Source: Curvularia clavata (taxonomy: Eukaryota). From it: a DNA stretch of 64,000 nucleotides. A model generated the notes under the pieces. The model worked only from the letters and a program-made list of their open reading frames with translations. It was not told the DNA's origin and did no database searches. Of the stretch, positions 1 to 64,000 are shown one piece after another. The stretch covers positions 5,766,001-5,830,000 of the forward strand of contig CP089274.1 in NCBI GenBank assembly GCA_023920165.1. Reading direction: 5' to 3'. Made by a program: the position numbers and the translations under genes. Positions within the stretch are counted from its first letter, which is position 1; the number at the start of each line of letters is the position of its first letter.

Positions 1-2918
1 GGATATCATCTCTCTAGACGAAGAAGACGACATAAACAAGCGTAACTGTATTCACCGCCTTGTCATCAACATTGGCCGTTCCAAGAGCGGTGACACATTC
101 GGTGTCGATGGAACGCTCCTGCCCAGTTCAGGCGAAAACGGGAACTTCATAGTGCCAGCTACCGACCCCAATCGCCAACCTCGCCCTTGCACTACTACCG
201 AGGAAGAATCGACACAACTGCTTAGTGAGAACGACGAGTCTGTCCGCTTGCTCATCTTTCTGCTTGACGAGCTGCGTGCCGAGCAGCGTAATGCGCTTCA
301 ATCTCGTGACTCCTACGGAAGACTCCCACTTCATTACGCGGCACAATATGGCTTCGTGATCATCTGCCAGGTTGTCATAAAGCATATGCAAGATTGGGGC
401 CAGTTTGATGTGTCACGAGGCATTGACTCCCCCCACTGGCAGGATGCCGATGGCAACGCGCCTTTGCACCTCAGTGTCATGGGTGGGCATGTCCTAACTA
501 CCAAAACGCTCCTGGAGGCAGAGAACTGGCGGGGTACTAACAAAGAAAGACGCGCCTCCAGAATATCCACTGCCCGCTCAGGAGCAGTTCTGGCTCTGGC
601 GACTCGATCAAACTTTGTTGATATTGTCAAACTCTTAGTTGAAGCTGATGTCGACGTCAACTACCAGGACGAGGGTGGCGAAACCGCTCTACACATGGCA
701 GCGCGCTACGGATATGATCAGTGTGCCAAGGTTTTGCTGGAGGGCTCTAATACGAACAAAGCGGAGGTCGATATTCCTGAAAAGACGTTTGCCTGGACGC
801 CACTATTCATTGCTTGTGTCGATGATCATCTCTCAATCGTGGAACTCTTGGCCGCTGCTGGAGCTGATCTGCACCGATGCGACAATTCCGGCTGGACAGC
901 AAAAGAGCACGCAGCACTTCGTGGTCATATGCAGATTGCAGAAAGACTATGCGAACTTGCTCCCACATCAGTCTCGCCAAGCGTGGCACCCACGGATGCA
1001 CGGATTTCTCGAAGTGGTTCACCTCCCCAGAATTCTCTTGACGAGCGACGATCCAAGAATCTGAACCGAGACACAAACGTTTCCATACAGAAACCGCCAG
1101 AACCTGTAAAAACCTTTGGTCACCGCTACCTAACAAACGAAACCATGGTTTTGGTCAGTTTGGGGTCTATGGATGTCCGAAAAGACATACCGGCAGTCAA
1201 ACTCGACGACATTCCGCTTGCCGATGCACATGCAACGCAGCTAGATACTGCTCTATCTCTAGTCGTTCAGGCATCGGGAGCCAAAGGGGACCCCACAATC
1301 ATCGATTTACCCATTCAGGACAACATTGCCACAGAGCCTATTACATTCATGACCAGCGATATCACCAAAGTCAAGCTTTTGTTTGATCTTGTTCCTACCT
1401 ATGCAGGAACACATGAGCGGTCAATGGGGCGAGCCGTTGCTTTGCTCTCCACCATAAAGACCAGTGTCGGATCGAAGCGAATTCCCCTCCAAGGAGATAT
1501 GAAAGTCCCCATTGTGGCGGCCTCAACGCTGGACGTTATTGGATCGGTCAACTTCAACTTTCTGATTATCACACCCTTTCATCATCCAAACATGTCGATT
1601 ACTGAGCAACACACTTACTGGAAGAAGATGGCTGCAACAACGATGGTCATCGGCCACCGTGGTCTCGGAAAGAACACGGCGTCTCGCACATCGCTGCAGC
1701 TCGGCGAGAACACCATACAGTCATTTATCTCGGCCGCTAATCTGGGCGCTGAGTATGTCGAATTCGATGTGCAGCTGACAAAAGACCATGTCCCGGTCAT
1801 CTATCACGACTTCCTTGTCAGCGAGACCGGTATTGATGCGCCTGTACACACTCTTACCCTAGACCAATTCCTACATATTGGCGAGGGATCAAATCCTCGT
1901 TATGCTCGAACAGGGTCTCCAGACAGAACGCCCAATCTCAACGGCACCGAAGAAGACCGTCCCAGCGTGCGAAGGCCAAGGTCTTACTCTGTGGACAATT
2001 CCAAGCAACGCAACATTCACACCGACCGCGCCGAGGAGCTTACGGAGCGCATGAAATACACGCGTGATTTTAAGAAGAAGGGTTTCAAAGGCAACAGCCG
2101 CGGCTATTCTATCCAGTCCTCGTTTACAACTCTTGAACGCATGTTTGACGAAGTACCGCAATCAGTTGGATTCAACGTCGAGATGAAGTACCCAATGCTG
2201 CACGAGTCGGAAGAAGAGGAAATGGACCAGTATGCAGTAGAGTTGAACTCTTTCGTCGACACAATTTTGGAAAAGGTGTACGACAAGATGGGCGAGCGTA
2301 ACATTATCTTCTCGTCGTTCAACCCAGACATTTGTCTCATGTTGTCCTTTAAACAGCCCTCCATCCCGGTATTGTTCTTGACAGATGCCGGAACATCGCC
2401 GGTTGGCGACGTGCGAGCCGCCAGTTTGCAAGAAGCGATCCGTTTCGCTAGTCGCTGGAATCTGCTCGGAGTCGTCAGCGCCGCTACACCGCTCGTCATG
2501 TGCCCCAGGCTTGTCAAAGTAGTAAAAGAGAGTGGTCTTGTTTGCGTCAGTTATGGAATTTTGAACAACGACCCCAAAAATGTTTTGGTAAGTACACCTC
2601 TTTCAACTGGAACTGAAGACGCGTGATGTACTAACGCATGTACCACAGGTGCAAAAGAAAGAAGGCATTGACGCCGTTATTGTAGACAGTGTGCTTAGAG
2701 TCCGTCAGGGACTACAGGCTCCGAACCAAGACGGTACAAATGGTGCAGAGGGGAATCCTTTGTCGCTTGCTGTGCCATCGGAATCTGTGCCTTCTATAAA
2801 GGAGGCGAGCGAGGCTATGGAGAATGGCACCACTGAGACGAATGGCGTCAATGGAGTCAACGTTACCAATGGAGTCAATGGCACCAACGGCACAGTACAG
2901 CAGCCAAGCGGACAGTAA
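1..2918 (+). CDS. GDE1: Glycerophosphocholine phosphodiesterase Gde1 (ankyrin repeats + GDPD domain), 5'-truncated by window
   Basis: Ankyrin motifs (GRLPLHYAA, GETALHMAA, WTPLFIAC) followed by GDPD motifs VIGHRGLG and EFDVQLTKD..PVIYHD; intron 2588-2648 joins last exon ending TAA 2918. Confidence 0.93.
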
Positions 2919-3544
2919 AATTTTCGCATCTGTTTTTTGGCATAGATTAGGCGATGAAAAGCGTTGGATCGTTCTCTGCTTTGTTATATAGAGCAACATA
3001 CGAACGAACAGCCAGTTTTTTTCACAAAATCCTCTCCTCCATATCAAATAGTGAAAACATGAACTCATGTGTGACAAACATATGCCACTGAGAAACAGTA
3101 AAATTCGAAGCCTACTGGAGATCTCACATCGAAACGTGGATTTTGCCATACTAGTAGATTACTTCTGGATTCAGGCTTTACATGTTACCCATGCTCAACG
3201 AAACCCTAAATATATGCATATACCTAGTGAATCTGGTGACAAAAAGGTCAACGTCTAGATACGACCATGGGGCGCAGAGAAGACCGCCCCAAAGGTACTA
3301 GACCAGGTCAACTGGGAAAAGAAAAAGAAAAAAAACTTCAATACAGATGTTTCTTGTCCTTCTTTACCAAAGTTGACCTCACTCAATACTCATCGTTATC
3401 GCAAGAACGCCTAACCATCCATACCATCGCTATGCAGTGTGCAACGAACGAACGAACAAAACAAATCAGCAAGAAAACAAATCAGGACCTGGGAACAATC
3501 CCATCAGTACTATTGACGTCTCTCTCCACTCTCTGTCATGCACG

Positions 3545-4830
3545 TCACAGCCTACCGACCCCAACTCGAGGTCCAAACTCGCCACGGTTGAACTTTTTCA
3601 AATCATAGCCTGCTTGCTTGAATCGCTTTGCTTCCCACCTGCGCTTAGTCTGAAACTCTTCGCTCGCAACTCGTTTCTTGGCATCTGTTTTGTCGAGGCT
3701 GTCGCTGTGAAGGGCGAGGTTTTCTTGCCAGGAGTAGGAAAAGTCTTTGAGGAGCAGAGAGTGGTTTGAGGCGGTGGTGGTAGTAGTAGTAGTGGTGGGC
3801 TTTGAGGGCTTGGCTGATACTGATGTGGCGGGAGGAGCGGGAGGAATGCTCAAGTCGAAAGAGGCTGGTTCATGAGCGTTGAATTGCGGCTTGTTGGTGA
3901 AAAAGGGATCGATATCGTCGGCGTGCGCTTTTTCTCTGGAGATAGGCGCCTTGCGCTCTGAAGCGAAGATGCGTTTGGGCGGTGTGTCGAGCTGCATGGT
4001 GTCTTCAAGCCCTTTGATCCCAAAGACATTGTTTTGCTGGCGAGCAGGCGCCTTGCTTGTCTTGACGGGTCCTGGTATCCAGTCGCTCTCCGGATCACTG
4101 TCTGCATCTTGAGTCACACCTCTACGCCGCCTGTTCTCTTCATCCTCGCATGGCTGTAACCTAGGTCCAGCTGGTGTTATTCTGACCCGCTCCTTCTCTT
4201 TTCCTTTTGAGTGTGGTTTCGCTACAGAGGTATGGGGCTCGGGCTCAGCAGTTGGCTCTTCGCCTCGCATCTGGGCTTCCCTGACGTCCTTGACGAGGCT
4301 GCTGGGTATGGCAGCATGAATCTCGGTCATGAGCTTGGCTCGCCTGCAGTATCCATTCCAATCCTCTACGGCTAGTTTGCCGGCCGCCTCGTTGAGCGCA
4401 CTGGCTGGGTTTGGCTGGATGAGGAGACATGATATCGTTACTAATACGTCGCGGAGCTTCAGTGTACTGCTCCAGTCGCGTTTCAGCGTCTCTACACAAA
4501 CGGCACCAGTGGCCTCATCTATATTCGGGTGCCATAGTCTCGTCCTGAATTGTGCCGTGGGTGGGGCCGCAGGGTATGTGGGTGGGATATCGAGGTGGAG
4601 TCGCCATACGCCGCCTGAGTAGGGTGTGCCGACCGGACCGGCGAGGAGAACGTCGAGCGATGTGAGATCCTCAGAGCCGTCGGACTCGGGTGCAAATAGA
4701 TAATTAGGTGGAAGACCAGCAGTGTGGAGGGAGCCGTGGTCAGTGGCAAGACGGCGCAGTGACTTTGAATTCTGAGTGCTGTTGTCAGTAGGTAAGCGTT
4801 GACGCGCCTTGACTATGGGGTTCTAACCAT
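3545..4830 (-). CDS. Ubiquitin-conjugating enzyme E2 S-like with long C-terminal extension
   Basis: ATG-only first exon (4830-4828), intron 4827-4772, then NSKSLRRLA...GPVGTPYSGGVW...WHPNIDEATGAVCVETLKRDW...QPNPASALNEAAG (UBC fold, catalytic Cys) continuing into ORF 3545-4330. Confidence 0.88.
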
Positions 4831-5261
4831 GGCGACGAGCACCTATTTCAAAAATGCTGCATGTGTGTATGTAGCGAGGCAAATAGTAAAGACCTTGGAT
4901 GATGTTTGTATTTTACATGAGCCTGGCGGCTCTAGCTGCAGGCGCTGGCGTTGGCTTTGGCGTCGTGCAGCTGCAGCGCATGCAAGTCGCGACGCCCCGC
5001 ACTTGTTAGCGCGCGACTTTGGCGTTTGCTGCCTTTGTCACTACGTGGAAAGAGAGTGTTGGACATGGCAATACATCCACAGTGTTGGACTACATGCAAC
5101 CCGGTCATTTCAGTCATATAATGCGGACTGCTATCTACATGCCACTATGGTTCCATCAAAAATGCTTGTTCTCCTGCGACTATGGCATTAACTCATATTT
5201 TCGCAATACCATCCTTGGAACGCCACGCTGAAACCTTGCAAACCCATGTATGTGCCTATCA

Positions 5262-8200
5262 CTACAAGATATCCATGTCCTCTATCGGATCCACAAACGG
5301 AAACTGTCCACTCTCAATCGCCGCAACTCGGTCAAGTTCAGCCTGGTATTCCTTCCTCAGAGTATCCAGCGTAATAATCTGCCTCTTAAGCAGCTTCTTA
5401 CCCTGACCAATACCCCATTGTGGCGGCCCTCCAGCTCCCTCTATGCGTTGCTCCGCCAAGATATATGCATCTTCTTTGCTGACCGACGACAATGTGTTGA
5501 TGATCATGAGGTAGCATTGTGCCAACGACTCGTCAGCAGGATCGTGCACCTTTGAAGAGGTCGTCTTCAAGCGTTGCAGCCGCTCGTATAGGATGGATGC
5601 AGCTCCACGGAAGTTGTTACGAGAGATACGGAAAGAGTAGAGGATCTGATGATAAGGAGGTCCAGAGGCAATGTTGAGCGTCTTTTGACAGAGAGACGTC
5701 AGGATGCTGTCAACCGAGTCTGCCAGTCCGACAAATGGGAATTCAAGAAGTTCCGTGGTGCGTGACTGTGCTACCATAGAGGTGATAAGAGTCTGCAGGT
5801 CTGAGTGTTTTCTGCATTGGATTAGTACTTGTCGCCGTGCACGGTCGGTGTATCAACTTACAATGCTGCATCGCTATGTCTGACCATGGCTGTATATGCA
5901 TCTTGAAACCTACAAGTCTGTATGGAGGCGGTGAATAGCCGTTGAAGGAGTTCAGTCTTGAGGTCCTCGTCTTCCTGGCCAAGCAAAGACCTGAGACCGA
6001 GTTTGGCAAAGTCCGCAACGTACGAGTACGCCTTGGCTCTCTCAAATAGGCCAACGACGTGACTGTAGTAATGCGCAAGGCCTTCAGAGAAAGAGTTCCG
6101 CTCAACTTCGGATACCAGATTCGCTGTGTCTTGCTCCGATATATCAAACATAGCGCCAAGAGCTACGAGTGTTAGCATTACGTTCATATAGTTATGGAGA
6201 AGTACTCACCCAGCGTGTATGCAGGTTTCTGGAAGCACATCGATGCCGTTGCATTATCGCCTAGTGCAATGTACAGCCGACCTCTCATGTAAGACGCCCA
6301 GTAGCCTTCAATGAGAAACTTTGAAAAGTCCATGGCAAGGTGATACTCCCTTTGCGCCAGCAGTATACCCATGATGTCCTCTACAACGTTCTCGTATTCA
6401 TGCACCTCAAAGATTGATGACAGCCAACCCCGGCTCCATTTTGTAAATAGATCGGCTTTCAAATCCTTTGGTAGTGGCACCTCAAATGCACGTCCACCGT
6501 AGGCTCCCTCGAGAACCGTTTGCGTGATAGGCAGCTTCTTCCCGGTCTTGAGCGTCTCACTCAAAGACCGATTCACATTTTCAGATGCCAGACCGGTTGC
6601 GCCTTGGTAAGACCAAACCGTACCAGCTAGCCATGACACAACCATGCAGTCCTTGTACCGAAGAACCAGTTCGGCAAAGACCTCTGAAGCATCAAAGTCC
6701 TCAAGTGTTTCTCCCTCGAGCTCAATGAACATGAACAACAATAGAACAAGCAAATCTAGCAGGACATCGCGGTCGCCCTCCAGAGTCTCTTGGGAAACTC
6801 TGGTCAAGGCGCTCAGCCCGTACCGTGCAATCTGCTTCCTCGGCTGCGGACTTCCATCTTCTTCATAGCCCAGTATTTTGATGGCTCGGAGGAACGTCTC
6901 TGTGCCAAGGTCCTTGACTTCCATGCCCAGCTCTTCAACAAGGACGGTCACGTCTTCATCGGATACTTGCTGTGAAAGTTCGCTGTTGGCCTCGATCCAT
7001 TCCATACGATCCAGAATGGTGATATTCCGGCTCTGCAGTATGTCCATTTCCATGTGTCTTTGAACCTCGTGCTGGACAAAAGGTGGCAAGCGCTGCCTAA
7101 AGGATGCTGCTGCATTGAGCAGCCGCGCAACGTCTCGGGACTCCGAAGTGTCCAAGATCTTCCGAAGTGGTTTGCTCAGCGTGCGCGAACTAGAGATGAC
7201 GGCTGCATTCAGTTTAGTAATCTCAGATTCGCTGCAGATTCGTATTGTAGATAGGTAATCGCTCAGAACAAGCCATGGCCTGTCTGTTGCCCGGTCATAG
7301 ACAAGGGAGAGCGATTCCCCTCTCCGCTTGTGTAAGTCCTTCACAAGACTGTAGTATGCCTGCCATTGCACGGCTATAGCATCTTCGATATCTTCTGATT
7401 GGCGGTTTGCATTCACTGCCAGGGCAGTAATAGCCGCACATATGCGTTCCTTGAGGGATCCTCTACTAGATGATCGGCTCGACCGGGTTTGGTTAAGCCC
7501 TCGCTTGTAGATGCACAGTGATGTCTCCAGTGTTGCAATAGAGAATCTACCCGGGTAGAACAGGAAGTCAAGCCACTGCTCTGTGGAGTCAAGATTGTCT
7601 TGATCAACAACTTCATCCCGCTCGCTGGGATTCGCGGGGTGGGACTTGAGTGCCTCGACAGTCGCAGATCCGGTGTCTACGCAGACCCAGTCATTCTTCC
7701 AGGCTTGTGTTCGTGCTTCGGGCAGATCGGTGAGGTCAAACTTTAGGGAGTAAACCTTGCTACTTGGGCCTGATCTCGCACGAATCCAGATTTGTGTGCC
7801 TCTCCATCCACTCGGCCCGGGAACAATATGGAATTCTTCCAGCGTCCAGACAGTCGTTTTCATGAGTTCATCAATTGGGGGAATGAATTCTGAGCCCTCG
7901 GCAATATCGTAAAATCCCAACTCTGGGTCATCAGCATCTCTGACACCCCAGAATTTGAACTGGTGCTGCTTGGGTGAGTACGTTACAATATGGTAGTTCG
8001 CACCTCCGACTCCACCGACAACATCCACTACCTCCATGAGCATGGACTGCGAGGGCCCTATGGAATACGAGGTATGCGACTTCTCGACAGCCATGTCATC
8101 GGCACCCAAGAGGTCCATATGAGCGCCTGGCTTCCCTGATGCAATGTTCCACGCTCGTATCGAGTGATCCAAGCACACTGAAAGAATGTGCTGCTTGTCG

Positions 8201-8982
8201 GGTGATACGGCGACAGCAGCTGCAGCAGATATAGCAAACTCTGTATTCTCAAATCGGACGGTAGGCTGTGCTTTCCACGATAAAAGGCCACGCATCGACC
8301 AATTGTTTTGTTGATACCGTGATCCGTCCCACAGGCCGCTGGCTTTGTCCCAGGTTAGGCGACAGATGGCTCCGTCGTCCAGAGTGACTAGCAATTCTTC
8401 TGCACTCTCGGCGACAAGTCTGTAGGGTATGCGCCCACTGAAAAGCGCCGGTTCGCTCCTCTTGCACCAAGTCTCTGGGTCCTGCTCCGAAGCCGCAGGA
8501 TTGGCGAAGAAGTCGCGATGTAGTGTGATTGTGTAAAGTTCGTTGGCAGTAGTGATTGCGAAAACGGTCAAGGCATCTCGGTCGGCAGGCTCTGCAAAGG
8601 CGACACAGAAAGGCCTGATTGGAGCAGGGAATTGGAAGAGAAGAGTGTGGTTGGCTTCGTACTTGTCGGTGGAATCGTGATCCAAATCTACGGATTGTAT
8701 TTCCAGCATCTTTCTATTGTCCAAGACGCGCCAAAGAAAGCTTCGCGGGTAGCCATGATGCCGCCGAAAGTACAAGGATCCATCTGTCGCTAAATGGCGC
8801 CTTGTGAAAGCATCTTCATCCTTGTCGACATATTGTTCCGTGATCACGGTGCGCTTTGCGCTGGCGCGGCTGCCGAAGGGAGAGTATGCTGGGATGGAGA
8901 ATGCAATTGTTGACCCAGGAAAGGCGGGCTCAATGTTCAATCGCGTCTCTTTGTAGAGACAGGTGCCCCCGGATTGTACCAT
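5262..8982 (-). CDS. NUP120: Nucleoporin Nup120/Nup160 family
   Basis: Long ORF 6184-8982 (PRSFLWRVL, WLDFLFYPGRFS) plus exons in ORFs 5858-6187 and 5262-5777 (YSFRISRNNFRGAASILYERL) joined by two short GT-AG introns. Confidence 0.85.
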
Positions 8983-9352
8983 GCTGCTCACATGCGAATA
9001 TTGTGCGACTATCGTGGCGAGGGCGTTGAGAGCTGCGGTACGTGGTCGGCCTGGGTTGCGTTGCGGTAGTCGGCGCGCAGGTGCAGCTCTCAAAAACAGC
9101 GTCGCGATGGGCAATGCGCGAGGAAAGCTGGCGCACGGCCCTCTTTGTTCGCAGGCGGTCCCTGGCCACCGATCATCTTGATCACTAACTGCATTCGTAA
9201 CCAGCAGCCTTCTGGCATCACACAAGTGCCCTCACGTTGCATTGACTCTTTCAGATGGGAGAAAAATGTAGGATATCATAGAATTGCATAAACATTAATC
9301 GTTGAACCCATGCAAACCAACATCAGACCATCACCAGCCCCATTGCCTATCC

Positions 9353-10546
9353 TCACCTGTTGTTCCTCTCCTCCAAGTCCTTCTCCTTGGGATCTCCAAT
9401 TCCGTCCTCGTTAATGGCAAACAAGCAATCGCTCTCCGGCAGACATGGGCTGTCGTAGATCTTGCACACACGCGTCTCTCCTCTACCCTTTCTTAAACTG
9501 AGACGTGTCGTACTTGCGTGTGCAATAATGTTGCCTCCAATCGGCTTCTTTGGATCTGGATTAAACATTGCGCTTGGCCCACCATCGACCTGTGCGACTA
9601 CTTGGTTTGTGATAATAACAGCAATACCAAACTCGTCTGCGAGACGTTGCAGGGTCCGCATAAACTTGGCTAAGTGCGTCTGTCTGGCCGAGAGCTCGCC
9701 ACGTCCTGCAAAGTCGGTACGATACAATGCTGTAGCAGAGTCGACGACTAGTAAAGAGAAGCGCGTCTCCGTCATCATTTGCGCAGCCTGGTTGAGGAGC
9801 TCCAGCTGATGGTCCGAGTTGTATGCGCGGGCATACGCAACGTTGTCGAGGACCTCTTCGCCCGAAAGTCCGAAACGATTGGCGACAGCCAAACATCGAA
9901 CAGGTCGAAATGTACCTTCAGTGTCAATGTATAGACATTTCCCTTCTCCGCCACCCATGTCGAAGGGCAACTGGCAGGTCACAGCGAGCGTGTGGCAGAT
10001 CTGGCTCTTTCCGGTTCGGAACTCGCCAAATATTTCTGTTATCGAGCCTGTCTCAATACCTCCTGCAAGCAATGTGTCCAATTGTTTGGATCCAGTTGTG
10101 ATAGATATCAGTTCGCTTCGGCGGGAGTGCATTTCGGTAGCGGTGGTAAAGCCCATGGGTACGAGTTTCGATGCTGAATCTATTAGCTACCGGTACTTGA
10201 CTTCCAACTTTTGTACGTACCCTCAGCGAGTAGCTTAGACGCCTTTTGCTCTGATATACCCTTGATTTGTTCAAGCGTTCGCCGTGGTCTGAATGGTGTT
10301 AGCAGCAGGCTAGCATCTTGCATTGTGGCCAAACGTACGTGTAAGCAATCGATTCCACTGTGTTGAAACCGCCGTCAATCACCAGCTTGATATCGCGTGC
10401 AGTAAGTCCATTGACACCCTTGACCACTGTCAGCGCCTGGTAAGTGTACAAGATGACTGAAAGCCTACCTCGAGTGCTGAGATGGGGGTTGGCGCGCCAG
10501 GGCCGCCCATTGTGCTGTCGTCATACTGCTCTTCTTCGTTGCTCAT
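9353..10546 (-). CDS. RAD51: DNA recombinase Rad51
   Basis: [10 protein letters not shown] start, three short 5' introns, Walker [40 protein letters not shown]. Confidence 0.97.
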
Positions 10547-10892
10547 CTTGAGAGGTTCCAAAGGGATACTGATTTCGACTGTATGCTAGCGGGTACTAGA
10601 ATCCGAATTGTGAAGTCTGAGAGTTTGAGGTTATGCGCGCGAAAAGGAAGGATGAGTGGCAAGCGGGCGCTGATAATCGTCGCGTCTCACTAGCGCCCAA
10701 CGCGCACTCACATGACTTTAGGAAATTGCCACGCCCCAGGCTTCCACGCTCTTGCCTAGCATTACTCATCGGCACCAAAATAATGTATGACGCTGCACAG
10801 ACATTGGACTCACGTGGTGTGTTCATCGTTTTCATTCGTTATATATTCATGGTATCATTGTACTTGAAAACTAGTTGCCGAATTCAAAATGT

Positions 10893-12079
10893 CTACTCGT
10901 CGTCGCCAAAGAAGACCTTGACAGGCAGCCAGGCGTCTCCGCAGACCTTGAAGCGCTCGGGCAGCGAGCTAATCTCCTTCATCTCCTCATCGGTCAACTC
11001 CCAGCCATCGAGCTCAAAGTTACCCAGGATACGGGATGCCGTGACCGACTTAGGGATAACGCTGGTTCCGCGCTGAAGACCCCACATCAGCAGGACCTGC
11101 TGGACCGACTTTCCCTTGTTCTCAGCAAGCTTCTTGAGCTTGTCGTTCTTGTAGAGAGGAGAATCGGTGGAACCAAGGCACGAGTAAGCGGTGCAGTGGA
11201 TGCCCTTCTCCTTGCAGTAGTCGAGGAGCTTGGGTCTGTATCCATTGTCAGTTTTTGCATCACGGTGTAGCATGAGCGAGGCGAGCTTACGAAGGGTTGT
11301 TGGGGTGAAGCTCAATCTGGTTTACGGCTGGGGTGATCTTAAAGCGAGAGTCGGCGAAGAGCTTCTCGAGGTTCTTGATTGCAAAGTTGGAGACACCAAT
11401 GTTCTTGACACGGCCGGACTCGGGCAGCTTCTGCATCTCGGCCCAAGTGTCCTTGAAGTCCCAGTCGGGGTAGTGCTTCTTGAGGTCATCTGGGTCGGTC
11501 GAAGAAGGCCAATGCTACCAAATCTGTTAGCATGTTTCTGCTAAGGACTCTGCAGCGGTGCAAGAGCAAACTTACCATAAGGTAGAGGTCAACGTAGTCG
11601 AGACCGAGGCTGCTCAGCGAGCTGTTGATACCCTCTTCGACACGCTTGTGCCATGGGTTGTCGAGCTTGGTGGTGACCCAGATCTCCTCACGGGGAACAC
11701 CAGAATCCTTAATTCCCTGGCCAACTTCCTTCTCGTTGCCATATGCAAGCGCGGTGTCGATGTGACGGTATCCGCCCTGGAGGGCAGCCTTGACGGCTTC
11801 ACGGACCTCGCCAGGCTTTGATTGCCAGGTTCCAAGACCGACGGCAGGCATCTTTGCGCCAGTGTTGAGCTATGAGGAGTCAGCTTCTATGCTACTAAAA
11901 CAGGCTCAGGATTTGTAAGGGTCGCATGATTTGGACTTTTCATCTCAACTGAAAGGCGGGCGGCTTCCCGAGAATACGCAGCCTCTGGTATTACCAGTCG
12001 TGAGACAACACAAGACAGAGGAACATGAAGCAATCGCACGTACCGTGAAGCTCTCCTTGGTCCAGTTCTTGGGTGCCAT
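10893..12079 (-). CDS. Aldo-keto reductase (Gcy1/Ypr1-like, NADP-dependent)
   Basis: [46 protein letters not shown]; multiple introns incl. 12043-11870. Confidence 0.92.
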
Positions 12080-12462
12080 TTTTGCCAGAGTACGGAGCAT
12101 AAACTTGAGTAAGGTAAAAGTCTGTAGTGAAGGAGATGTGGGAATTGGCAGAGAGCGAAATCTTTTGAATGCCAACGCAAGTGGAGGGGCACGCGTTGTT
12201 TAGCACCCCTCCTACGTCAGTCTCAACATTCCCCCATATCGCATGGCCATGTCCCGAGCACAATAGGCACCGGCACAAATGCTCCACGTATCAAAGTCCA
12301 ACTTGGCCGCGGACGAGGGTACAACTGGTGGGGCTCTCCACCCACACTAGTGTCGAAGCGGCAACTTTACCAGCTTTGCCGTCCCGACACCAAATCCTAA
12401 CACTCGAGCATCCATTACGCCGTTCCCAAAAGTCTGCGCTAGCCATATGCGTGTGCATCGCG

Positions 12463-13149
12463 ATGTCTTCAGGGTTTGTCAGCGGTGGCAAGGCCGGGGA
12501 AGAAGTGGAACGCGATGATGAGTGGAAAAGGGCACAACAGGAAATTGAAGACGCGAGACGCGCCAAAGCCGAGCTAGCAAAGCAGCACGACGGCAAGAGT
12601 CTGTACGAGGTTCTGCAGGCCAACAAAGAAAAGAAACAGGCAGAATTCGAAGAAAAGGCGCGTTACAAGCCTCACATTGCCCTTAACGATGAGGAAGCAG
12701 ACTACCTTGACTCGATTCTGGAGAAGAAGCGCCAGGAAGAAGCAAACGTCAAGAAAGAAACTGTAGAGCAACTGGATCTATTTCGAAGACAGCGAGAAGA
12801 GGCGGAGAGAAAGGCCCGCGGACTTGAAGAGGATGTCACAGAGCCGGCCCAGGCGCATGGTGCCGAACAATGGGTGGCTGCTGGACGCAAGAGAAAGAAG
12901 GGACCTGAAGCCGGACTGCTAAGAGGCGTGAAGTTAAGGAAGTCGAGTTCAATCACAGAAGACAAACCGCAAGCTGTCCAGCAAAATACGGCGAACCCGT
13001 CTCACCAGACAGACACCAAGAGTGACGCAAAGGATTCTGCTAAAGCTCCAGCTGCCGACGCAAAGTCCTCAGCAAGGTCGCCTCCGCCTAAACCTGCAAA
13101 TACACTTGCTCTCGGACTAGGCTACGCATCCTCGGATGATGAAGATTAG
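12463..13149 (+). CDS. FAM192A/NIP30 N-terminal domain protein
   Basis: MSSGFVSGG...DGKSLYEVLQANKEKKQAEFEE...LNDEEADYLD; basic NLS-like GRKRKK. Confidence 0.8.
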   Translation: MSSGFVSGGKAGEEVERDDEWKRAQQEIEDARRAKAELAKQHDGKSLYEVLQANKEKKQAEFEEKARYKPHIALNDEEADYLDSILEKKRQEEANVKKETVEQLDLFRRQREEAERKARGLEEDVTEPAQAHGAEQWVAAGRKRKKGPEAGLLRGVKLRKSSSITEDKPQAVQQNTANPSHQTDTKSDAKDSAKAPAADAKSSARSPPPKPANTLALGLGYASSDDED

Positions 13150-13472
13150 TTACTGCATCAGCCAATTCCCTGTATCAGCAAAAACCCATTCCAGCCATCT
13201 CGAGTTAGAGCTGCTACATTGATCATGCCAATGAAGCTCGCTGTTTATGTAGTATCCAGATAAGAAGAATCTCGTCGTCAGAAAACGCACACGTCCACTC
13301 TTTCAAACCTAGATGACGATTCACAACGAAAATCCGTTAGGAGCATACGATCAATTTACGAGAAGCGACTGTATGAGTCCTGGTCCGACCAAAGTATATG
13401 CTTCTCTTGAACAAGTCCTCTGTCGATTCAGTCTTGCCCAAGATATAGTATGTATTACTTCGTATGTCTGAT

Positions 13473-13591
13473 ACATACGACCATAGGCTCGAGAAAGCAG
13501 GATTCCCCGTTCGATCAATCATACTTAAGCTCGAGACCGGCGGACTAGTAGTCGGGTGGGTGACCACCGGCGAATCCCCGCTGTCGTATGT
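13473..13591 (+). rRNA. Dispersed 5S rRNA gene (sequence variant)
   Basis: ACATACGACCATAGG...CTAGTAGTCGGGTGGGTGACCACCGGCGAATCC...GTCGTATGT; 5' and 3' ends pair (helix I); ~119 nt; followed by T-run. Confidence 0.95.
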
Positions 13592-13598
13592 TTTTTTT
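13591..13598 (+). terminator. Pol III terminator of 5S gene
   Basis: Run of 8 T directly after the 5S 3' end. Confidence 0.85.
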
Positions 13599-13821
13599 GG
13601 TTGTGTTGTTTTTTGGCTAATTTTTGGGGCTGGGTTATTTTGCCCGAGTCACGTGTAAGCTAGGCGGGACATGGCGTTTCGGCTTGTCACCAACCACCGC
13701 GGCTTGGCTTTGGTTGAACCGGCTTCCTGGAGATGAACAGGGCTGGGAATAATGAAGTTGTGATAGTGTCTTCGACCCTTTACTTCAAGACCACATCAGA
13801 GACACGTAACAGTTCAACAGC

Positions 13822-15173
13822 ATGACCCATAGACCGGAGCCAGATGAGCACTCGGCTCTGCTCGGTAGTGGCAGGACGCCTGCTGCTGAGCGAGACGTGC
13901 CACAGCATGATCCCGAAAAGATGGACACGCGTTTGGTTCTCAAGATCGCCACGGCCATGTACTCCTTCGCTACACTCGGCCTCTTCAACTCGTCCATTGG
14001 CGCCGTTCTCCCCTTGCTCTCGCGGCACTACGACCTCACCGACCTGCAGGTATCTTCTATCTTTCTAGCGGGACCCATTGGGTACGTGCTTGCTGCACAA
14101 TCGAGTGATGCCATACACTACCGTTTTGGCCAGCGAGGCATCGCAGTTGCTGGTCCAATTCTACAGGTCATTGCTACCGCCATTGTAGCGGCACATCCAG
14201 GATTCGGGTTGGTGCTTGTCGCCTTTGCATTCCAAGGTCTTGGCACAGGGCTGTTAGATGGCAGCTGGTGCGCGTGGGCGGGCAGCATGAAGAAAGCCAA
14301 TACGATTTCCGGACTGTTGCACGGCAGTTATTCTGTCGGCGGTGCATTGGGTCCAGTTCTCTTGACTGCCTTGATAACCAACCACCGACCTTGGTGGACT
14401 TGGTATTCCATTCTAGTATGTCCATTACGAGAGACTTGCGACCTGGTACTGACTGATTGAAGGCCGGAGCATGCGCGTTATCTTTCCTCGTTCAAACTGC
14501 TGCTTTTCGAAATGAGAGTGCCTCTGTCTACCGCCAGAGCAAGCAGTCCGAGATGTCGGACTCGAAAATCGACTTGAGGGAAATGTTCAAGCATCCTGCT
14601 ACCTGGCTCTGTGCGGCGTTTTTCCTCACCTATGTTGGTGTAGAAACGTCAATATCTGGCTGGGTAGTTTCGTTCATGCTTCGAGAGCGACATGCTAGTG
14701 AGTATATAGCTGGTCTCTCTTCCTCCGGTTACTGGATCGGCATGGCTATCGGGCGACTCATCTTGGGTTTCGCCACGGATAAGATGGGTGTGCGGCGTGC
14801 GACCGTCCTTTACTTCATTTTGGCCCTCATTCTTGAGGGGATGTTTGCAATCTTTTCATCTCTAGAGGCCTCTGTGATTGTCATGACGGCACTGGGCTTT
14901 GTTATGGGTCCGTTGTTTCCTTCTGGAGTCGTGGTTCTGACTAGACTACTGCCGTCCGAGCTGCATGTCGCAGCGGTCTCATTTGTTGCATCTCTGGGTC
15001 AGATCGGTGGCGCTTTCTTGCCCTTTGCCATTGGTGCTGTCATTCAGGGCTTGGGTATTGGCGTTTTTCGATTCGCGATACTTATCGAGACGTTTTTGGC
15101 CTTGCTGGTATGGTTGGTTTTTGCGAGACTTCGTCCAGCGCTTCTTCCTGTATCTGCACACGCCCGGGATTGA
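13822..15173 (+). CDS. MFS transporter (fucose-permease/Bsc6-like)
   Basis: Multiple TM segments, LLHGSYSVGGALGP, FFLTYVGVETSISGW; two exons, intron near 14416-14462. Confidence 0.85.
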
Positions 15174-15670
15174 AGGGGTGCATACACTATACTCTATCAT
15201 CTAATATGTGGCATGGGTATACATATCGGATAGGCTTGATAAACATATAGATGTACCATGCTTTGGAGGACCTGCTTCCATCTGGGAAAAAGCTGGTATC
15301 TAGGCTGAACGATATTTTTGTGATCAAGATTCGCAGATGCCATTCGTCAGAGACATCCCCATCCCTAGTACGGAAGGATTGTGCGCTACTGCACTGCATG
15401 CATACAACCGGGGAATTGCAACCCGCTCTTCGTCCAGAAGCCATTACATTAACCTTCCGAATGCCGCTATGCGGTGGCTGCAATTATCGCGTCCGGCCCC
15501 AAAACAGGCAGTACCGCCGGTTACCACAAGTTAGGTATAGTAAGCAAACATGACTGCGTACAGCTGCAATCGCGGAGGCGAACAACTATACTGTTGACAT
15601 TAGGACTCGTTACAGCTGCCCGCTCATCGTCAATCTAGAAAGTCCAAAGAGTTCTTATTTAGCCTCCACG

Positions 15671-17285
15671 ATGGTTGCGCTTACTATTATCACGACTGTT
15701 CTCCTTACTGTACCATCGCTTGTTGTCGGATCTGCGGACAGTTCCTTCGGTGGTGCAAAGGTCGCTTGTTCGAGGTTACAACGTCTCTACCCTGACAACA
15801 CATTTCTGCCTGGAACAGAAGGCTATGCATACGAAACAACAGAGCGTGAGTATCACCGGTAAAACCTTGAGGTGCATGTCTGCTAAGTAACAGTAGCATA
15901 TTGGTCAGCTACAGTATACAGTGCGCCTGCGTGTGTCTTTCTTCCCCAAGATGCCGCGCAAGTCTCGTATGCGGTCACAACTATGACCCTCACACTATCA
16001 AAGTTCGCTCTGCGTGGTGGTGGGCATATGCCAATTTCTGGGTATAATGGAATAGACGATTCGGGGGTGCTGTTGTCCTCATCCAATCTGACCGCATTGT
16101 CTCTTTCATCTGACAAGTCTGTTATATCTGTGGGCCCTGGAAACCGATGGAGGGACGTCTATGCGTACCTTAAGCCATTCGGACTTGCAGCTGTTGGCGG
16201 CCGCGTAGGCCATGTTGGCGTACCTGGCTTGTTGCTTGGTGGAGGCATATCTTTCTTCTCCTCAGAATACGGCTTCGCTTCGGACAACGTTGTGAAATAT
16301 CAAGTAAGCTCAAGGAGTCGATTAATCTCAATTTTGCTAACTGAAACAGTGCGTTCTGGCAAGCGGTCTGATCGTGGAAGTCACAGCGACAAATGCATAT
16401 TCTGACCTTTTCTGGGCTCTGCGAGGAGGAGGAAACTCATTCTGCATCGTCACGAGATTTGATCTGAAGCCGGTGGAAGGAAGCCAAGTCCACGTCGGTA
16501 TTGCACAATTTGACCAGTCTCAAAGCAAAGGTTACCTAGACGGTGTCTACAACTTCGGAAAATACGGCGGTCCTTCTGATCCCAAATCGGCGATTATCCC
16601 AACTATTGTCAACTTTCCTGCCGCGAACCTGACTGTGTACGCTGCCGCAAAGTTCTACAACTCTCTCATAGACAGCCCAAAGGCTTTTGAAAACTTTACT
16701 GCGCCAAAGCTTATCCCTGTCGCCGATTCATACGCACTTCAGCCATTATCAGACTACATTGCAGCGACAGATGCTCTACAACCTCTCGGTCTGCGGCAAG
16801 CATTTCGAACCTTGTCTTCAATTGTGGACCGAGACGCTGTTCAAATAGTTCACGACACATTCATTCGTAGCGTGCACTCCGATTTGTCCAAGATCGCCAA
16901 CCTCCAGGCCTCTATTACATATCAGCCAATCACCAAGGACTTCGTCTCACATAGTGCTCGAACCGGAGGAAATCCCCAGGGTATCGATATCTCCAAAGCC
17001 CCGTTTTTCTGGATGGTCGAGAACTTCACCTGGGATAACGCTGAAGACGATGCCACGGTTCATGCGGCCGCAGACAAAATCACGGCAAATATCAATCATT
17101 TGCTCCTTGCCAAATCTCTCAGCGCGCAGTACCTGTACATGAATGATGCAGGGAAAGGCCAACCGATATTTGAAAGTTATCCAGCCGCCAATGTCTTGAA
17201 GCTGAAATCAATTCGTGCCAAGTACGACCCTCTGAGGATCTACACCGACTTGATGCCTGGTGGATGGAAAGTTGCTTACGCATAA
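15671..17285 (+). CDS. Secreted FAD-binding oxidoreductase (BBE/VAO-like)
   Basis: Signal peptide; FALRGGGH, VGGRVGHVGVPGLLLGGG, DLFWALRGGGNSF, YLYMNDA, KYDP; two introns. Confidence 0.9.
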
Positions 17286-17422
17286 GAGTTCAGGGAAGCC
17301 TAGGTTTGAATGGTCCGGAACAGCGCTGTGTTCGTGCTTAGATATGCAGAACAAATCTATTATTCAGAGACCAGAACCAATCCCGATTCCAGCTGAAGGA
17401 AACTCCCCTTGATATGCTTTTC

Positions 17423-18734
17423 TCAACGATCCTTGTCTTCATCTTTTCCAGGCCAAACAATCTCTCCCTTCCACACAGCCCTCACACACCCCACAGCTGC
17501 GACTATCCACACAACAACTAACAAAATCGTCATGACGCTTGCCACCCATAATATCGACTCGCTCTCGAGCTCCCTACCCAGAGTACTGGTAGCCAATGCA
17601 AACCCCACATTAGGAAAGATAAAAGCCCACCAGCTCAGCCCGAACGGCATACTGCCTACCACACTGAGATTTGCGACCAACGCAATAGCAAAGAGCCAAA
17701 ACGCAAACGCATACAGAAAGATGGACGCAAAAAGCGCCATGACGCGCAGAACCTCTGGCGAACCCGGATGCTTCGAGAAGTAATCCCCTGGCTGTACTCC
17801 AGCGGGCGAAGAAATCTCAGTCCCAGTCTCCGCAATCCCCCTCGCCATACCCACAAGCGCAACAACCGTGTATGCGCAACTCCCCACGGGGATAAACATA
17901 GCCGGTCTCGCCTTATGTACCGGCAACCCACCATCCATCAAGCTCTTAACATACAGCACAATCCCCACAAAACTAATGCACCACCCGTAACCTTGATACG
18001 TAACCCCCGACACCACTATAGCAAGCTGGCGCTCCCGTGGCTGAAACGCCACCATCATCGACGCCAGCGTCCCCGTCAACATGCACGAGTAGCCCGCGAG
18101 AAAAACACTCGGGCTGAACAGTACCGGTCGCTTGGGACTGGCTGCCCTTAAAACGACCCAGTATTGCAGTACGGCCGCCAGCAGCGACACGCCGGCGTAC
18201 ACCCAGTACAGCACGTGCACGAGAGAAACCAGGCTTGGTGTTGCGGGGCCGTGGGTAACGGCGAAGGTCTGGATGCCGCCGATGATGACGCAGGTGCTGA
18301 GTGTGAAGGCGCCGGCAAAGAAGGATTCCGCAGGGGACGAGAAGGCGGCGAGAAAGTGGCGTTTGTGCGTTGTGAAGCGTAAGAGGGTGAGGAGGGTGAA
18401 GGAGAGGAAAAGAAGGAGATTGAAGAAGAAGAGGGTGAGGGATATGTGGTATTGTCCTTTATTTTGAAAGTTCTTTACGTTAGAATGTAGTCTCTTTTTC
18501 AAAAAGATTGTTTTTAGCATGGAGGTATGTACCTTTGAATTGATGCGGTGCCTCTCTAATAGCAATCGCGAGTCCTCCCGTACTCATTGTACACAAGAAC
18601 CAAGCGAATGTGAAATGCTTTACTCTTTGTCGTAGACCCATTTTGTTAACTTCCATCCCTCTTTGCTCGTGAGGAGGTCCTTCGGACTGCGCCGCAGAGG
18701 CCGTTGCTGCTTCTTTGCTTGAAGACGACGACAT
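17423..18734 (-). CDS. C4-dicarboxylate/malate transporter (SLAC1/Mae1 family)
   Basis: HFTFAWFLCTMSTGGLA, RPAMFIPVG, FGLSWWAFIFPNVGF, IVWPGKDED; one intron near 18530-18460. Confidence 0.9.
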
Positions 18735-19243
18735 GGTCGAGTCATGAATGGGTTGTCAGGAACAAGTATGGAAAAGTCTGACAAGTAAGAATTCGTTTGT
18801 TATTGTCGTTTATTACATAAACAGTGCATTGCCGATGAGCCGGTACATCGTATGAGCGGTGTGTGATTGAGGATTCAGGATACGAATATACTTGTACAAT
18901 GACTGTTTGCTGAGTAGAGTGACAAGACTGGAACACTAGCCAATTAGCACAGAAGCTCTGCAGAGTCCCCTAAAAAGCTAACATCGTTACCTGCCTAGGG
19001 TGCCAGGTTCAGCAATTGGTGGGCAACAAATAGTAGGATCGCGGAAGGTCTGGGGGGAAGAGGCGAAGGTCCGGTTGGTCCCAAGTTTATTCCCGGTCCT
19101 AGCCGCCACCCCCTCATGATGCGTATTTGCAGCCCTTGTCAGAAGTAATCTGCATTGCTAGAAAAGTTTACCAAAAACATTATCAAGGATTTATACTTAT
19201 TTTCTTGAAACTCGAAGCGAAAATTTTTGCTCACGATAATATT

Positions 19244-21277
19244 CTACGCAACCTGCTGAATCTTATCCTTGGCATGCTTCTTCGTCTCTCTTGCCCTCCA
19301 CTTGATATCCCCAGGTTGCGGCCACCTGTAATTCACAGGCGACTCACCACCCACAAAGACACACGTATCATACAGTAGGCCGCCACAGAGTGCGCCGCTG
19401 ATAGAGGCACCCCAGGAGCCATATGCCCAGTAACCAGTAGAGAAAGCATCCTTGTATCCAACCCAGTACGCGACAAGGCGGGGCCCAAGATCCCGAGCTG
19501 GCGAGATACCCAATCCAGTGTTATATCCCAAGCCGATCATGGTAACCATGCCTGTAAGGCCCACGATAAAGGCGGTCATGCCTTGGCCTGGAGGAGAGTT
19601 CTGGTCGTCGCCGACTGCGAACACGACACATACAAAGATGGTCATGTAGACAAAATCGTTGAAGAAGCCAGTTGCAGTGGAGTAGATGGGTCCTTGGGGA
19701 AAGATAGCCTTGCCAGTCATCTCAAGTGTGAGCCCAGGATCGACCTTGTGGATTGCGTCGTGGTAGAGTCTGTTGGATAAGTTAGCAAATAGCTCGTACA
19801 GTTACAGATATGGTTTAACCTACGCATATGCGACGGCTCCTGCAGTCAAACCAGCGAGTAACTGCATACAGATGTAGACGATAGCCATTTTCCAAGGGAA
19901 ACCGCGGAAGATGGACAGAGAGATGGAGATTGTGGGACTTAGGTGTGATCCACTGACTCCGCCGCCTATGTAAATACCGATCATAACAGCAAAGCCCCAT
20001 CCCCAGGCTTGTGTCTCAAAGCTACCAGTGCTTTGTTGAGATGTGGCAACGGATAGGTTTACGCATAACCCAATCAAGAGGTAAATAAAGGTCTGTGAAG
20101 GGTTAGCCAGGTGAGCCTTTCCTTCTGAACTAGAAAGTGGACGTACTGCAAGGAATTCCGCCGGGGCTTGGGGGTACTTTGCTCGAAGTCTAGCGATGGG
20201 GTTTCGGTACTGGTTGTAAAACTCTCGCTCCTCCTCTTGTTGGCGTTTTTGGATTTCCGCTCCTTCTTTTGTAGTTTGACTAGTCTCCTGTGAGGCTCGT
20301 TCCTGAAGCGGTGGAAGACCATCCTGCAGTCCAAAATGCTGTTGCTGGCCGCGTCCGTCGGAAAATTCCAGGCCATGTTCATCAACTGGGGCACGGCTTT
20401 GGCCGTCGTGGTGTTCCTGGGTACGGGAGTGTTCGCCGTGATGTCGACCAAGTACTTGATTGGCTTCTTCTGTCGGTACCCGTTTCACATTCACCCTTCG
20501 ACCGTCGATTATTGTTTGAAACCTTTCAGGATCTTGGTGGCTATTGGGATGCTGTTCAGCGTTCAAGGTCTCCTGGGAATCTCCCGGCTCTTCTTCCAAA
20601 ACTATTCACCATGATTAGAACCATGACGCAATGTAAAGTGATTGAGTGGCTAACCTTTCCTGTCATCAAAGTCCAGGCCGTCTTGTCGAGATACGCCATC
20701 GTCGTTGTCAATTTTGTACAAGGACTTGCGCATATCGCCTCGCCCCCACCACATGCCACGGCGAACGGTGCGTGGTAGAGGGGCACCCAAGCCAAAGACT
20801 GGCTTTTGCTTCTGCTCGTTGTACCAGGGGTTCAGTGCAAAGTAGTCATTGTCAACATCCACGACCTGCTGTTGCTTCTTCTCTGGCCGGCGAGGAGGCT
20901 CTTGCCTAACGTTTTCACGAGTTGCAGTCTTTGAAGGCGTATTTCTTATACTACCCATTGGCGCCATGCTAGTTGCGGCGGTGTTGGTACGCCCATTCTG
21001 AGGTCTCGATGGTAAGCGGACGGTGTCCAGCCTTCCCATACTCGGTGCATCGGAGCGACCTCGATGCAAGACGGTCGATGCAAGGGACCTCGACGTTGGC
21101 TGTCTTGATTCATTTGTCAAATCTGTGGGTCTCTGAGAAGACGATTCTTCTGGTTGTGCTATTGAAAAGCCGAGCGTCAGTTTTGATGGAAGAACAAGAA
21201 TACAAACTGTCGAATAGGCATGGAAGGGAAAATGAGTCCTTACTGTTTGCTGGCGTATCAGATTGCTGTTGCGACAT
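19244..21277 (-). CDS. Aquaglyceroporin (MIP family) with long N-terminal extension
   Basis: ATG 21277 (MSQQQSDTPAN), several introns; AEFLA, GGVSGSHLSPTIS, GLGISPARDLGPRL, FVGGESPVNY. Confidence 0.9.
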
Positions 21278-22193
21278 GGTGCTATTTAGCCACTGTATTG
21301 TGTTACAAGGCGAGCACAGCTGAAGACCTTATATGCTGTTGCTATCAGCTCAGGATTCAAAAGTGGCTCCCAAGATGACATTATGGTAAACAGCGCCTTC
21401 GACGCTCATGCATGGGAAAGTGAAGAATTCCATGCGCTACGTCACTCGCAGGGAAACTTTTTGCCTAGTGCACCCATGTCCCCGGTAGTGCCGAGAAGTC
21501 CCCATGGCGCGGTGACATGTGTACCAATCGTTCTTAGTGATGTCCATATTTCAGTGGGCAGGGCTAACCAAGAGCCTCAATCCTCGACACGCATGTACTG
21601 ATGGGGAATCCGTCATCCCGATCCTGAGGCGTTGGTGCTAGCTGTGGCGTGGTACAGATCACAGGTTGGACGGATATCGGCGTTAACAAAGTGGATCTTG
21701 TTGATCTGCACTTGTCAATGAGAAAATCCCTGACTCAGGGTTCGTGTGTCTGTAACGCAATCACAAAGCAGCGCATAGTTAGCATACAGATGAATGCAAA
21801 ATGCTAGCAGTGCTTTGGATGCAGTGCTGATAAGCATTTTCACATGACAATCACAAGCCCTTGGCAAGAGCTTCCAGCAAAGCGGACAATATACAACCGG
21901 ACAGTCAAGACTAGTTCCACCTTGACCAACGCGTCAGTGTGGAGGCCGGTCAGAATTATTTCGATTGGCCGGTGGATCGTGCCCGCGGAGACTGCTTAAT
22001 TTCCCCTGCGTTATTATGTACATATTTGGGAATCATTTCCTCAAAGATCCCGACGGTTCTTGGACCTGATATCGGAGTGGCCCTAGCTCCGACGTGTAGG
22101 TCCGATGTTGAAGCCACAGTGTGGCGCACTCCGCAACCTCCGACTACATACTTTTTGGTATGCAACGTCTCTCTACTCGCCAGTACCGCTTGA

Positions 22194-23288
22194 TTATGAT
22201 ACAGCCATCAACTTGTTCTGCTCTTGTGCTAATGTGAGGCCCTCGGGCGCTTGTCGGAAGAGGACAATCTCGGATTGTTTAAAGTATCGTCGCGCGTCTA
22301 GGTTGCTTTGTTAGCGGTATGCAGTGGATACTGGCTGGGGTAGTTCACCTTCGTCGATAAGCACCAGGCTCAGGTAATATCGGGTCGAGTACTTTTTGTT
22401 GACTTCGCGGAAGGTGGGTGTCAAGTCAAAACCGCCCAAGAACAATCGGATGGGAATCGTCTCGCCTGCAGAACTGGTTAGCCGGGTCTTGTCGCCAAGA
22501 GCGGTTTTGTTTACCTCGCGATGGCGATCCATCCATGATTTCGAATCGCACAAGCGTCTCGCTTTCGTTGTACTGGTTCGGAGGGGCGCCGGTTGTTTCT
22601 CTCCGTATGATCGACAGCTCCATGTGCTTAATCTTCAACCGCACAAGCAGGAAGTATATCCTGCCTACAATCACGTCCTTGAGATGGTATTTAGACTTTG
22701 AGTACTCAAACTCAATATGCAGACAGTCCTCAATACCGACGTCCATTTTGATTGAGCTGTTGGTTTCAGGGGGAATGCGGTATGAGTAGACCCAGAGGTC
22801 TTTTTCGCGGACTACGTCGGCCATGCGGCGCGAGACGGTGACGCGGACAAAGTAGCGGAGCTTGACATTGATGCCATTGTACGACTCGTACTGCTTCTCG
22901 ACGTTTTTGAAGTTGAAGTCGAAGGTCTGGGGGTGTTGCAGCTCGCCGGGGGCAGCTAGCTCTTGGCCAAGGGAGAGGAACTCGTAGTGGTTTCCGCGGT
23001 CGAAGAACATCTCTAGGCGCATGACATCAGCACTGCGCGCGCGCACGCAGAAGACAGCGGAAAGGGCCTACCGATGGTGCCAATGAACTGGACCTTGATG
23101 CCCGTGTGCTCGAGGCGCTTGCCATCCTTGGGGCGGACGGTGACCTGGCCCTTGACCGACTCGCCGTCGAGGTAGAGGGGGACCTTTTCCTTGCGGTTCT
23201 TATCGAGCTTGACGTCGACGGCGGAGCGGTCGTCGAGGTCCTCGAGGACAATGTCGATGTCGACCGGGGTGGAGAAGAAGTAGGACAT
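22194..23288 (-). CDS. VPS26: Retromer subunit Vps26
   Basis: MSYFFSTPVDIDIVLED, GKRLEHTGIKVQFIG, IKMDVGIEDCLHIEFEY, ETIPIRLFL, RRYFKQSEI; three introns. Confidence 0.95.
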
Positions 23289-24727
23289 GGTGACAGGAGC
23301 GTGGGCGCGTCGGCGGCCGGCGGAGCTGAGCTGAGCTGGAAGACGACGTATGGGCGTATAGGCGTGGGCGTGGTTGCATGCCCAGGCACTCATGCAATGG
23401 GCCTTCGTCATACTGCGCTTGTCCGTGTTGGGACAGTCACGTGAATCCGCGGACCCAGCACTGCCCCGCTTCCCCGTTCGCTGCTTGCTTGCTGCTCGTC
23501 GTCTGTCCGGCTCCCTACTGACGTTGAGCTGTCTCAGGCCCCGGAGGCATACGCCACCCAAACCGTGTCCTGTCCTTGTTTTCCTAGCCACGCCGGCAAA
23601 CTCAATGGGTCCACGTCACGTCTGACTGCATCATGCCTCACTCGGGTCAGAGAGAGCTCCTCCACATTGCTCCCGACACGACGCAGGAGACCAGGACCGT
23701 CATGGCACGCCTCGTATACACTGAGCAAAAAAGAAAACACGCACCAGGTCAGCGCAGCGGCCAAGACGCCTCTTCTCCACTTGGGCACACGCGAGCGAGT
23801 GTAACATCGGCGCTTGTTGCTCCATGAGCATGTAGACGGGCATCGCCCTCAGCCTCGACTCTGGCCGGGCCGATGCACTCCAGTCGCCTCGCCTAACCCC
23901 CACGCGCCATTATCAAACAGGTTGCTGCCCACGAGTCAAAGCGGTGAGTGCCGCCGCAGCCCCTCTGCCTCGTGGCCATCCAAGTCCAAGTCCAAGCGCG
24001 CGTTCCTGGTGGCCGTCCTTCAGTCAGTCCGTCAGTGAGAGAGCCATCGATGAGCGGCAAGGCAAGCCAGCCAACCAGTCGTCGGCCAGGCAGTCCGGCA
24101 TTCCGTCAGGTGGCTGCATCCATGTGTGCCCAAAACACCAGCATTACATGCTTCTGGCTTGGCGGACATGCAAACAGGCGCAGCGCGGTTCCTGAGATGC
24201 GGGGGAGCAGAGCAGTGACGCGCTACGCCTTCATCATCCCACACGCGACAGTGGCCATGTTCAAAGGCCGATGGGCTAAAAATCTCCACGCCGGCTTGCC
24301 GGCTGTTGCACCCGGCTGGCCCAGGCACTGCCGCTAGCCCTCCGGCTCGTCACGCGATTGGATGCCGGCTTTGCACGCGTCCCATGGTGCCGTCGCTCCT
24401 ACAAGCACAACGCCTGCCATCACATCCCACCCTTGCCGTCATGGCCCTGCGGGCGAAATTTCCAGATGAGCATCCGCTGCCTTATAATAACTCTCCGTGT
24501 CCCAGGGCGATTCGGGCGCTCCCTAGATTGCTTACCAGCTGCAAACGAAACCCCCCCTGCTACATCTGCGCTGCAATATCGCATATTAATCCAGCCCAAC
24601 ACCCATTCCACTCAACGCCTACTAGCAGCCCAATTCAAACACGACTGCTTTACAACACACTCACCGGACTCTGCCTGCTCCATATATCTTCCGTCTGCCC
24701 TCCGTTTGCGCCTGCCACCGCACAACC

Positions 24728-25475
24728 ATGATGCAAGCCATGGAGCAATCAGTCCCCCAGCCCATAAAATATGTCTCGCCGCCCACTCCTCCCGCCTCCA
24801 ACACGGGATCACCCTCAAAGTCTTCTCCTGTCCTCGCCGACGCAACGTCCACCAAAATGACGGTTCCCTCTCACCATCACATCCTCATTGTCACCGGCCC
24901 TGCGGGATGCGGCAAGAGCACCATTGCCAAGTATCTGGCTGACCGGTACGGCTTCGACTACATCGAGGGCGATGAGGTAAGCTCGGCGATCCAGAAAACG
25001 CAGCTAGCGTCGACTAACGGCCCCACAGTTTCACCCAAAACAAAATATCGACAAAATGGCCGCCGGCATCCCGCTCAATGACGAGGACCGATGGGACTGG
25101 CTGATTCTGCTGCGTGACCAGGCCCTCAACGCCCTCAAGACCGGATCAAGAGGCGTCGTCGTCACCTGCAGCGCTCTCAAGAAAAAGTACCGCGACGTCA
25201 TCCGGACCGCCCGCCTCTACGACGAAGACCCAAATGCCAACGTCCACTTTGTCTACCTCCGCTCCGACATGGAGACACTGCTCTCGCGCGTCCGCGCCAG
25301 GCAAGGTCACTACATGAAGGACGCCATGGTCGCTAGCCAATTTGCCGCTCTCGAGGAGCCCGACGAGACCGAATGCAAGCAACTCAAGGATGTCGAGATT
25401 GTCGATGTCAAGGGAGGCATCCAGGATGTCCAGCAATTAGCCAGCGCTGCCGTCGACAGAATCTTGACACAATAG
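24728..25475 (+). CDS. Gluconokinase
   Basis: P-loop GPAGCGKST, EGDE|FHP..NIDKMAAGIPLNDEDRWDWL, CSALKKKYRD, SQFAALEEP; intron 24977-25028. Confidence 0.93.
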
Positions 25476-26874
25476 CATTGCACCCCGTAAGATCAGCCGG
25501 TTCTGGTCGTGTGACAAAAGTTGTGTTTGGCTTGCTTTTTGTTTGTTCAGGAACTGCTCGTGCATCGAGCGTCCAGTAGCGTAGCGAATGATTTTCGGTA
25601 TTTCCTTCTTGGCAACGGCGTAACAGTATTAATTATACCCTGATGAGACGGGCTGGTAACACTGCATTTGCGGAGTACTTTCTAACCACTTGCAACCAAT
25701 ATATGATGAGAAAATGCATTAATTTTTGGAACCATTGTGCCTGAGTGCTGTGAAAGGAAATCAGTTCCGATATGAGACTGGCATACAACTTGGATAAATG
25801 CATAACCGAAGAGCCTTCGGCTGCTTCAGCTCCTCCTAACGACAACCGTAAAAACAAACTGCCGCTCTCACGCTGCCGTTCGCAAGACGGCCGCGTCGGA
25901 AATCGGAAATGGTGGGCGACTCACCCGTTCACGGCCGGGAAGGTTGACCGACGAATGCGTCTTGCCCCCACGCTGTTTACTCTAAAAGATAAGCAGAGGA
26001 AAACGATGAAAAGACGATGCCCAAGTCATCTACGTAGTTGCTTGACATCAAGTTCAGCTCACCAACAAGGCAGGATTTGCTGGGATTGTTATTTATAGCA
26101 TACTTGCCTGTTTGGGAATGGTGTCTTGGCAGTCAATAGCACCTCAGTGTAACTGGTATGGCGAATTCCTATGAACATTCTGATATTTGTATATGTACTG
26201 CAGTTGGGTATTTGATCTAGTTGGGTCAATCTCTAAGTAATCACGAGTCACATCAGGTACGGGGATAGTCATCGCTGATTGAATAGTGATTCGTATTCGA
26301 ACCTGAAGACCGCAAGGCGCCCAGCAAGGTGGCTTTGCTATACAGCTTCCTTGAACAGAGTGCAATGTCCTCGAGGATGTGGTTTTTCGAGTACAGTTCA
26401 AACACTCACTGTTCATTTTTCATTCCGAAATTCTCAAATTAAAGATGATCAAATACTCAAACTTATATACAGCCATAATCCACATACTTACCAGAAACGT
26501 GCCCGGTCCCATGTCCTTCTCGTAGTTTTCATTACTGCTCAGCCACAGCGAGGCAACAAGGCACCCTACACTACCCTCAGATTTCCGTCTTCCAAGCGTT
26601 TTGAATCGTTCTGAACATCGCATTTCTACTGGATGCCACCAAAATGCGAAGAAAACATCCATCTCTGGCGTGGAGCGGAGTGCAGGCGCAGCACAGCTTG
26701 GCACGAAGCAACGAGGCAGTGCGAATTGCACAAGGCTGGTGCATATAGTCATACATCCTGGGGCTGTTATCAAATTACCATTCCATCTTTTCTTCACCAA
26801 AGCTCTTGTTTGTGAGACGACTCGATACATCCACGTCAAGTACCACAAGAACCATCCCATCGCCGACAGCAACC

Positions 26875-27303
26875 ATGCACCTCGCCCTTTTCTTCTCCAT
26901 GCTCTCCACCTTCGCACTCCTCACCTCTTCTGCCTCCCTCTCTTCGTCCTCGTCGCAAATATCAGATACCACGCTCACGTCCACACCCACCCGCTCTCAG
27001 GCCTCCATGACCGGCACACCCGCTACACAACCATCCTTTGCACCCGGACAAAACAACAACGGCGTGCGTAACGTTGTTATCGAAACTATTATCGCTGTTG
27101 CATTCGGCGCAGTGGCGGGGTTGAGCCTATTACTTGCCTCAGCGTGGATTCTGTGGAGGATATCGAGGAAGAAGAGGCCGGTGGAGACGGAGGTGGAGAC
27201 AGAGAGGGAAGGAAAAGACACGGATGAGGAGTCTGTAATTACGGGGTGCGAGAAGGAGAAGGAAGGGGAGTGGAAGGAGGTAGAGGGCGATAAGAGGGGA
27301 TAG
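26875..27303 (+). CDS. Small single-pass membrane protein (signal peptide, Ser/Thr-rich ectodomain, acidic tail)
   Basis: MHLALFFSMLSTFALL signal, S/T tract, TM IIAVAFGAVAGLSLLLASAWILW followed by RISRKKR. Confidence 0.6.
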   Translation: MHLALFFSMLSTFALLTSSASLSSSSSQISDTTLTSTPTRSQASMTGTPATQPSFAPGQNNNGVRNVVIETIIAVAFGAVAGLSLLLASAWILWRISRKKRPVETEVETEREGKDTDEESVITGCEKEKEGEWKEVEGDKRG

Positions 27304-28967
27304 AGGGGCTAGTATTTTGTGGTCGGATAATTTTTAATAATAAGACGGTGCGTGGTGGGTGATTAATGGAGAGTAGGAGGAGAGTAGGAGGAGAGAAGGG
27401 TGACTTTTAATGATTGAGATAATATATAGTGGTTGGTAACTTATGAAAACTAGGCGGAAAATATGAAGCTAGGACGTGGGTTTCTTCCAGGTAGTCGAAT
27501 TTAATTTCTATGGGTATTTAGTACGTCGTTCTTGAAATGGATTCTGAGATTAATCTTATGGTTGAGATTTCTTTTATTTTTGTTTACAGAAACGAAGAAA
27601 TATGTTTGGAGGAAATTCAGAGAGAAGGTGCAGTTTCGGGTCAAGGTGAAGATTTAAGAGATTATTGGAGATGTGGACGTTGATAATGGCTTATAAACCA
27701 GGCCAGATTCATAGTCCACGCGTCCGCTCCATAATTCCCGGCTCATGATGCCACTGGAGAAAAGATGCATTTTCTGATCTCAAGGTACCACAAATACCAT
27801 GTAGATCAACTCATGTTAGGTATGGTTCTAATTGTAGCCACAGCTTTCTTATCATTGCCTATGGGGCGTTATGTGTAACGGTGTTAGTCACGTGCACCGA
27901 ATTTCGATGAGGCTCCAATCAAAAGTCGAGTAGAGATTTCATTTCAAAAGCAATCAGCCAATCCAGCAAATATTGACAGAATAACTGGGGCTCTTCAATA
28001 TTTCTGCAACTTATGAAGATGAATGTAGCGGCGGAAACAGGCTGCCGGACACCTCTCCAGACCCAGATCCGACGCTAATGACTCTGTGTCGACCCTTTTT
28101 TTGGTTTTATCACAGGGGCAGCGAGCGCCACAGAAACTGGCTTGCACAAGGCAAAAATTTGAGCAAAGTCTTACCCGGGCTCAACACCTACTAGTGTGGC
28201 TTAGCGCGAAGGAGAACAAGGTCCAGACGCTCTACGTGATGGTGTTCCCCCACGACCACGATGATTGTTGCCACTCTCTCTCATGGTGACACGAAGAATT
28301 GACAGTTGGTCCAAGCATCAGAGAGTGGAGGCGGATGCAACGGCACTTATACAGCGGCGCGCTCCGCAGTGATTGCATAGACGAGTCATGTGACTGTCTG
28401 TATGCGGCGAGCCCCCGTCGAGTTCACATGTCAGTTGACGCCATATTGCGAGCAGGCGGGGGGTATATACGTATATTGTAGTACAGTAGAGTAAGAATGC
28501 GGGCATCAAGTCGTCAAAAAGGGCTCGTCTAGCGACATTGGCAACTCAGTACAGGGGCTGTTTAGCGGCGGATGACGTACCGACAGCCGTTGCAAGGTTG
28601 CCCGACCCACGCTGTCCCGCCAAATTTTTATGCCTCTGCCTACGCGCGCGCCCCGAACAGGCTCAATTCGCTGCTAGCCATGCCATCCTTGCTTATCTCG
28701 TATCCCCGGGCGCAATCACGGTGCGCAAAAGTCAACATCGCGTGCCGTGGCTGCGTGGTTGCGAGACGAGTACATATCTCTCCGCTCCGCCATACCCCAG
28801 CTAGCTCTCCCGGTCGCCATCATCAGTTCGCATTGTCCACCCGCACCGCGCCTGTTCTGTCCTTTTCGCACTCTTGGATCCCTCTCGACACCTGGGCCTT
28901 GCTTCATCTGGACATGGCTCGTTGAGTTTCGCCTGGCCGTTGTTTCCTCGCTCTCGACTTAGGCGCA

Positions 28968-31900
28968 ATGCCTTCTCGACTCTTTGCCCGCGACGCGCCC
29001 GGTGCAGAGGACCAGCAGCACCCATCCATGCCCTTCACCGACGACACTGACTTTGCCCACGACCATGCACACGCTGAGAACGGAGGTCACAGTGTTCCCC
29101 GCCGGATTAGAGGCCAGTCCATTGCTTCCGGTGCTCTCTCGGGATCTTATACGCGCAATCCCATTCGTTCCTTTGCCCACCAGACATCTCATGGCTTTGC
29201 TGGTACGTGTCCGAGGCGCTGTACTACCGCCAATCCCTACTGACTGCCCTGCAGACACCCCACACTATTCGTCCCAAGGCGTGCGCGAGAGAAGCTCCCA
29301 ACTAGCTTCGTACGCCCTCGAAGCCGAAGACTACCAGGACCGACCGCACCGCGACAGCTTTGCTGACACAGACTCGCACGCCGCTCGACCAACCCTTACC
29401 GCATGGGACAGCGATGATGGGCGCATGTCTCAAGACTCTGGCCGCTGGACCGATACCGTCGATGAAAGCGAAGCCGAGACTCCCGAGACTGTCATAGGCC
29501 CACAACAACAAGAACGAAACTTCTTCAGCCCAAAGTCGCGGACCGATGCTGCCCAAGATACCAGCAGCGCACTGCCAAGTGTAGTAGTTCAAGATACTGA
29601 GCGGACCCCGCTGCTTCCACAAGCCAGGCTATCGCGCTCGGACGGCCAACAAAAACAAAGGTCTGCCCTACACGATTCCTGGGAGCCACGGGCCAAATCA
29701 CACCTGCCTCGCCGCCTCACGCAGACCCTTTCTCTTGGTCGCGAGCACGTCCTCGGCATTGGCCGGTCTCTATCGAACCCCGACAACTACACCAAGGATG
29801 CTCTCCTGTCGCGAGCCATTGGGGGTGTCCAAATCACCTGTGCCGTCTTCCTCGGTCTGCTTCTGAATCTCCTCGATGCACTATCTTATGGTTACATTCT
29901 GTTCCCGCTTGGAGCGCCCATCTTCAGTAATACTGGCCCAGATGGCATCTCCATCTTTTTTGTGAGCTGCATCGTGTCGCAATTGTGTTACTCCCTGGGG
30001 TTGTCTGTGTTCAAGGGCGGTGTCGGATCGGAAATGATCGAAGTTGTGCCCTTTTTCCATAAGATGGCTTATTCTATCATGGAACAGATGGACGGAAAAC
30101 CGCCAGAGGCCATCATAGCCACCACCATTGTCTCCTACTGCCTAAGCTCTATTCTAACCGGTCTCATCTTTTTGGCCCTGGGCGCCTTCAAGCTTGGCAA
30201 TCTTGTGAGCTTCTTTCCCAGACACATTCTTATCGGTTGCATTGGCGGAGTGGGCTTTTTCCTGATGGTGACTGGCGTCGAAGTATCGGCTCGTCTCGAG
30301 GGCAACCTCAACTACGACCTCGAAACTCTACACAAGCTGTTTTCCTCGGACACCTGGTACCTTTGGATACTACCTCTTGGCCTTGCCATCACCATCATGG
30401 TATTGCGCAGGCTGTCCAAGAGCCCATTCGTGTTGCCTGCCTTCTTTATCTCTGTATTTGCCATCTTCTATCTTGTTGTAAAAGGTATTCTCCATAAGGA
30501 CTTGGAGCCAGTGCGTAATGCGGGATGGATCTTCGAGATGCCAGAGGCTGGTGTTCAGTTTTACAGATTCTACACCTACTTCAGTAAGTGCCTTGCCAGG
30601 TTCGTAGCAACCAAAATGCTAACGACTCGACAGAATTTGGCAGCGTAGATGCATCAGCGCTCGTCAGCACCATTCCCACTATGTTCGCTCTATCATTCTT
30701 CGGTATCATCCATGTGCCTATCAACGTTCCTGCTCTAGGTGCCGCTGTCAGAGAAGACAATCTTGATGTCAATCGAGAACTGATCGCTCACGGCATCTCA
30801 AACACCTTGTCTGGGTGTGTAGGCAGCATTCAGGTAGGACTAATTACCTCTCTGTTCCGTTCGTTACTAATAGGTCCTAGAACTACCTTGTCTATGCCAA
30901 CAGTGTCATGTTTGTCGACAATGGCGGCAACAGTCGCACGGCTGGTGTCATGCTCGCGCTCGCTACCACTGCCGTCTGGCTAGCTGGACCAGCCATGATT
31001 GGCTATATCCCCATTTGTCTAGTCGGAGCACTCATCTTTCTGCTCGGCATCGACCTGATGAAAGAGGCACTTTGGGACACTTTTGGCAAATGCCACAAGC
31101 TCGAGTACTTGACTATTCTGGTCATCGTCCTCATCATGGGTATTCATGACTTTGTGGTTGGAATCTTTGTCGGTATCGTTCTTGCATGCGTTAGCTACGT
31201 CGTGCAAAGCTCTCGCCATTCAGCCATACGGGCAACCTACAGTGGTATGATTGCCGAGTCTACCGTTCGCCGTCCGCGATCAGACACACGCTACCTCAAT
31301 AAAGTTCGAGGGCAGATCCGAGCCATCAAACTTGGAGGGTTCTTGTTCTTTGGTACAATCGTCTCGGTCGAAGAGTACATGCGCTCCTTGATCGACGATG
31401 ATAACTTTGAGAAGAACCCTATCAGCTTCATCATTGTCGATTTTACGCATGTCACGGACGTCGACTTTTCCAGCTCCGAAGGCTTCCAGCGTATCAACCG
31501 TATCCTGAACACCAAGAACGTCAAGATGATCATCTCAGGCATATCCTTTTCCGATCCTGTTGGACGTGCTCTGCAGAACGTGGGACTCTTGGATGGAGAA
31601 GGAGAAGATGATTGCCCACCACCCCAGATTTTCGAGGACCTCAACACGGCGCTGGAATCTTGCGAGAATGAACTCCTCGAAGTGTTTCACAGACACTGCA
31701 ACAGACGCCCCTCCAAGCAGCAGACGACACCGCCCATGAGCATCTCAGGGGCCAGAGACATTTCTGCGAACGAGCCTGGCTCTCCTACGTCGTTTGGCGC
31801 CAGCTCCCTGAACCCGGTATTCTCGTCGCCTCGACGTGGCGCCCGACTCATTGCCGCACGCTCAACAATGCGCGAGACTGGCGACGACGCCTTCTCCATA

Positions 31901-32404
31901 GCTGACAACGCATCGCAAAACGCAGCGCCAGTACTACCACCGCGCTGGCGAAACTTTGCACAGCCACTCAAGATCATCCTGCAGACATTCGAAGACGTAT
32001 CCTCCAAGAACGAAGATTTCTGGCAAGCCGTTGCGCCCTACTTTGAGCGCAAGGAGTACCCCACCGGTACCGTGCTATACTCTCGTGGCGACGAGCCCGA
32101 CGGCTTCTACATTCTAGAAAAGGGTCGCTTACGAACAGAATACGAGCTTGACCAGGGTAACTTCTTCGAGGTCATCCTACCCGGCACTACATGCGGCGAA
32201 CTCCCCTTCTTTTCCGAAACAGACCGTACGGGAACTGTGGCAGCTGAGAACGACTCGGTAGCGTGGCTGCTTACAAGAGAGAAATATAAGGAGCTGGAGA
32301 AGAAGGATCAGGAGGTGGCGACGGAGTTGTTGAAGGTGGGCTTGAAACTGACAAAGGAGCGTATGGATGCTATTACAAGTTATGTGCTGGTTACTGCGTC
32401 GTAG
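28968..32404 (+). CDS. SulP-STAS-cNMP-binding vacuolar transporter (yeast Ygr125w/Vsb1-like)
   Basis: [48 protein letters not shown] ([10 protein letters not shown]), C-terminal cNMP domain (GELPFFSET); three introns. Confidence 0.9.
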
Positions 32405-32856
32405 ATGGATGTGTTTTGTGTGTGAGTGGAAGGAAGTTGAATTTTCGTCAGGATTGGACCTTGTTTGAATTGCGGATTTTTTCGGTTTGCATAGCGTGTG
32501 GTTGTTGGTGTATTCAATTTAGGAATTTTACACGCCTTCTTTTTTCCCCAATAGTATTGCAAAAATAAAAGATAGCGGAGTTCTTGACTACGACGTATTC
32601 TCGAGTGTATTGCGTGAGTCAAATTAATTATTTGTCTGGACTGGATTCCTCTGAACTTGTTTCGAGAATAAACGTCAACATCGTATCTGTTTTTTTTACC
32701 ATTCGATCCAAGACCCAAAAAAAGATTAAAAAAGAGAAAAGAAAGAACGCAGCCAAAAAAAACAAAAACTCTTATGTGATTTGATCCCAACACTTTCGGT
32801 TCTCAAAGGCCTGGTGAGAGATAAAAAATAACAAAAAGAAAGATCGCAAGATATTC

Positions 32857-32928
32857 TAGCTGCTCTCGGTTTCGATCCGAGGTCCTCCGGGTTATGAGCC
32901 CGGCGCGCTTCCGCTGCGCCAAGCAGCT
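32857..32928 (-). tRNA. Initiator tRNA-Met (CAT)
   Basis: AGCTGCTTGGCGCAGCGGAAGCGCGCCGGGCTCATAACCCGGAGGACCTCGGATCGAAACCGAGAGCAGCTA: A1-U72 pair, GGG/CCC anticodon stem, GATCGAAA T-loop typical of eukaryotic initiator. Confidence 0.96.
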
Positions 32929-33473
32929 TTTGTGAATTGCTTGCAAGCTTGTTGTGCTTGTTGATGAAAGGTCACAAGTTTGTAACATTTATATAGCAAT
33001 AACGTGCAGACGAGGCCATAATCCAAGCGTCGACTGCGTTTTTGCAATTTTTTCTTTTGTCCTGACTTTCTTTAGTGGTTTGTTGAGTGAGTCATGGAGG
33101 GGCTAAGTGGGGTGGGGTGGGTGGGTGGATTATTGGACGTGACGTGACGTGACGCGACGAACATGACTTGTGCGAAAACCAAGACTTGAGAGTGTGTAAC
33201 TTTCTTGTGCGATATCAAACAGTCAAGTGAAACTTGAGATGTGCAATAATTGATCAACAGAAGCGGTGAATTAGACAATGCTCGAGACGTGTCTCTTCTG
33301 AAGCCGTGAATTTTTAAAGAAAAAATTAGGTAAGAAAAAATAAATAAAGGTCTGAAGATTTGGCAATACAAGGAAAACTGGTATATAAAATGAAGGGGTC
33401 TGATAAAATTTTGTTACAACGATGAGAGTGACTGAAGGAAAATAAGTCGACGTCTACCACCCTTCCTCTCTGA

Positions 33474-35139
33474 TTAAATACCCCTGGCCTCACACAAATG
33501 CCCACTCTTACTCAATGTAGTACCCAGACCCTTGTGCACCTCAACCTGGAACCCTTCAAAGGGGATCCTCTCTCCGTCAATGCTGATGTATCCGTCCTTC
33601 TGATCACGGGGTATGATGCGATAAGCGCTAACCTTTTGGTAGTCAACTTGGTCAAGGTCGAAAAATTTGTGATTCTCAATTGCCAACATTGTTTTGACGG
33701 CAGTGGGGCGGGAGAGATCGCCTCGGATACGGACAAGGTCGAGACAGCCGTCGCAAGGAAGGGCACCAGGGAAGAAGTTCGTGTCCGGACCCATGTAGGC
33801 AATGTTTCCGGCATAAAAATTGCCTAGTTTATCGTGGGGAATGAGCTCCCAGCCTTCAGGTAAGGGGTCGTTGACCGTGCCGTATTTGAGAGCGGGCAGA
33901 CCTACGTCTGCAGCAGGGAGGGCACGTTCGTCGGTGTTTTCGGGCTTCTTTGCAGCTTCAGCGCGGTAGGCCTGGCGAATAGCTTCCTTATTGTCGTACT
34001 CGACCTTAACAGCAATGTCGGCGGGGTATACGGTCTTGCTGAAAAGGCGCACGAGGACACCCCAGGTGAAGCGAGCACTTCCCATCCATCGTAGATGTTC
34101 TGTTCCGAGATCGCATTCGGCCACGATACCAACAGACTGAGAGAGGAAAGAAAGAGTACGTTGGCCACCCTGGGTCACCGAAGAAAGGTCCAGGGGCGTG
34201 CGGAGTCCTTTTACGACAGCCAAGGCACCCAGACCTGGATCGTATGTACCGTTGCAGTTGAGACTCAAGGCGTTGCCTGAACCACACGGCAATTGAACTA
34301 CAGCAACCTTGGTCAGGGCTCTTGCAGCATCCGGTCGTTTGCCCAGCCCATTCCAGGCCTCATGTGGTATGCCATCGCCTGAACAGCATGCCACGACATC
34401 GAATGCGTCAATGTCCATGCTCTGCGTAATCTCTACTCCATGGCCGTTGTGTGTTGTCTGCTGCACATCCAGCAGGCATCTGGCGGCGGCGAAGATGGGG
34501 GCAATCTGGTTGTTGTACATTTTGACAGCACCACCCTGTCCTCCGAACGGATTGACAAGCACTTTGATGCGCTTTTGCCGCTGTGCTTTGCCATATGCAT
34601 GGTCAAGGAGTCTCTCTATCCATGCTTCTATTAACTGATTATCTGGTTTATCGATGGTATAGCTGATAGTGGCAGGGCGAACGGATTTGTTGGATATAGG
34701 CTGCGCATAGTGGACGGTAATGCGCCCATCTCCCGCGAGCTCGGCCCAAAGAATGTTGTAAAAAGGGATTGAACGAGTGGATTTGTTCTCTGTATGGAGT
34801 GAGCGGACAATGTGCATTCAGACGTCGTAGTGGTGGTGCTTACTGCCAGCAAGAGGCAGGCCGCAGCAGTTTGCGCTTTTGGCGTCTACGAGGGCTTCGT
34901 CTATAGGGTGTTAACCATGAGGGTTTCGCATAGGCGACTGCTAGGGGCATACCTTCAACGGTGAGGGCATCAGCGCCCAGGGTCAACGAGGCATCTCTGC
35001 CTACAGCGAGCGAGTCGGGGACAGTCGTGGGCTTGTGGGGTTCGGACGCGTGCGACGGCTGTTGTGAGGGAGCGGCATCAGCAATCAGAGGGATGCTGGG
35101 GTCGGTAAAGGCATCGCCGGCGCCGGTTGTCGAGGCCAT
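33474..35139 (-). CDS. Sphingoid long-chain base kinase (Lcb4/Lcb5-like)
   Basis: VLVNPFGGQG, CSGDGIPHE, LPCGSGNAL, LRWMGSARF, ISIDGE; intron near 34950-34900. Confidence 0.92.
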
Positions 35140-35516
35140 GGTTAGTTGTGGATGGTGTCGAGGTTACGCAGCATGCTGCACACAGGATGCGATCACCTCA
35201 GAGGGCCTGCGACGAGTAGTATTAATCCGTATTACTGGCGGCAGCGTTGGTCGCGCTTCAGATGGAAGGCGCGGATCCCTGCGGACATGCGTAGCGCAAT
35301 AAACCCGGGTGGACCCTGCGCTCCCGAGCCGAGGCCCACTGGTGCCAAGGCGTCTGCTGATTGGCTGCACGTGCACATTGAACTGATTTGATTCTGATTT
35401 CTCGCTACCAATGCCATATTAACCTTAGTCGCCTTTGTCACGTGCCATGCTTTCGAGGCATGTGAGGCTCGCACTCGAGTAAGCCCTTTACCTGTTCTGC
35501 AACATTTCTATACATG

Positions 35517-38500
35517 TCATGCCACGCCCACCTTGTTGAGACCCTTGAGCGAACCCAGGCTTAGTGCCAGCCCCTGCGAGCGACTGCGTATGCGCACAAA
35601 GCCGGTAATGGGTCCGTTGTCTCCTTCCTTTTCTATGCTCAGATTGGCAAGAGCATCCTCGCCTGAAGTTCGTTAGTCGCTATCTAGCCCGGGGGGAAAC
35701 GGCAGCACTCACCAAAGACACTCCTGGCGTACAGGTTTGCCGACAGGAACTGGCAATCGCCCTTCATTGACGCCTCGGGCGTCAGGCAGCTCATGTTGGT
35801 GCACGCCATGAGCTGGTTCAGGAACTCGCGCAGGCTCTTGGCCTTGGAGTTGATGTTGACCTTGTTCTCCCACTCAAACTCGGTCCACATGGTCCGGAAC
35901 TGCGTCTCGGTACAGTGCGCCGGCTTGATGTAGTCCATAATGTCGACGTGCACATCGTTGAGAATGACCACGTTCGAGTCAACTCCCTTCTCCCTACTCC
36001 GCATTAGCACATGTTTGGTTGTCACACATTGACACGTGACGCTTACCCTTCGTAGATGATGTTTCCAAAAATGACACCAGTGTCAGTCGATGAAACTAGC
36101 AAGAGTCAGCACCCAAAAGCACAAAACATGGGGCGACAAAACATCTCTCTTACCCTTGATTGTTGCTTGGATGTTGATGAAGTCGTGAGGGCCGACATTC
36201 TGTGTTGAAGGCCGCTCTACTACCTTGAGGTCGCCAAGAGTGGCAAACTCAATCGTAAGGTTCTGCAGCGTCTCGGTCGTCTGGTTGACAAGAAGCACAT
36301 CGAGGACAATGTCGAATTGATGGACCTGCCGATATTAGCACATGCTGTTTGGTCGGTAGTCATATATGTGATATGTCTTACCTTGACGTAAGCTTCAGCG
36401 TACACCGAGTCGGAGAAACCAGTGAGCTGTACAACTCGACTGAGTTTCGATGTGAGGTCTTCGGTTGCGCTGTCACCCCCAGTGGCCCTCTCCAAGTCTT
36501 GGTCAATCTCGTCGATGCCATCCGAATCCTTCTTCTTTAGCTGGCGGATGTTGAACGAGTCATCAACATTGACAGCAGACTTTGCCCTCTCGGAAGCTTC
36601 CTTGGCCGCGCGTTTCTTCTCCTCCGTCTGCACCATGGTCCGGAAAGACTTCCGCGTGTCCTCCAGGAACACAGTCTTGATTTCCTTCTTTTGCGCAAAC
36701 TCCGAAAGCGAGCGCACACATGACATGATACGGTCAACCGAGTCTTCGTCAATCAATGTCTTGACAAAGTGTGACTGTCCCACCCGGATGATGGAAATCA
36801 TAATCAGCATGGCCTCGGCACGAAGGGCGTTTGTGCGAGCAGCATCCTGTGAGATTTCCCCATGCCGCATGACGAGCTTAGTGAGAGTACTCGACAGTAC
36901 GGTGGCAAGGTAGTAGTCGCCGTCCAGGAGGAGTTGTCGCAGCGGGGGCTTCTGCGAGTTCTTGACTGCTTCGAGTTTCGCCTTCGCCGCAGCCGACGAT
37001 GTAAGAGCGCTTTCGGTCGCGTAGGTTCCATCAGCCAGCACCTTTCGCGATCCGGTCGGAGCAGCGGCCTTTGCATGCCCATTGACTTGTTCAGCAGAGT
37101 CCTTGCCTTCCGAGGCATCGTCAAGCAACCTTTGCTCCGAAGCCAGGATTGGGATCTCGCCAAGTGATGAGCGGATACCCTTCCATGCATCCCTGATGTC
37201 TTTGGCTTCCAGAGAAAATTCTCCGATGATCCAGAGCACTCCCCTGTAGACCTTGCCGGCCCGCACTTCGCCAAGGGTCGAAACCAGTCGTTCGATGATT
37301 GAGGCTCTTAGGTCGGGGAACCGCTCCACGACTTCCTTTACGAAAGAAATGACGTCTACCGCAGAAGCGTTGCTGCTCACATCCGAAATGAAGTCCATGA
37401 GCGATCCGACAACACTGGCAGCAACTTCTGGGAACTTGATGGCAGCGGAATGTATCGAGGAGATGAGAAGCGATCGGTACTCGGTGTTCTTCTCATACTG
37501 TTCATCCACTGTCTTCATCAGCTCCTTCTTGAGAAGGAGAACGACCTCTTCGACATTCCTGCTCGAGATCATCTCCATGGCAATGCCGAGCGATTTCTTG
37601 CGTACATCCAAATCCGTGCTAGACAGGACACGAAGAATCTCCATGGTCAAGTCATCCAGTACGCCTTCATTCTTATGCCGCAGCTGATCCACCCGCTCCA
37701 GAACTATCAGCTTAACATTGTTATCGGGTTCCCTAATGGCCAGATCCACAAACTTTGAAGCGGCCGCCTTGACCGCGACTGGGTTGCTCGTGAGTGTGGT
37801 GAGGGCATGTGCAGCTTCGTATATGACAGTCGAAACTTGCGATTCAAGGAGATCGAATATCAGCCGGAGATATCGTGCCTTATTTGAAGGATTGACAATG
37901 GCATCTTTGCGAATAAACTCCAATTCTGCGAGCAGCAGAAGCTCCTCATGGTTTGGTATGGCGTCGAAGACGGTGCTCAGGTATTCGAGGGCCTTCTCGT
38001 GGCTAACGGAAGTTAGGGCGGCAAAAGCGTTGCGTTTGCACGTTGGGTCATTCTCGTCGTCGAGGAATGTGACGAGAAGATCGGGGGCATCTGGCATGAG
38101 CTCGGGAAGATGTGTGAAGATGGATGCAATCGCAAAGGTTGCGTTCTTTCGGACGTATGCGTGTCGGTGTGTGAGGCACTGGCGGACGGGTTCTAGTATT
38201 GCTGTCAGTACGGCGTCTGGGCTCTTATTTGCCAGAACACCTACGTAAGAGTGGCTCTACAAGTTCCGCATCCCGGAGCTTGGTTCTGTCCAAAGCGTTA
38301 GTAGTGTCCAAACAAGTGTCTTCAGTTGCCATACACGAAGCGCAATGTGTTTCCTCGCACGTATTCGTTGGGGGCCTGCAAGTCGAATCGAATCGCATTG
38401 CTATGCCATGGTCAGCAATCATGATCCCTTGTCCCAATGCTCCATAGCAAGATGCACCTACCAAACCAATATCCATTCCTGACGCAGCTTGCCCTGAGCA

Positions 38501-38881
38501 TCGTGCTTAGGGCAGACCTCGAAGAAGAAGTACATGAGCTTCTTCAGGGGCTTCGACTTGCTGGGCATGACGAATCGGATAATGTGCATAAGAAGACCTG
38601 GCTGAGGGTCGCCATTGAGCATAATGGAGAGGATCTTCTTCTGTCGAGTTGTTAGACGGCCAGCTGGAGCAAGGCGGGGCAGTTGCAATTGCGAGGGCGC
38701 ACCATGGTCTCGATCTTCTGCTCATCGCTGCCCTTTTCCAGAGCTGTCTTGAGCTCATTTTGGGATGGAACGTCGGCCGCATTGTCCTGGTGCACCTGTT
38801 GCGCTCCGTCAGCATCTCCGAGCTCCAGACACTGCCAGGTGTTCGTACCAGACTGTACGAGTTCTCTAGAAAGGTCGCCAT
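35517..38881 (-). CDS. SEC26: Coatomer subunit beta (beta-COP)
   Basis: [74 protein letters not shown]; many introns. Confidence 0.95.
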
Positions 38882-39338
38882 GGTGGTGGCGTATTTGGGA
38901 GAGGCGGTCCTGCTCGACGTCTAGGGTATCCAGCTGCAATGGCGTGGCTCTCGCGGCGGCCGTCAATCCTCAGTCTCCGTGGGAGTCCAGAATAAGTGGG
39001 ATGCTACGTGGTTTGATCGGGGTCGGAGGTAGGGAGCGTTGTGCGGCGTCGTGTGGCCGCAGCCTGGCGGGATGGAGAAGGAGGACAGGATTGGCCTGGG
39101 GGGAGAGGTGGCTTCTTTGCTTGGGCGGTGCAGCGCTTCAGTTGTCGGGGTGCATGTGCATACGTCCAGGTGTCTGCTCGAGAAATGGTCCTAGCACAGA
39201 CCACCTCACACTAGGAGCCCTGCCCTCCGCCGAACATCGTGAACGCGGCGACGACTCAACATCAACGAACTGCCCAGCCGACGCGTGCGCAGTAATCACA
39301 CCAGGCAGAGTCCAGCGCAACCACAAGCAACGGACGCC

Positions 39339-40124
39339 ATGAGCACCAACGAGCCATTTTACCTGCGATACTAGTACAGTACCCTGTTTCGGCCGCCAGC
39401 ACGTGTCTGCGACTGACGTTTGTGCAGCTCTGGTCACCAAGGCCGCTTCGGACACGAGTTTCTGGGTCAGTGTTTGTCTGAGATTTTCACTGTAGCAATC
39501 AAGCGCTGACGTGGTGCAGAGTTTGACTTTCGAGTTCTTGGAGATGGCCGTAGCGCATCCGCCCGCTACGCAAACAACTCCAACTATCGCAACGACTCGC
39601 TGATCCGAAAAGAAAGTATGAAGAAAAAAAGAAGCCAGTTTCCTATGATGTCAACCCGCTAATCTCTTCAGTGTGCGTGAGCGATACTTTGGTGGCTGAG
39701 ATTAAGCGTATCGTCAAAGAAAGTGAAATACTCAAGTATGATTCCCCATCACGGCCATGTCAGCGACATGCTAATGTTTGACGCTCAGGGAAGATGACAC
39801 AAAGTGGCCGCAAAAGAACAAGGACGGCCGTCAAGAGCTGGAGATTAGGCTGGGCAGCGAGCACATCTCCTTTGAGGTAGGCTTCTTGCGTGACACGCTA
39901 ACTTCAGTATACTGACCATTTCAACACCAGACTGCGAAGATCGGCTCCCTCCAGGATGTCTCCGAGTCATCGGATCCTGAAGGCCTCCGTGTCTTCTATT
40001 ACCTCGTTCAAGATCTCAAGGCATTGGTCTTTTCTCTAATAGCACTCCACTTCAAGGTAAGCGACTCCTTGCGTGCAGTGCAAACTTTTTTTTTCTGACG
40101 CTGCTACAGATCAAGCCAATCTAA
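39339..40124 (+). CDS. mago: Mago nashi (exon junction complex core), 7 exons, absent from ORF track
   Basis: Spliced by eye: [28 protein letters not shown]...[17 protein letters not shown]...[19 protein letters not shown]...EHISFE-TAKIGSL...[32 protein letters not shown]. Confidence 0.95.
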
Positions 40125-40795
40125 GCTGATGTTGCCAGCTCGTTGTGGCCCCTGGGTCAAGTGATTCCAGGAGAAGAGAGAAGAGGGTTGCCGCGACAAA
40201 CACAGTAGGCGGCATTTCCATTGGCATCGTATGCAGAAGAGCAAGGCGTATGGAGTCTAGCAAAGGAAACGAAAAAGTCTTGGCAGCTGGTTGCATTCGT
40301 CTATGCGTGTGTACTAGGGCGCGCAAGCGTTGGTCCTGGACGCACAGTGGCGGGGGCCGTGGCAGGCTGGCCAATGGCATGGCGTCGAGGCTGCGTGTGT
40401 GGAGGAGGCTGGCTGGATGCGACTACAGGATACGTAGTAATAGACACTTGGACACGCACCGTCGCAACTGACGTGATTCCATGGCTATCGTGGTGGGATA
40501 TCGCTGGCCGTCGGCGCGGAGCGCTTGGCCCCCATACTGGGCCCAAAGCGGCTAGCTAATTTCCCCGCGTAGTTGCAGGCCGTGGATCCACTCATCGCCT
40601 AGACACGTCCGCCGGCCCAAGTCACACCCTTCTCTTAGCAGCCATGCTCCTCCTCGCCACGTCTTTCTGAGCCCTCGAATTTCTCTGATCCCACTGCCCC
40701 TCCATCCCCGTCTCGCCTCGTTTCGTCTCGTCCCATGTGTGATTAATTTGCCCGCCTCGCCGCCAGCCCGTCGCCCCACTCGACTCGAGCGGACA

Positions 40796-41946
40796 ATGCC
40801 GACCCCCGATGATGCCATGGTCTCGCCGGTGGAGCACGAGAGCATCGCCAGCCGCGCGACCTGTCCTCCAGACGAATTGCGCACACGCTCTGCCCATGGG
40901 CCCAGCGACTTGCGACAGCCTGCCCGTGACGGCAATGCTTCTTCTGCTCCCCATGCGCCGACGCAGCAGCCCACTCCACCGCCCCAGGACCCTTCAGAAC
41001 ATGCCCACAGCCCAGCCGATGCGAATACCAAGCCCTCGACCACCGATATAGAATCCCCAGCCAGGGATATCCCCACGCCCATGACAGCCATAGACGATGG
41101 TGCCGAGGAGCAGCGCACATCACAGGCCTCTCCACAGTCGACCATTACGCCCGTTTCGCTCCTCGCCAGCCATGTGTCTTCGCCGTTTCCTGCGCATAGG
41201 GTGTGTTGCAACAAAGTCATCGATGCATATTGATGGGTTTCACTGATGACAAGACAGTTTCTACCAAACTCTTCGTCGTCTCTTCTTCGCCCAGGAAGCC
41301 GCTTTGTCGGCAGTCAAACGTCCGATCGTCAAAAGTACGAAGTCGAGGTCGAGATAAAACATGTCGACATGCGCGAGTCCTTTATATGTGGATACTTGCG
41401 CATCAAAGGTGCGCGCCCCCGTGGCCCCCATGCTGACTTGGGACGAAAAGACTAACTCGTTTGTCTGCAGGGCTAACCGAGGATCATCCCAGCTTAACCA
41501 CGTACTTTGAGGGCGAGATCATTGGAAACAAATACACCTTCATTACACAACACCCCGAATGGGGCTCCAACGAAAAGGTCGACCGCCAGCACTGGGCTCG
41601 TTTCCCCGCCTACAAACCCCTGTCTAAGAACCTGTCGCGCCCCGAGCTGGTGACCAAGGATTGGATGCACAAGGAGCATCTCTTCATGCGCTGGAAAGAG
41701 TACTTCCTTGTGCCCGACCATCGCGTCAGGACAATCAGCGGCGCCAGCTTTGAGGGCTTCTACTACATCTGCTTCAACCAGGTGTCTGGCGGCATTGAGG
41801 GCATCTACTTTCATGCAAAGAGCGAGAGGTGAGTGTCGAGCCTTGCGCTTGGGGTAGGACATGGCTAACAAGGCTCCAGATTCCAGAAGCTGCAACTAGA
41901 ACATGTCCAGGACTTTGGGTGTCAGGGCGCCATCGAGTTCCGATGA
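40796..41946 (+). CDS. GID4: GID complex substrate receptor Gid4/Vid24
   Basis: [64 protein letters not shown]; three introns. Confidence 0.92.
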
Positions 41947-42352
41947 GTTAACGATTGCACGATTTGGCGATTTGGCATTATTTTTTTCGGCTGGGCTTTA
42001 GCATTTGGGCGCACTCTGGGGGTTCAACTTCTTGTATGGTATCTTTTGGCCACGGACCGTATGCAGCGTGCGACACGGCCGTACATATTCTTTGTCTGTA
42101 GTCGCGCGCCCTGGGAACTTTTAGGTAGTATATTACGTCACCCGTTGAATCTGTGCTCGGTGTGGCGCCAACGGCTGTGTTCCCTCCACATGTCTTGGAC
42201 CAGCGACCCTGGAGCTAGCGAAAAAAGCTTGATCCACATGAGCCTCGCTTCGTGATAGGTGACCCGTCTACGACTATTACCTCAGCACCCTCCATTTCCT
42301 TTTGGACTGCCCTGACCTTGTCGTTTGTACTACCCTATACGCCCAAGTCACC

Positions 42353-43381
<1,029 letters not shown>

Positions 43382-43654
43382 TGGGGTGGATGAAAATGGA
43401 TGCTGGGGTGCTTGTTGGAAGGATTTTACTTGAGATGGAAGAATTGCTTCTCCACGCTTTAAGAAAACGAAGTTTCGAATTTTTTTTGGATGACCAGAAA
43501 AGGAAGCATTGACACAGACATGAATATTAGCTGGCCTTGGAAGAAAGCAACCATACATCTTCCGTCTATAAATTGCTCTACTTGTTTGCGCCAAACGTGA
43601 CCTCTCTATAAAATACCGCTTCTCCAAACCCCAAGGTAATCTATATCTAAAGTC

Positions 43655-45055
43655 TTACAGCTTGGGAAACCTGACCCTCAAAAACTGGTTTGGCCACGCA
43701 ATATCCAGCCCCAGCTGCCACGCAACCCGAAGCACCCACTCCGGCTCCCTCATGAACTGCCTCGCAACCAAGACCACATCAGCCAGTGGCTCTTTGCCCT
43801 CGGTGACCTTAACAGCAGCCTGCGCCTCCTTTGCCAGTTCTGTATCGCCATTCCGCAGCACAGCGGCACCGCCCTCTTCGACGATATTCTTAGCCTGCTC
43901 AGCTTCGGTGATGAGACCCACGGCGCCAATGAACATGCTGAGGTTGGCCTTTTTGAGCTCACTGCGGATCCTCGCCGCGATCTTGATCTGGTAGTCTTTG
44001 CTATCAAACATGTTAATTTGCTGCTCTGGGTGATTGCCTCCGCTGCTGACATCGAGGAGGTCGACACCCAGCTCTGGCAGCAGTTTTGCGAGACGAATCG
44101 AGCTTTCAACGTCCCAGGTTCCATATTTCTTGTCCAACTCTGTGCCTTCCAGCCAATCGGTCGAGCTGATGCGGAGATACAAGGGCATTGTGTCGGGGAT
44201 GACTGCACGGACAGCCTTGATGATTTCGATGAGAAGACGAGTGCGGTTCTCAAATGACCCGCCATACTTGTCTGTTCGCTGGTTGGTGACCGGCGAGAGG
44301 AACTGGTGGATGAGATAGCCGTGGGCGCCATGAATCTCAATCACATCCACACCCGCCTTGACAGCTCTTTGCGCGGCAGCAGCCCAATCCTGTACCAACT
44401 CTCCTATCTCAGTTTCACTCAAGGCCCGAGGCGCCCAGTACCCGCTGCTCTCGTCATCCGCTGCTTTGCCATCCCAAACCCACTCCTGGCCACCCATCGG
44501 CCCAACAACATTAGTTGGCCACCCCGCAGCGTCGGTATCCGCTTTGACGCTGACCTTGCGCTTTCCATTTTGCGTCTTTTGCGCGCCCGCGATCCAAGGG
44601 GCGCAAGTGCTCGCCTTCCTGCCCGCATGCGCCAATTGAATACCGCATTGCGCGCCCTGGCTCTTGATGAAATCCGAGACCCTTCGCAAAGCCGGAATTT
44701 GCGAGTCGCTCCAGAGTCCAGGGCAATTTGGCGTAATGCGTCCGTTGGGCTGGACGCCTGTCGCTTCGATAAATACCAGGGCGGCTCCTTTGAGTGCATA
44801 GTGGCCGAGCGTCGCGACGTGGTAGTCGGTCAGCGCGCCTTCAGAGGGTCCTTCAGATGCGGTGCTGTATTGGCACATGGGCGCTACCTGAATGCGGTTT
44901 CGGAGCGTGGTGCCACGGATCGTGAGAGGCGTGAACAGTGTAGGAGTAGGTACATCTTGTTTGGCTTCAGGAGGGATAGTGCCTGGGCTGGTGAGGTGTT
45001 TGGGTGTGAAGTAAGGCAGCCCAGGGACGCCTTGGTTGATATCTTGAGGTGCCAT
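43655..45055 (-). CDS. NADH:flavin oxidoreductase / Old Yellow Enzyme (YqjM-like)
   Basis: RNRIQVAPMCQYS, IQLAHAGRKAS, IEIHGAHGYLIHQFLSP, YGGSFENR; intronless. Confidence 0.93.
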   Translation of the reverse strand: MAPQDINQGVPGLPYFTPKHLTSPGTIPPEAKQDVPTPTLFTPLTIRGTTLRNRIQVAPMCQYSTASEGPSEGALTDYHVATLGHYALKGAALVFIEATGVQPNGRITPNCPGLWSDSQIPALRRVSDFIKSQGAQCGIQLAHAGRKASTCAPWIAGAQKTQNGKRKVSVKADTDAAGWPTNVVGPMGGQEWVWDGKAADDESSGYWAPRALSETEIGELVQDWAAAAQRAVKAGVDVIEIHGAHGYLIHQFLSPVTNQRTDKYGGSFENRTRLLIEIIKAVRAVIPDTMPLYLRISSTDWLEGTELDKKYGTWDVESSIRLAKLLPELGVDLLDVSSGGNHPEQQINMFDSKDYQIKIAARIRSELKKANLSMFIGAVGLITEAEQAKNIVEEGGAAVLRNGDTELAKEAQAAVKVTEGKEPLADVVLVARQFMREPEWVLRVAWQLGLDIAWPNQFLRVRFPKL

Positions 45056-46185
45056 AGCGAGAGGAATACTGCAGTGCCAAGTGAATCGGGGGGGCTGCAG
45101 TCTACTGAAATAGTTTTCAATTAGCGAATTAGGCAATTTGTAAGTGCAGCACGCCAGATTGTTTGATTTATAAGTAGCCGGTGAAGTTACCGAGGTACTT
45201 TGACACCTTCCTTATCTAGGTAAGAAATGTGTGCATTTTGTCTCGTCTCACCTCACACTGTCTAGTTTTATTCTGATTGGGACTGGCAGGATAACTAAGG
45301 TACTGAAAGGTCGAATTGACGTGCGTAACCAGAGTCCTATAGCTCCTTATTTTTCTCTAAGAAACAAGCGTAATTTTGTATACACTTGGGTTATAACCGA
45401 GCCCTGTTCGGCTTTTATCTCAAATGCCCGAAGCTCATCGAGTTGACTCTCGCTCTTTATGCGTAGGAAGATTATATTATATATGGATGTTTCTGTGTTC
45501 ATATGTCGTGTAACATCACGTGATCTGAGGTAGGGAACACTCGTCTAGAATCCATCCAGATCATCTAGGGACTGTACTCGCACCAACATCAAGACTCATA
45601 TGGAAAGGAGTAACATCGCTTCGAGCACTTTGAGTTCTAGCACAGCAAATAGTAACTAGGAGACTTCTAGGTCGGATAGCCTAAACCAAGATACTGCAGT
45701 AATGCGCCGGTGAACTGCTGGTATGTATTCGAGAACAAGGCGGACAGTTTCTACCATATATATGACGAAACAACAAGCATATTTACTTGATCTTCCTTGC
45801 TGGCGCTGCTTCGATGCACGTTTCATGACTGATTTGAATTACAGCCCGTCTTTCCGTTGCTGCTCTCCAGCTGCTATCATTGCCTTTGAGAGTTACTTTT
45901 GTATGAGAAGCATGACAAGGCACAAGCAATTTAAGTGCAAGCAATCGCTGTAGTAGCCTATTCCTGTTTGAACTGTTTGAAATAAAAGAGATAGTGGTCA
46001 AATCATTAATTGGCAAATCCGAAACCATCGCCTTGAAAAAACAGACAGCATCCCAAGTCTGAAAAGACACGGGGAAGGACGTATGAGACTGATGGCGAGA
46101 CTGGGATGGTAAGGGATACAGGGTCCAGTCTCGAGTGCGAGCACGCGTGACTGCGCGTCTGTCATGCATCGTCATCTAGTCTCAA

Positions 46186-46193
46186 TGACGTCA
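46186..46193. promoter_or_regulatory. CRE/ATF palindrome TGACGTCA
   Basis: Perfect palindrome ~150 bp upstream of the small stress/spore-type gene at 46342. Confidence 0.4.
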
Positions 46194-46341
46194 ACGGTTG
46201 GCTATTCCATATAGTTGCCAGCCATCGCCCACGGTACTGTAGACATCAAGACTCTCCATCTCTCTCGTCCTTGAAACTCATACATCAAGCTAGTTCACCA
46301 TACAAATCCTCCAACAACAAACATCACCCATTACCGACATC

Positions 46342-46677
46342 ATGTCTGCCGCACCAAACCAGCCCGGCCTCGTCTCCAGCCACGCTCAGTACGTCAAGGG
46401 TGCTGCTGAAGTAAGTACCATCTTACGCTATTTTCAGTCCTGTATCCACAAAGTCATAGGCTAACCACGTTCAAAGGAGACCATCGGCAATGTAACGGGC
46501 AGCGAGCCATGGAAGGCATCAGGTGCCTCAGACAAAGAACAGGCAGTCAACGCTATGAAGGCGGCGTCAGCAAACCGCGACCCTCAGCAGCAAGGAATGG
46601 GTAGCCTCGAGGAAAAGGCTGGCAATCTCGTTGGATGTGAGGGCATGCAGAAAGAGGGTGCTCAGAGCAAGCAGTAA
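46342..46677 (+). CDS. Small hydrophilic CsbD-like stress/spore protein (~89 aa), absent from ORF track
   Basis: MSAAPNQPGLVSSHAQYVKGAAE|ETIGNVTGSEPWKASG..DKEQAVNAMKAA...EEKAGNLVGCEGMQKEG; intron 46411-46476 (GTAAGT..GCTAAC..AAG). Confidence 0.8.
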
Positions 46678-46950
46678 TCTAGTAGTCGTCTCGAAAGTGC
46701 ACGACGTAATGTAATGAATATGAATAATAGACAAAACATACATATATATGATATACTACGTGTTCTGATGTTTATCGGTCAAAAAAGCAGCAATAAACAT
46801 CCAATCTATTGTTGCATGTACTATGGTCGCGTCCACCGTTGGCACAAAGGGAAGACGTGAAAGGCGCACGGCCCGCCCGCGAGACTTGAGCTTCGCGTCA
46901 TATCCAAAGTTACCACCACCATCTTCAAACACTATAGCACTACAGCCAAG

Positions 46951-47997
46951 ATGCCGCCCCCAGTCCGCGCACGTCCGATCAAGAAAGACGACTTTGAGGC
47001 GACCTTTAAGAAACTCAAGACATCTGTGTACCAGGACAGCGTGCGCCCAGCCGCCGTCTCTTCGTCGCACTACATCCGCTCCATATCCTGGAACGCTTCT
47101 GGTACTTTTATCGCTACGGGAGCTGCAGACAAGACATTGCGCATATGGAATCCCGAAAAGACAAACGTCAAGAATTCGACAGAGCTTCGTACCCCCAACG
47201 TGCCGCCGCTTACCAACCTCGAGCGCGTAGCCTTCCACCCCATCAACGAGAATGAGCTTGCAAGCTGCAGTACCGATGGTATGGTCAGGTTCTGGGATAT
47301 TCGCTCCAAGGCCAGCGTTGGTGAGGTCAAGGTTGGCGAGCAGCCCTTCACACTGGCATGGGCACCAGACGGTAACGACATTGTCGTAGGAAGAAAGGTC
47401 AGTAGTCCTCGAATGTGTTTTCTGCCCAATCTCTGATTTTTTTCGTTTCTTCAGGATAATCTGCTAGTCAATATCGACCGCACAGCTCTCAGCATCGTCT
47501 CCGAACATCGCCAACCCCTCCAGACTAACCAGTGTGTCTTTGACTGGTCTGGCAACCACCTCTACTCGACAGCTGGTGACGGCAGCGTTAGATTACTGCG
47601 ATACCCATCATTTGAGAATGCGCTTACGCTCAATGCTCATACTTCTGCCTGTTATGCCGTCTCCATGTCACCGAGCGGCGAGTACCTGGCAGCTGGAGGT
47701 GGAGATGCGTTGGTTTCGCTCTGGGACACACAAGAGTGGATTTGCGTGAGGACATTGGAATTGACAGGAGGTCTCGTTAAGACCGTGGACTTCTCGTTTG
47801 ATGGTAGCTACATAACAGCAGGATCTGACGACAAGGAAGAAAAGAAGATTCGCATCGCACACGTAGAGTCCGGCGAGATTGTACACACCTTCGATGTTCC
47901 GACACCGGCAGCGCATGTCGCGTGGCACCCGTGCCGATACATCTTAGCATACTCGGCCGACAACTTGGGTCTGAAGATTGTTGGAGGCATCAGCTAA
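46951..47997 (+). CDS. THO complex subunit 3 / Tex1 WD40 protein
   Basis: WD repeats: IATGAADKTLRIWN, DGMVRFWD, LAAGGGDALVSLWD, VAWHPCRYILAY; one intron near 47398-47454. Confidence 0.8.
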
Positions 47998-48252
47998 GCG
48001 GGCGTTGAGTAAAAGGAGGGAAACGAGAAAGAGCCTTGATCAGTTTCCAGCGGAAATGATACCCAATTGTTCGAATTTCACGCGTCGCGTCGCACTTCTC
48101 TCTTCAACCGCGGCCCTTTCCCGACTGTGACGCAATCGTCTCGCTCTAGCTCGGTAAAGGAAGAGCTTCGGCATCGACCTTGTTCCTGTTTAAGCTGCCG
48201 CCTTCAACATATCCTAAACTTGCGCAATCTATTCACTTTGAACCGGGTCATC

Positions 48253-49314
48253 ATGGACGTCACAGCACCGATACAACCGAACAATCTTTTCTCGGCAAAG
48301 GGACTCGTAGTAGTTATTACTGGTGGTGGCAGTGGTACGTTTCAAGCTCTAAGCTACCCCGCCATGCCCCGCGGTCTCCCATCTTCACAGGCGTGAGCTC
48401 GTATACTTTCTCGATGGACGCTCATTGTTACAGGTCTCGGGCTTGCCATTGCTTCTACGCTTTACCAAAATGGCGCGGAAAAGGTCTATATCCTCGGTCG
48501 CCGGCAAGACGTACTTCGCAACGCCATTACCAAACTTCAGTCAGATGCCGCATATAAACCACATAGCACTTCGATTCTCAAAGATATTGTGTGCGACGTG
48601 ACCGACCTCGAGTCTGTAAAGGCAGCTGCTGAATTTGTAAAGAAAGACGTAGGCTATGTGGATGTGTTGATCAACAATGCTGGGGTTATCGGCCCAAAGA
48701 ATGGACAGGATATATACAAAGCCGAGTCGATTCAGCAACTGGCAGACACTATGGTATCTGGCTGGGACGGTTGGCAGAGTGCCATGGCCATCAACACCCA
48801 GTCCGTCATTGGTGTATCTGCTACTTTCCTTCCTCTTCTTGAAGCAGCCAACACACGACGCGGATGGGCACCTGGCAAGGTTACGGGCACCGGCAATCCT
48901 CGTGCCCGCGACACCTCCAAATTATCCCAGAATGGCATTGATGCAGACGACGACCGCATGGCACACATCATCACTGTCGCCTCAGTCGCCTCGTACATGC
49001 GCTGGGTCTCCGCCGGTCTTGCTTACAATGCCAGTAAATCCGCCGCAGCCCATCTCGCCAAGATGATGAGTACCTTCTTGTCCGAATGGGGAATCCGGAG
49101 CAACATTGTCTGTCCTGGTCCTTACCCAAGTGACATGACAGCTGACATTCGCCCTGTCTACGGCACCAACCAGATCCCTCAAGGCAGAATGGGTGGATTA
49201 AATGACATTGCTGGCTTGACTCTCTTCCTGGTAGGCAAGAGCGGCGCGTATGTCAATGGTACTGCGCAGCTTACGGACGGAGGAAGAGTGAGCGTGTTTC
49301 CTTCTACATATTAG
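48253..49314 (+). CDS. Short-chain dehydrogenase/reductase
   Basis: VITGGGSG|LGLA, VLINNAG, YNASK catalytic motif, CPGPYPS; intron 48335-48433. Confidence 0.9.
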
Positions 49315-49635
49315 ATAGACTGTTCGTGTAGTACGCTAGTAAATAGATCAAGTATACAGTCACTCCAAGCGGAAAGTATTACCCGAATCACAGGCAATGA
49401 TACTAGTTTGTAAGAGAATCGTCAAAGAAATATGTGAGAATGGTAACTATATGTTTTCTATTGAAGCTGTTCTAAATAAAAATTTCTTGGAATACAAAGA
49501 ATCGAGGACCAGTTATATGAACTTTATCGTATTTCATGACCATCATGTAGATTTGACTCTTGTCAAGATTGCGCTTACTGATGCCTCCAGGATCCAGCAC
49601 CCTGACTTGTGAGGACTTGAGGTTAAGCAGCTTCC

Positions 49636-51095
49636 CTAATCATCGTCCAGAGCGTTGAGCATGTTCATGATGGACAGCTGCGTGCAATTTTGAGCCTTTG
49701 GTGGAGAATTCACCGGTCGCCTAGTTATTTGCGGTCTTGGAGGTAGAGAAGGGCTGGTCATGTGTGGTCTCAAAGCTACCGAGGGACTAGTTACGCGGGG
49801 TTTTGGAGGTAAAAGAGGGCTTGTCGTGTAGTGTCCCTGACTGGCAGTTTGCTTTGGCATGTAGCTAGCACATGGGCTGGGCATTTCCCAGGGGCCTGTG
49901 TTTTCCGCAGTTGTATGGTATTGAAACCGAGGCACCGGGTCGTTGTATTTGGTGAGCTTTGTGCTACTCTGGGATGGACGATGTCCGAGAAAGCCAGCAT
50001 CAAGTTCTATGGGTAGTTTGGTGTCACCTGGCAGTTCGAATGGCCCTGGTGCTTTGTAAGATGGCCTTTTCTTGAAAGTGACTGGATCAGAAAAGAGCTC
50101 AAAGGGGCTGACAGGACCAGCGATATTCGTCGCGCTCATTTCTATGTGTGTGTCCTCCAGCTCTGGGATGTAATTGTTAATCTCTTGAGAGCCATCGTGC
50201 CTATAAGCCCATGCTTTCTGCTTTGTGTCGCAGAATTTCTCAGTCGGTTTGTAAATTGGTTCTGCCTCCCAGTATGTGCGATCCAGGGATGAGCTCTCGG
50301 TTGTTCCAGGGAAAGCATTCGTCGAGGAAGATGTGAATACATAGGTGGGTGGAGGCGGCACTATAGGGGGGTCTGAATAAGCAAATGTTGCTGAAGGAGT
50401 TTTTGGTTCCGGGTTCCTGCGCTGTTCTGTGTGCGTTGACGATGCGTTTCTGCTCTACTGTCAGTGCTTGCAACTGAGACAAATATTACTCTGCCCATGC
50501 GACCAGTAGCGCAAAGAGAAACGTACCGGTGTTCACCCGCTGACCTTCGCTGGGACATTGACATGCAGCTTTTTGCTTGCCTCAGCGCATGAGGTGAAAG
50601 GAGATCCTCAAATCGTGTGACATCGTGATATGTCGGGGGCTCTGATGTGACTGGTATCTCTTCCAGCGGGACAAGGAAATTCAAAACGTTCGACAGCTGC
50701 TGATGACAGATGAACAGTTCTGTTTTCCTGTTTACGAGCTTTTCATGATCGTTGAATACCCATCGTACTCGGGTCTCAAATTTGACTGATCCGATGGCTT
50801 CCTGATCAACTCGCGCTCGTTCTACCCATTTTCCAATCTGGTGTAGCGCTGTTTTGGTGCTCGTCACTGCGCTTTGAATCCACGAGAATTTAGCAGGGAC
50901 GCCTATCAGCTTCTGTTGCACGACTTTAACCTGAAGGAGACGCTCCACTTCATGTAGATCGGTTCGTACAACTTGAATAGTGCGAACGAACACCTCGTTC
51001 TCACTTCCCACTTCGGCTAGACGAAGGGCAAATTCTGCGAACTTGAAGGCAGTACTGATGCCTGAGAAGATGGCTGAGGCAGTGGAAAGATCCAT
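49636..51095 (-). CDS. Hypothetical protein: fungal N-terminal helical (HeLo-like/SesA-like) domain plus Pro-rich disordered tail
   Basis: MDLSTASAIFSGISTAFKFAEFA amphipathic start, RVRWVFND; probable intron 50526-50450 joins ORF 49636-50361 (acceptor choice uncertain). Confidence 0.55.
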
Positions 51096-51907
51096 TCGAG
51101 TGGAACTGTGTAGGCCCCTCCCTCCGGATCCATATGCGAAAGCAGGGCGGAGCTAGAATACTCGTAGGCTTGGGAGGCTCGAGAGAACAGTTGTTTTACT
51201 CGATCCTGACACAATCAGAATTCGACAAGGCTGAAAAAGTGACGATCAAAAAACAGAAGACATTCTTGCAGATAGGAGCTGCATTCATGGGCGGCGCGTG
51301 ATCGCTTAGACCAGAAGTGCTGGCTTACTGTATAACCCGCGGAGTGACTTGTAAGGCGCACGCCATGACTAGTAAACACATGCTTCACAAGATGTATTTG
51401 GCCCCCACACCTCAGCTTTTCCGCCTCTAGTACTTAGACCGCGCAGCAGGGCTTAAATGATGAGGCTTCCGGCGATACATGGGGCTGAGACCATCAGGAT
51501 GATCATCTAGTGTTCGCGTTCGTGACCGAAGCGAGATCGCAAGCCAAGCTGAATTTCATTAGAAAGTTTCCATGCATAGGCAGCCGAGCTGAAAGTAGTC
51601 TACATGGTAGCCACCCAGCCATTGATTGGAACAGGAATGGTCAAAGGCCGCTAGCGGCTTAAACAGGTTAGGCTAGCTCTGGTGCTTGGCGGCGATTAGC
51701 CAAAGCATCTACTAACGTCGCAGCCATCATTCATGGCTTCCTTGTTAGCAAGTATTGAATCACACATAGGGGTAGTGCAATCAAGCCTCAACAAGCCTCA
51801 ACAAGCCTCAAAATCGGCCCTTCATTCTAGCTTGTAGCAACGCATTAGATAACTTGCCGTGTTGAAACTTACTAAACAGCTTAGACCCATGTACATGTCG
51901 CGCACCT

Positions 51908-53182
51908 TCACACCTCCTCTGCCTCCATGGTCTCCTTCTCCCAGATCAGTTTAGGTGGAACCAGTGGCTCTGCACCGCTATCTACTGTCTGAAGCAGTGA
52001 AGGAAATACCGTCAGACCGCCCTTTGGAATGATGAAGTCAAAGCGATAAGATCCCGGCTGCGAGAATAACAATAGGGATAGATTACCAGCCTTGTTCAAG
52101 ATCATTTCCAAATTCCTTTTGCGTTGGACCCCATCAGAGCTTGCCGATACAAACGGAGCCAGCACGCGATCGAGATCAGCCAGAACTTCCGCGGCAGCCT
52201 GCTGCGAAACCCCTTGCTTGCCTTGATTCTGTTGGAGCAAGACGCCTGTGATAACTTTCCACTTACTAAACAAAGCCGTGCTAGCTAGAAGTCATTAGCT
52301 TGGTCTTGATGAAAAGCAGGTCAAAGCCACTATCATACCAGCATTCTTTCCCGCATCGACCGCGAGAATACTTGCCAAAGGCGAAAGTACTGGAGGAAGA
52401 AGACTCGATGGGCTCTCAGGGCCAACTCTTGCTAGCATTATCCATGCAATAAAGAGACGTAAAGCGTAAGTTCGGGTTGACGGGTCGACTAAGGCTGCTA
52501 GAAGTACCGAGCTGGAGACACCAGTGGCCATTCCCATGGAATCTAGTCGCGATGTGTCCACGTGTTCAAACGCCACTCCATTGGAGTGATAATGAGTACG
52601 GACGTGGTTCCTAATATTGTCGGAGATTCTGGAAACCTCTGTTTTTACCGCGTCGTCATCGATAACTTGAGGTAGGTGTTCATCAACTGCACTGACAGCG
52701 CTGGTCTGCACAATTGGCAGCTTTTCTGGTCTCGTATGACGCCTGTGCGAAGAGCGAGAATGGCGATGCGACATGACCTGGTTTTGGCGTCTTTTCAATA
52801 GGAAGAAAACAAGTATGGCTGCAATAACAGCTCCTGCTATTAGACCGCCAATGGCAGCACCGGCAACTGCTCCCCCTGAAATATTGTGTTTGTGGCCTCC
52901 GTTACTGTCCGTTGAATTAACAGAGGCCGGTACTGTAACTGGAGGTTGTGCCGCCGGATTATGATTGGGTGTTGGCGTAATAGAAGAGGACGCTGCTGGA
53001 TTTTGAGAGGATGCCGCTGAATTTTGAGATGGTACCCCTTGATTCAGAGTATTTGCCGCTGGGGTTACCGCTTGCTCCTGAACAGTTGCCGGTGAGGCTA
53101 CCGCTGGACTCGAAGAAATTACCGCTGGGGTTACCGTTGAACTCGGGGAGGCTTGAGCCGTACTTGAAGAGATTTGGCTCAT
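51908..53182 (-). CDS. Hypothetical single-pass membrane protein with Ser/Pro-rich ectodomain and helical cytoplasmic domain
   Basis: ISGGAVAGAAIGGLIAGAVIAAILVFFLLKRR TM; ORFs 52295-53182 and 51908-52273 joined by an intron; true start uncertain. Confidence 0.65.
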
Positions 53183-53886
53183 GTTTCGATATGTCTGGTC
53201 AAAGGAGGTATTTTGGTTAGGGGGAAGAAGCGGGATACAGTAAAAAAAGCTCTGGGGCTTTTCAAGACTTCAAGAGGGTCTTTCTAGGGATTTGGCGTAC
53301 TAGGTGAACGCACAGAATTATTAGATTTCTGGTCACAGCCGCACAGCACTAACTATTGGGGGTACGTAAAGCCTATGACTAGTCTAGAATGAGTAGAGTG
53401 AATAAACTGCCCGCCTAAAGTATCTACAGGTTATATTGCTGTGGATGTTTCTAGAGCACTAGCGTCCTGGTCCAGGCCTTCAGCCTTGTGCTACGCCTGA
53501 CTCTCGTGCAGCCATACTCAGCCTTAGGCGCATGCGTGTTCTCAGCTCGGCGAACCATCAATTTGGGTGACCTTCATTTGCCGTGACTAACACAGTGGCT
53601 TATCGTCCCGAACGTGGCTTCAGATTAGCCGCTTTATTTAGGGAGGGTTAGGGAGATCCATTGTTTACCTGTTTCCCGCCAAACCTCTCCTACAGCTCTT
53701 GCTGATCGTTGATCCAATTGTGTGATATATCTCAATCAAGACTGAATTTCCTTACTACTAGCGAATCCTCGTTATCAATACCCACAACGCGGCCTGGAGC
53801 TTTGGCGGTCTACTGCTCATATATCTAGTGTTCTCTCTTCGACATCATTCCTGTCTCTGCAATTAATCATTAGTTAAGGGAGTGCA

Positions 53887-56515
53887 ATGGAAGCTGGTAC
53901 CAGACCTGACCTGGTTGTCTCAATAGACTTCGGGACCACATGTGCGAATCCTGCCCTGTGCAAAAGGTTACGATGCTAATTTAACAGGTACGGGGGTCGC
54001 GTACGCAAATGTTGCAACTGGATCTGATAGAGTGTGGCATATACAGCGATGGCCTGGCCGTGCCCAAGCAGAAGTGAGCAAGGTAAGACTTCTAAGCCTC
54101 ATTCTATGAATTTTCATTAAAGCCGCTTACCAATTCCATAGGTACCATCGCTCCTTGTTTATCCAAAGGGATCTCATAATCCACCACTATGGGGGTTTGG
54201 TGCCGAGACAGCCTTAGAGCAAGGTAGTGTCACCGATGCGGACGACAAGAAAGATTGGTTCAAGATTCTTCTCGACGAGAACTTGCTCGAGCGGATGCGG
54301 ACAAAGGACCCACACAGCAACATTCCGTCAACAGCGGATGTGGAACGATGGTGAGTTAGTCCAGTTTGCGGTGTTCGTCTCTGATCTTGTAGGACTTGTG
54401 ATTACTTCCAGTCACTATATCGTAGTATTGAGGCAAAACTACGTGGCGAACTTGCCTGCCGATGGGAGGATGCTCGTATAGAGTTCATCTTCTCTGTCCC
54501 AACAACATGGAATCCACATCCCACCGTCGAACGTTTTCGAAACATAGCCGTACGCGCTGGCTTTGAGAAAAGTCCCAACCACAGCGTCATCATAGGCTTG
54601 ACCGAAGCGGAAGCCGCAGCTGTTCATACGGCGAAAAACATGCCTGGCTTGTTCAAAGTTTGTGTAGTCTACCGTATGTTAGGCAATGAAGTTGCTAACT
54701 TCATACACAGGAGAATGACATACTTCTGGTTTGCGATATTGGTGGAGGAACGACGGTATCAAGCCTCGATCATCACTGTAACCACGGAAGGTCTAACAGG
54801 CTCTAGGACCTCTCGGTTCTTCGAGTAAAGGGAACCAATCAACTCACAAGTTCTCTTAGTCTCGAGCAGATCGACGTAGTTTTTGGTGGGTTAGCCACTT
54901 GGCCAAAATATCGTGTGACTTACATATTACAGGTGCTACTATCGGAGCGGCGCGACTGGATAGCTTGTTCGAACAGGCGGTTTTGGACCGGTTGATTGCT
55001 GCAGACAAAAACTCACCGCTGGGTCTCCCGGATCTAACTAAGGTAGCATGGAGTATGCGAATGTCTAAGCAATATCAGTATGTCTGCCACAAAACGCCAA
55101 AGAGAGAATTGTTAGTTGACATTAACCCAGGAATGCAAAGTGTGAGTACGGTACAGAGGAATCTTTTACGGAAGAAAACTTCTACGTTCCAATCCCCGAA
55201 CTTAGTAAAAGATATGCGAACGCGGAATACGGTATAAGCGAAGGAGACATGATGTTCCGAAGGTAAAAAGCTGAGCACCATAATTGAACTCGTTAACAAG
55301 ATTCTAGAGATGAACTTAAACCTTTCTTTGACGCGCAGGTAAGTACATTGATTACTTCGTCAATTATGCTACCTGCTGAGTGATTCTCAGACAAGCAAAC
55401 TTTTCGATCTCATCGAGAAGCAACTAGGGCGCATCCGGCAAAAGTTCCCGAGCGAACAAGTGGTAAGTAGATTGAATCAAATTTTTGGCTTTGAAATAAC
55501 TAAACCCCATCAGGCCCACATGGTGCTATCTGGTGGCCTCGGAAATTCGGCTTATGTTCAAAGCGCTCTGCGTGATCGTTATGCACCTGGCCCTGCATCC
55601 TTCGCCAATGCTCAAAACCTCCAGATTCGCGTTGCACCCGATCCACAGCTTGTAGTATGCAAAGGCAACGTGGCCGATCGTTTGCAGAAGCTCAAAAACG
55701 GCGAGGGTGTTCTCAAGTGGCGATGCTGCAGAACATCTTACGGAACTCTTTGTAAAACGTTATATGACCCAAAAAATCCGGCACACCAAGGCCTCCGGAC
55801 CAAACTGGATCCATTTGATGGAAAGGTGTATGTTCTAGATCACATCGACTGGTTCATCAAGAAGGTGCGTGGAGCTTCGACATTGGAGCTAACTTTCTAA
55901 CTCAGTCCAGAGTCAACCCGTTGCTACTGACCGTCCCATAGTACGGCACTTCCGCAGGAAATGTGCCCCTGCGACTGCAATGTGTCCCGAGCCTACTCGC
56001 GTATTTCCTGATGAAATCGTTTGCTCAGACGTAGACGGCCCTCTTCCACTTGTTATGAACAACCGTAAGCTTATTCTACACGGAGGGGCTTGCGGCAAAT
56101 ACTAAAACAAAAGCAGTATGTCGTTCTATATGCAAAATTGAATCAGATTTCTCTGCAGTGCCGCTATCCAACTTCAAGCTCAAGAATCGACATTGGTGGA
56201 ACACGGGTAAGAAGTACCATCGCATCGAGTTTGTTGTCAAAGTCATCATGGGCCCAGCGAGGTATGTCGCTTTTCTAAGGAGATCACCATTCATTTCTAG
56301 AAGCGATATCGGACTTGTGCTAATCAATAAAATCGAGCAGCATGTCGTTTGAGCTTTGGCACCAAGGCATCAGAGTGAATAAAGAAAATTCGATCAAAGT
56401 GGAATGGCACCCTTCTTCTCCCCCACCACCAAGCGAACCAGTAGATGCCGATCTTTTGGTGAGTTCGCTCGCTATCAAGCACTTTTCCAGAGTCAAGGAA
56501 GAAGCCATGTTATGA
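53887..56515 (+). CDS. Hsp70-like actin-fold ATPase (HSPA12-like fungal family), ~13 introns
   Basis: LVVSIDFGTT-TGVAY, KVPSLLVY, FIFSVPTTW, LTEAEAAAVH, LVCDIGGGTT-DLS, MVLSGGLGNSAYV; 3' end approximate. Confidence 0.82.
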
Positions 56516-56781
56516 TCTTATGAAGGAAAAGGTTGCTTGGAATTCAGTAGAAGAACAGGCGGAGACTTAAGTGCCCCAGCCCTACCTCTGACCTAAGGTA
56601 GATATCTCTGGTCCATGTACTACTATACAGTCTAGCAAGGCTGTAGAAGTATTAATTTCATCTGAGCGAAAAGCAATAAGCTAATGTAACGGCGACAAGG
56701 ATGCACCATCTCAACAAGAAAAAGCAATAGCTATAGTTATAGTACAGAAAAATGAAGATAGCAGATAGCAGAAATAATATA

Positions 56782-58636
56782 ACGTAGTTTATAAGCGAGT
56801 CGGTCATACAAGCGAGTCGGTCACCCTACTAACTTTGCGCACCTTTACAAGCGTGTAGCTCCACCATATATAGATAGTTTTGACAGATATTAAGATAGTA
56901 GATTAATTGCTATCTAGAGTATCTTTCTTACATGTACGCGAGTTATGGCCAGTCTCTTTGCATCTACTACAGCGCGCAAGAGCCCGGCCGCTGACACCTA
57001 ATCGCTCTCCTCCCTGACGCTCTTCATAAGCAATCTGCTCATCAGCATCGCGTTGAGCGATAATATCCTCGCCAGCTCCCTTTGTGAGTACTCCTTGCTT
57101 CTGTATTCGCTTTCTTTTACGCTGTCTACGCTTTGATGCTAGCTTATTAGCCTTCTGAAGACTAGTGATCTGATCGCGCATTAGCTTAGCCGATAGCATT
57201 ATTACTTGCGCGCCTTTCTTAAGCTGATCAATTGCTGCGATAATTGAAGCTGGCGAAGAGCTCTTATGCTGTCGAACGCGATTACTTATTAGCGTTGATT
57301 GAGCTTCAAGCTCGCGTACGTTGCTCGGCGTACAGGGCTGCCAGAGAGCTTCCGCGAGAGCAGCTGGAGGAGTAGGCGTACGTAGCTGTACGTCAAGCTT
57401 TGATAGAACAGTATCTGGCTGGAGAGGAACAAGGCCTGCGCCTCGGAAAGCTGAGCAGATATTGGCTGGCGTGAAGGATCGGTCGAACGCTGCCTTAAAC
57501 GCTGGTAGAAACTCGAGCTTGGTGATGTGGTTGATATGGTTGCGTATCAGACTCTCTACCTCACGGCTATACGCGCGCTTTAATGGGGAGAAGCAGCCAA
57601 CGTCAAGAGGCTGAAGTAGGTGAGACGAGTGAGGCGGCATACAGAGCGTGTAGATATTGTTCTCCTTGCAGAGCTCTTGGAACTCAAGTGACTGGTGGCT
57701 CTCATGGCCATCAAGGATAAGTAGCCGGCGTGCTCCAACAACCTTGCCATCTGTATGCTTAATAAAGTGCTTTAGCCACTCAACTCCAAGCTCATTAGTC
57801 GTCCAGCCGTTTTTGCTCACTGCGATCGCCCAGTCGCGTGGGATTTCTGCCTCCTCGTACCAGGCAGACAGGTGATACTTGCCAGTAAAGATCAGAAATG
57901 GTGGGATAGACCAGCCAGCTGCGTTAATCGTAGCGATAAACGTCACCCACTCGCGACCACCTGGCTGGATAGCCTTTGGATGGCCTCTTCTCTCTGACGC
58001 TGTAACGACAAGCTGAGTAGTAATCTTGCCCATTAAAAAGCCAGCTTCGTCAAAGTTGTAGACGTCCTCGTCGCAGATGCCGTACTTGGCCTTCGTCTGC
58101 TCTACAAGCTCAAACCAGCTCTTGATTAAGACCGGATCTTCACATAGGGCTCTCTGCCTATCATACGCTCGATTGAAACGCGTCGTAAGACTGTCTGTAC
58201 GCTTGACAAAGTTGCGCGGCCAGTGAACGCCAACCTGGCCAGCGTCGCGCGCAGCCAGCAGCTTATCAGCCATATCTCGCACAGCAGCATAGGTAGGCGC
58301 AAATCCACGTAGATCGAGATCGATTATATGGCTAGCAATCACTTGCTCTTCTAGCTGCGATAGCTTCTTTGAATTAGGCTGGCAATCGCGCCGCGCGTGC
58401 CTCCCAGCGCGTCGGTCGATCAGTGTTGATTTCGGAACATTGAAGGCTATAGCAGCGCGTCGGGTACTCTGGATTTGATTACTATCTAGAGAAGAAAGGG
58501 CAAGCTGAATATCCCCTTCGTGAGAAGTTAATTTAGAAGCGTGGTGTGGAGACATTGCGCGTAAAGTTAAGGTGGGTGATCAAAGCTAGAGGGGTGACCG
58601 ACTCGCTTGTATGACCGACTCGCTTATAAACTACGT
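56782..58636 (-). mobile_element. Full-length Fot1/pogo-family (Tc1-mariner superfamily) DNA transposon, 1855 bp
   Basis: Perfect 45-bp TIRs 56782-56826 and 58592-58636 (ACGTAGTTTATAAGCGAGTCGGTCATACAAGCGAGTCGGTCACCC); TA on both sides (56780-81, 58637-38); single transposase ORF. Confidence 0.96.
56903..58555 (-). CDS. Fot1-type DDD transposase (HTH-psq, CENP-B HTH, DDE_1, CCHC knuckle)
   Basis: [42 protein letters not shown] catalytic Asp motifs; C-terminal [14 protein letters not shown]; 550 aa uninterrupted. Confidence 0.95.
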
Positions 58637-59475
58637 TACATCAGATTTACAGCATCTCCCGGTGCAAGAAAAGTGGTTGTAAGCAAAGAAAATGATTCTC
58701 TCCTTGGAGCCAACCAAGCACCTATTAAAAGATAAAGATCAGCGCGGGGAGCGCTAGGTCACGGGATTGATATCTTGCTAAGAGGGTAGATGCTAGTGCA
58801 TCTAGAGATGTTATGATATTCAGGACATTTGTAGATTTTATTCGCTTGGCTAGAGGACAAAGATACCAGAGCCTACAGTGATGAGGATACAACGGTGGAT
58901 ACATTCTACTATTACTCTCACGGTCAACTCCGAATAGTCTCTCTTATAAAGATTGATACTAGTTATCCTATCGTATATAGAACTGATTGTTACTTTCAGT
59001 TAACTTCTACAAATCTTTTTAACTTGGATCTCCAATAATCGCAGGGCCTACCGCGTTCAACCATCTCGCCCTAACCTGGACCAAAATCGGGTAACTATAG
59101 CCTAACCGCTTATCATAAAATAAGCGAGCTGGATTCTGGTTTCTCTAATAGATGCTTGCGCATGTTATTGTTTGGATATCTGATATTGATAAGAGACTAT
59201 ACAGCCTTCGCAGAAACTAACCAATGCTATTGTAGAATATATCAATAGGTGTTTTTGCTTGTTGAGATGTAACACCTTTGCAACAGTTACAGTGGGATGT
59301 AGTATCTAGCTTACCGCCATCGCTTGGCTACAATTGACACTATCGTATCCCTGTAGTTCCACCAGGAACAGCACAGTTAATAGGAACTCTCACTCATGTA
59401 GAGATGAAGATAATTCTCCAACACACTCAGCATTTTTACCACTACAATCTTTTTTTTCCGTCTTTATACTCCAAT

Positions 59476-61602
59476 ATGAGGCTATTCATACTCTTGGGAA
59501 TATTTCTACCTTCTTTGTTATGTACGGCCGTAATTTTAGAAGGCGTTGGGGGTCTTCAGAAGAGAGACAGCACAGCAGAGAGGGTAAGCTCAGCTAGGAT
59601 TTAGCCTGCGATGGATCGCATGATTACTGATAGCTTACTATGGTGCAGACTGTAGGTTGGCCCAAGCGATGAAGATGATAGGTCGAAGAGAGACTTTATT
59701 AATAGCGGTTCGTGATATAGCAATTTGTAACACCTAACACCTCTGCACGCTATATGAACTAGAGAGGTTGCTAACAGCTATTGGCGGTATAGCTCGTAAG
59801 TAAATCTATGCCTATACGTGATAGAAGAGTAGGAGAATTTACTGAAGACTAATGATGGTGGTGTAGAAAGTAAGTAGACGCAGTGTTTTTATAAAATGGA
59901 CTGACTAGAGACTTTATTAACAGCTATTGGTGTAGGAAGTAAGTAGAATTAATCTCTCTACACAATAGATAAACTAGAGATAACTATTACTAATAGCTTC
60001 CATCACTGTAGTGCGTAAGTGAACTTGAATCTTCCAAACAGTAAGCCAACGAGAGACTCCGCTAATGGCTGGTGGTATAGCTAGTAAGTAGGCTTAATAT
60101 CTTTAAAAGATATATGAATTAGAGACTATGCTAATATCTGTTGGTGGTAAAGCGAGTAAGTCGACTTAATATCTCTGCGCAATAGATAAACTAGAGACTG
60201 TGCTAATAACCACTGGTGGATTAGAACGTAAGGTCAACACCTCTAAAAAATAAACTAACTAGAGATTGCTAACAGCTGGTGGTGGTATAGAAAGTAAGTG
60301 GACTTAATATCTCTCTGGAATGAACTAATTAGAGGCTTTACTAATGACTACTGACGATATAGCAAGTAGGTAAAATTGAAATCTCTAAATAATAGACTAA
60401 CTAGAAACTGTATTAACTTTTGCTCGCGTAGGAAGTAGGTTGACTTAACATTTTTACATAATAAACAAACTACATAGAAATATTACTAATAGCCGCTATC
60501 ACTTTAGTGCGTAAGTAAGCTTAGAGCTTCTAAAGAGCAGACTAACTTGAAACTATACTAATGGCTGGTGGTGGTGTAGAACGTAAGTAGAGTTAATGAC
60601 TCTAAAAGATCGACAAACTAGAGACTGAGCTAATATATATTGGTGGTATAGCGAGTAGGTAGACCTAATGTCCTTACGCAATAGACTAACTAGAGACTTT
60701 ACTAATTGCTTCTGGTGATATAGCGAGTAAGTAGACTTAAGATTTCTATGTAATAGATAAACTAGAGACATTACTAATATCTACTGGTGGTATAGGTTGT
60801 AAGTAGATTTAATAACTATACATAATACATAAATAAGGTAGAGAAGTTGCTAATAAATACCGGTGGAGTAGAATGTAAGTGGACTTTATATCTACACCAT
60901 AGACATTACTAACATCTACTGGTGGTATAGATTGTAAGTAGACTCAATAACTATACGCGATAGATAAGTTAGAGATTTACTAATAATTACTGGTGGTATA
61001 GAAAGTAAGTAGATCTACGCAATAGATAAGCTGGAGATTTGCTAATAATTCCTGGTGGTATAGGCTGTAAGTAGATCCAATATCTATACTCAATAGATAA
61101 GCTAGAGGTTTACTAACAATCTCTTGTAGTAAAGTGTGTAAGTATACCTAATATCTTTAAAGCATTGATAAATAGAGATATTACTAACAATGGCTGGTTA
61201 TATAGGAAGTAAGTAAGATTAATATCTCTAAGAGATAGAATAACTATAGATTACTAACAGCTGCTGGTGATATAGCGAGTAAGTAGACTTAGTATCTCTA
61301 TACAATAAACTAAATAGAGACTGTACTAATAGCTACTGGTGGTATAGTATGTAAGTAAACTTAATACCTCTATAGAATAGATGAAATTAGATATTGGTGA
61401 TAGCTAATGGTGATATAGAAAGTAAGTGGACTTGATATCTCCATAGTAGACTAATCAGACACCTTACTAATGGCTGCTGGCGATGTAGGAAGTAAGTAAA
61501 ATTGAACTCTCTAGACAATAGACTAACTAGAGCCTGTGCTAACTGCTGGTGGTGGTATAGTGCAGCAAGATTGTTGCTGGTACAGTGTGTATGTTACTCT
61601 AA
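59476..61602 (+). CDS. Micro-exon gene: predicted 77-aa secreted Cys-containing peptide encoded by 29 exons (26 of 3 nt)
   Basis: Exon1 59476-59583 MRLFILLGIFLPSLLCTAVILEGVGGLQKRDSTAER; micro-exons start at 59649 ACT, 59721 CAATTT, 59793 CTC, 59867 AAA, 59936 GAA, 60012 TGC, 60081 CTA, 60153 CGA, 60225 AAC, 60291 AAA, 60363 CAA, 60432 GAA, 60508 TGC, 60580 AAC, 60652 CGA, 60724 CGA, 60796 GTT, 60872 AAT, 60931 ATT, 61002 AAA, 61064 GCT, 61135 TGT, 61206 GAA, 61276 CGA, 61348 TAT, 61419 AAA, 61489 GAA; last exon 61561-61602 CSKIVAGTVCMLL* (3' end uncertain). Confidence 0.8.
59584..61560 (+). repeat. Degenerate tandem array of 28 intron-like units (56-73 nt, mode 69; unit period ~72)
   Basis: Consensus ~GTAAGTAGACTTAATATCTCTA..AATAGAYAAACTAGAGAC..TRCTAAY...GGTGGTATAG-NNN; 21/28 donors GTAAGT; 25 TAG, 2 AAG, 1 CAG acceptors. 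Confidence 0.92.
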
Positions 61603-62325
61603 TTCCACTTTCTAGAAGATTCATGCATAGAATCTCTATTAACCCCATATCTAGAGAAGTAGGCAGTGCAGGGGGGATTTTTTTTGGACAGCTTAGGAGT
61701 GTTTTGTCCGTTGTATGGAGTTCCCTTTATGGGTTTAAGCTCAGGCCGGAGAAAACGGGTTTCTGTCACTACCATTCCAGAATAGAAAGTTATACATACT
61801 ATAAACATAATTCTTTCTTTCCAAAAGCCCATTGATCCCCGCGCCTGTATATAATACTGTAATTGAATACAGTGCATTCAATGGCTAGCTAATCACAATT
61901 ATCCACCCATACTCTCTATCTTCAATCTCGAACAGGATCAAAGTCAAAGTTGATCTTAATGCTAGATTTCTTAGCGGGTCAGCAGACCTTAATCCATTCT
62001 GAGGATGAAAACCTTCGACCCTTCCTGCAACTTCTTCTATGCAGAGCTATAGGGCGTGATTAACCCGGGAGATATAGAATGCTATTATCGGAGATGTACA
62101 AAGGCTACTTGAGCCTAAAAGGCGGCACATTCTAGTAATCATGGGTAAACTGTACCATGGAAGAGACCGTATTATTGGTGGGCGCGTACGATACCAGAGT
62201 TCTTCATTTGATCAACTGGAAGAGTGAAAGATCGAAGTTTGAAAGTGCAGTACTACTTAGCAATTTAAATTAAGCTACATTCTTGATCGTTAAGATCAAC
62301 CTATAGCTCTCCAACCTTGATCAAC

Positions 62326-64000
62326 CTAGTCAAACACATCTGTAGCAAAGCGCTCATTGCGTAGGCCCTCGAACCATTCTCTAGCCTTTGCATCATCCGC
62401 CTCCCTTCCTTCTTTCTCGTTTAGTCGCTTTTTGGCGATCTTGATCAGGGTCTCCTGTACGCCATTACCAACATCCCGAGATCCGCACACGAAAAGCTTT
62501 GCGCCGGCCTCGAATTGTTCCACAATGTCGGCGCGATCATGGTAAAGGCGATCCTGGACGTACTTGCAACCATGCGAATCTTCAGGTTGCCTTGAGAACG
62601 CAAGTCTCAGGCTGACAGCACCCATTTCCTCCCAACGCTTGAGTAAGTCCCCATATATAAGATCGGTATCTGGGGCGCGACAACCGTAGAAAAGAATGGC
62701 AGGAGCCAACTTCCGACCTGCTGCTGCTTGCGCTGCACGTTCTTGAATGAATCCTCGGAAAGGCGCCAATCCAGTACCCGCAGCAATCATGATGACTGGA
62801 ACACTCTGGGAGTCTTTCGGCAAGTGGAAAGCCTGATGCGAGGGGCGTACATTGACGTGGAGTTTATCTCCTGGCACAAGGCTGGCAAGGTAGTTCGTCG
62901 CAACACCAACATGGCGCCCCTGGCCGCTCAGAGCCGGCTGGTCAACAACTGAATAAGTCAAGGTGACATGATTTGGGTTCCACAATGGTGAAGACGAGAT
63001 GGAGTATTGCCGAACGCGCATAGGTGGCTGCATCTTCAAGAAAACACCGAGCGGTAGCTGCGTGGATGGGAAACGCTCCAAGAGATCTAGGACAGATACA
63101 CGTTTGGCGGTAATCTCGGAACTGAAGTCCTCATCGGCGAGACGAGCCAGGGCCTTCTTTTCGGCGTCATCTCTGGCACTTTCGAGAAGTGCTTGGATGT
63201 TGCGTTTGCTGGCGGGTTGTGCGAGTTCAACATATGCCCCGAAAACATCTGTAGCGCTGATGGGTGTGTCGGTTGGAAGAATTGTAGGTCCAGCGGAAGA
63301 GATGGTCAGCATGGAATCCCAGGTGAGACCGAAGTATCTCATTGCGCGATGGATATTCTCCTTAGGGTTGAGAGGCAGGACTGCTAGGTAGTCACCTGCA
63401 GAGTAGGTCATGTCGGATGGAAGGCTGATTTCAATATGCCTCTTCTTAGTAGCATCCGAGTCAGAGAGGATTTTGACTTCTTCTACGCGAGCTTCGCGAA
63501 CATCCTGGCGAAGTGTGGACGATCTTGGTGCTGTGACCTCGACGTTGAGCGTCGTCTCTAGTGAGTTATCCGCCTGTGTCTCTGTAGAACCGTACTTCTC
63601 ACGCAAGGCGGGCCATAAGATCTGATCTTCCCAAGTCTCGAAATCAGTGAAGATGTCACCAGATGCAGCATCAGTGCTACCCATGTTTACAAGCCTGGTA
63701 GCACCTCGCTCCTCCAAGACGGCATCGAGGTACTTTGGGACCTTGTGGAAAGTTTTCGCCCAGTCGCGATGGCCACAACCAAAGATAGCATACGAAACAT
63801 CTTTGAAATCGTTGCCTTTCAGCGTGCCAACCCAGTTGACGAAGTGGGCAGCATTATCAGCAGGCGCTCCTTCGTAAGATGCTGTGATAATGACGACGGG
63901 CTTGTCTGTTGGCATGCTCTCGCGAGCAGTGTCTAATGTATCGACCACATCTGCTCGGAAGCCATGGTTCGCCGCATCACTAGCGAGTCGATTCGCGAGT
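62326..64000 (-). CDS. Bifunctional cytochrome P450/NADPH-P450 reductase (CYP505/P450foxy type), reductase half; 5' part outside window
   Basis: FMN domain TASYEGAPADNA, FGCGHRDW; FAD motif RQYSISSSP; IAAGTGLAPFRGF; C-terminal ERFATDVFD. Confidence 0.92.
   Translation of the reverse strand, partial: LANRLASDAANHGFRADVVDTLDTARESMPTDKPVVIITASYEGAPADNAAHFVNWVGTLKGNDFKDVSYAIFGCGHRDWAKTFHKVPKYLDAVLEERGATRLVNMGSTDAASGDIFTDFETWEDQILWPALREKYGSTETQADNSLETTLNVEVTAPRSSTLRQDVREARVEEVKILSDSDATKKRHIEISLPSDMTYSAGDYLAVLPLNPKENIHRAMRYFGLTWDSMLTISSAGPTILPTDTPISATDVFGAYVELAQPASKRNIQALLESARDDAEKKALARLADEDFSSEITAKRVSVLDLLERFPSTQLPLGVFLKMQPPMRVRQYSISSSPLWNPNHVTLTYSVVDQPALSGQGRHVGVATNYLASLVPGDKLHVNVRPSHQAFHLPKDSQSVPVIMIAAGTGLAPFRGFIQERAAQAAAGRKLAPAILFYGCRAPDTDLIYGDLLKRWEEMGAVSLRLAFSRQPEDSHGCKYVQDRLYHDRADIVEQFEAGAKLFVCGSRDVGNGVQETLIKIAKKRLNEKEGREADDAKAREWFEGLRNERFATDVFD

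Follow-up and report, generated by a model that had tools for sequence, protein, structure and literature searches.

Single codons between tandem homologous introns: a predicted fungal small-protein gene and arrays of similar design in metagenome contigs

Can a gene be read through a long run of exons that are each a single codon in length? The question is raised by positions 59476-61602 on the plus strand of the window, the whole 64-kb stretch of DNA analyzed here, where an earlier note had described 28 introns, 26 exons of 3 nt, and one exon of 6 nt. An exon model built from splice motifs reproduced this arrangement exactly, with 29 exons totaling 234 nt and 28 mutually homologous introns of 56 to 73 nt (mode, 69 nt) located between a 108-nt first exon and a 42-nt last exon. 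The internal exons, 26 of 3 nt and one of 6 nt, are all in phase 0 and all a multiple of 3 nt in length. None of the 27 micro-exons contains a stop codon, as the note had also stated, and the spliced reading is a 77-residue peptide. In micro-exon genes (MEGs) of the schistosome type, most of the coding sequence lies in short symmetric internal exons flanked by ordinary terminal exons; here, all 27 internal exons are symmetric and account for 84 of the 231 sense nucleotides, less than half. The features of the locus are listed below; micro-exon coordinates are those of the exon model.

59404..59406, plus strand: second possible in-frame start codon (ATG), 24 codons before the one at 59476; an in-frame stop ends at 59337
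59476..59583, plus strand: exon 1 of 36 codons, encoding Met-Arg, a hydrophobic run of 19 uncharged residues, small residues, and Lys-Arg at codons 29-30; its junction with the donor GTAAGC is in phase 0
59584..61560, plus strand: array of 28 homologous spliceosomal-type introns interleaved with micro-exons, 35% G+C
59649..59651, plus strand: micro-exon ACT
59721..59726, plus strand: 6-nt exon of two codons, the sole one of this size, followed by the weakest donor, GTAACA
59793..59795, plus strand: micro-exon CTC
59867..59869, plus strand: micro-exon AAA
59936..59938, plus strand: micro-exon GAA
60012..60014, plus strand: micro-exon TGC (Cys), with a 73-nt intron on its 5′ side
60081..60083, plus strand: micro-exon CTA
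60153..60155, plus strand: micro-exon CGA
60225..60227, plus strand: micro-exon AAC
60291..60293, plus strand: micro-exon AAA
60363..60365, plus strand: micro-exon CAA
60432..60434, plus strand: micro-exon GAA
60508..60510, plus strand: micro-exon TGC (Cys), with a 73-nt intron on its 5′ side
60580..60582, plus strand: micro-exon AAC
60652..60654, plus strand: micro-exon CGA
60724..60726, plus strand: micro-exon CGA
60796..60798, plus strand: micro-exon GTT
60872..60874, plus strand: micro-exon AAT
60931..60933, plus strand: micro-exon ATT
61002..61004, plus strand: micro-exon AAA
61064..61066, plus strand: micro-exon GCT
61135..61137, plus strand: micro-exon TGT (Cys)
61206..61208, plus strand: micro-exon GAA
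61276..61278, plus strand: micro-exon CGA
61348..61350, plus strand: micro-exon TAT
61419..61421, plus strand: micro-exon AAA
61489..61491, plus strand: micro-exon GAA
61561..61602, plus strand: last exon of 13 codons, the first of them for Cys, and then TAA
61709..61771, plus strand: 63-nt downstream element, ∼149 nt past the last array intron, single copy in the window

The ∼72-nt recurrence of AG-NNN-GT that had first been noticed was recovered in two ways. Tandem Repeats Finder reported a period of 70 to 72 nt independently of the splice-motif reading, and the pattern AG-NNN-GT[AG][AG]G has 29 matches in positions 59401-61700, corresponding to the first donor, the 26 three-nucleotide exons, and two overlaps internal to donors (60083 and 61208). 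A pattern of three consecutive junctions has 11 matches in the window versus 0.00 across 100 shuffles. Likewise, a profile of the intron unit matched all 28 units inside the array and nothing elsewhere in the 64-kb window. The characterization of the DNA as very TA-rich applies to the array (35% G+C) but not to the window as a whole (50.5% G+C). The array is located 835 nt from an intact transposon, its neighbors include a transposase gene and a P450-reductase-like gene, and the context is fungal/eukaryotic. A CRISPR array or a plain satellite was considered and ruled out because of the eukaryotic context.

Introns of the U2 type in filamentous fungi possess a GTRNGT-like donor, a CTRAY-like branch motif near the 3′ end, and a YAG acceptor, and are typically ∼45 to 100 nt long. 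By these sequence criteria, all 28 array units conform to the fungal consensus. The donors are GTAAGT (21 of 28), GTAGGT (4), GTAAGG (1), GTAAGC (1), and GTAACA (1), and the acceptors are TAG (25 of 28), AAG (2), and CAG (1). A YTRAY branch motif is present 9 to 40 nt upstream of the acceptor in every unit, so that donor, branch motif, and acceptor are intact in 28/28. The stricter CTAAY motif, previously said to occur in most introns, is found in 25/28 units, and in 21 of them its distance to the acceptor is exactly 18 nt. The native introns of the window, which are ∼50 nt long with GCTAAC or TACTAAT branch motifs, resemble those of the array. Each codon is preceded by an acceptor TAG that falls in frame, so that reading is possible only after splicing.

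Conservation was compared column by column among the units. Pairwise identity is 0.72 to 1.0 in the splice-signal columns and averages 0.59 in the other 56 intron columns, whereas the triplet columns have identities of 0.24, 0.33, and 0.37 and constitute the most variable of the 70 three-column windows. The proposal that the triplets vary while their length and the flanking splice signals stay fixed therefore agrees with the alignment. Between nearest-neighbor units, triplet identity is 0.417, compared to a median of 0.745 over 48 intron windows, the lowest of which has 0.564. Intron length departs from the mode in 17 of the 27 profile-detected units, yet all internal exons measure 3 or 6 nt. 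Departures from the consensus comprise 259 transitions and 170 transversions in the introns but 14 and 32, respectively, in the triplets (Fisher's P = 1.3e-4), and the triplet substitution spectrum is that of saturated sequence. The three most variable single intron columns have identities of 0.25 to 0.30, so the triplet columns are not more variable than these. Given this and the saturated spectrum, triplets free of constraint between constrained or homogenized introns would fit the window data as well. The stop test restricted to the window is weak, as 2.1 stops are expected from column frequencies (P = 0.11) and 5% of shuffles lack a stop. The composition of the array resembles that produced by RIP (TpA/ApT, 1.61; G+C, 0.35). 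Under lenient donor rules, a dynamic-programming search for exon chains also returned alternative in-frame exon sets, some with longer exons; this search demonstrates that a path exists, not which exact exon set is used.

A larger set of arrays was obtained by a generic pattern scan of metagenome contigs, akin to the periodic motif scan that the earlier note had proposed. In total, the scan yielded 27 or more independent arrays that share this design and lie in fungal-type surroundings, HET and NACHT genes among them, once false positives had been excluded (L006, beside Cas1/Cas4; L034, on a contig of bacterial type; and (TAAG)n-like satellites). The spacing between neighboring units is exactly 3 nt in 554 of 600 cases; the unit length is divisible by 3 in only 5 of the 27 arrays. 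The runs reach at least 63 three-nucleotide exons, compared with 25 in the window. Stop codons do not occur at background frequency in this class, as might have spoken against coding: the 554 triplets include 5 stops, versus 34.4 ± 4.1 in shuffled sequences, and none of 2,000 shuffles had 5 or fewer. TAA is absent while AAA, CAA, and GAA occur 24, 27, and 39 times; TGA is absent while AGA, CGA, and GGA occur 22, 9, and 5 times. All five stops are confined to L056, L085, and L107, which are decaying arrays: their donors are broken after 5/5, 5/8, and 6/9 T-ending triplets, respectively, compared to 0/6 in the window and 0/91 in six other arrays.

Two of the metagenome arrays adjoin longer reading frames. 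In L062, a 205-codon open reading frame (ORF) with a HET domain (residues 90 to 196) starts right after the last array acceptor and has no Met before the domain; the start must consequently lie upstream, through the array. According to the lenient exon-chain search, the HET exon can be reached in frame from an upstream ATG (L062:2778). In L009, the sequence past the last acceptor is an ORF in phase 0 for 125 codons. The downstream exon of a further array, L105, looked HET-like by eye, but the 82 residues of it on the contig have no Pfam match. Many arrays of the class encode low-complexity runs of D, E, Q, K, L, or F. Several share junction-proximal sequence with the window unit, and the window unit profile as such has no match in 120 metagenome loci.

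One of these loci bears a closer resemblance to the window. L066, on a partial contig that truncates its 5′ end, has 69-nt introns and 3-nt exons, and three of its seven codons encode Cys. The 63-nt element downstream of the window array is 86% identical to L066:619-678 (E = 2e-14), and the L066 copy lies ∼141 nt downstream of the last regular array intron. Judged by this sequence and its placement, L066 is a locus homologous to the window array, and the 63-nt element is probably a homology marker from a 3′ untranslated or terminator region; it has no notable fold and no Rfam match. L066 shares no synteny with the P450-reductase neighbor of the window. Its introns escape the window unit profile, and the consensus introns of the window align with those of L066 at 37/67 identical positions and with those of its relative L083 at 36/68, values equaled by gapped alignments to unrelated intron families, such that homology of the introns themselves is possible. 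Cys enrichment is common to the window array, L066, and L083 and absent from the other 26 arrays. Within the window, 3 of 25 triplets are Cys codons, versus 2 of 554 in the class (P = 7e-4).

The predicted product is a 77-residue precursor yielding a basic peptide of ∼47 residues with five Cys residues, an odd number, after the Lys-Arg site. By its hydropathy profile, exon 1 begins in a way typical of a signal peptide: only 2 of the 350 ATG-started window ORFs of at least 36 codons, the exon 1 ORF included, reach its N-terminal hydropathy. A start at the upstream ATG at 59404 would bury the hydrophobic stretch. With a short query of low power, searches for relatives of exon 1 returned none among proteins of 23 to 74 or 75 to 2,000 residues and none among 1.84 billion representative proteins, and exon 1 has no Pfam match. 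The peptide contains one Lys-Arg site (codons 29-30) and one Arg-Arg site and has no repeated core peptide, and the neighboring genes include no UstYa-type or tyrosinase gene. A Kex2-processed repeat protein or RiPP precursor was ruled out on these grounds. The predicted peptide may be secreted, cleaved by Kex2, and act as an effector or antimicrobial agent.

Taken together, these data make it probable that the locus is a real small protein-coding gene in which a tandem-amplified intron-plus-codon unit is read by sequential, ordinary splicing. The one-codon-exon architecture, as read from the DNA, is supported in part, by indirect but independent lines: the column-specific conservation, the intact signals of all 28 units, the homologous L066 locus, and the stop depletion of the class. 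Under this reading, the middle of the gene would have been built through tandem amplification of a 72-nt unit consisting of a complete spliceosomal intron and one codon. After transcription, each ∼69-nt intron would be removed as an ordinary intron-defined intron, and neighboring introns would be removed successively rather than simultaneously, since donor and acceptor are only 3 nt apart. The 26 one-codon exons and the two-codon exon would thereby be joined in phase 0 between the 36-codon first exon and the 13-codon last exon, and the resulting precursor, with its signal-peptide-like start and Lys-Arg site, would give rise to the basic five-Cys peptide. Growth of the array by one residue or a block of residues per step could have occurred via unequal exchange or slippage, with the codons then diverging through point mutation under selection while the splice signals stayed fixed.

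Other explanations account for some of the same observations. The units could form an intron minisatellite that is spliced but essentially neutral, each copy still being correctly removed because unspliced RNA would be degraded or harmful, and the short ORF could be a by-product, of recent or accidental origin, with a peptide that serves no selected function. The weak window-only stop test and the saturated triplet spectrum are in keeping with this account, as are the AT-rich codons, the mere 13 codons downstream of the array, the lack of exon 1 relatives in protein searches, and the resemblance of the low-complexity runs of the class to tolerated filler at protein termini. Neutral triplets should, however, be homogenized along with the introns, yet they exceed every intron window in nearest-neighbor divergence. 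Together with the signal-peptide-like N terminus and a Cys enrichment found in the window, L066, and L083 but not in the other 26 arrays, this renders the neutral account unlikely. Alternatively, an untranscribed, RIP-mutated satellite of intron origin that decays beside the transposon and whose splice-like motifs are remnants of recent amplification would explain why RIP-like indices and low G+C are restricted to the array and why a transposon adjoins it, and the class does contain decaying members (L056, L085, and L107). Those arrays have stops and broken donors at T-ending junctions, which the window lacks (0/6). The ordinary positions of the window array have diverged to ∼59% identity, yet all 28 donors, branch motifs, and acceptors survive and no stop has arisen, so we consider a relic improbable.

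The locus might also be transcribed but its micro-exons mostly skipped, with exon 1 joined to the last exon directly or via a variable subset of codons to yield shorter in-frame peptides. Neighboring splice sites 3 nt apart are expected to clash sterically, given the footprints of U1 and U2AF, and with all introns in phase 0 and all internal exons a multiple of 3 nt, any donor pairs in frame with any later acceptor; alternative in-frame paths are indeed present. But stop avoidance, strong in the class, would be unexpected if the codons were rarely included, Cys codons would be irrelevant, and the L062 and L009 arrays must at least be traversed in frame. Predominant skipping thus seems a poor prospect. 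Poorer still is the notion of a host gene for intron-encoded small RNAs resembling SNORD115/116, with the exons as irrelevant spacers. Mammals are known to have tandem introns with one small RNA apiece (PMC11608373 and PMC3413130), and the intron interiors of the array are fairly similar among units. Nevertheless, no Rfam match was detected in positions 59000-62200 at E values up to 1, or at gathering score in 20 loci of the class; RNAalifold gave no consensus structure; 69 nt less the splice signals leaves little space for a small RNA; and both the stop avoidance and the exact 3-nt spacing would go unexplained. A candidate intron hairpin was likewise rejected, as its helix had no covariation above controls and no RNAalifold structure.

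Several known systems come close to the favored reading of a gene spliced codon by codon. Schistosome MEGs encode secreted proteins and combine a signal peptide in the first exon with a run of very short symmetric exons whose skipping keeps the frame, as the locus described here is predicted to do. Their exons measure ∼6 to 36 nt, and the introns between them are not copies of one another, whereas the fungal locus has single-codon exons and a gene middle that is a tandem intron-plus-codon repeat. With an exon 1 that has no relatives in the protein searches and a fungal context, there is no sequence or lineage relation to the platyhelminth genes. Zero-length exons, the ratchet points of recursive splicing in long Drosophila introns, similarly place a donor almost directly after an acceptor and force a stepwise removal of consecutive segments, but they leave nothing in the mRNA, whereas the array steps are ∼70 nt rather than tens of kilobases and would leave one codon each. 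Intragenic coding minisatellites, such as those of repeat-rich fungal surface proteins, also alter protein length through unequal exchange; their whole unit is translated, whereas in the proposed reading 96% of the array unit is spliced out and 3 nt is coding. We know of no demonstration of splicing across runs of 3-nt exons in any fungus.

Isolated 3-nt exons are documented in Drosophila homothorax (PMC7392893), in human MAP4K5 (PMC8632122), and in Coprinopsis cinerea, with 27 in 26 genes (bioRxiv 10.1101/2024.05.10.593147). They show that spliceosomal inclusion of a 3-nt exon is possible, also in a fungus, but they are single, at no more than two per gene by the C. cinerea count, as opposed to 25 in a row in the window. 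Intron gain through local tandem genomic duplication is treated in PMC4974935 and mentioned in PMC4457414 and PMC8469720, and within-gene tandem duplication made up <1% of single intron gains in one fungus (PMC4457414). The array shares with that process a local duplication inside a gene and recognizably homologous copies. In the classic model, an exonic AGGT segment is duplicated and becomes one intron; the array, in contrast, consists of tens of copies of a whole intron with exactly one codon. The introner-like elements known from fungi (PMC4457414) and the relatives of stwintrons (PMC8469720) resemble the array in being families of short, near-identical, multiplying introns, but introner-like elements are dispersed over unrelated genes, whereas the copies in the window are head to tail, with none dispersed in the 64 kb or in the 120 metagenome loci.

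A literature search with few subscription journals in its scope returned no description of 3-nt-exon runs or of intron-plus-codon tandem arrays. The locus is not a one-off but belongs to a recurrent kind of array. We tentatively propose, as a possibility of nearly even weight, that fungi harbor a class of coding minisatellites, so far undescribed, in which every unit combines one codon with a complete intron and through which proteins or their tails are built and remodeled one amino acid at a time. The class would include stand-alone genes for Cys-rich secreted peptides (the window locus, L066, and L083) and N- or C-terminal extensions of allorecognition-type genes (HET and NACHT), with in-frame isoforms possible. 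If so, the arrays would mark a blind spot of annotation, as exons of 3 nt can be placed by neither gene finders nor short-read aligners; array genes and the true ends of array-bearing HET/NACHT genes would be missing or wrong in fungal annotations. They would represent a new route to peptides, in which one residue is added per step, the frame is never broken, the codon is free, and the intron is kept, as well as an extreme, countable example of intron gain by tandem duplication. As natural substrates, they would bear on how small an exon can be, in which order introns are removed, and how adjacent splice sites interfere, with dozens of acceptor-donor pairs 3 nt apart serving as a test of spliceosome handling. 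An array entirely in phase 0 could give many in-frame isoforms through the choice of donor-acceptor pairs, and secreted Cys-rich peptides or variable ends of allorecognition proteins, if these are the products, would be relevant to fungal interactions.

Among four sequencing runs, only X1 matches the stretch, through two low-depth contigs; one is 238 nt of unspliced array sequence that shows a single difference, and they are uninformative on expression. Within the array, introns 6 and 13, each 73 nt long and each preceding a TGC exon, are mutual nearest relatives.

The locus at window positions 59476-61602 is probably a real gene that arose from an amplified intron-plus-codon unit. An intron of about 69 nt plus one codon would have multiplied into the present array, whose introns would be removed stepwise by ordinary splicing, giving a predicted peptide that is small, basic, and cysteine-containing and that follows a leader resembling a signal peptide. 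The anatomy proposed in the earlier note was reproduced in full:

From 59476, plus strand: exon 1, opening with ATG, 36 codons, with a phase-0 end abutting a GTAAGC donor
Within 59476-61602, plus strand: 28 intron segments of 56-73 nt, each starting with GT and ending with AG
Within 59476-61602, plus strand: 27 internal exons, 26 exactly 3 nt long and one 6 nt long
After the final acceptor, to 61602, plus strand: last exon, 13 codons followed by TAA

Computed splicing joined the exons of 59476-61602 into 234 nt encoding the same 77-residue peptide that the note had derived, and its recurrence of about 72 nt was called independently as a 70- to 72-nt period by Tandem Repeats Finder. A three-junction pattern matched 11 times in the window, compared to 0.00 times in 100 shuffles. 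The reported TA-richness holds for the array (35% G+C), the sole AT-rich part of the window, but not for the window overall (50.5%). A further in-frame ATG lies at 59404 and may be the start codon instead.

All 28 array segments could be aligned to one another, and a profile built from them matched exactly those 28 units and nothing else in the 64-kb window. The donors are GTAAGT (21), GTAGGT (4), and three single variants; the acceptors are TAG (25), AAG (2), and CAG (1). A YTRAY branch motif is correctly placed in 28/28 units, and in 21 of them it takes the form CTAAY, exactly 18 nt before the acceptor. A neighboring gene has two native introns with the same kinds of splice signals. Sequencing run X1 contributed two low-depth contigs on the window, one of them an unspliced piece of the array. 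The sole difference between an X1 contig and the window is a G>A change at 60369, position 4 of the intron 12 donor, which turns GTAGGT into GTAAGT, either being usable as a donor.

The array units have had time to diverge, and the divergence is column specific. Among the 28 units, mean pairwise identity is 0.59 over 56 ordinary intron columns and 0.72-1.0 at the donor, branch, and acceptor columns; out of 70 three-column windows, none varies more than the three exon columns (0.24, 0.33, and 0.37). Between nearest-neighbor units, the triplets are 41.7% identical, compared to 48 intron windows in which identity is never below 56.4% and has a median of 74.5%. Departures from the consensus comprise 259 transitions and 170 transversions in the introns versus 14 and 32 in the triplets (p = 1.3e-4). 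Intron length is often altered across units, while exon length is always 3 or 6 nt. Judging from these alignments, selection for splicing can yield such a pattern, which recent amplification or gene conversion cannot.

A metagenome collection was scanned with a pattern that fixed only three GTAAGT donors, two TAG acceptors, and a gap of 3 bases, of any kind, at each junction. It matched at least 121 stretches, of which 120 loci were kept. Many of the matches listed are (TAAG)n-like low-complexity DNA without discrete units, two are bacterial, and the remainder consist of 60- to 80-nt mutually homologous units set 3 nt apart, as in the window. Eight contig-repeating loci were set aside, together with the 2 bacterial ones and 5 arrays that had under 8 triplets or under 4 different ones, leaving a class of at least 27 arrays and at least 637 units. 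The two bacterial loci rejected as members are L006, a CRISPR array of 45 units whose "exon" position always reads GGA and which adjoins Cas1 and Cas4, and L034, which lies among bacterial transporter genes on a 211-kb bacterial contig. Among the 27 arrays listed, the spacing of adjacent units is exactly 3 nt in 554/600 pairs and 6 nt in 1 pair, and the remaining 45 include parsing artefacts and broken donors; 268 of 637 units are non-modal in intron length, and unit length is divisible by 3 in just 5/27 arrays. Runs of identical residues within class arrays fit growth by single-unit duplication.

Taken alone, the window array offers weaker evidence of coding than of selection for splicing. 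Its triplets are indeed stop-free, as the note had observed (0 stops among 27 micro-exons), but this occurs by chance in 5-11% of trials, and the triplet columns vary to roughly the same extent as the three fastest single intron columns. A rival reading, a minisatellite that is spliced yet functionless, we consider unlikely. Among the 554 class triplets of the arrays listed, 5 are stops, versus 34.4 ± 4.1 expected from per-array column shuffles, and 0/2000 shuffles had as few as 5. TAA occurs 0 times versus 24 AAA, 27 CAA, and 39 GAA, and TGA 0 times versus 22 AGA, 9 CGA, and 5 GGA, with T the first base in 21% of triplets.

All five stops are TAG and fall, among the arrays listed, in L056, L085, and L107. 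The donors that follow T-ending triplets are mutated to ATRAG in 5/5, 5/8, and 6/9 cases in these three, compared to 0/6 broken donors in the window and 0/91 in six other arrays. The donor change, specific to junctions after T-ending triplets, is TpG to TpA, of the RIP type, and many G/A and C/T differences separate their units. From their sequences, the three look like decaying copies. Since stops and broken donors co-occur in them, stops are avoided by arrays with intact splice sites and not by decaying ones, which is the signature of spliced, translated sequence. Against this background, it is improbable that the window array, with its unbroken donors, is a dead, RIP-mutated relic, and similarly improbable that its micro-exons are predominantly skipped; a small-RNA host gene is very improbable.

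The class arrays sit in fungal contexts: upstream of them is a NACHT/NPHP3_N ORF in L028 and in L061 and a winged-helix and ankyrin ORF in L016, and in L062 a HET ORF lies downstream. The HET-bearing ORF opens directly after the last array acceptor, and since its first Met lies past the start of the domain, the predicted start codon must be an ATG upstream of the array, reached via one-codon exons; a permissive path search found an in-frame path. In L009, an ATG and one codon precede the array, and a 125-codon ORF follows in phase 0. In L062 (2778-4165), L028, L061, L016, L105, and L009, the arrays are located N- or C-terminally in fungal genes of the HET, NACHT, and ankyrin types. At least 66 units are present in L078/L079 (one 20-kb contig, with the L078 array extending beyond the fetched stretch) and at least 59 in L068/L069 (one 17-kb contig); the introns of both are G+C-richer, with a polypyrimidine tract. 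Such arrays recur on several contigs whose sample prefixes are similar, so some fungi may hold many of them.

The window locus has a homologue in L066. This 1818-nt contig, ending inside its array, has six regular 69-nt introns (55-61% G+C), one diverged last intron directly followed by a stop codon, and 3-nt exons with Cys codons in 3/7. A 63-nt element at window 61709-61771 is 86% identical to L066:619-678. In both loci it follows the stop codon, 149 nt past the last intron in the window and about 141 nt past the last regular intron in L066; it is single copy in the window and absent from the other 119 loci listed. It matched nothing in Rfam, its fold is unremarkable, and its role may be that of a 3'-UTR or termination signal. 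The introns of L083 are 77% like those of L066 (53/69 consensus positions), and its codons are rich in Cys and Gly, with one 6-nt exon. Cys triplets number 2/554 in the class arrays listed, both in L083, versus 3/25 in the window (p = 7e-4). The shared design, the Cys codons, and the L066 element indicate that the window gene has relatives in which the design is kept and the intron sequence and codons are altered. The junction-proximal unit ends are common to the window and L085, L107, L103, and L105. Exon 1 had no relative in the protein collections searched.

Animals are known to have single 3-nt exons, and schistosome micro-exon genes combine symmetric short exons with secreted products. 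The window gene shares the symmetric short exons and may share the secretion; its single-codon exon size and repeated intron set it apart. We rate micro-exon genes and coding minisatellites as the nearest known kinds. Introner-like elements multiply by dispersal, whereas the copies in the window are in tandem. A preprint on the fungus Coprinopsis cinerea reports 27 single 3-nt exons in 26 genes (bioRxiv 10.1101/2024.05.10.593147), and tandem duplication is described as an accepted but rare origin of single introns in PMC4457414. Full-text literature searches turned up no description of one-codon exons in runs, a result that is not proof, as most subscription journals lie outside their coverage.

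The region upstream of the array gene contains the following features:

56777-58641: pogo/Tc5-type DNA transposon, apparently intact
56903-58555, minus strand: DDE_1 transposase ORF, 550 codons, within the transposon
56685-56726 and 59250-59291: weaker second inverted repeat, 42 nt, 74% complementary, bracketing the transposon

The transposon ends in 67-nt terminal inverted repeats (91% complementary) and has a normal composition with no RIP signature; the ATG of the array gene follows 835 nt downstream. The second inverted repeat may be due to chance or represent the remains of an older element; its 59250-59291 arm ends 185 nt short of the ATG.

Follow-up and report, generated by a model that had tools for sequence, protein, structure and literature searches.

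A tandem array of 28 homologous intron-like units and one-codon spacers in a fungal genome: a candidate micro-exon gene

Background

According to Rogers' duplication model, introns are said to be gained by tandem duplication, and Zhuo et al. (PNAS, 2007) reportedly found introns born from tandem arrays in human genes. Cases of this kind are said to yield one intron, or a few alternative ones, from exon or repeat sequence. Introner-like elements (ILEs) form another group of related introns, and van der Burgt et al. (2012) are said to have described them as introns with a stable secondary structure. In the Dothideomycetes, ILEs make up families of near-identical spliceosomal introns within one genome, with hundreds of copies dispersed among unrelated genes (PMC4457414, in the portions available). 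The same portions put within-gene tandem duplication at under 1% of the single intron gains in Zymoseptoria tritici (PMC4457414).

Runs of very short exons are best described from flatworms. The available excerpts on micro-exon genes (MEGs) report runs of tiny exons with lengths divisible by three, secreted products, and exon skipping that can change the protein by single residues (PMC7653826, PMC10526429). MEG exons measure 3-81 bp and are mostly longer than one codon, their introns reach 5 kb, and these genes are reported to challenge both gene finding and read alignment (PMC7653826, as excerpted). Among fungi, 27 single 3-nt exons are recorded in 26 genes of Coprinopsis cinerea, where long reads helped (PMC12230235, in excerpt), and the lipS genes of Dactylellina haptotyla carry two 3-nt exons each (PMC5639578, in excerpt). 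No description of arrays of one-codon exons was found in the full-text literature searched, outside subscription journals and supplements.

The locus described here lies in a 64 kb stretch of DNA, referred to as the window, which was analysed as a whole. Like the MEGs of schistosomes and tapeworms, the gene predicted at this locus has consecutive tiny in-frame exons and a secreted product; as far as the excerpted reports go, the likeness is one of architecture. The predicted model has 29 exons, of which 27 consecutive internal ones measure 3 or 6 nt and the last measures 42 nt including the stop, and if the predicted introns are real it falls within the operational MEG definition in the available text (PMC7653826). 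It departs from the MEGs, as these excerpts present them, in that nearly all of its exons are one codon long and its introns are copies, about 69 nt in length, of a single unit, whereas MEG introns are long and are not reported there as copies of one another. The window's organism, moreover, is fungal by its splice signals. The known fungal 3-nt exons are solitary or paired, whereas there are 26 here, and the accessible portions of those reports do not present the surrounding introns as mutual copies.

With the ILEs, in so far as the excerpts describe them, the array has in common a family of homologous spliceosomal-type introns in one fungal genome. Unlike theirs, this family is strictly local within the 64 kb examined, and its units are only about 65% alike. 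As in intron gain by tandem duplication, each repeat carries a donor and an acceptor, and intron number follows repeat number. In contrast to what is said of the Rogers and Zhuo cases, the repeat unit here is an existing intron plus one codon, with 28 predicted introns and a coding sequence that would be assembled codon by codon.

Results and discussion

Structure of the array

Parsing by donor and acceptor resolves positions 59584-61560 of the window (plus strand) into a tandem array of 28 homologous intron-like units. In the part from 60070 to 61560, Tandem Repeats Finder recognizes overlapping periods of 70-72 nt and 141 nt with 64-72% matches. The array, its predicted exons and its neighbours are laid out as follows.

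56903-58579, minus strand: pogo-like transposase open reading frame (ORF), intact (558 codons), with DDE_1, HTH_psq and Tc5 DNA-binding domains; left of the array
59476..59583, plus strand: predicted exon 1, ATG and 35 codons, with a phase 0 end at the first donor
59584-59648, 59652-59720, 59727-59792, 59796-59866, 59870-59935, 59939-60011, 60015-60080, plus strand: array units 1-7
59727..59792, plus strand: unit 3 among these, the weakest predicted intron, with donor GTAACA
60084-60152, 60156-60224, 60228-60290, 60294-60362, 60366-60431, 60435-60507, 60511-60579, plus strand: array units 8-14
60583-60651, 60655-60723, 60727-60795, 60799-60871, 60875-60930, 60934-61001, 61005-61063, plus strand: array units 15-21
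61067-61134, 61138-61205, 61209-61275, 61279-61347, 61351-61418, 61422-61488, 61492-61560, plus strand: array units 22-28
59649..61491, plus strand: 27 predicted micro-exons, the gaps between neighbouring units (26 of 3 nt, one of 6 nt at 59721-59726)
61561..61602, plus strand: predicted last exon, 13 codons and a stop, in frame with the micro-exons and exon 1
62326-63999, minus strand: C-terminal part of a reductase with flavodoxin, FAD-binding and NAD-binding domains; right of the array

The predicted gene architecture is a tandem intron-plus-codon array between exon 1 and the last exon. Its units measure 56-73 nt, and 69 nt, the modal intron length already put forward when only the letters had been read, recurs in 10 of the 28. 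All predicted micro-exons are in phase 0. The spacers spell 28 codons without a single stop triplet, and the array is in frame with the exon on either side. At unit 3 the donor at the homologous position is gone, and a GTAACA donor 3 nt downstream preserves the frame; because of this shift the exon before unit 3 has 6 nt.

If retained in the message, 26 of the 28 units would introduce an in-frame stop, and on neither strand does an open frame run across the array (the longest, on the minus strand, has 75 aa), so that it cannot be read as an ordinary coding repeat. Rfam covariance models gave no matches at E ≤ 1 between 58600 and 62300. Recursive splice (ratchet) sites were also considered and rejected. 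In such sites acceptor and donor abut, as AG/GT, around an exon of zero length; here AG and GT stand 3 nt apart (once 6 nt) at every junction.

Flanking exons and predicted peptide

Exon 1 would encode a hydrophobic, signal-peptide-like N-terminus followed by Lys-Arg, a putative Kex2-type dibasic site. The true start is uncertain, because an alternative in-frame ATG occurs 72 nt upstream of 59476, inside an open frame that extends from 59338 to 59604. After the Lys-Arg pair, the predicted peptide comprises 47 residues with a pI of 9.0 and five cysteines.

Two properties of the predicted product count against reading the locus as a gene. The number of cysteines in the predicted mature peptide is odd, and the exon 1 frame (42 aa, 59476-59601) has no homologue in the protein collection at near or longer lengths. 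The weak GTAACA donor of unit 3 is a further point against it.

Genomic surroundings

G+C content is 31-38% in the locus and 31-42% in the array with its immediate flanks, compared with about 50% in the surrounding DNA. RIP-type dinucleotide indices of the locus are 1.61 and 0.69, values that are inflated by the splice motifs themselves. The AT-richness, the transposase neighbour and the RIP-like indices would also fit a decaying repeat.

Four sets of contigs overlap parts of this region. One set of contigs (X1; its kind is guessed, its depth is about 3 and it is probably DNA from the same strain) contains an unspliced piece corresponding to 60302-60539. Three others (X2-X4), which carry another organism label, show 90-99% likeness on the transposase and the reductase gene. 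They give no cover of 58788-62098 except for a 34-nt piece at about 61731-61764 (X2 and X4). The four sets have no bearing on either the expression or the presence of the locus.

Homology of the units and origin of the array

All 28 units can be aligned, with a mean column identity of 68%. A search of the window with a unit profile recovers all 28 of them and, at E ≤ 10, has no match in the 62 kb outside the array. Introns of the window's other genes are unrelated to this family. Matches to a three-junction splice pattern number 11, all within the array, where 0 are expected from 100 shuffles, and a chain finder detected no second junction chain elsewhere in the window.

The sequence-only reading had proposed that the 28 introns are homologous copies which share internal sequence beyond their splice signals, and had tied this proposal to a comparison with composition-shuffled controls. 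Both parts of the proposal stand. Once the donor hexamer, branch motif and final 3 nt are left out, identity between donor and branch site is 0.612 compared with 0.521 +/- 0.004 in composition-shuffled sequences, and identity between branch site and acceptor is 0.581 compared with 0.468 +/- 0.009. The three internal motifs quoted in that reading likewise prove specific to the array, in which they have 2, 3 and 9 exact occurrences; there are none in the rest of the window on either strand.

At a likeness of only about 65% from unit to unit, the units are not young copies. Their arrangement points to a local amplification whose unit comprised one intron and one codon, because the copies are contiguous and homologous over their whole length. 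Tandem amplification of such an intron-plus-codon unit, partly in multi-unit blocks, appears to be the only reasonable origin. Units 6 and 13 are both 73 nt long, have a common 4-nt insertion and an odd 3' tail, and are each followed by a Cys codon. Units 7/14 and 8/15 are mutually near-best partners, at 72% and 78%. With three pairs alike seven units apart, a block of several units was probably duplicated at least once. The block history was not simple, because the lag profile is flat, mean identity at lag 7 being no higher than at other lags, and because the best partners 11/27 and 12/28 are offset by one from a recurring Lys/Gln-Glu-Cys codon pattern.

No conserved intron structure emerged from these alignments. 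RNAalifold returned no consensus structure for the array units, and a candidate intron hairpin was rejected, as the TCTCTA/TAGAGA inverted repeat pairs in 72.6% of cells compared with 73.4% of shuffled ones and shows no covariation. By these two measures, the array units do not have stable secondary structure of the ILE type.

Splice signals and signs of constraint

Each of the 28 units has the form of a canonical U2-type intron of filamentous fungi, taken here as a GTRNGT-like donor, YTRAY near the 3' end, a YAG or AAG acceptor and a length of about 50-100 nt. GTA occupies positions +1 to +3 in every unit, and 27 of the 28 have G at +5. Twenty units use GTAAGT as their donor and five use GTAGGT, while GTAAGC, GTAAGG and GTAACA occur once each. 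All acceptors end in AG (25 TAG, two AAG and one CAG). The YTRAY branch motif lies 18 nt from the 3' end in 23 units, 15 nt in three, 14 nt in one and 11 nt in one.

The internal splice signals are selectively retained across the units. On average, 25.6 of 28 units carry the consensus base at the 14 splice-signal columns (donor hexamer, branch pentamer and YAG), compared with 18.4 of 28 at the 41 other ungapped columns (Mann-Whitney p = 3.7e-7), of which those distant from the anchors are blurred by indels. A gapped alignment agrees, as nothing in it is invariant apart from two branch-motif columns and the final AG. None of the 28 units has lost its GT or AG, although other sites match the consensus at 66%. 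Two units, 4 and 26, have lost the branch motif at its ancestral position and carry a replacement CTAAT 14 and 11 nt from the acceptor, respectively. The spacer columns are the least conserved of the repeat, with the consensus base in 9-15 of 28 units (p = 0.018).

These patterns weigh on the possibility that the locus is dead or was never functional. It would then be a neutral minisatellite that expanded from an intron of a former gene, in a region rich in transposons and in A+T and possibly affected by RIP; its splice-like motifs would be inherited from the founding unit. The low G+C content, the RIP-like indices and the adjoining DDE_1 transposase ORF suit such a history, as does an exon 1 for which the protein collection holds no homologue. 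Neutral decay, however, would erode the signals in the same way as other columns, and they are far better kept. Substitutions relative to the consensus follow an ordinary spectrum (189 transitions and 99 transversions), and the signal-peptide-like frame of exon 1 is intact and runs into the first donor in phase 0, neither of which speaks for a dead locus. We regard this history as unlikely, although it keeps some weight.

The same layout in metagenome contigs

The absence of stops among the window's own 28 triplets is weak evidence that they are translated, with an estimated chance probability of about 0.1-0.26. Because the window by itself cannot show that the spacers are codons, metagenome contigs were scanned for the pattern GTAAGT, 40-70 nt, TAG, 3 nt, GTAAGT, 40-70 nt, TAG, 3 nt, GTAAGT. 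At least 121 contig stretches match it. Chains of five or more junctions are present in at least 55 loci, and chains of ten or more in at least 25; the longest chain among the matches listed, in locus L069, has 58 units in a row. Introns are homologous within every chain tested (17 chains of 12 or more junctions from 15 loci), with identities of 0.63-0.88 compared with 0.53-0.57 for shuffled sequences, and the arrays are built from several different intron families. These findings suggest that the class of arrays is widespread among environmental fungal contigs.

Removal of overlapping loci gives 63 arrays among the matches listed. Ten of them, in which one triplet accounts for more than half of the total, were left out; an extreme case is L005, where 45 of 45 triplets are identical and read Gly. 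In the 53 codon-diverse arrays kept from the matches listed, 5 of 581 spacer triplets are stops, where the position-specific composition of the spacers themselves would predict 34.5 (P = 2e-10). Since duplicated copies are not independent, each triplet type was also counted once per array, and stops then number 5 of 340 compared with 18.8 expected (P = 1.3e-4). When the spacers of the 22 arrays with ten or more units among the matches listed are concatenated, all 22 are open in frame 0, but 16 in frame 1 and three in frame 2. Taken as a class, the metagenome spacers are supported by these counts as behaving like translated codons.

Spacing of exactly 3 nt occurs at 423 of 436 metagenome junctions. 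This constancy was considered as proof of selection and dropped, as it is roughly what the indel rate alone gives.

The phase of flanking exons was read by hand in three cases, as an automatic test is uninformative where array edges are degenerate, and all three agree with phase 0. Upstream of the array in L027, 254 codons stay open as far as the donor leading into it. In L010, the phase 0 frame past the last acceptor has 125 open codons, compared with 46 and 11 in the other frames; a protein search found no homologue of this exon. In L106, the downstream frame is open for 82 codons to the end of the locus and frame 1 for 78, which discriminates poorly between them. A likeness of the L106 downstream frame to the region ahead of HET domains was considered and dropped, as the frame has no Pfam match at E ≤ 0.01.

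Two further loci illustrate how arrays may be placed within genes. In L008, an ATG and one codon apparently start the gene; some 38 exons of one codon each, with many codons for Ala, Leu, Pro and Thr, come next and lead to a normal exon. One of its units, with a dead donor, is now a 72-nt in-frame exon free of stops, and a 2-nt spacer restores the frame. In L061, a frame with NPHP3_N/NACHT domains is found upstream of the array.

The behaviour of spacers across the class also bears on a reading of the window's array as a minisatellite inside one long intron. Exon 1 would then be joined to the last exon, either directly or via transient recursive steps, the 3-nt spacers would never be part of the mRNA, and the product would be a 49-residue prepropeptide. 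Such a join is indeed in frame, a stop-free set of 28 triplets in the window falls short of significance when taken alone, and the full-text literature searched, subscription journals apart, yielded no published precedent for long runs of 3-nt exons. But if the signals within the array were unused, it would be unexpected to find them kept in 28 of 28 units, with compensating replacements, while other sites diverge by about 34%. Strong GTAAGT donors placed every 72 nt should, under intron definition, probably pair with neighbouring acceptors. Class-wide, moreover, the spacers avoid stops and match the frame of flanking exons. A single long intron thus seems to us improbable.

The window's unit profile finds weak matches in the metagenome loci (best E = 0.03), with full-length ones recurring in L056 and L104. 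The ends of the window unit, GTAAGTAGAC-like at the 5' side and TGGTGGTRTAG-like at the 3' side, are shared by the consensus units of L104, L098, L106, L113 and L056. The shared ends could reflect distant common descent or a convergent need for splicing beside tiny exons. Serial insertion of a mobile introner-type element beside its own copies, with the 3-nt spacers as target-site duplications, might account for such ends on different contigs and for the repeated full-length matches in L056 and L104, but it is very improbable, given that the 62 kb of the window outside the array hold no dispersed copies, that the internal inverted repeat is not terminal and lacks covariation, that unequal exchange better explains the derived features common to units 6 and 13, which lie seven units from each other, and that the shared ends could instead be convergent requirements of splicing.

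A predicted micro-exon gene

The best explanation is that the locus is a real micro-exon gene that grew by tandem amplification of an intron-plus-codon unit and specifies a 77-residue secreted prepropeptide. We assign this reading a probability of roughly 0.6. From the sequence of the predicted gene we infer its splicing, secretion and processing; for splicing and translation there is indirect support, chiefly from the metagenome arrays. According to the micro-exon gene model, one short spliceosomal intron and its adjacent codon, together a 72-bp unit, would have been amplified in tandem, partly as multi-unit blocks. The outcome would be 28 homologous introns and 27 micro-exons between a signal-peptide exon and a short last exon.

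The short introns would be recognized individually, by intron definition. An exon of 3 nt is too short to accommodate both splice complexes at once. Since it cannot hold an acceptor-bound and a donor-bound complex together, neighbouring introns would presumably be removed one after another. Many consecutive 3-nt exons are mechanistically demanding, which counts against the gene reading. The spliced mRNA would contain a coding sequence of 234 nt, translated into the 77-residue prepropeptide, from which signal-peptide cleavage and cleavage at Lys-Arg would release a basic peptide of 47 residues with five cysteines. Because every junction is in phase 0, skipping of micro-exon runs or unequal exchange would preserve the reading frame, and the locus could therefore change its peptide by single residues.

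Two broader proposals of the sequence-only reading can be judged against these results. Tandem amplification of an intron with its codon is favoured by units that are homologous and contiguous and that share derived features seven units apart, and within that proposal the spliced state is a prediction. The idea that new protein sequence was made here from a minisatellite gains support, as the spacer triplets of the metagenome arrays behave like codons. The sequence-only reading also named an introner-like element as a possible seed of the array; the observations that touch on such a seeding are that the window has no dispersed copy and that the metagenome loci match the unit profile at E ≥ 0.03.

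Implications

If the units are spliced, the locus would represent intron gain in bulk, with 27 extra introns in 2 kb, by a mechanism to which reports give a marginal role in fungi. It would show concretely how a minisatellite can give rise to new protein sequence codon by codon, and its consecutive 3-nt exons would be a test of the limits of the spliceosome. It would also provide a fungal counterpart to the micro-exon genes of flatworms, for which a role in varying secreted proteins has been proposed.

A wider proposal, which we offer tentatively and consider rather doubtful at present, is that tandem intron-plus-codon arrays are an undescribed and recurrent means by which fungi assemble and alter coding sequence residue by residue. 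If this is true, unequal exchange would add or remove single codons and point changes would recode them, and in-frame skipping of micro-exon runs could give many peptide isoforms per gene. The secreted Cys peptide of the window, the L061 array with its upstream NACHT NTPase ORF and the N-terminus encoded by L008 would then be examples. Gene predictors and read aligners may have difficulty with arrays of this kind, and fungal annotations may lack an entire class of genes or gene parts.

Arrays of predicted one-codon exons in environmental sequences

Environmental contigs commonly carry arrays of homologous predicted introns of about 65-75 nt with 3-nt spacers between them: a generic three-junction pattern recovers at least 121 loci (L001-L121). 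Among the matches listed, the longest run comprises 58 consecutive units, stops are nearly absent from the spacer strings, and these strings frequently read as a low-complexity peptide rich in Asp, Glu, Gln, Leu, Phe and Arg. Four metagenome loci serve as examples:

L069, 1081-4991, minus strand, array
L027, 925-2997, array
L079, 54-4384, array
L061, 1780-3545, array

At least two styles of intron occur in the metagenome arrays, one with purine-rich 3' tails, as in the window units, versus one with pyrimidine-rich tails. The consensus units of L104, L098, L106, L113 and L056, which come from different contigs, resemble the window unit at both ends, with GTAAGTAGAC-like sequence at the 5' end and TGGTGGTRTAG-like sequence at the 3' end. 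By sequence, L106, L113 and L056 clearly group as one predicted intron family.

One array is uniform. L005 (12-3175) has 45 units whose spacer triplet is identical throughout and reads Gly. Either this array is of very recent origin or the locus is an ordinary minisatellite; the stop-codon statistics on diverse arrays were computed without it.

Putative genes containing arrays

A putative array gene spans two metagenome loci:

L008, 2488-5139, first part of the gene
L010, from 2918, continuation

The gene seems to start with an ATG and one further codon, followed by about 38 predicted one-codon exons. These precede a normal exon of 115 codons that ends at a GTAAGT donor. At L008 2701-2772, a unit with a dead donor is predicted to form a 72-nt exon, in frame and without stops, for which a 2-nt spacer compensates.

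In L061, a frame at 1-879 carries NPHP3_N/NACHT domains (E=5.6e-25), and the intron-plus-codon array, of at least 26 units, is located downstream on the same strand. The array may belong to a gene of the fungal NLR type.

Neighbors of the window array

Two frames flank the window array:

56903-58579, minus strand, intact pogo/Tc5-like transposase frame of 558 codons with DDE_1, HTH_psq and Tc5 DNA-binding domains
62326-63999, minus strand, frame with flavodoxin, FAD-binding and NAD-binding domains, running past the window end

The transposase frame has several variants, matching at 90-99%, in contigs of other runs, and these suggest a multi-copy element. The second frame is predicted to encode the reductase portion of either a P450 reductase-like protein or a fused P450. 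GC skew is strongly positive along the array (0.15-0.26 at 59600-61600), as is AT skew, because the repeat unit combines a G/T-rich tail with an A-rich body.

Follow-up and report, generated by a model that had tools for sequence, protein, structure and literature searches.

In the fungus Curvularia clavata, a tandem array in which each exon seems to consist of a single codon raises the question of how such a peptide gene would generate variety. The original prediction viewed the frame-neutral exons as cassettes whose skipping could yield a library of peptides, with unequal crossover as a second source of variation. The window, i.e. the whole stretch of 64,000 nt that was analysed, is C1:5766001-5830000 of a genome of 32.4 Mb in 8 contigs, which carries fungal genes (Zn2Cys6, UstYa).

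The gene lies on the plus strand and all of its exons are predictions from DNA. Exon 1 (59476..59583) comprises 108 nt or 36 codons and ends in phase 0. It is translated into a hydrophobic N-terminus resembling a signal peptide, as judged by eye, followed by a pro-region with KR. In an alignment of 12 exon 1 sequences, this N-terminus with the putative signal peptide was hydrophobic and conserved. Exon 1 is followed by a tandem array of ~72-nt units, each composed of an intron and one codon (59649..61491). Twenty-six canonical units, located between 59649 and 61491, show a branch site, an acceptor AG, exactly 3 nt and a GT donor. The first 13 of their exons start at 59649, 59793, 59867, 59936, 60012, 60081, 60153, 60225, 60291, 60363, 60432, 60508 and 60580, and the other 13 at 60652, 60724, 60796, 60872, 60931, 61002, 61064, 61135, 61206, 61276, 61348, 61419 and 61489. 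The array encodes the residues T-X-LKECLRNKQECNRRVNIKACERYKE, where X is an irregular unit, and contains no stop codon among its triplets. Upstream, a block at 59245..59335 (+) aligns in all five paralogs of the genome, with 82–83% identity to two of those on contig C7, and is probably the promoter or the 5' edge of a duplicated cassette. On the minus strand, ~0.9 kb from the gene, a 558-aa open frame encodes a DDE_1 transposase of the pogo/Fot1 type (56903..58579; Pfam PF03184, E 1e-35). Other DDE-family transposase ORFs were observed between paralogs B and E (L043:194-1267 and 3417-4724).

The five paralogs consist of a 108-nt signal/pro exon, 1, ~10, 11, 27 or 77 intron-plus-codon units and then a stop. 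Besides the window gene on C1 (paralog A, 26–27 units), these are B with 77 units (L040; C7, 2.822–2.828 Mb), C with 11 units (L041; C7, 48–49 kb), D with 10 units, an exon of one codon plus stop and one further unit (L042; C1, 5.110 Mb), and E with one unit that has a weak donor (L043; C7, 2.837 Mb). Exon 1 is homologous and 108 nt long in all five, and the upstream and downstream blocks are common to them. The pro-regions have basic motifs at their end, and the terminal exon of B, C, D and E begins with TAA straight after the final acceptor. The array makes up nearly the whole mature part, with ~81 of ~220 coding nt in the window gene and 231 of 339 nt in B. Most readings of A, B and C encode 4, 6 and 4 cysteines, respectively, which is weakly compatible with paired disulfides.

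Both C1 and C7 have telomere repeats at both ends. The distance to the contig end is 110 kb for A, 69 kb for B, 59 kb for E, 49 kb for C and 825 kb for D; three of four independent loci lie within ~110 kb of an end (p ~0.0006, with a cut-off picked post hoc). Three contig ends (L055, L056 and L058) share a non-telomeric sequence of ~50 nt outside the telomere repeats, which is probably untrimmed adapter. Homology between the paralogs begins at about the same point in all five, ~230 nt upstream of the ATG, and between B and E it reaches only ~460 nt beyond the array on the 5' side and ~360 nt on the 3' side. It appears that the gene moves as a compact cassette. The flanks of B and E share 89% (5') and 92% (3') identity, yet B carries 77 units and E one. 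Given flanks ~90% alike and B introns 86% alike, the likely history is a collapse of E or else an expansion of B. An NPHP3_N/NACHT ORF (L040:8439-9383, −) ends exactly at the start of B's shared upstream block and has no continuation downstream, a layout suggestive of cassette insertion into an NLR-like gene. Opposite the 77-unit array, the antisense strand has open frames of 453 and 324 codons (L040:2638-3996 and 5626-6597, +), probably as a by-product of the 72-nt period.

The splice signals are uniformly canonical and strong across the units. The 26 window introns have the donors GTAAGT (20), GTAGGT (4), GTAAGC (1) and GTAAGG (1) and the acceptors TAG (23), AAG (2) and CAG (1). In 20 of them the branch site is located 19 nt ahead of the exon, and their lengths are between 56 and 73 nt with the single exception of 141 nt. 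A strict branch-acceptor-NNN-donor pattern matched 21 times in the array and nowhere else in the window on either strand; 2000 shuffles averaged 0.07 matches and never exceeded 3. Genome-wide, 114 matches were obtained, and none for the reversed control. Lone strict matches on C2, C3 and C4 were rejected as arrays, and versions of the pattern for 4-nt or 6-nt exons matched only a simple repeat. Introner-like elements are near-identical introns scattered singly over unrelated genes; here, all nine genome matches to the array sit in four tandem arrays, and such an assignment was rejected. Intron retention would bring an in-frame stop in 24/26 window introns and 76/77 B introns. Among 224 triplets of seven arrays no stop was found, where 4.1 were expected (p 0.016 over all triplets; p 0.24 when collapsed to 76 distinct array-codon types), so stop avoidance is weak. 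At window position 60369, one contig of run X1 (depth 3) has a single-base difference in a donor site, either a strain variant or an error.

According to the original prediction, the array has 27 internal phase-0 exons with lengths divisible by three. Twenty-six were confirmed, while the 27th, a unit with an acceptor and no GT after 3 nt (59721..59726, +), has a non-canonical donor and is countable only as a 6-nt exon. Possible readings are a 6-nt exon whose donor is weak, a skipped unit or a break, and read-through would lead to a stop after 13 codons. Skipping is frame-neutral, as proposed, for all 26 canonical exons. A further exon lies beyond the predicted range (61561..61588, +). This penultimate exon, apparently two fused units, probably has 28 nt and hence not a multiple of three; alternatively, its final 3 nt are used alone. 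The unit at 61135 contains a competing upstream acceptor (61127..61137, +), a TAG 13 nt past the branch site, whose use would give an 8-nt exon beginning with a stop. The terminal intron and stop follow at 61589..61662 (+), with the intron end at 61654 or 61659. Whether the 28-nt exon is joined to the first acceptor, the 3-nt exon to the second, or the intron retained, translation would stop within 14 codons. The window copy, with its two irregular units, may be impaired.

Downstream of the stop, a conserved 3' block with a predicted nested hairpin (61690..61770, +) is present in all five paralogs. Across the window, L040, L041, L042, L043 and the metagenomic L051 it is 84–90% conserved, compared with ~62–70% for exon 1 in most pairs. 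The hairpin has 20 consensus pairs, three of them with two-sided change; the individual folds were not significant (z −0.5 to −1.6), and no Rfam match was found for the block. The block might represent an element of the 3' UTR or one end of a mobile cassette.

Relatives were searched for in other datasets. A metagenome scan gave ten matches, of which four were kept as arrays and six were discarded as unrelated repeats. The lone match of a viral scan was discarded as a coding tandem repeat. L052 is a member of the secreted family with at least 19 units and L051 is a decayed remnant. L050:720-4797 and L053 (− strand) contain ~60 and 25 one-codon exons leading in phase 0 into HET-type exons; the HET call is based on PF06985 (E 4e-29) for L053, and the L050 piece has no Pfam match. 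Exon 1 was compared with 1.84 billion protein representatives, which yielded seven matches, namely, six homologs and one repetitive false match (P0006), and a second search covering 90 candidates of 19–107 aa yielded seven matches. The exon 1 homologs total seven, and the six inspected (without P0008) are all read-through calls. Five of these six run into V-S or V-R after residue 36, i.e. a translated phase-0 donor. No spliced products were found among 7999 longer protein candidates and no spliced protein of the family among the database homologs; the ESM Atlas search gave no usable match.

The irregular units of the window copy, the early stop in D and the decayed remnant L051 would suit a non-adaptive minisatellite, in which slippage expands units in weakly expressed or dying subtelomeric genes and the products are mostly truncated and useless. 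The random residue order and the tolerance of one as well as 77 units point in the same direction. However, splice signals are kept in 77/77 B units, exon length is 3 at 209/214 donors, exon 1 remains open and conserved in the other datasets, and the layout recurs in phase 0 before HET exons. The codon diversity described below, about threefold that of free intron sites, is likewise unexpected for a neutral codon, and we regard this explanation as quite unlikely.

In B, site diversity at the three codon positions was 0.68, 0.71 and 0.37, against 0.19 for the free middle of the intron and 0.14 for the intron as a whole. Similar values were calculated for L050 with 0.60, 0.70 and 0.66 against 0.15 in the free intron middle. 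The window array (8 units) showed 0.61, 0.61 and 0.43 against 0.33, and this smaller codon excess is attributed to its diverged introns (67% alike). Judged by intron similarity (67% vs 86%), the window array is older than that of B. Pairs of units with the same residue had an identical codon in 335 of 340 cases in B, which points to copying and not to independent mutation, and in 20 of 25 cases in the window. Linkage among B units faded within ~15–30 nt, with a mean r2 of 0.34 (1–5 nt), 0.10 (6–15 nt), 0.03 (16–60 nt) and 0.017 (>60 nt); in L050, the decay was slight. Seventy-two of 76 B units were distinct and block duplications were not in excess. The codon was linked to a few near flank positions in B (+7 with p 0.002; +10, +11 and −6 with p 0.02–0.03, all uncorrected), and whole-flank linkage was not significant (p 0.16 and 0.33). 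C>T and G>A account for 179 of the 287 differences in B and are recurrent; recurrent transitions can mimic recombination in four-gamete counts and thereby part of the signal. Classical RIP with its CpA bias was not supported as a source of the variation in the window array, where CpA sites hold 6 of the 43 C>T/G>A changes.

The approximately threefold codon diversity over the free intron middle, together with the fading linkage in B, lends good support to diversification at the DNA level. In the DNA of B, hypervariable codons stand amid homogenised introns and the pattern indicates exchange among units. The codon excess suggests selection against homogenisation of the codon, which would imply translation; targeted mutation could also be a source of the codon diversity. 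The proposal that unequal crossover adds or removes single residues is borne out by paralogs with 1 to 77 units and by the exchange among units of the 77-unit array. The order of the residues appears random: no repeated residue runs beyond chance were present in the window or B, the helical moment did not differ from shuffles (p 0.30 for the window, 0.48 for B) and no order signal was detected in the residue strings of the arrays. As there is no helical periodicity beyond shuffles, nothing indicates that one full-length order is protected.

Dikaritin and KEP precursors are characterised by repeated cores between dibasic sites and a linked UstYa gene. A UstYa (DUF3328) gene (L041:5508-6453; PF11807, E 1e-23) lies head-to-head with paralog C, ~0.85 kb apart, and beyond it, at ~7190–7680 of L041, a small Cys-rich gene of the secreted type was observed. 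This neighbour and the basic motifs that terminate the pro-regions would agree with RiPP-like precursors, in which the array is a variable core processed by a UstYa-type oxidase and a Kex2-type protease. Nevertheless, only one of the five paralogs has a UstYa neighbour, among 17 matches in the genome, and the lack of residue-run repeats beyond chance in the window and B means that repeated cores between dibasic sites are absent. The RiPP-like reading is very improbable; as it concerns the product, it is compatible with the explanation favoured below.

The main competing explanation is that extensive skipping of one-codon exons provides many peptides per locus and that the architecture exists for the sake of this variety. 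Each of the 26 canonical exons is frame-neutral, but frame symmetry is no evidence for skipping, since only phase-0 units of 3n length can multiply in tandem without breaking the gene; tandem expansion alone predicts it. A 3-nt exon would crowd the recognition of acceptor and donor, and small skip rates compound. By calculation, complete transcripts amount to 76%, 44% and 25% for 27 exons and 46%, 10% and 2% for 77 exons at 1%, 3% and 5% skipping per exon, respectively. Transcripts are therefore probably heterogeneous to some extent, most of all in B. Exons ending in AG, at which a tandem acceptor could drop a residue without true skipping, make up 17/77 in B but 0/26 in the window. The random-looking residue order would fit a library, as would the reported precedent of the nank NLRs of Tuber (PMC4986451, PMC3689799, PMC10197012, PMC13449251), although the extent of skipping there is known second-hand from these sources. 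No weak or graded set of splice sites was found, and paralog E with its one unit is unable to make a library. Among alternative splicing events in fungi, retention accounts for 61%, alternative acceptors for 23% and skipped exons for 3% (PMC3925392), and pairing by intron definition is described for Ascomycete introns (PMC6616335).

No spliced RNA was found at the locus. Contigs from four of seven runs, the kind of which was guessed, contained no splice joints; they neither cover exon 1 nor span the array, and this blank says nothing about expression. X1 provided two unspliced pieces (59177-59459 and 60302-60539) with a depth of ~3, which may be DNA. Contigs of X2, X4 and X5 reach only the 3' block at the window locus. 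They start at the 3' block of D, with loose ends matching L042 by eye, and extend toward a converging Zn2Cys6 gene (L042:1161-3900). The hairpin may mark the end of the transcript from the Zn2Cys6 side, or just a contig break. Altogether, a library made by splicing is plausible but the less likely reading.

On balance, we favour, by a modest degree, a small fungal family of genes for secreted peptides whose mature part is spelled out in single-codon exons and whose variety arises mainly from misaligned recombination. Each intron of 56–73 nt would be removed singly through intron definition, which would make the fully included peptide the most frequent single product, accompanied by skipped, retained and early-stop forms whose share rises with exon number. 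Signal peptide and pro-region would be cleaved away. The repeated introns would serve as homology arms for misaligned recombination and thereby as the source of heritable variety: unequal crossover would add or remove residues and conversion would copy codons between positions. The peptides would most likely act extracellularly in a biotic interaction with a competitor, a host or in self/non-self recognition, which is the weakest step. Host-recognition evasion as suggested by the original prediction has no direct support, the bearing of the data being limited to secretion-like anatomy and subtelomeric position.

The schistosome MEGs, to which the locus had been likened, resemble it in a signal peptide (putative in the Curvularia gene), many small symmetric exons and products that could differ by a few residues (PMC4350168; 10.1101/2023.06.21.545858). 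MEGs are flatworm genes with exons of 3–81 nt, introns of up to 5 kb and reported alternative splicing (PMC4350168), whereas the exons of Curvularia are uniformly one codon long and the introns are short tandem repeats. Introns of 56–73 nt (one of 141 nt) and the fungal host rule out membership, and the closest precedent is Tuber nank instead. The nank genes have codon-sized microexons with reported alternative splicing (PMC4986451, PMC3689799, PMC10197012, PMC13449251). They resemble the present family in tens of 3-nt exons (predicted to be 26–27 in the window and 77 in B), in forming a paralogous family and in the proposed role in diversification. As far as these sources go, nank genes differ in encoding intracellular NLRs, while almost all of the mature portion of a short peptide of the secreted type is encoded by the Curvularia array, and in their reported alternative splicing, while the Curvularia exons are known from DNA alone. 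NACHT and ankyrin domains of the nank type were not found in the family, whose products are below 120 aa and whose exon 1 has no Pfam match.

For the high-internal-conservation (HIC) repeats of Podospora het-d/het-e, concerted evolution, hypervariable positions and new alleles from repeat combinations are described (PMC12222747). This is similar to the 86% alike introns, the threefold codon diversity and the linkage decay of B, and weaker in the window copy. There, however, the repeat is wholly coding (WD40); here the intron takes up ~69 of the 72 nt, and the variable payload is one codon. With a repeat made of an intron and one codon instead of coding WD40/ANK/TPR repeats in an NLR, membership among the HIC repeat genes was rejected. 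The family thus parallels nank in the size and number of its exons and het-d/het-e in the way it evolves, but belongs to neither. The HET arrays L050 and L053 follow the same unit logic in phase 0, with zero stop triplets and 25 to ~60 units. They differ in the unrelated intracellular host gene, and their introns are only 58–63% alike to those of the secreted family, so the data do not demonstrate common descent. A total of 27 three-nt exons, distributed over 26 genes, is reported for Coprinopsis (PMC12230235), as many as the single window gene holds. A secreted family with one-codon exons was not found in a literature search that covered few subscription journals.

Gene-finding and read-mapping programs probably overlook genes with one-codon exons. 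As every database homolog inspected is a call that reads through from exon 1, fungal genomes may conceal a class of secreted peptides. Seventy-seven consecutive 3-nt exons represent an extreme test of the order in which the spliceosome removes introns, and the family allows two routes to diversity, recombination and skipping, to be told apart. It extends a mechanism called lineage-specific to truffle NLRs (PMC13449251) to secreted peptides and to another fungal group. A further, tentative and rather unlikely reading is a movable-type diversifier, in which intron arms would let single codons be copied, reordered, added and deleted in DNA and skipping would multiply the output, as a device shared by HET, NLR and secreted-peptide genes across fungi. 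If this were true, the secreted repertoire would vary residue by residue, at the level of DNA as well as of RNA.
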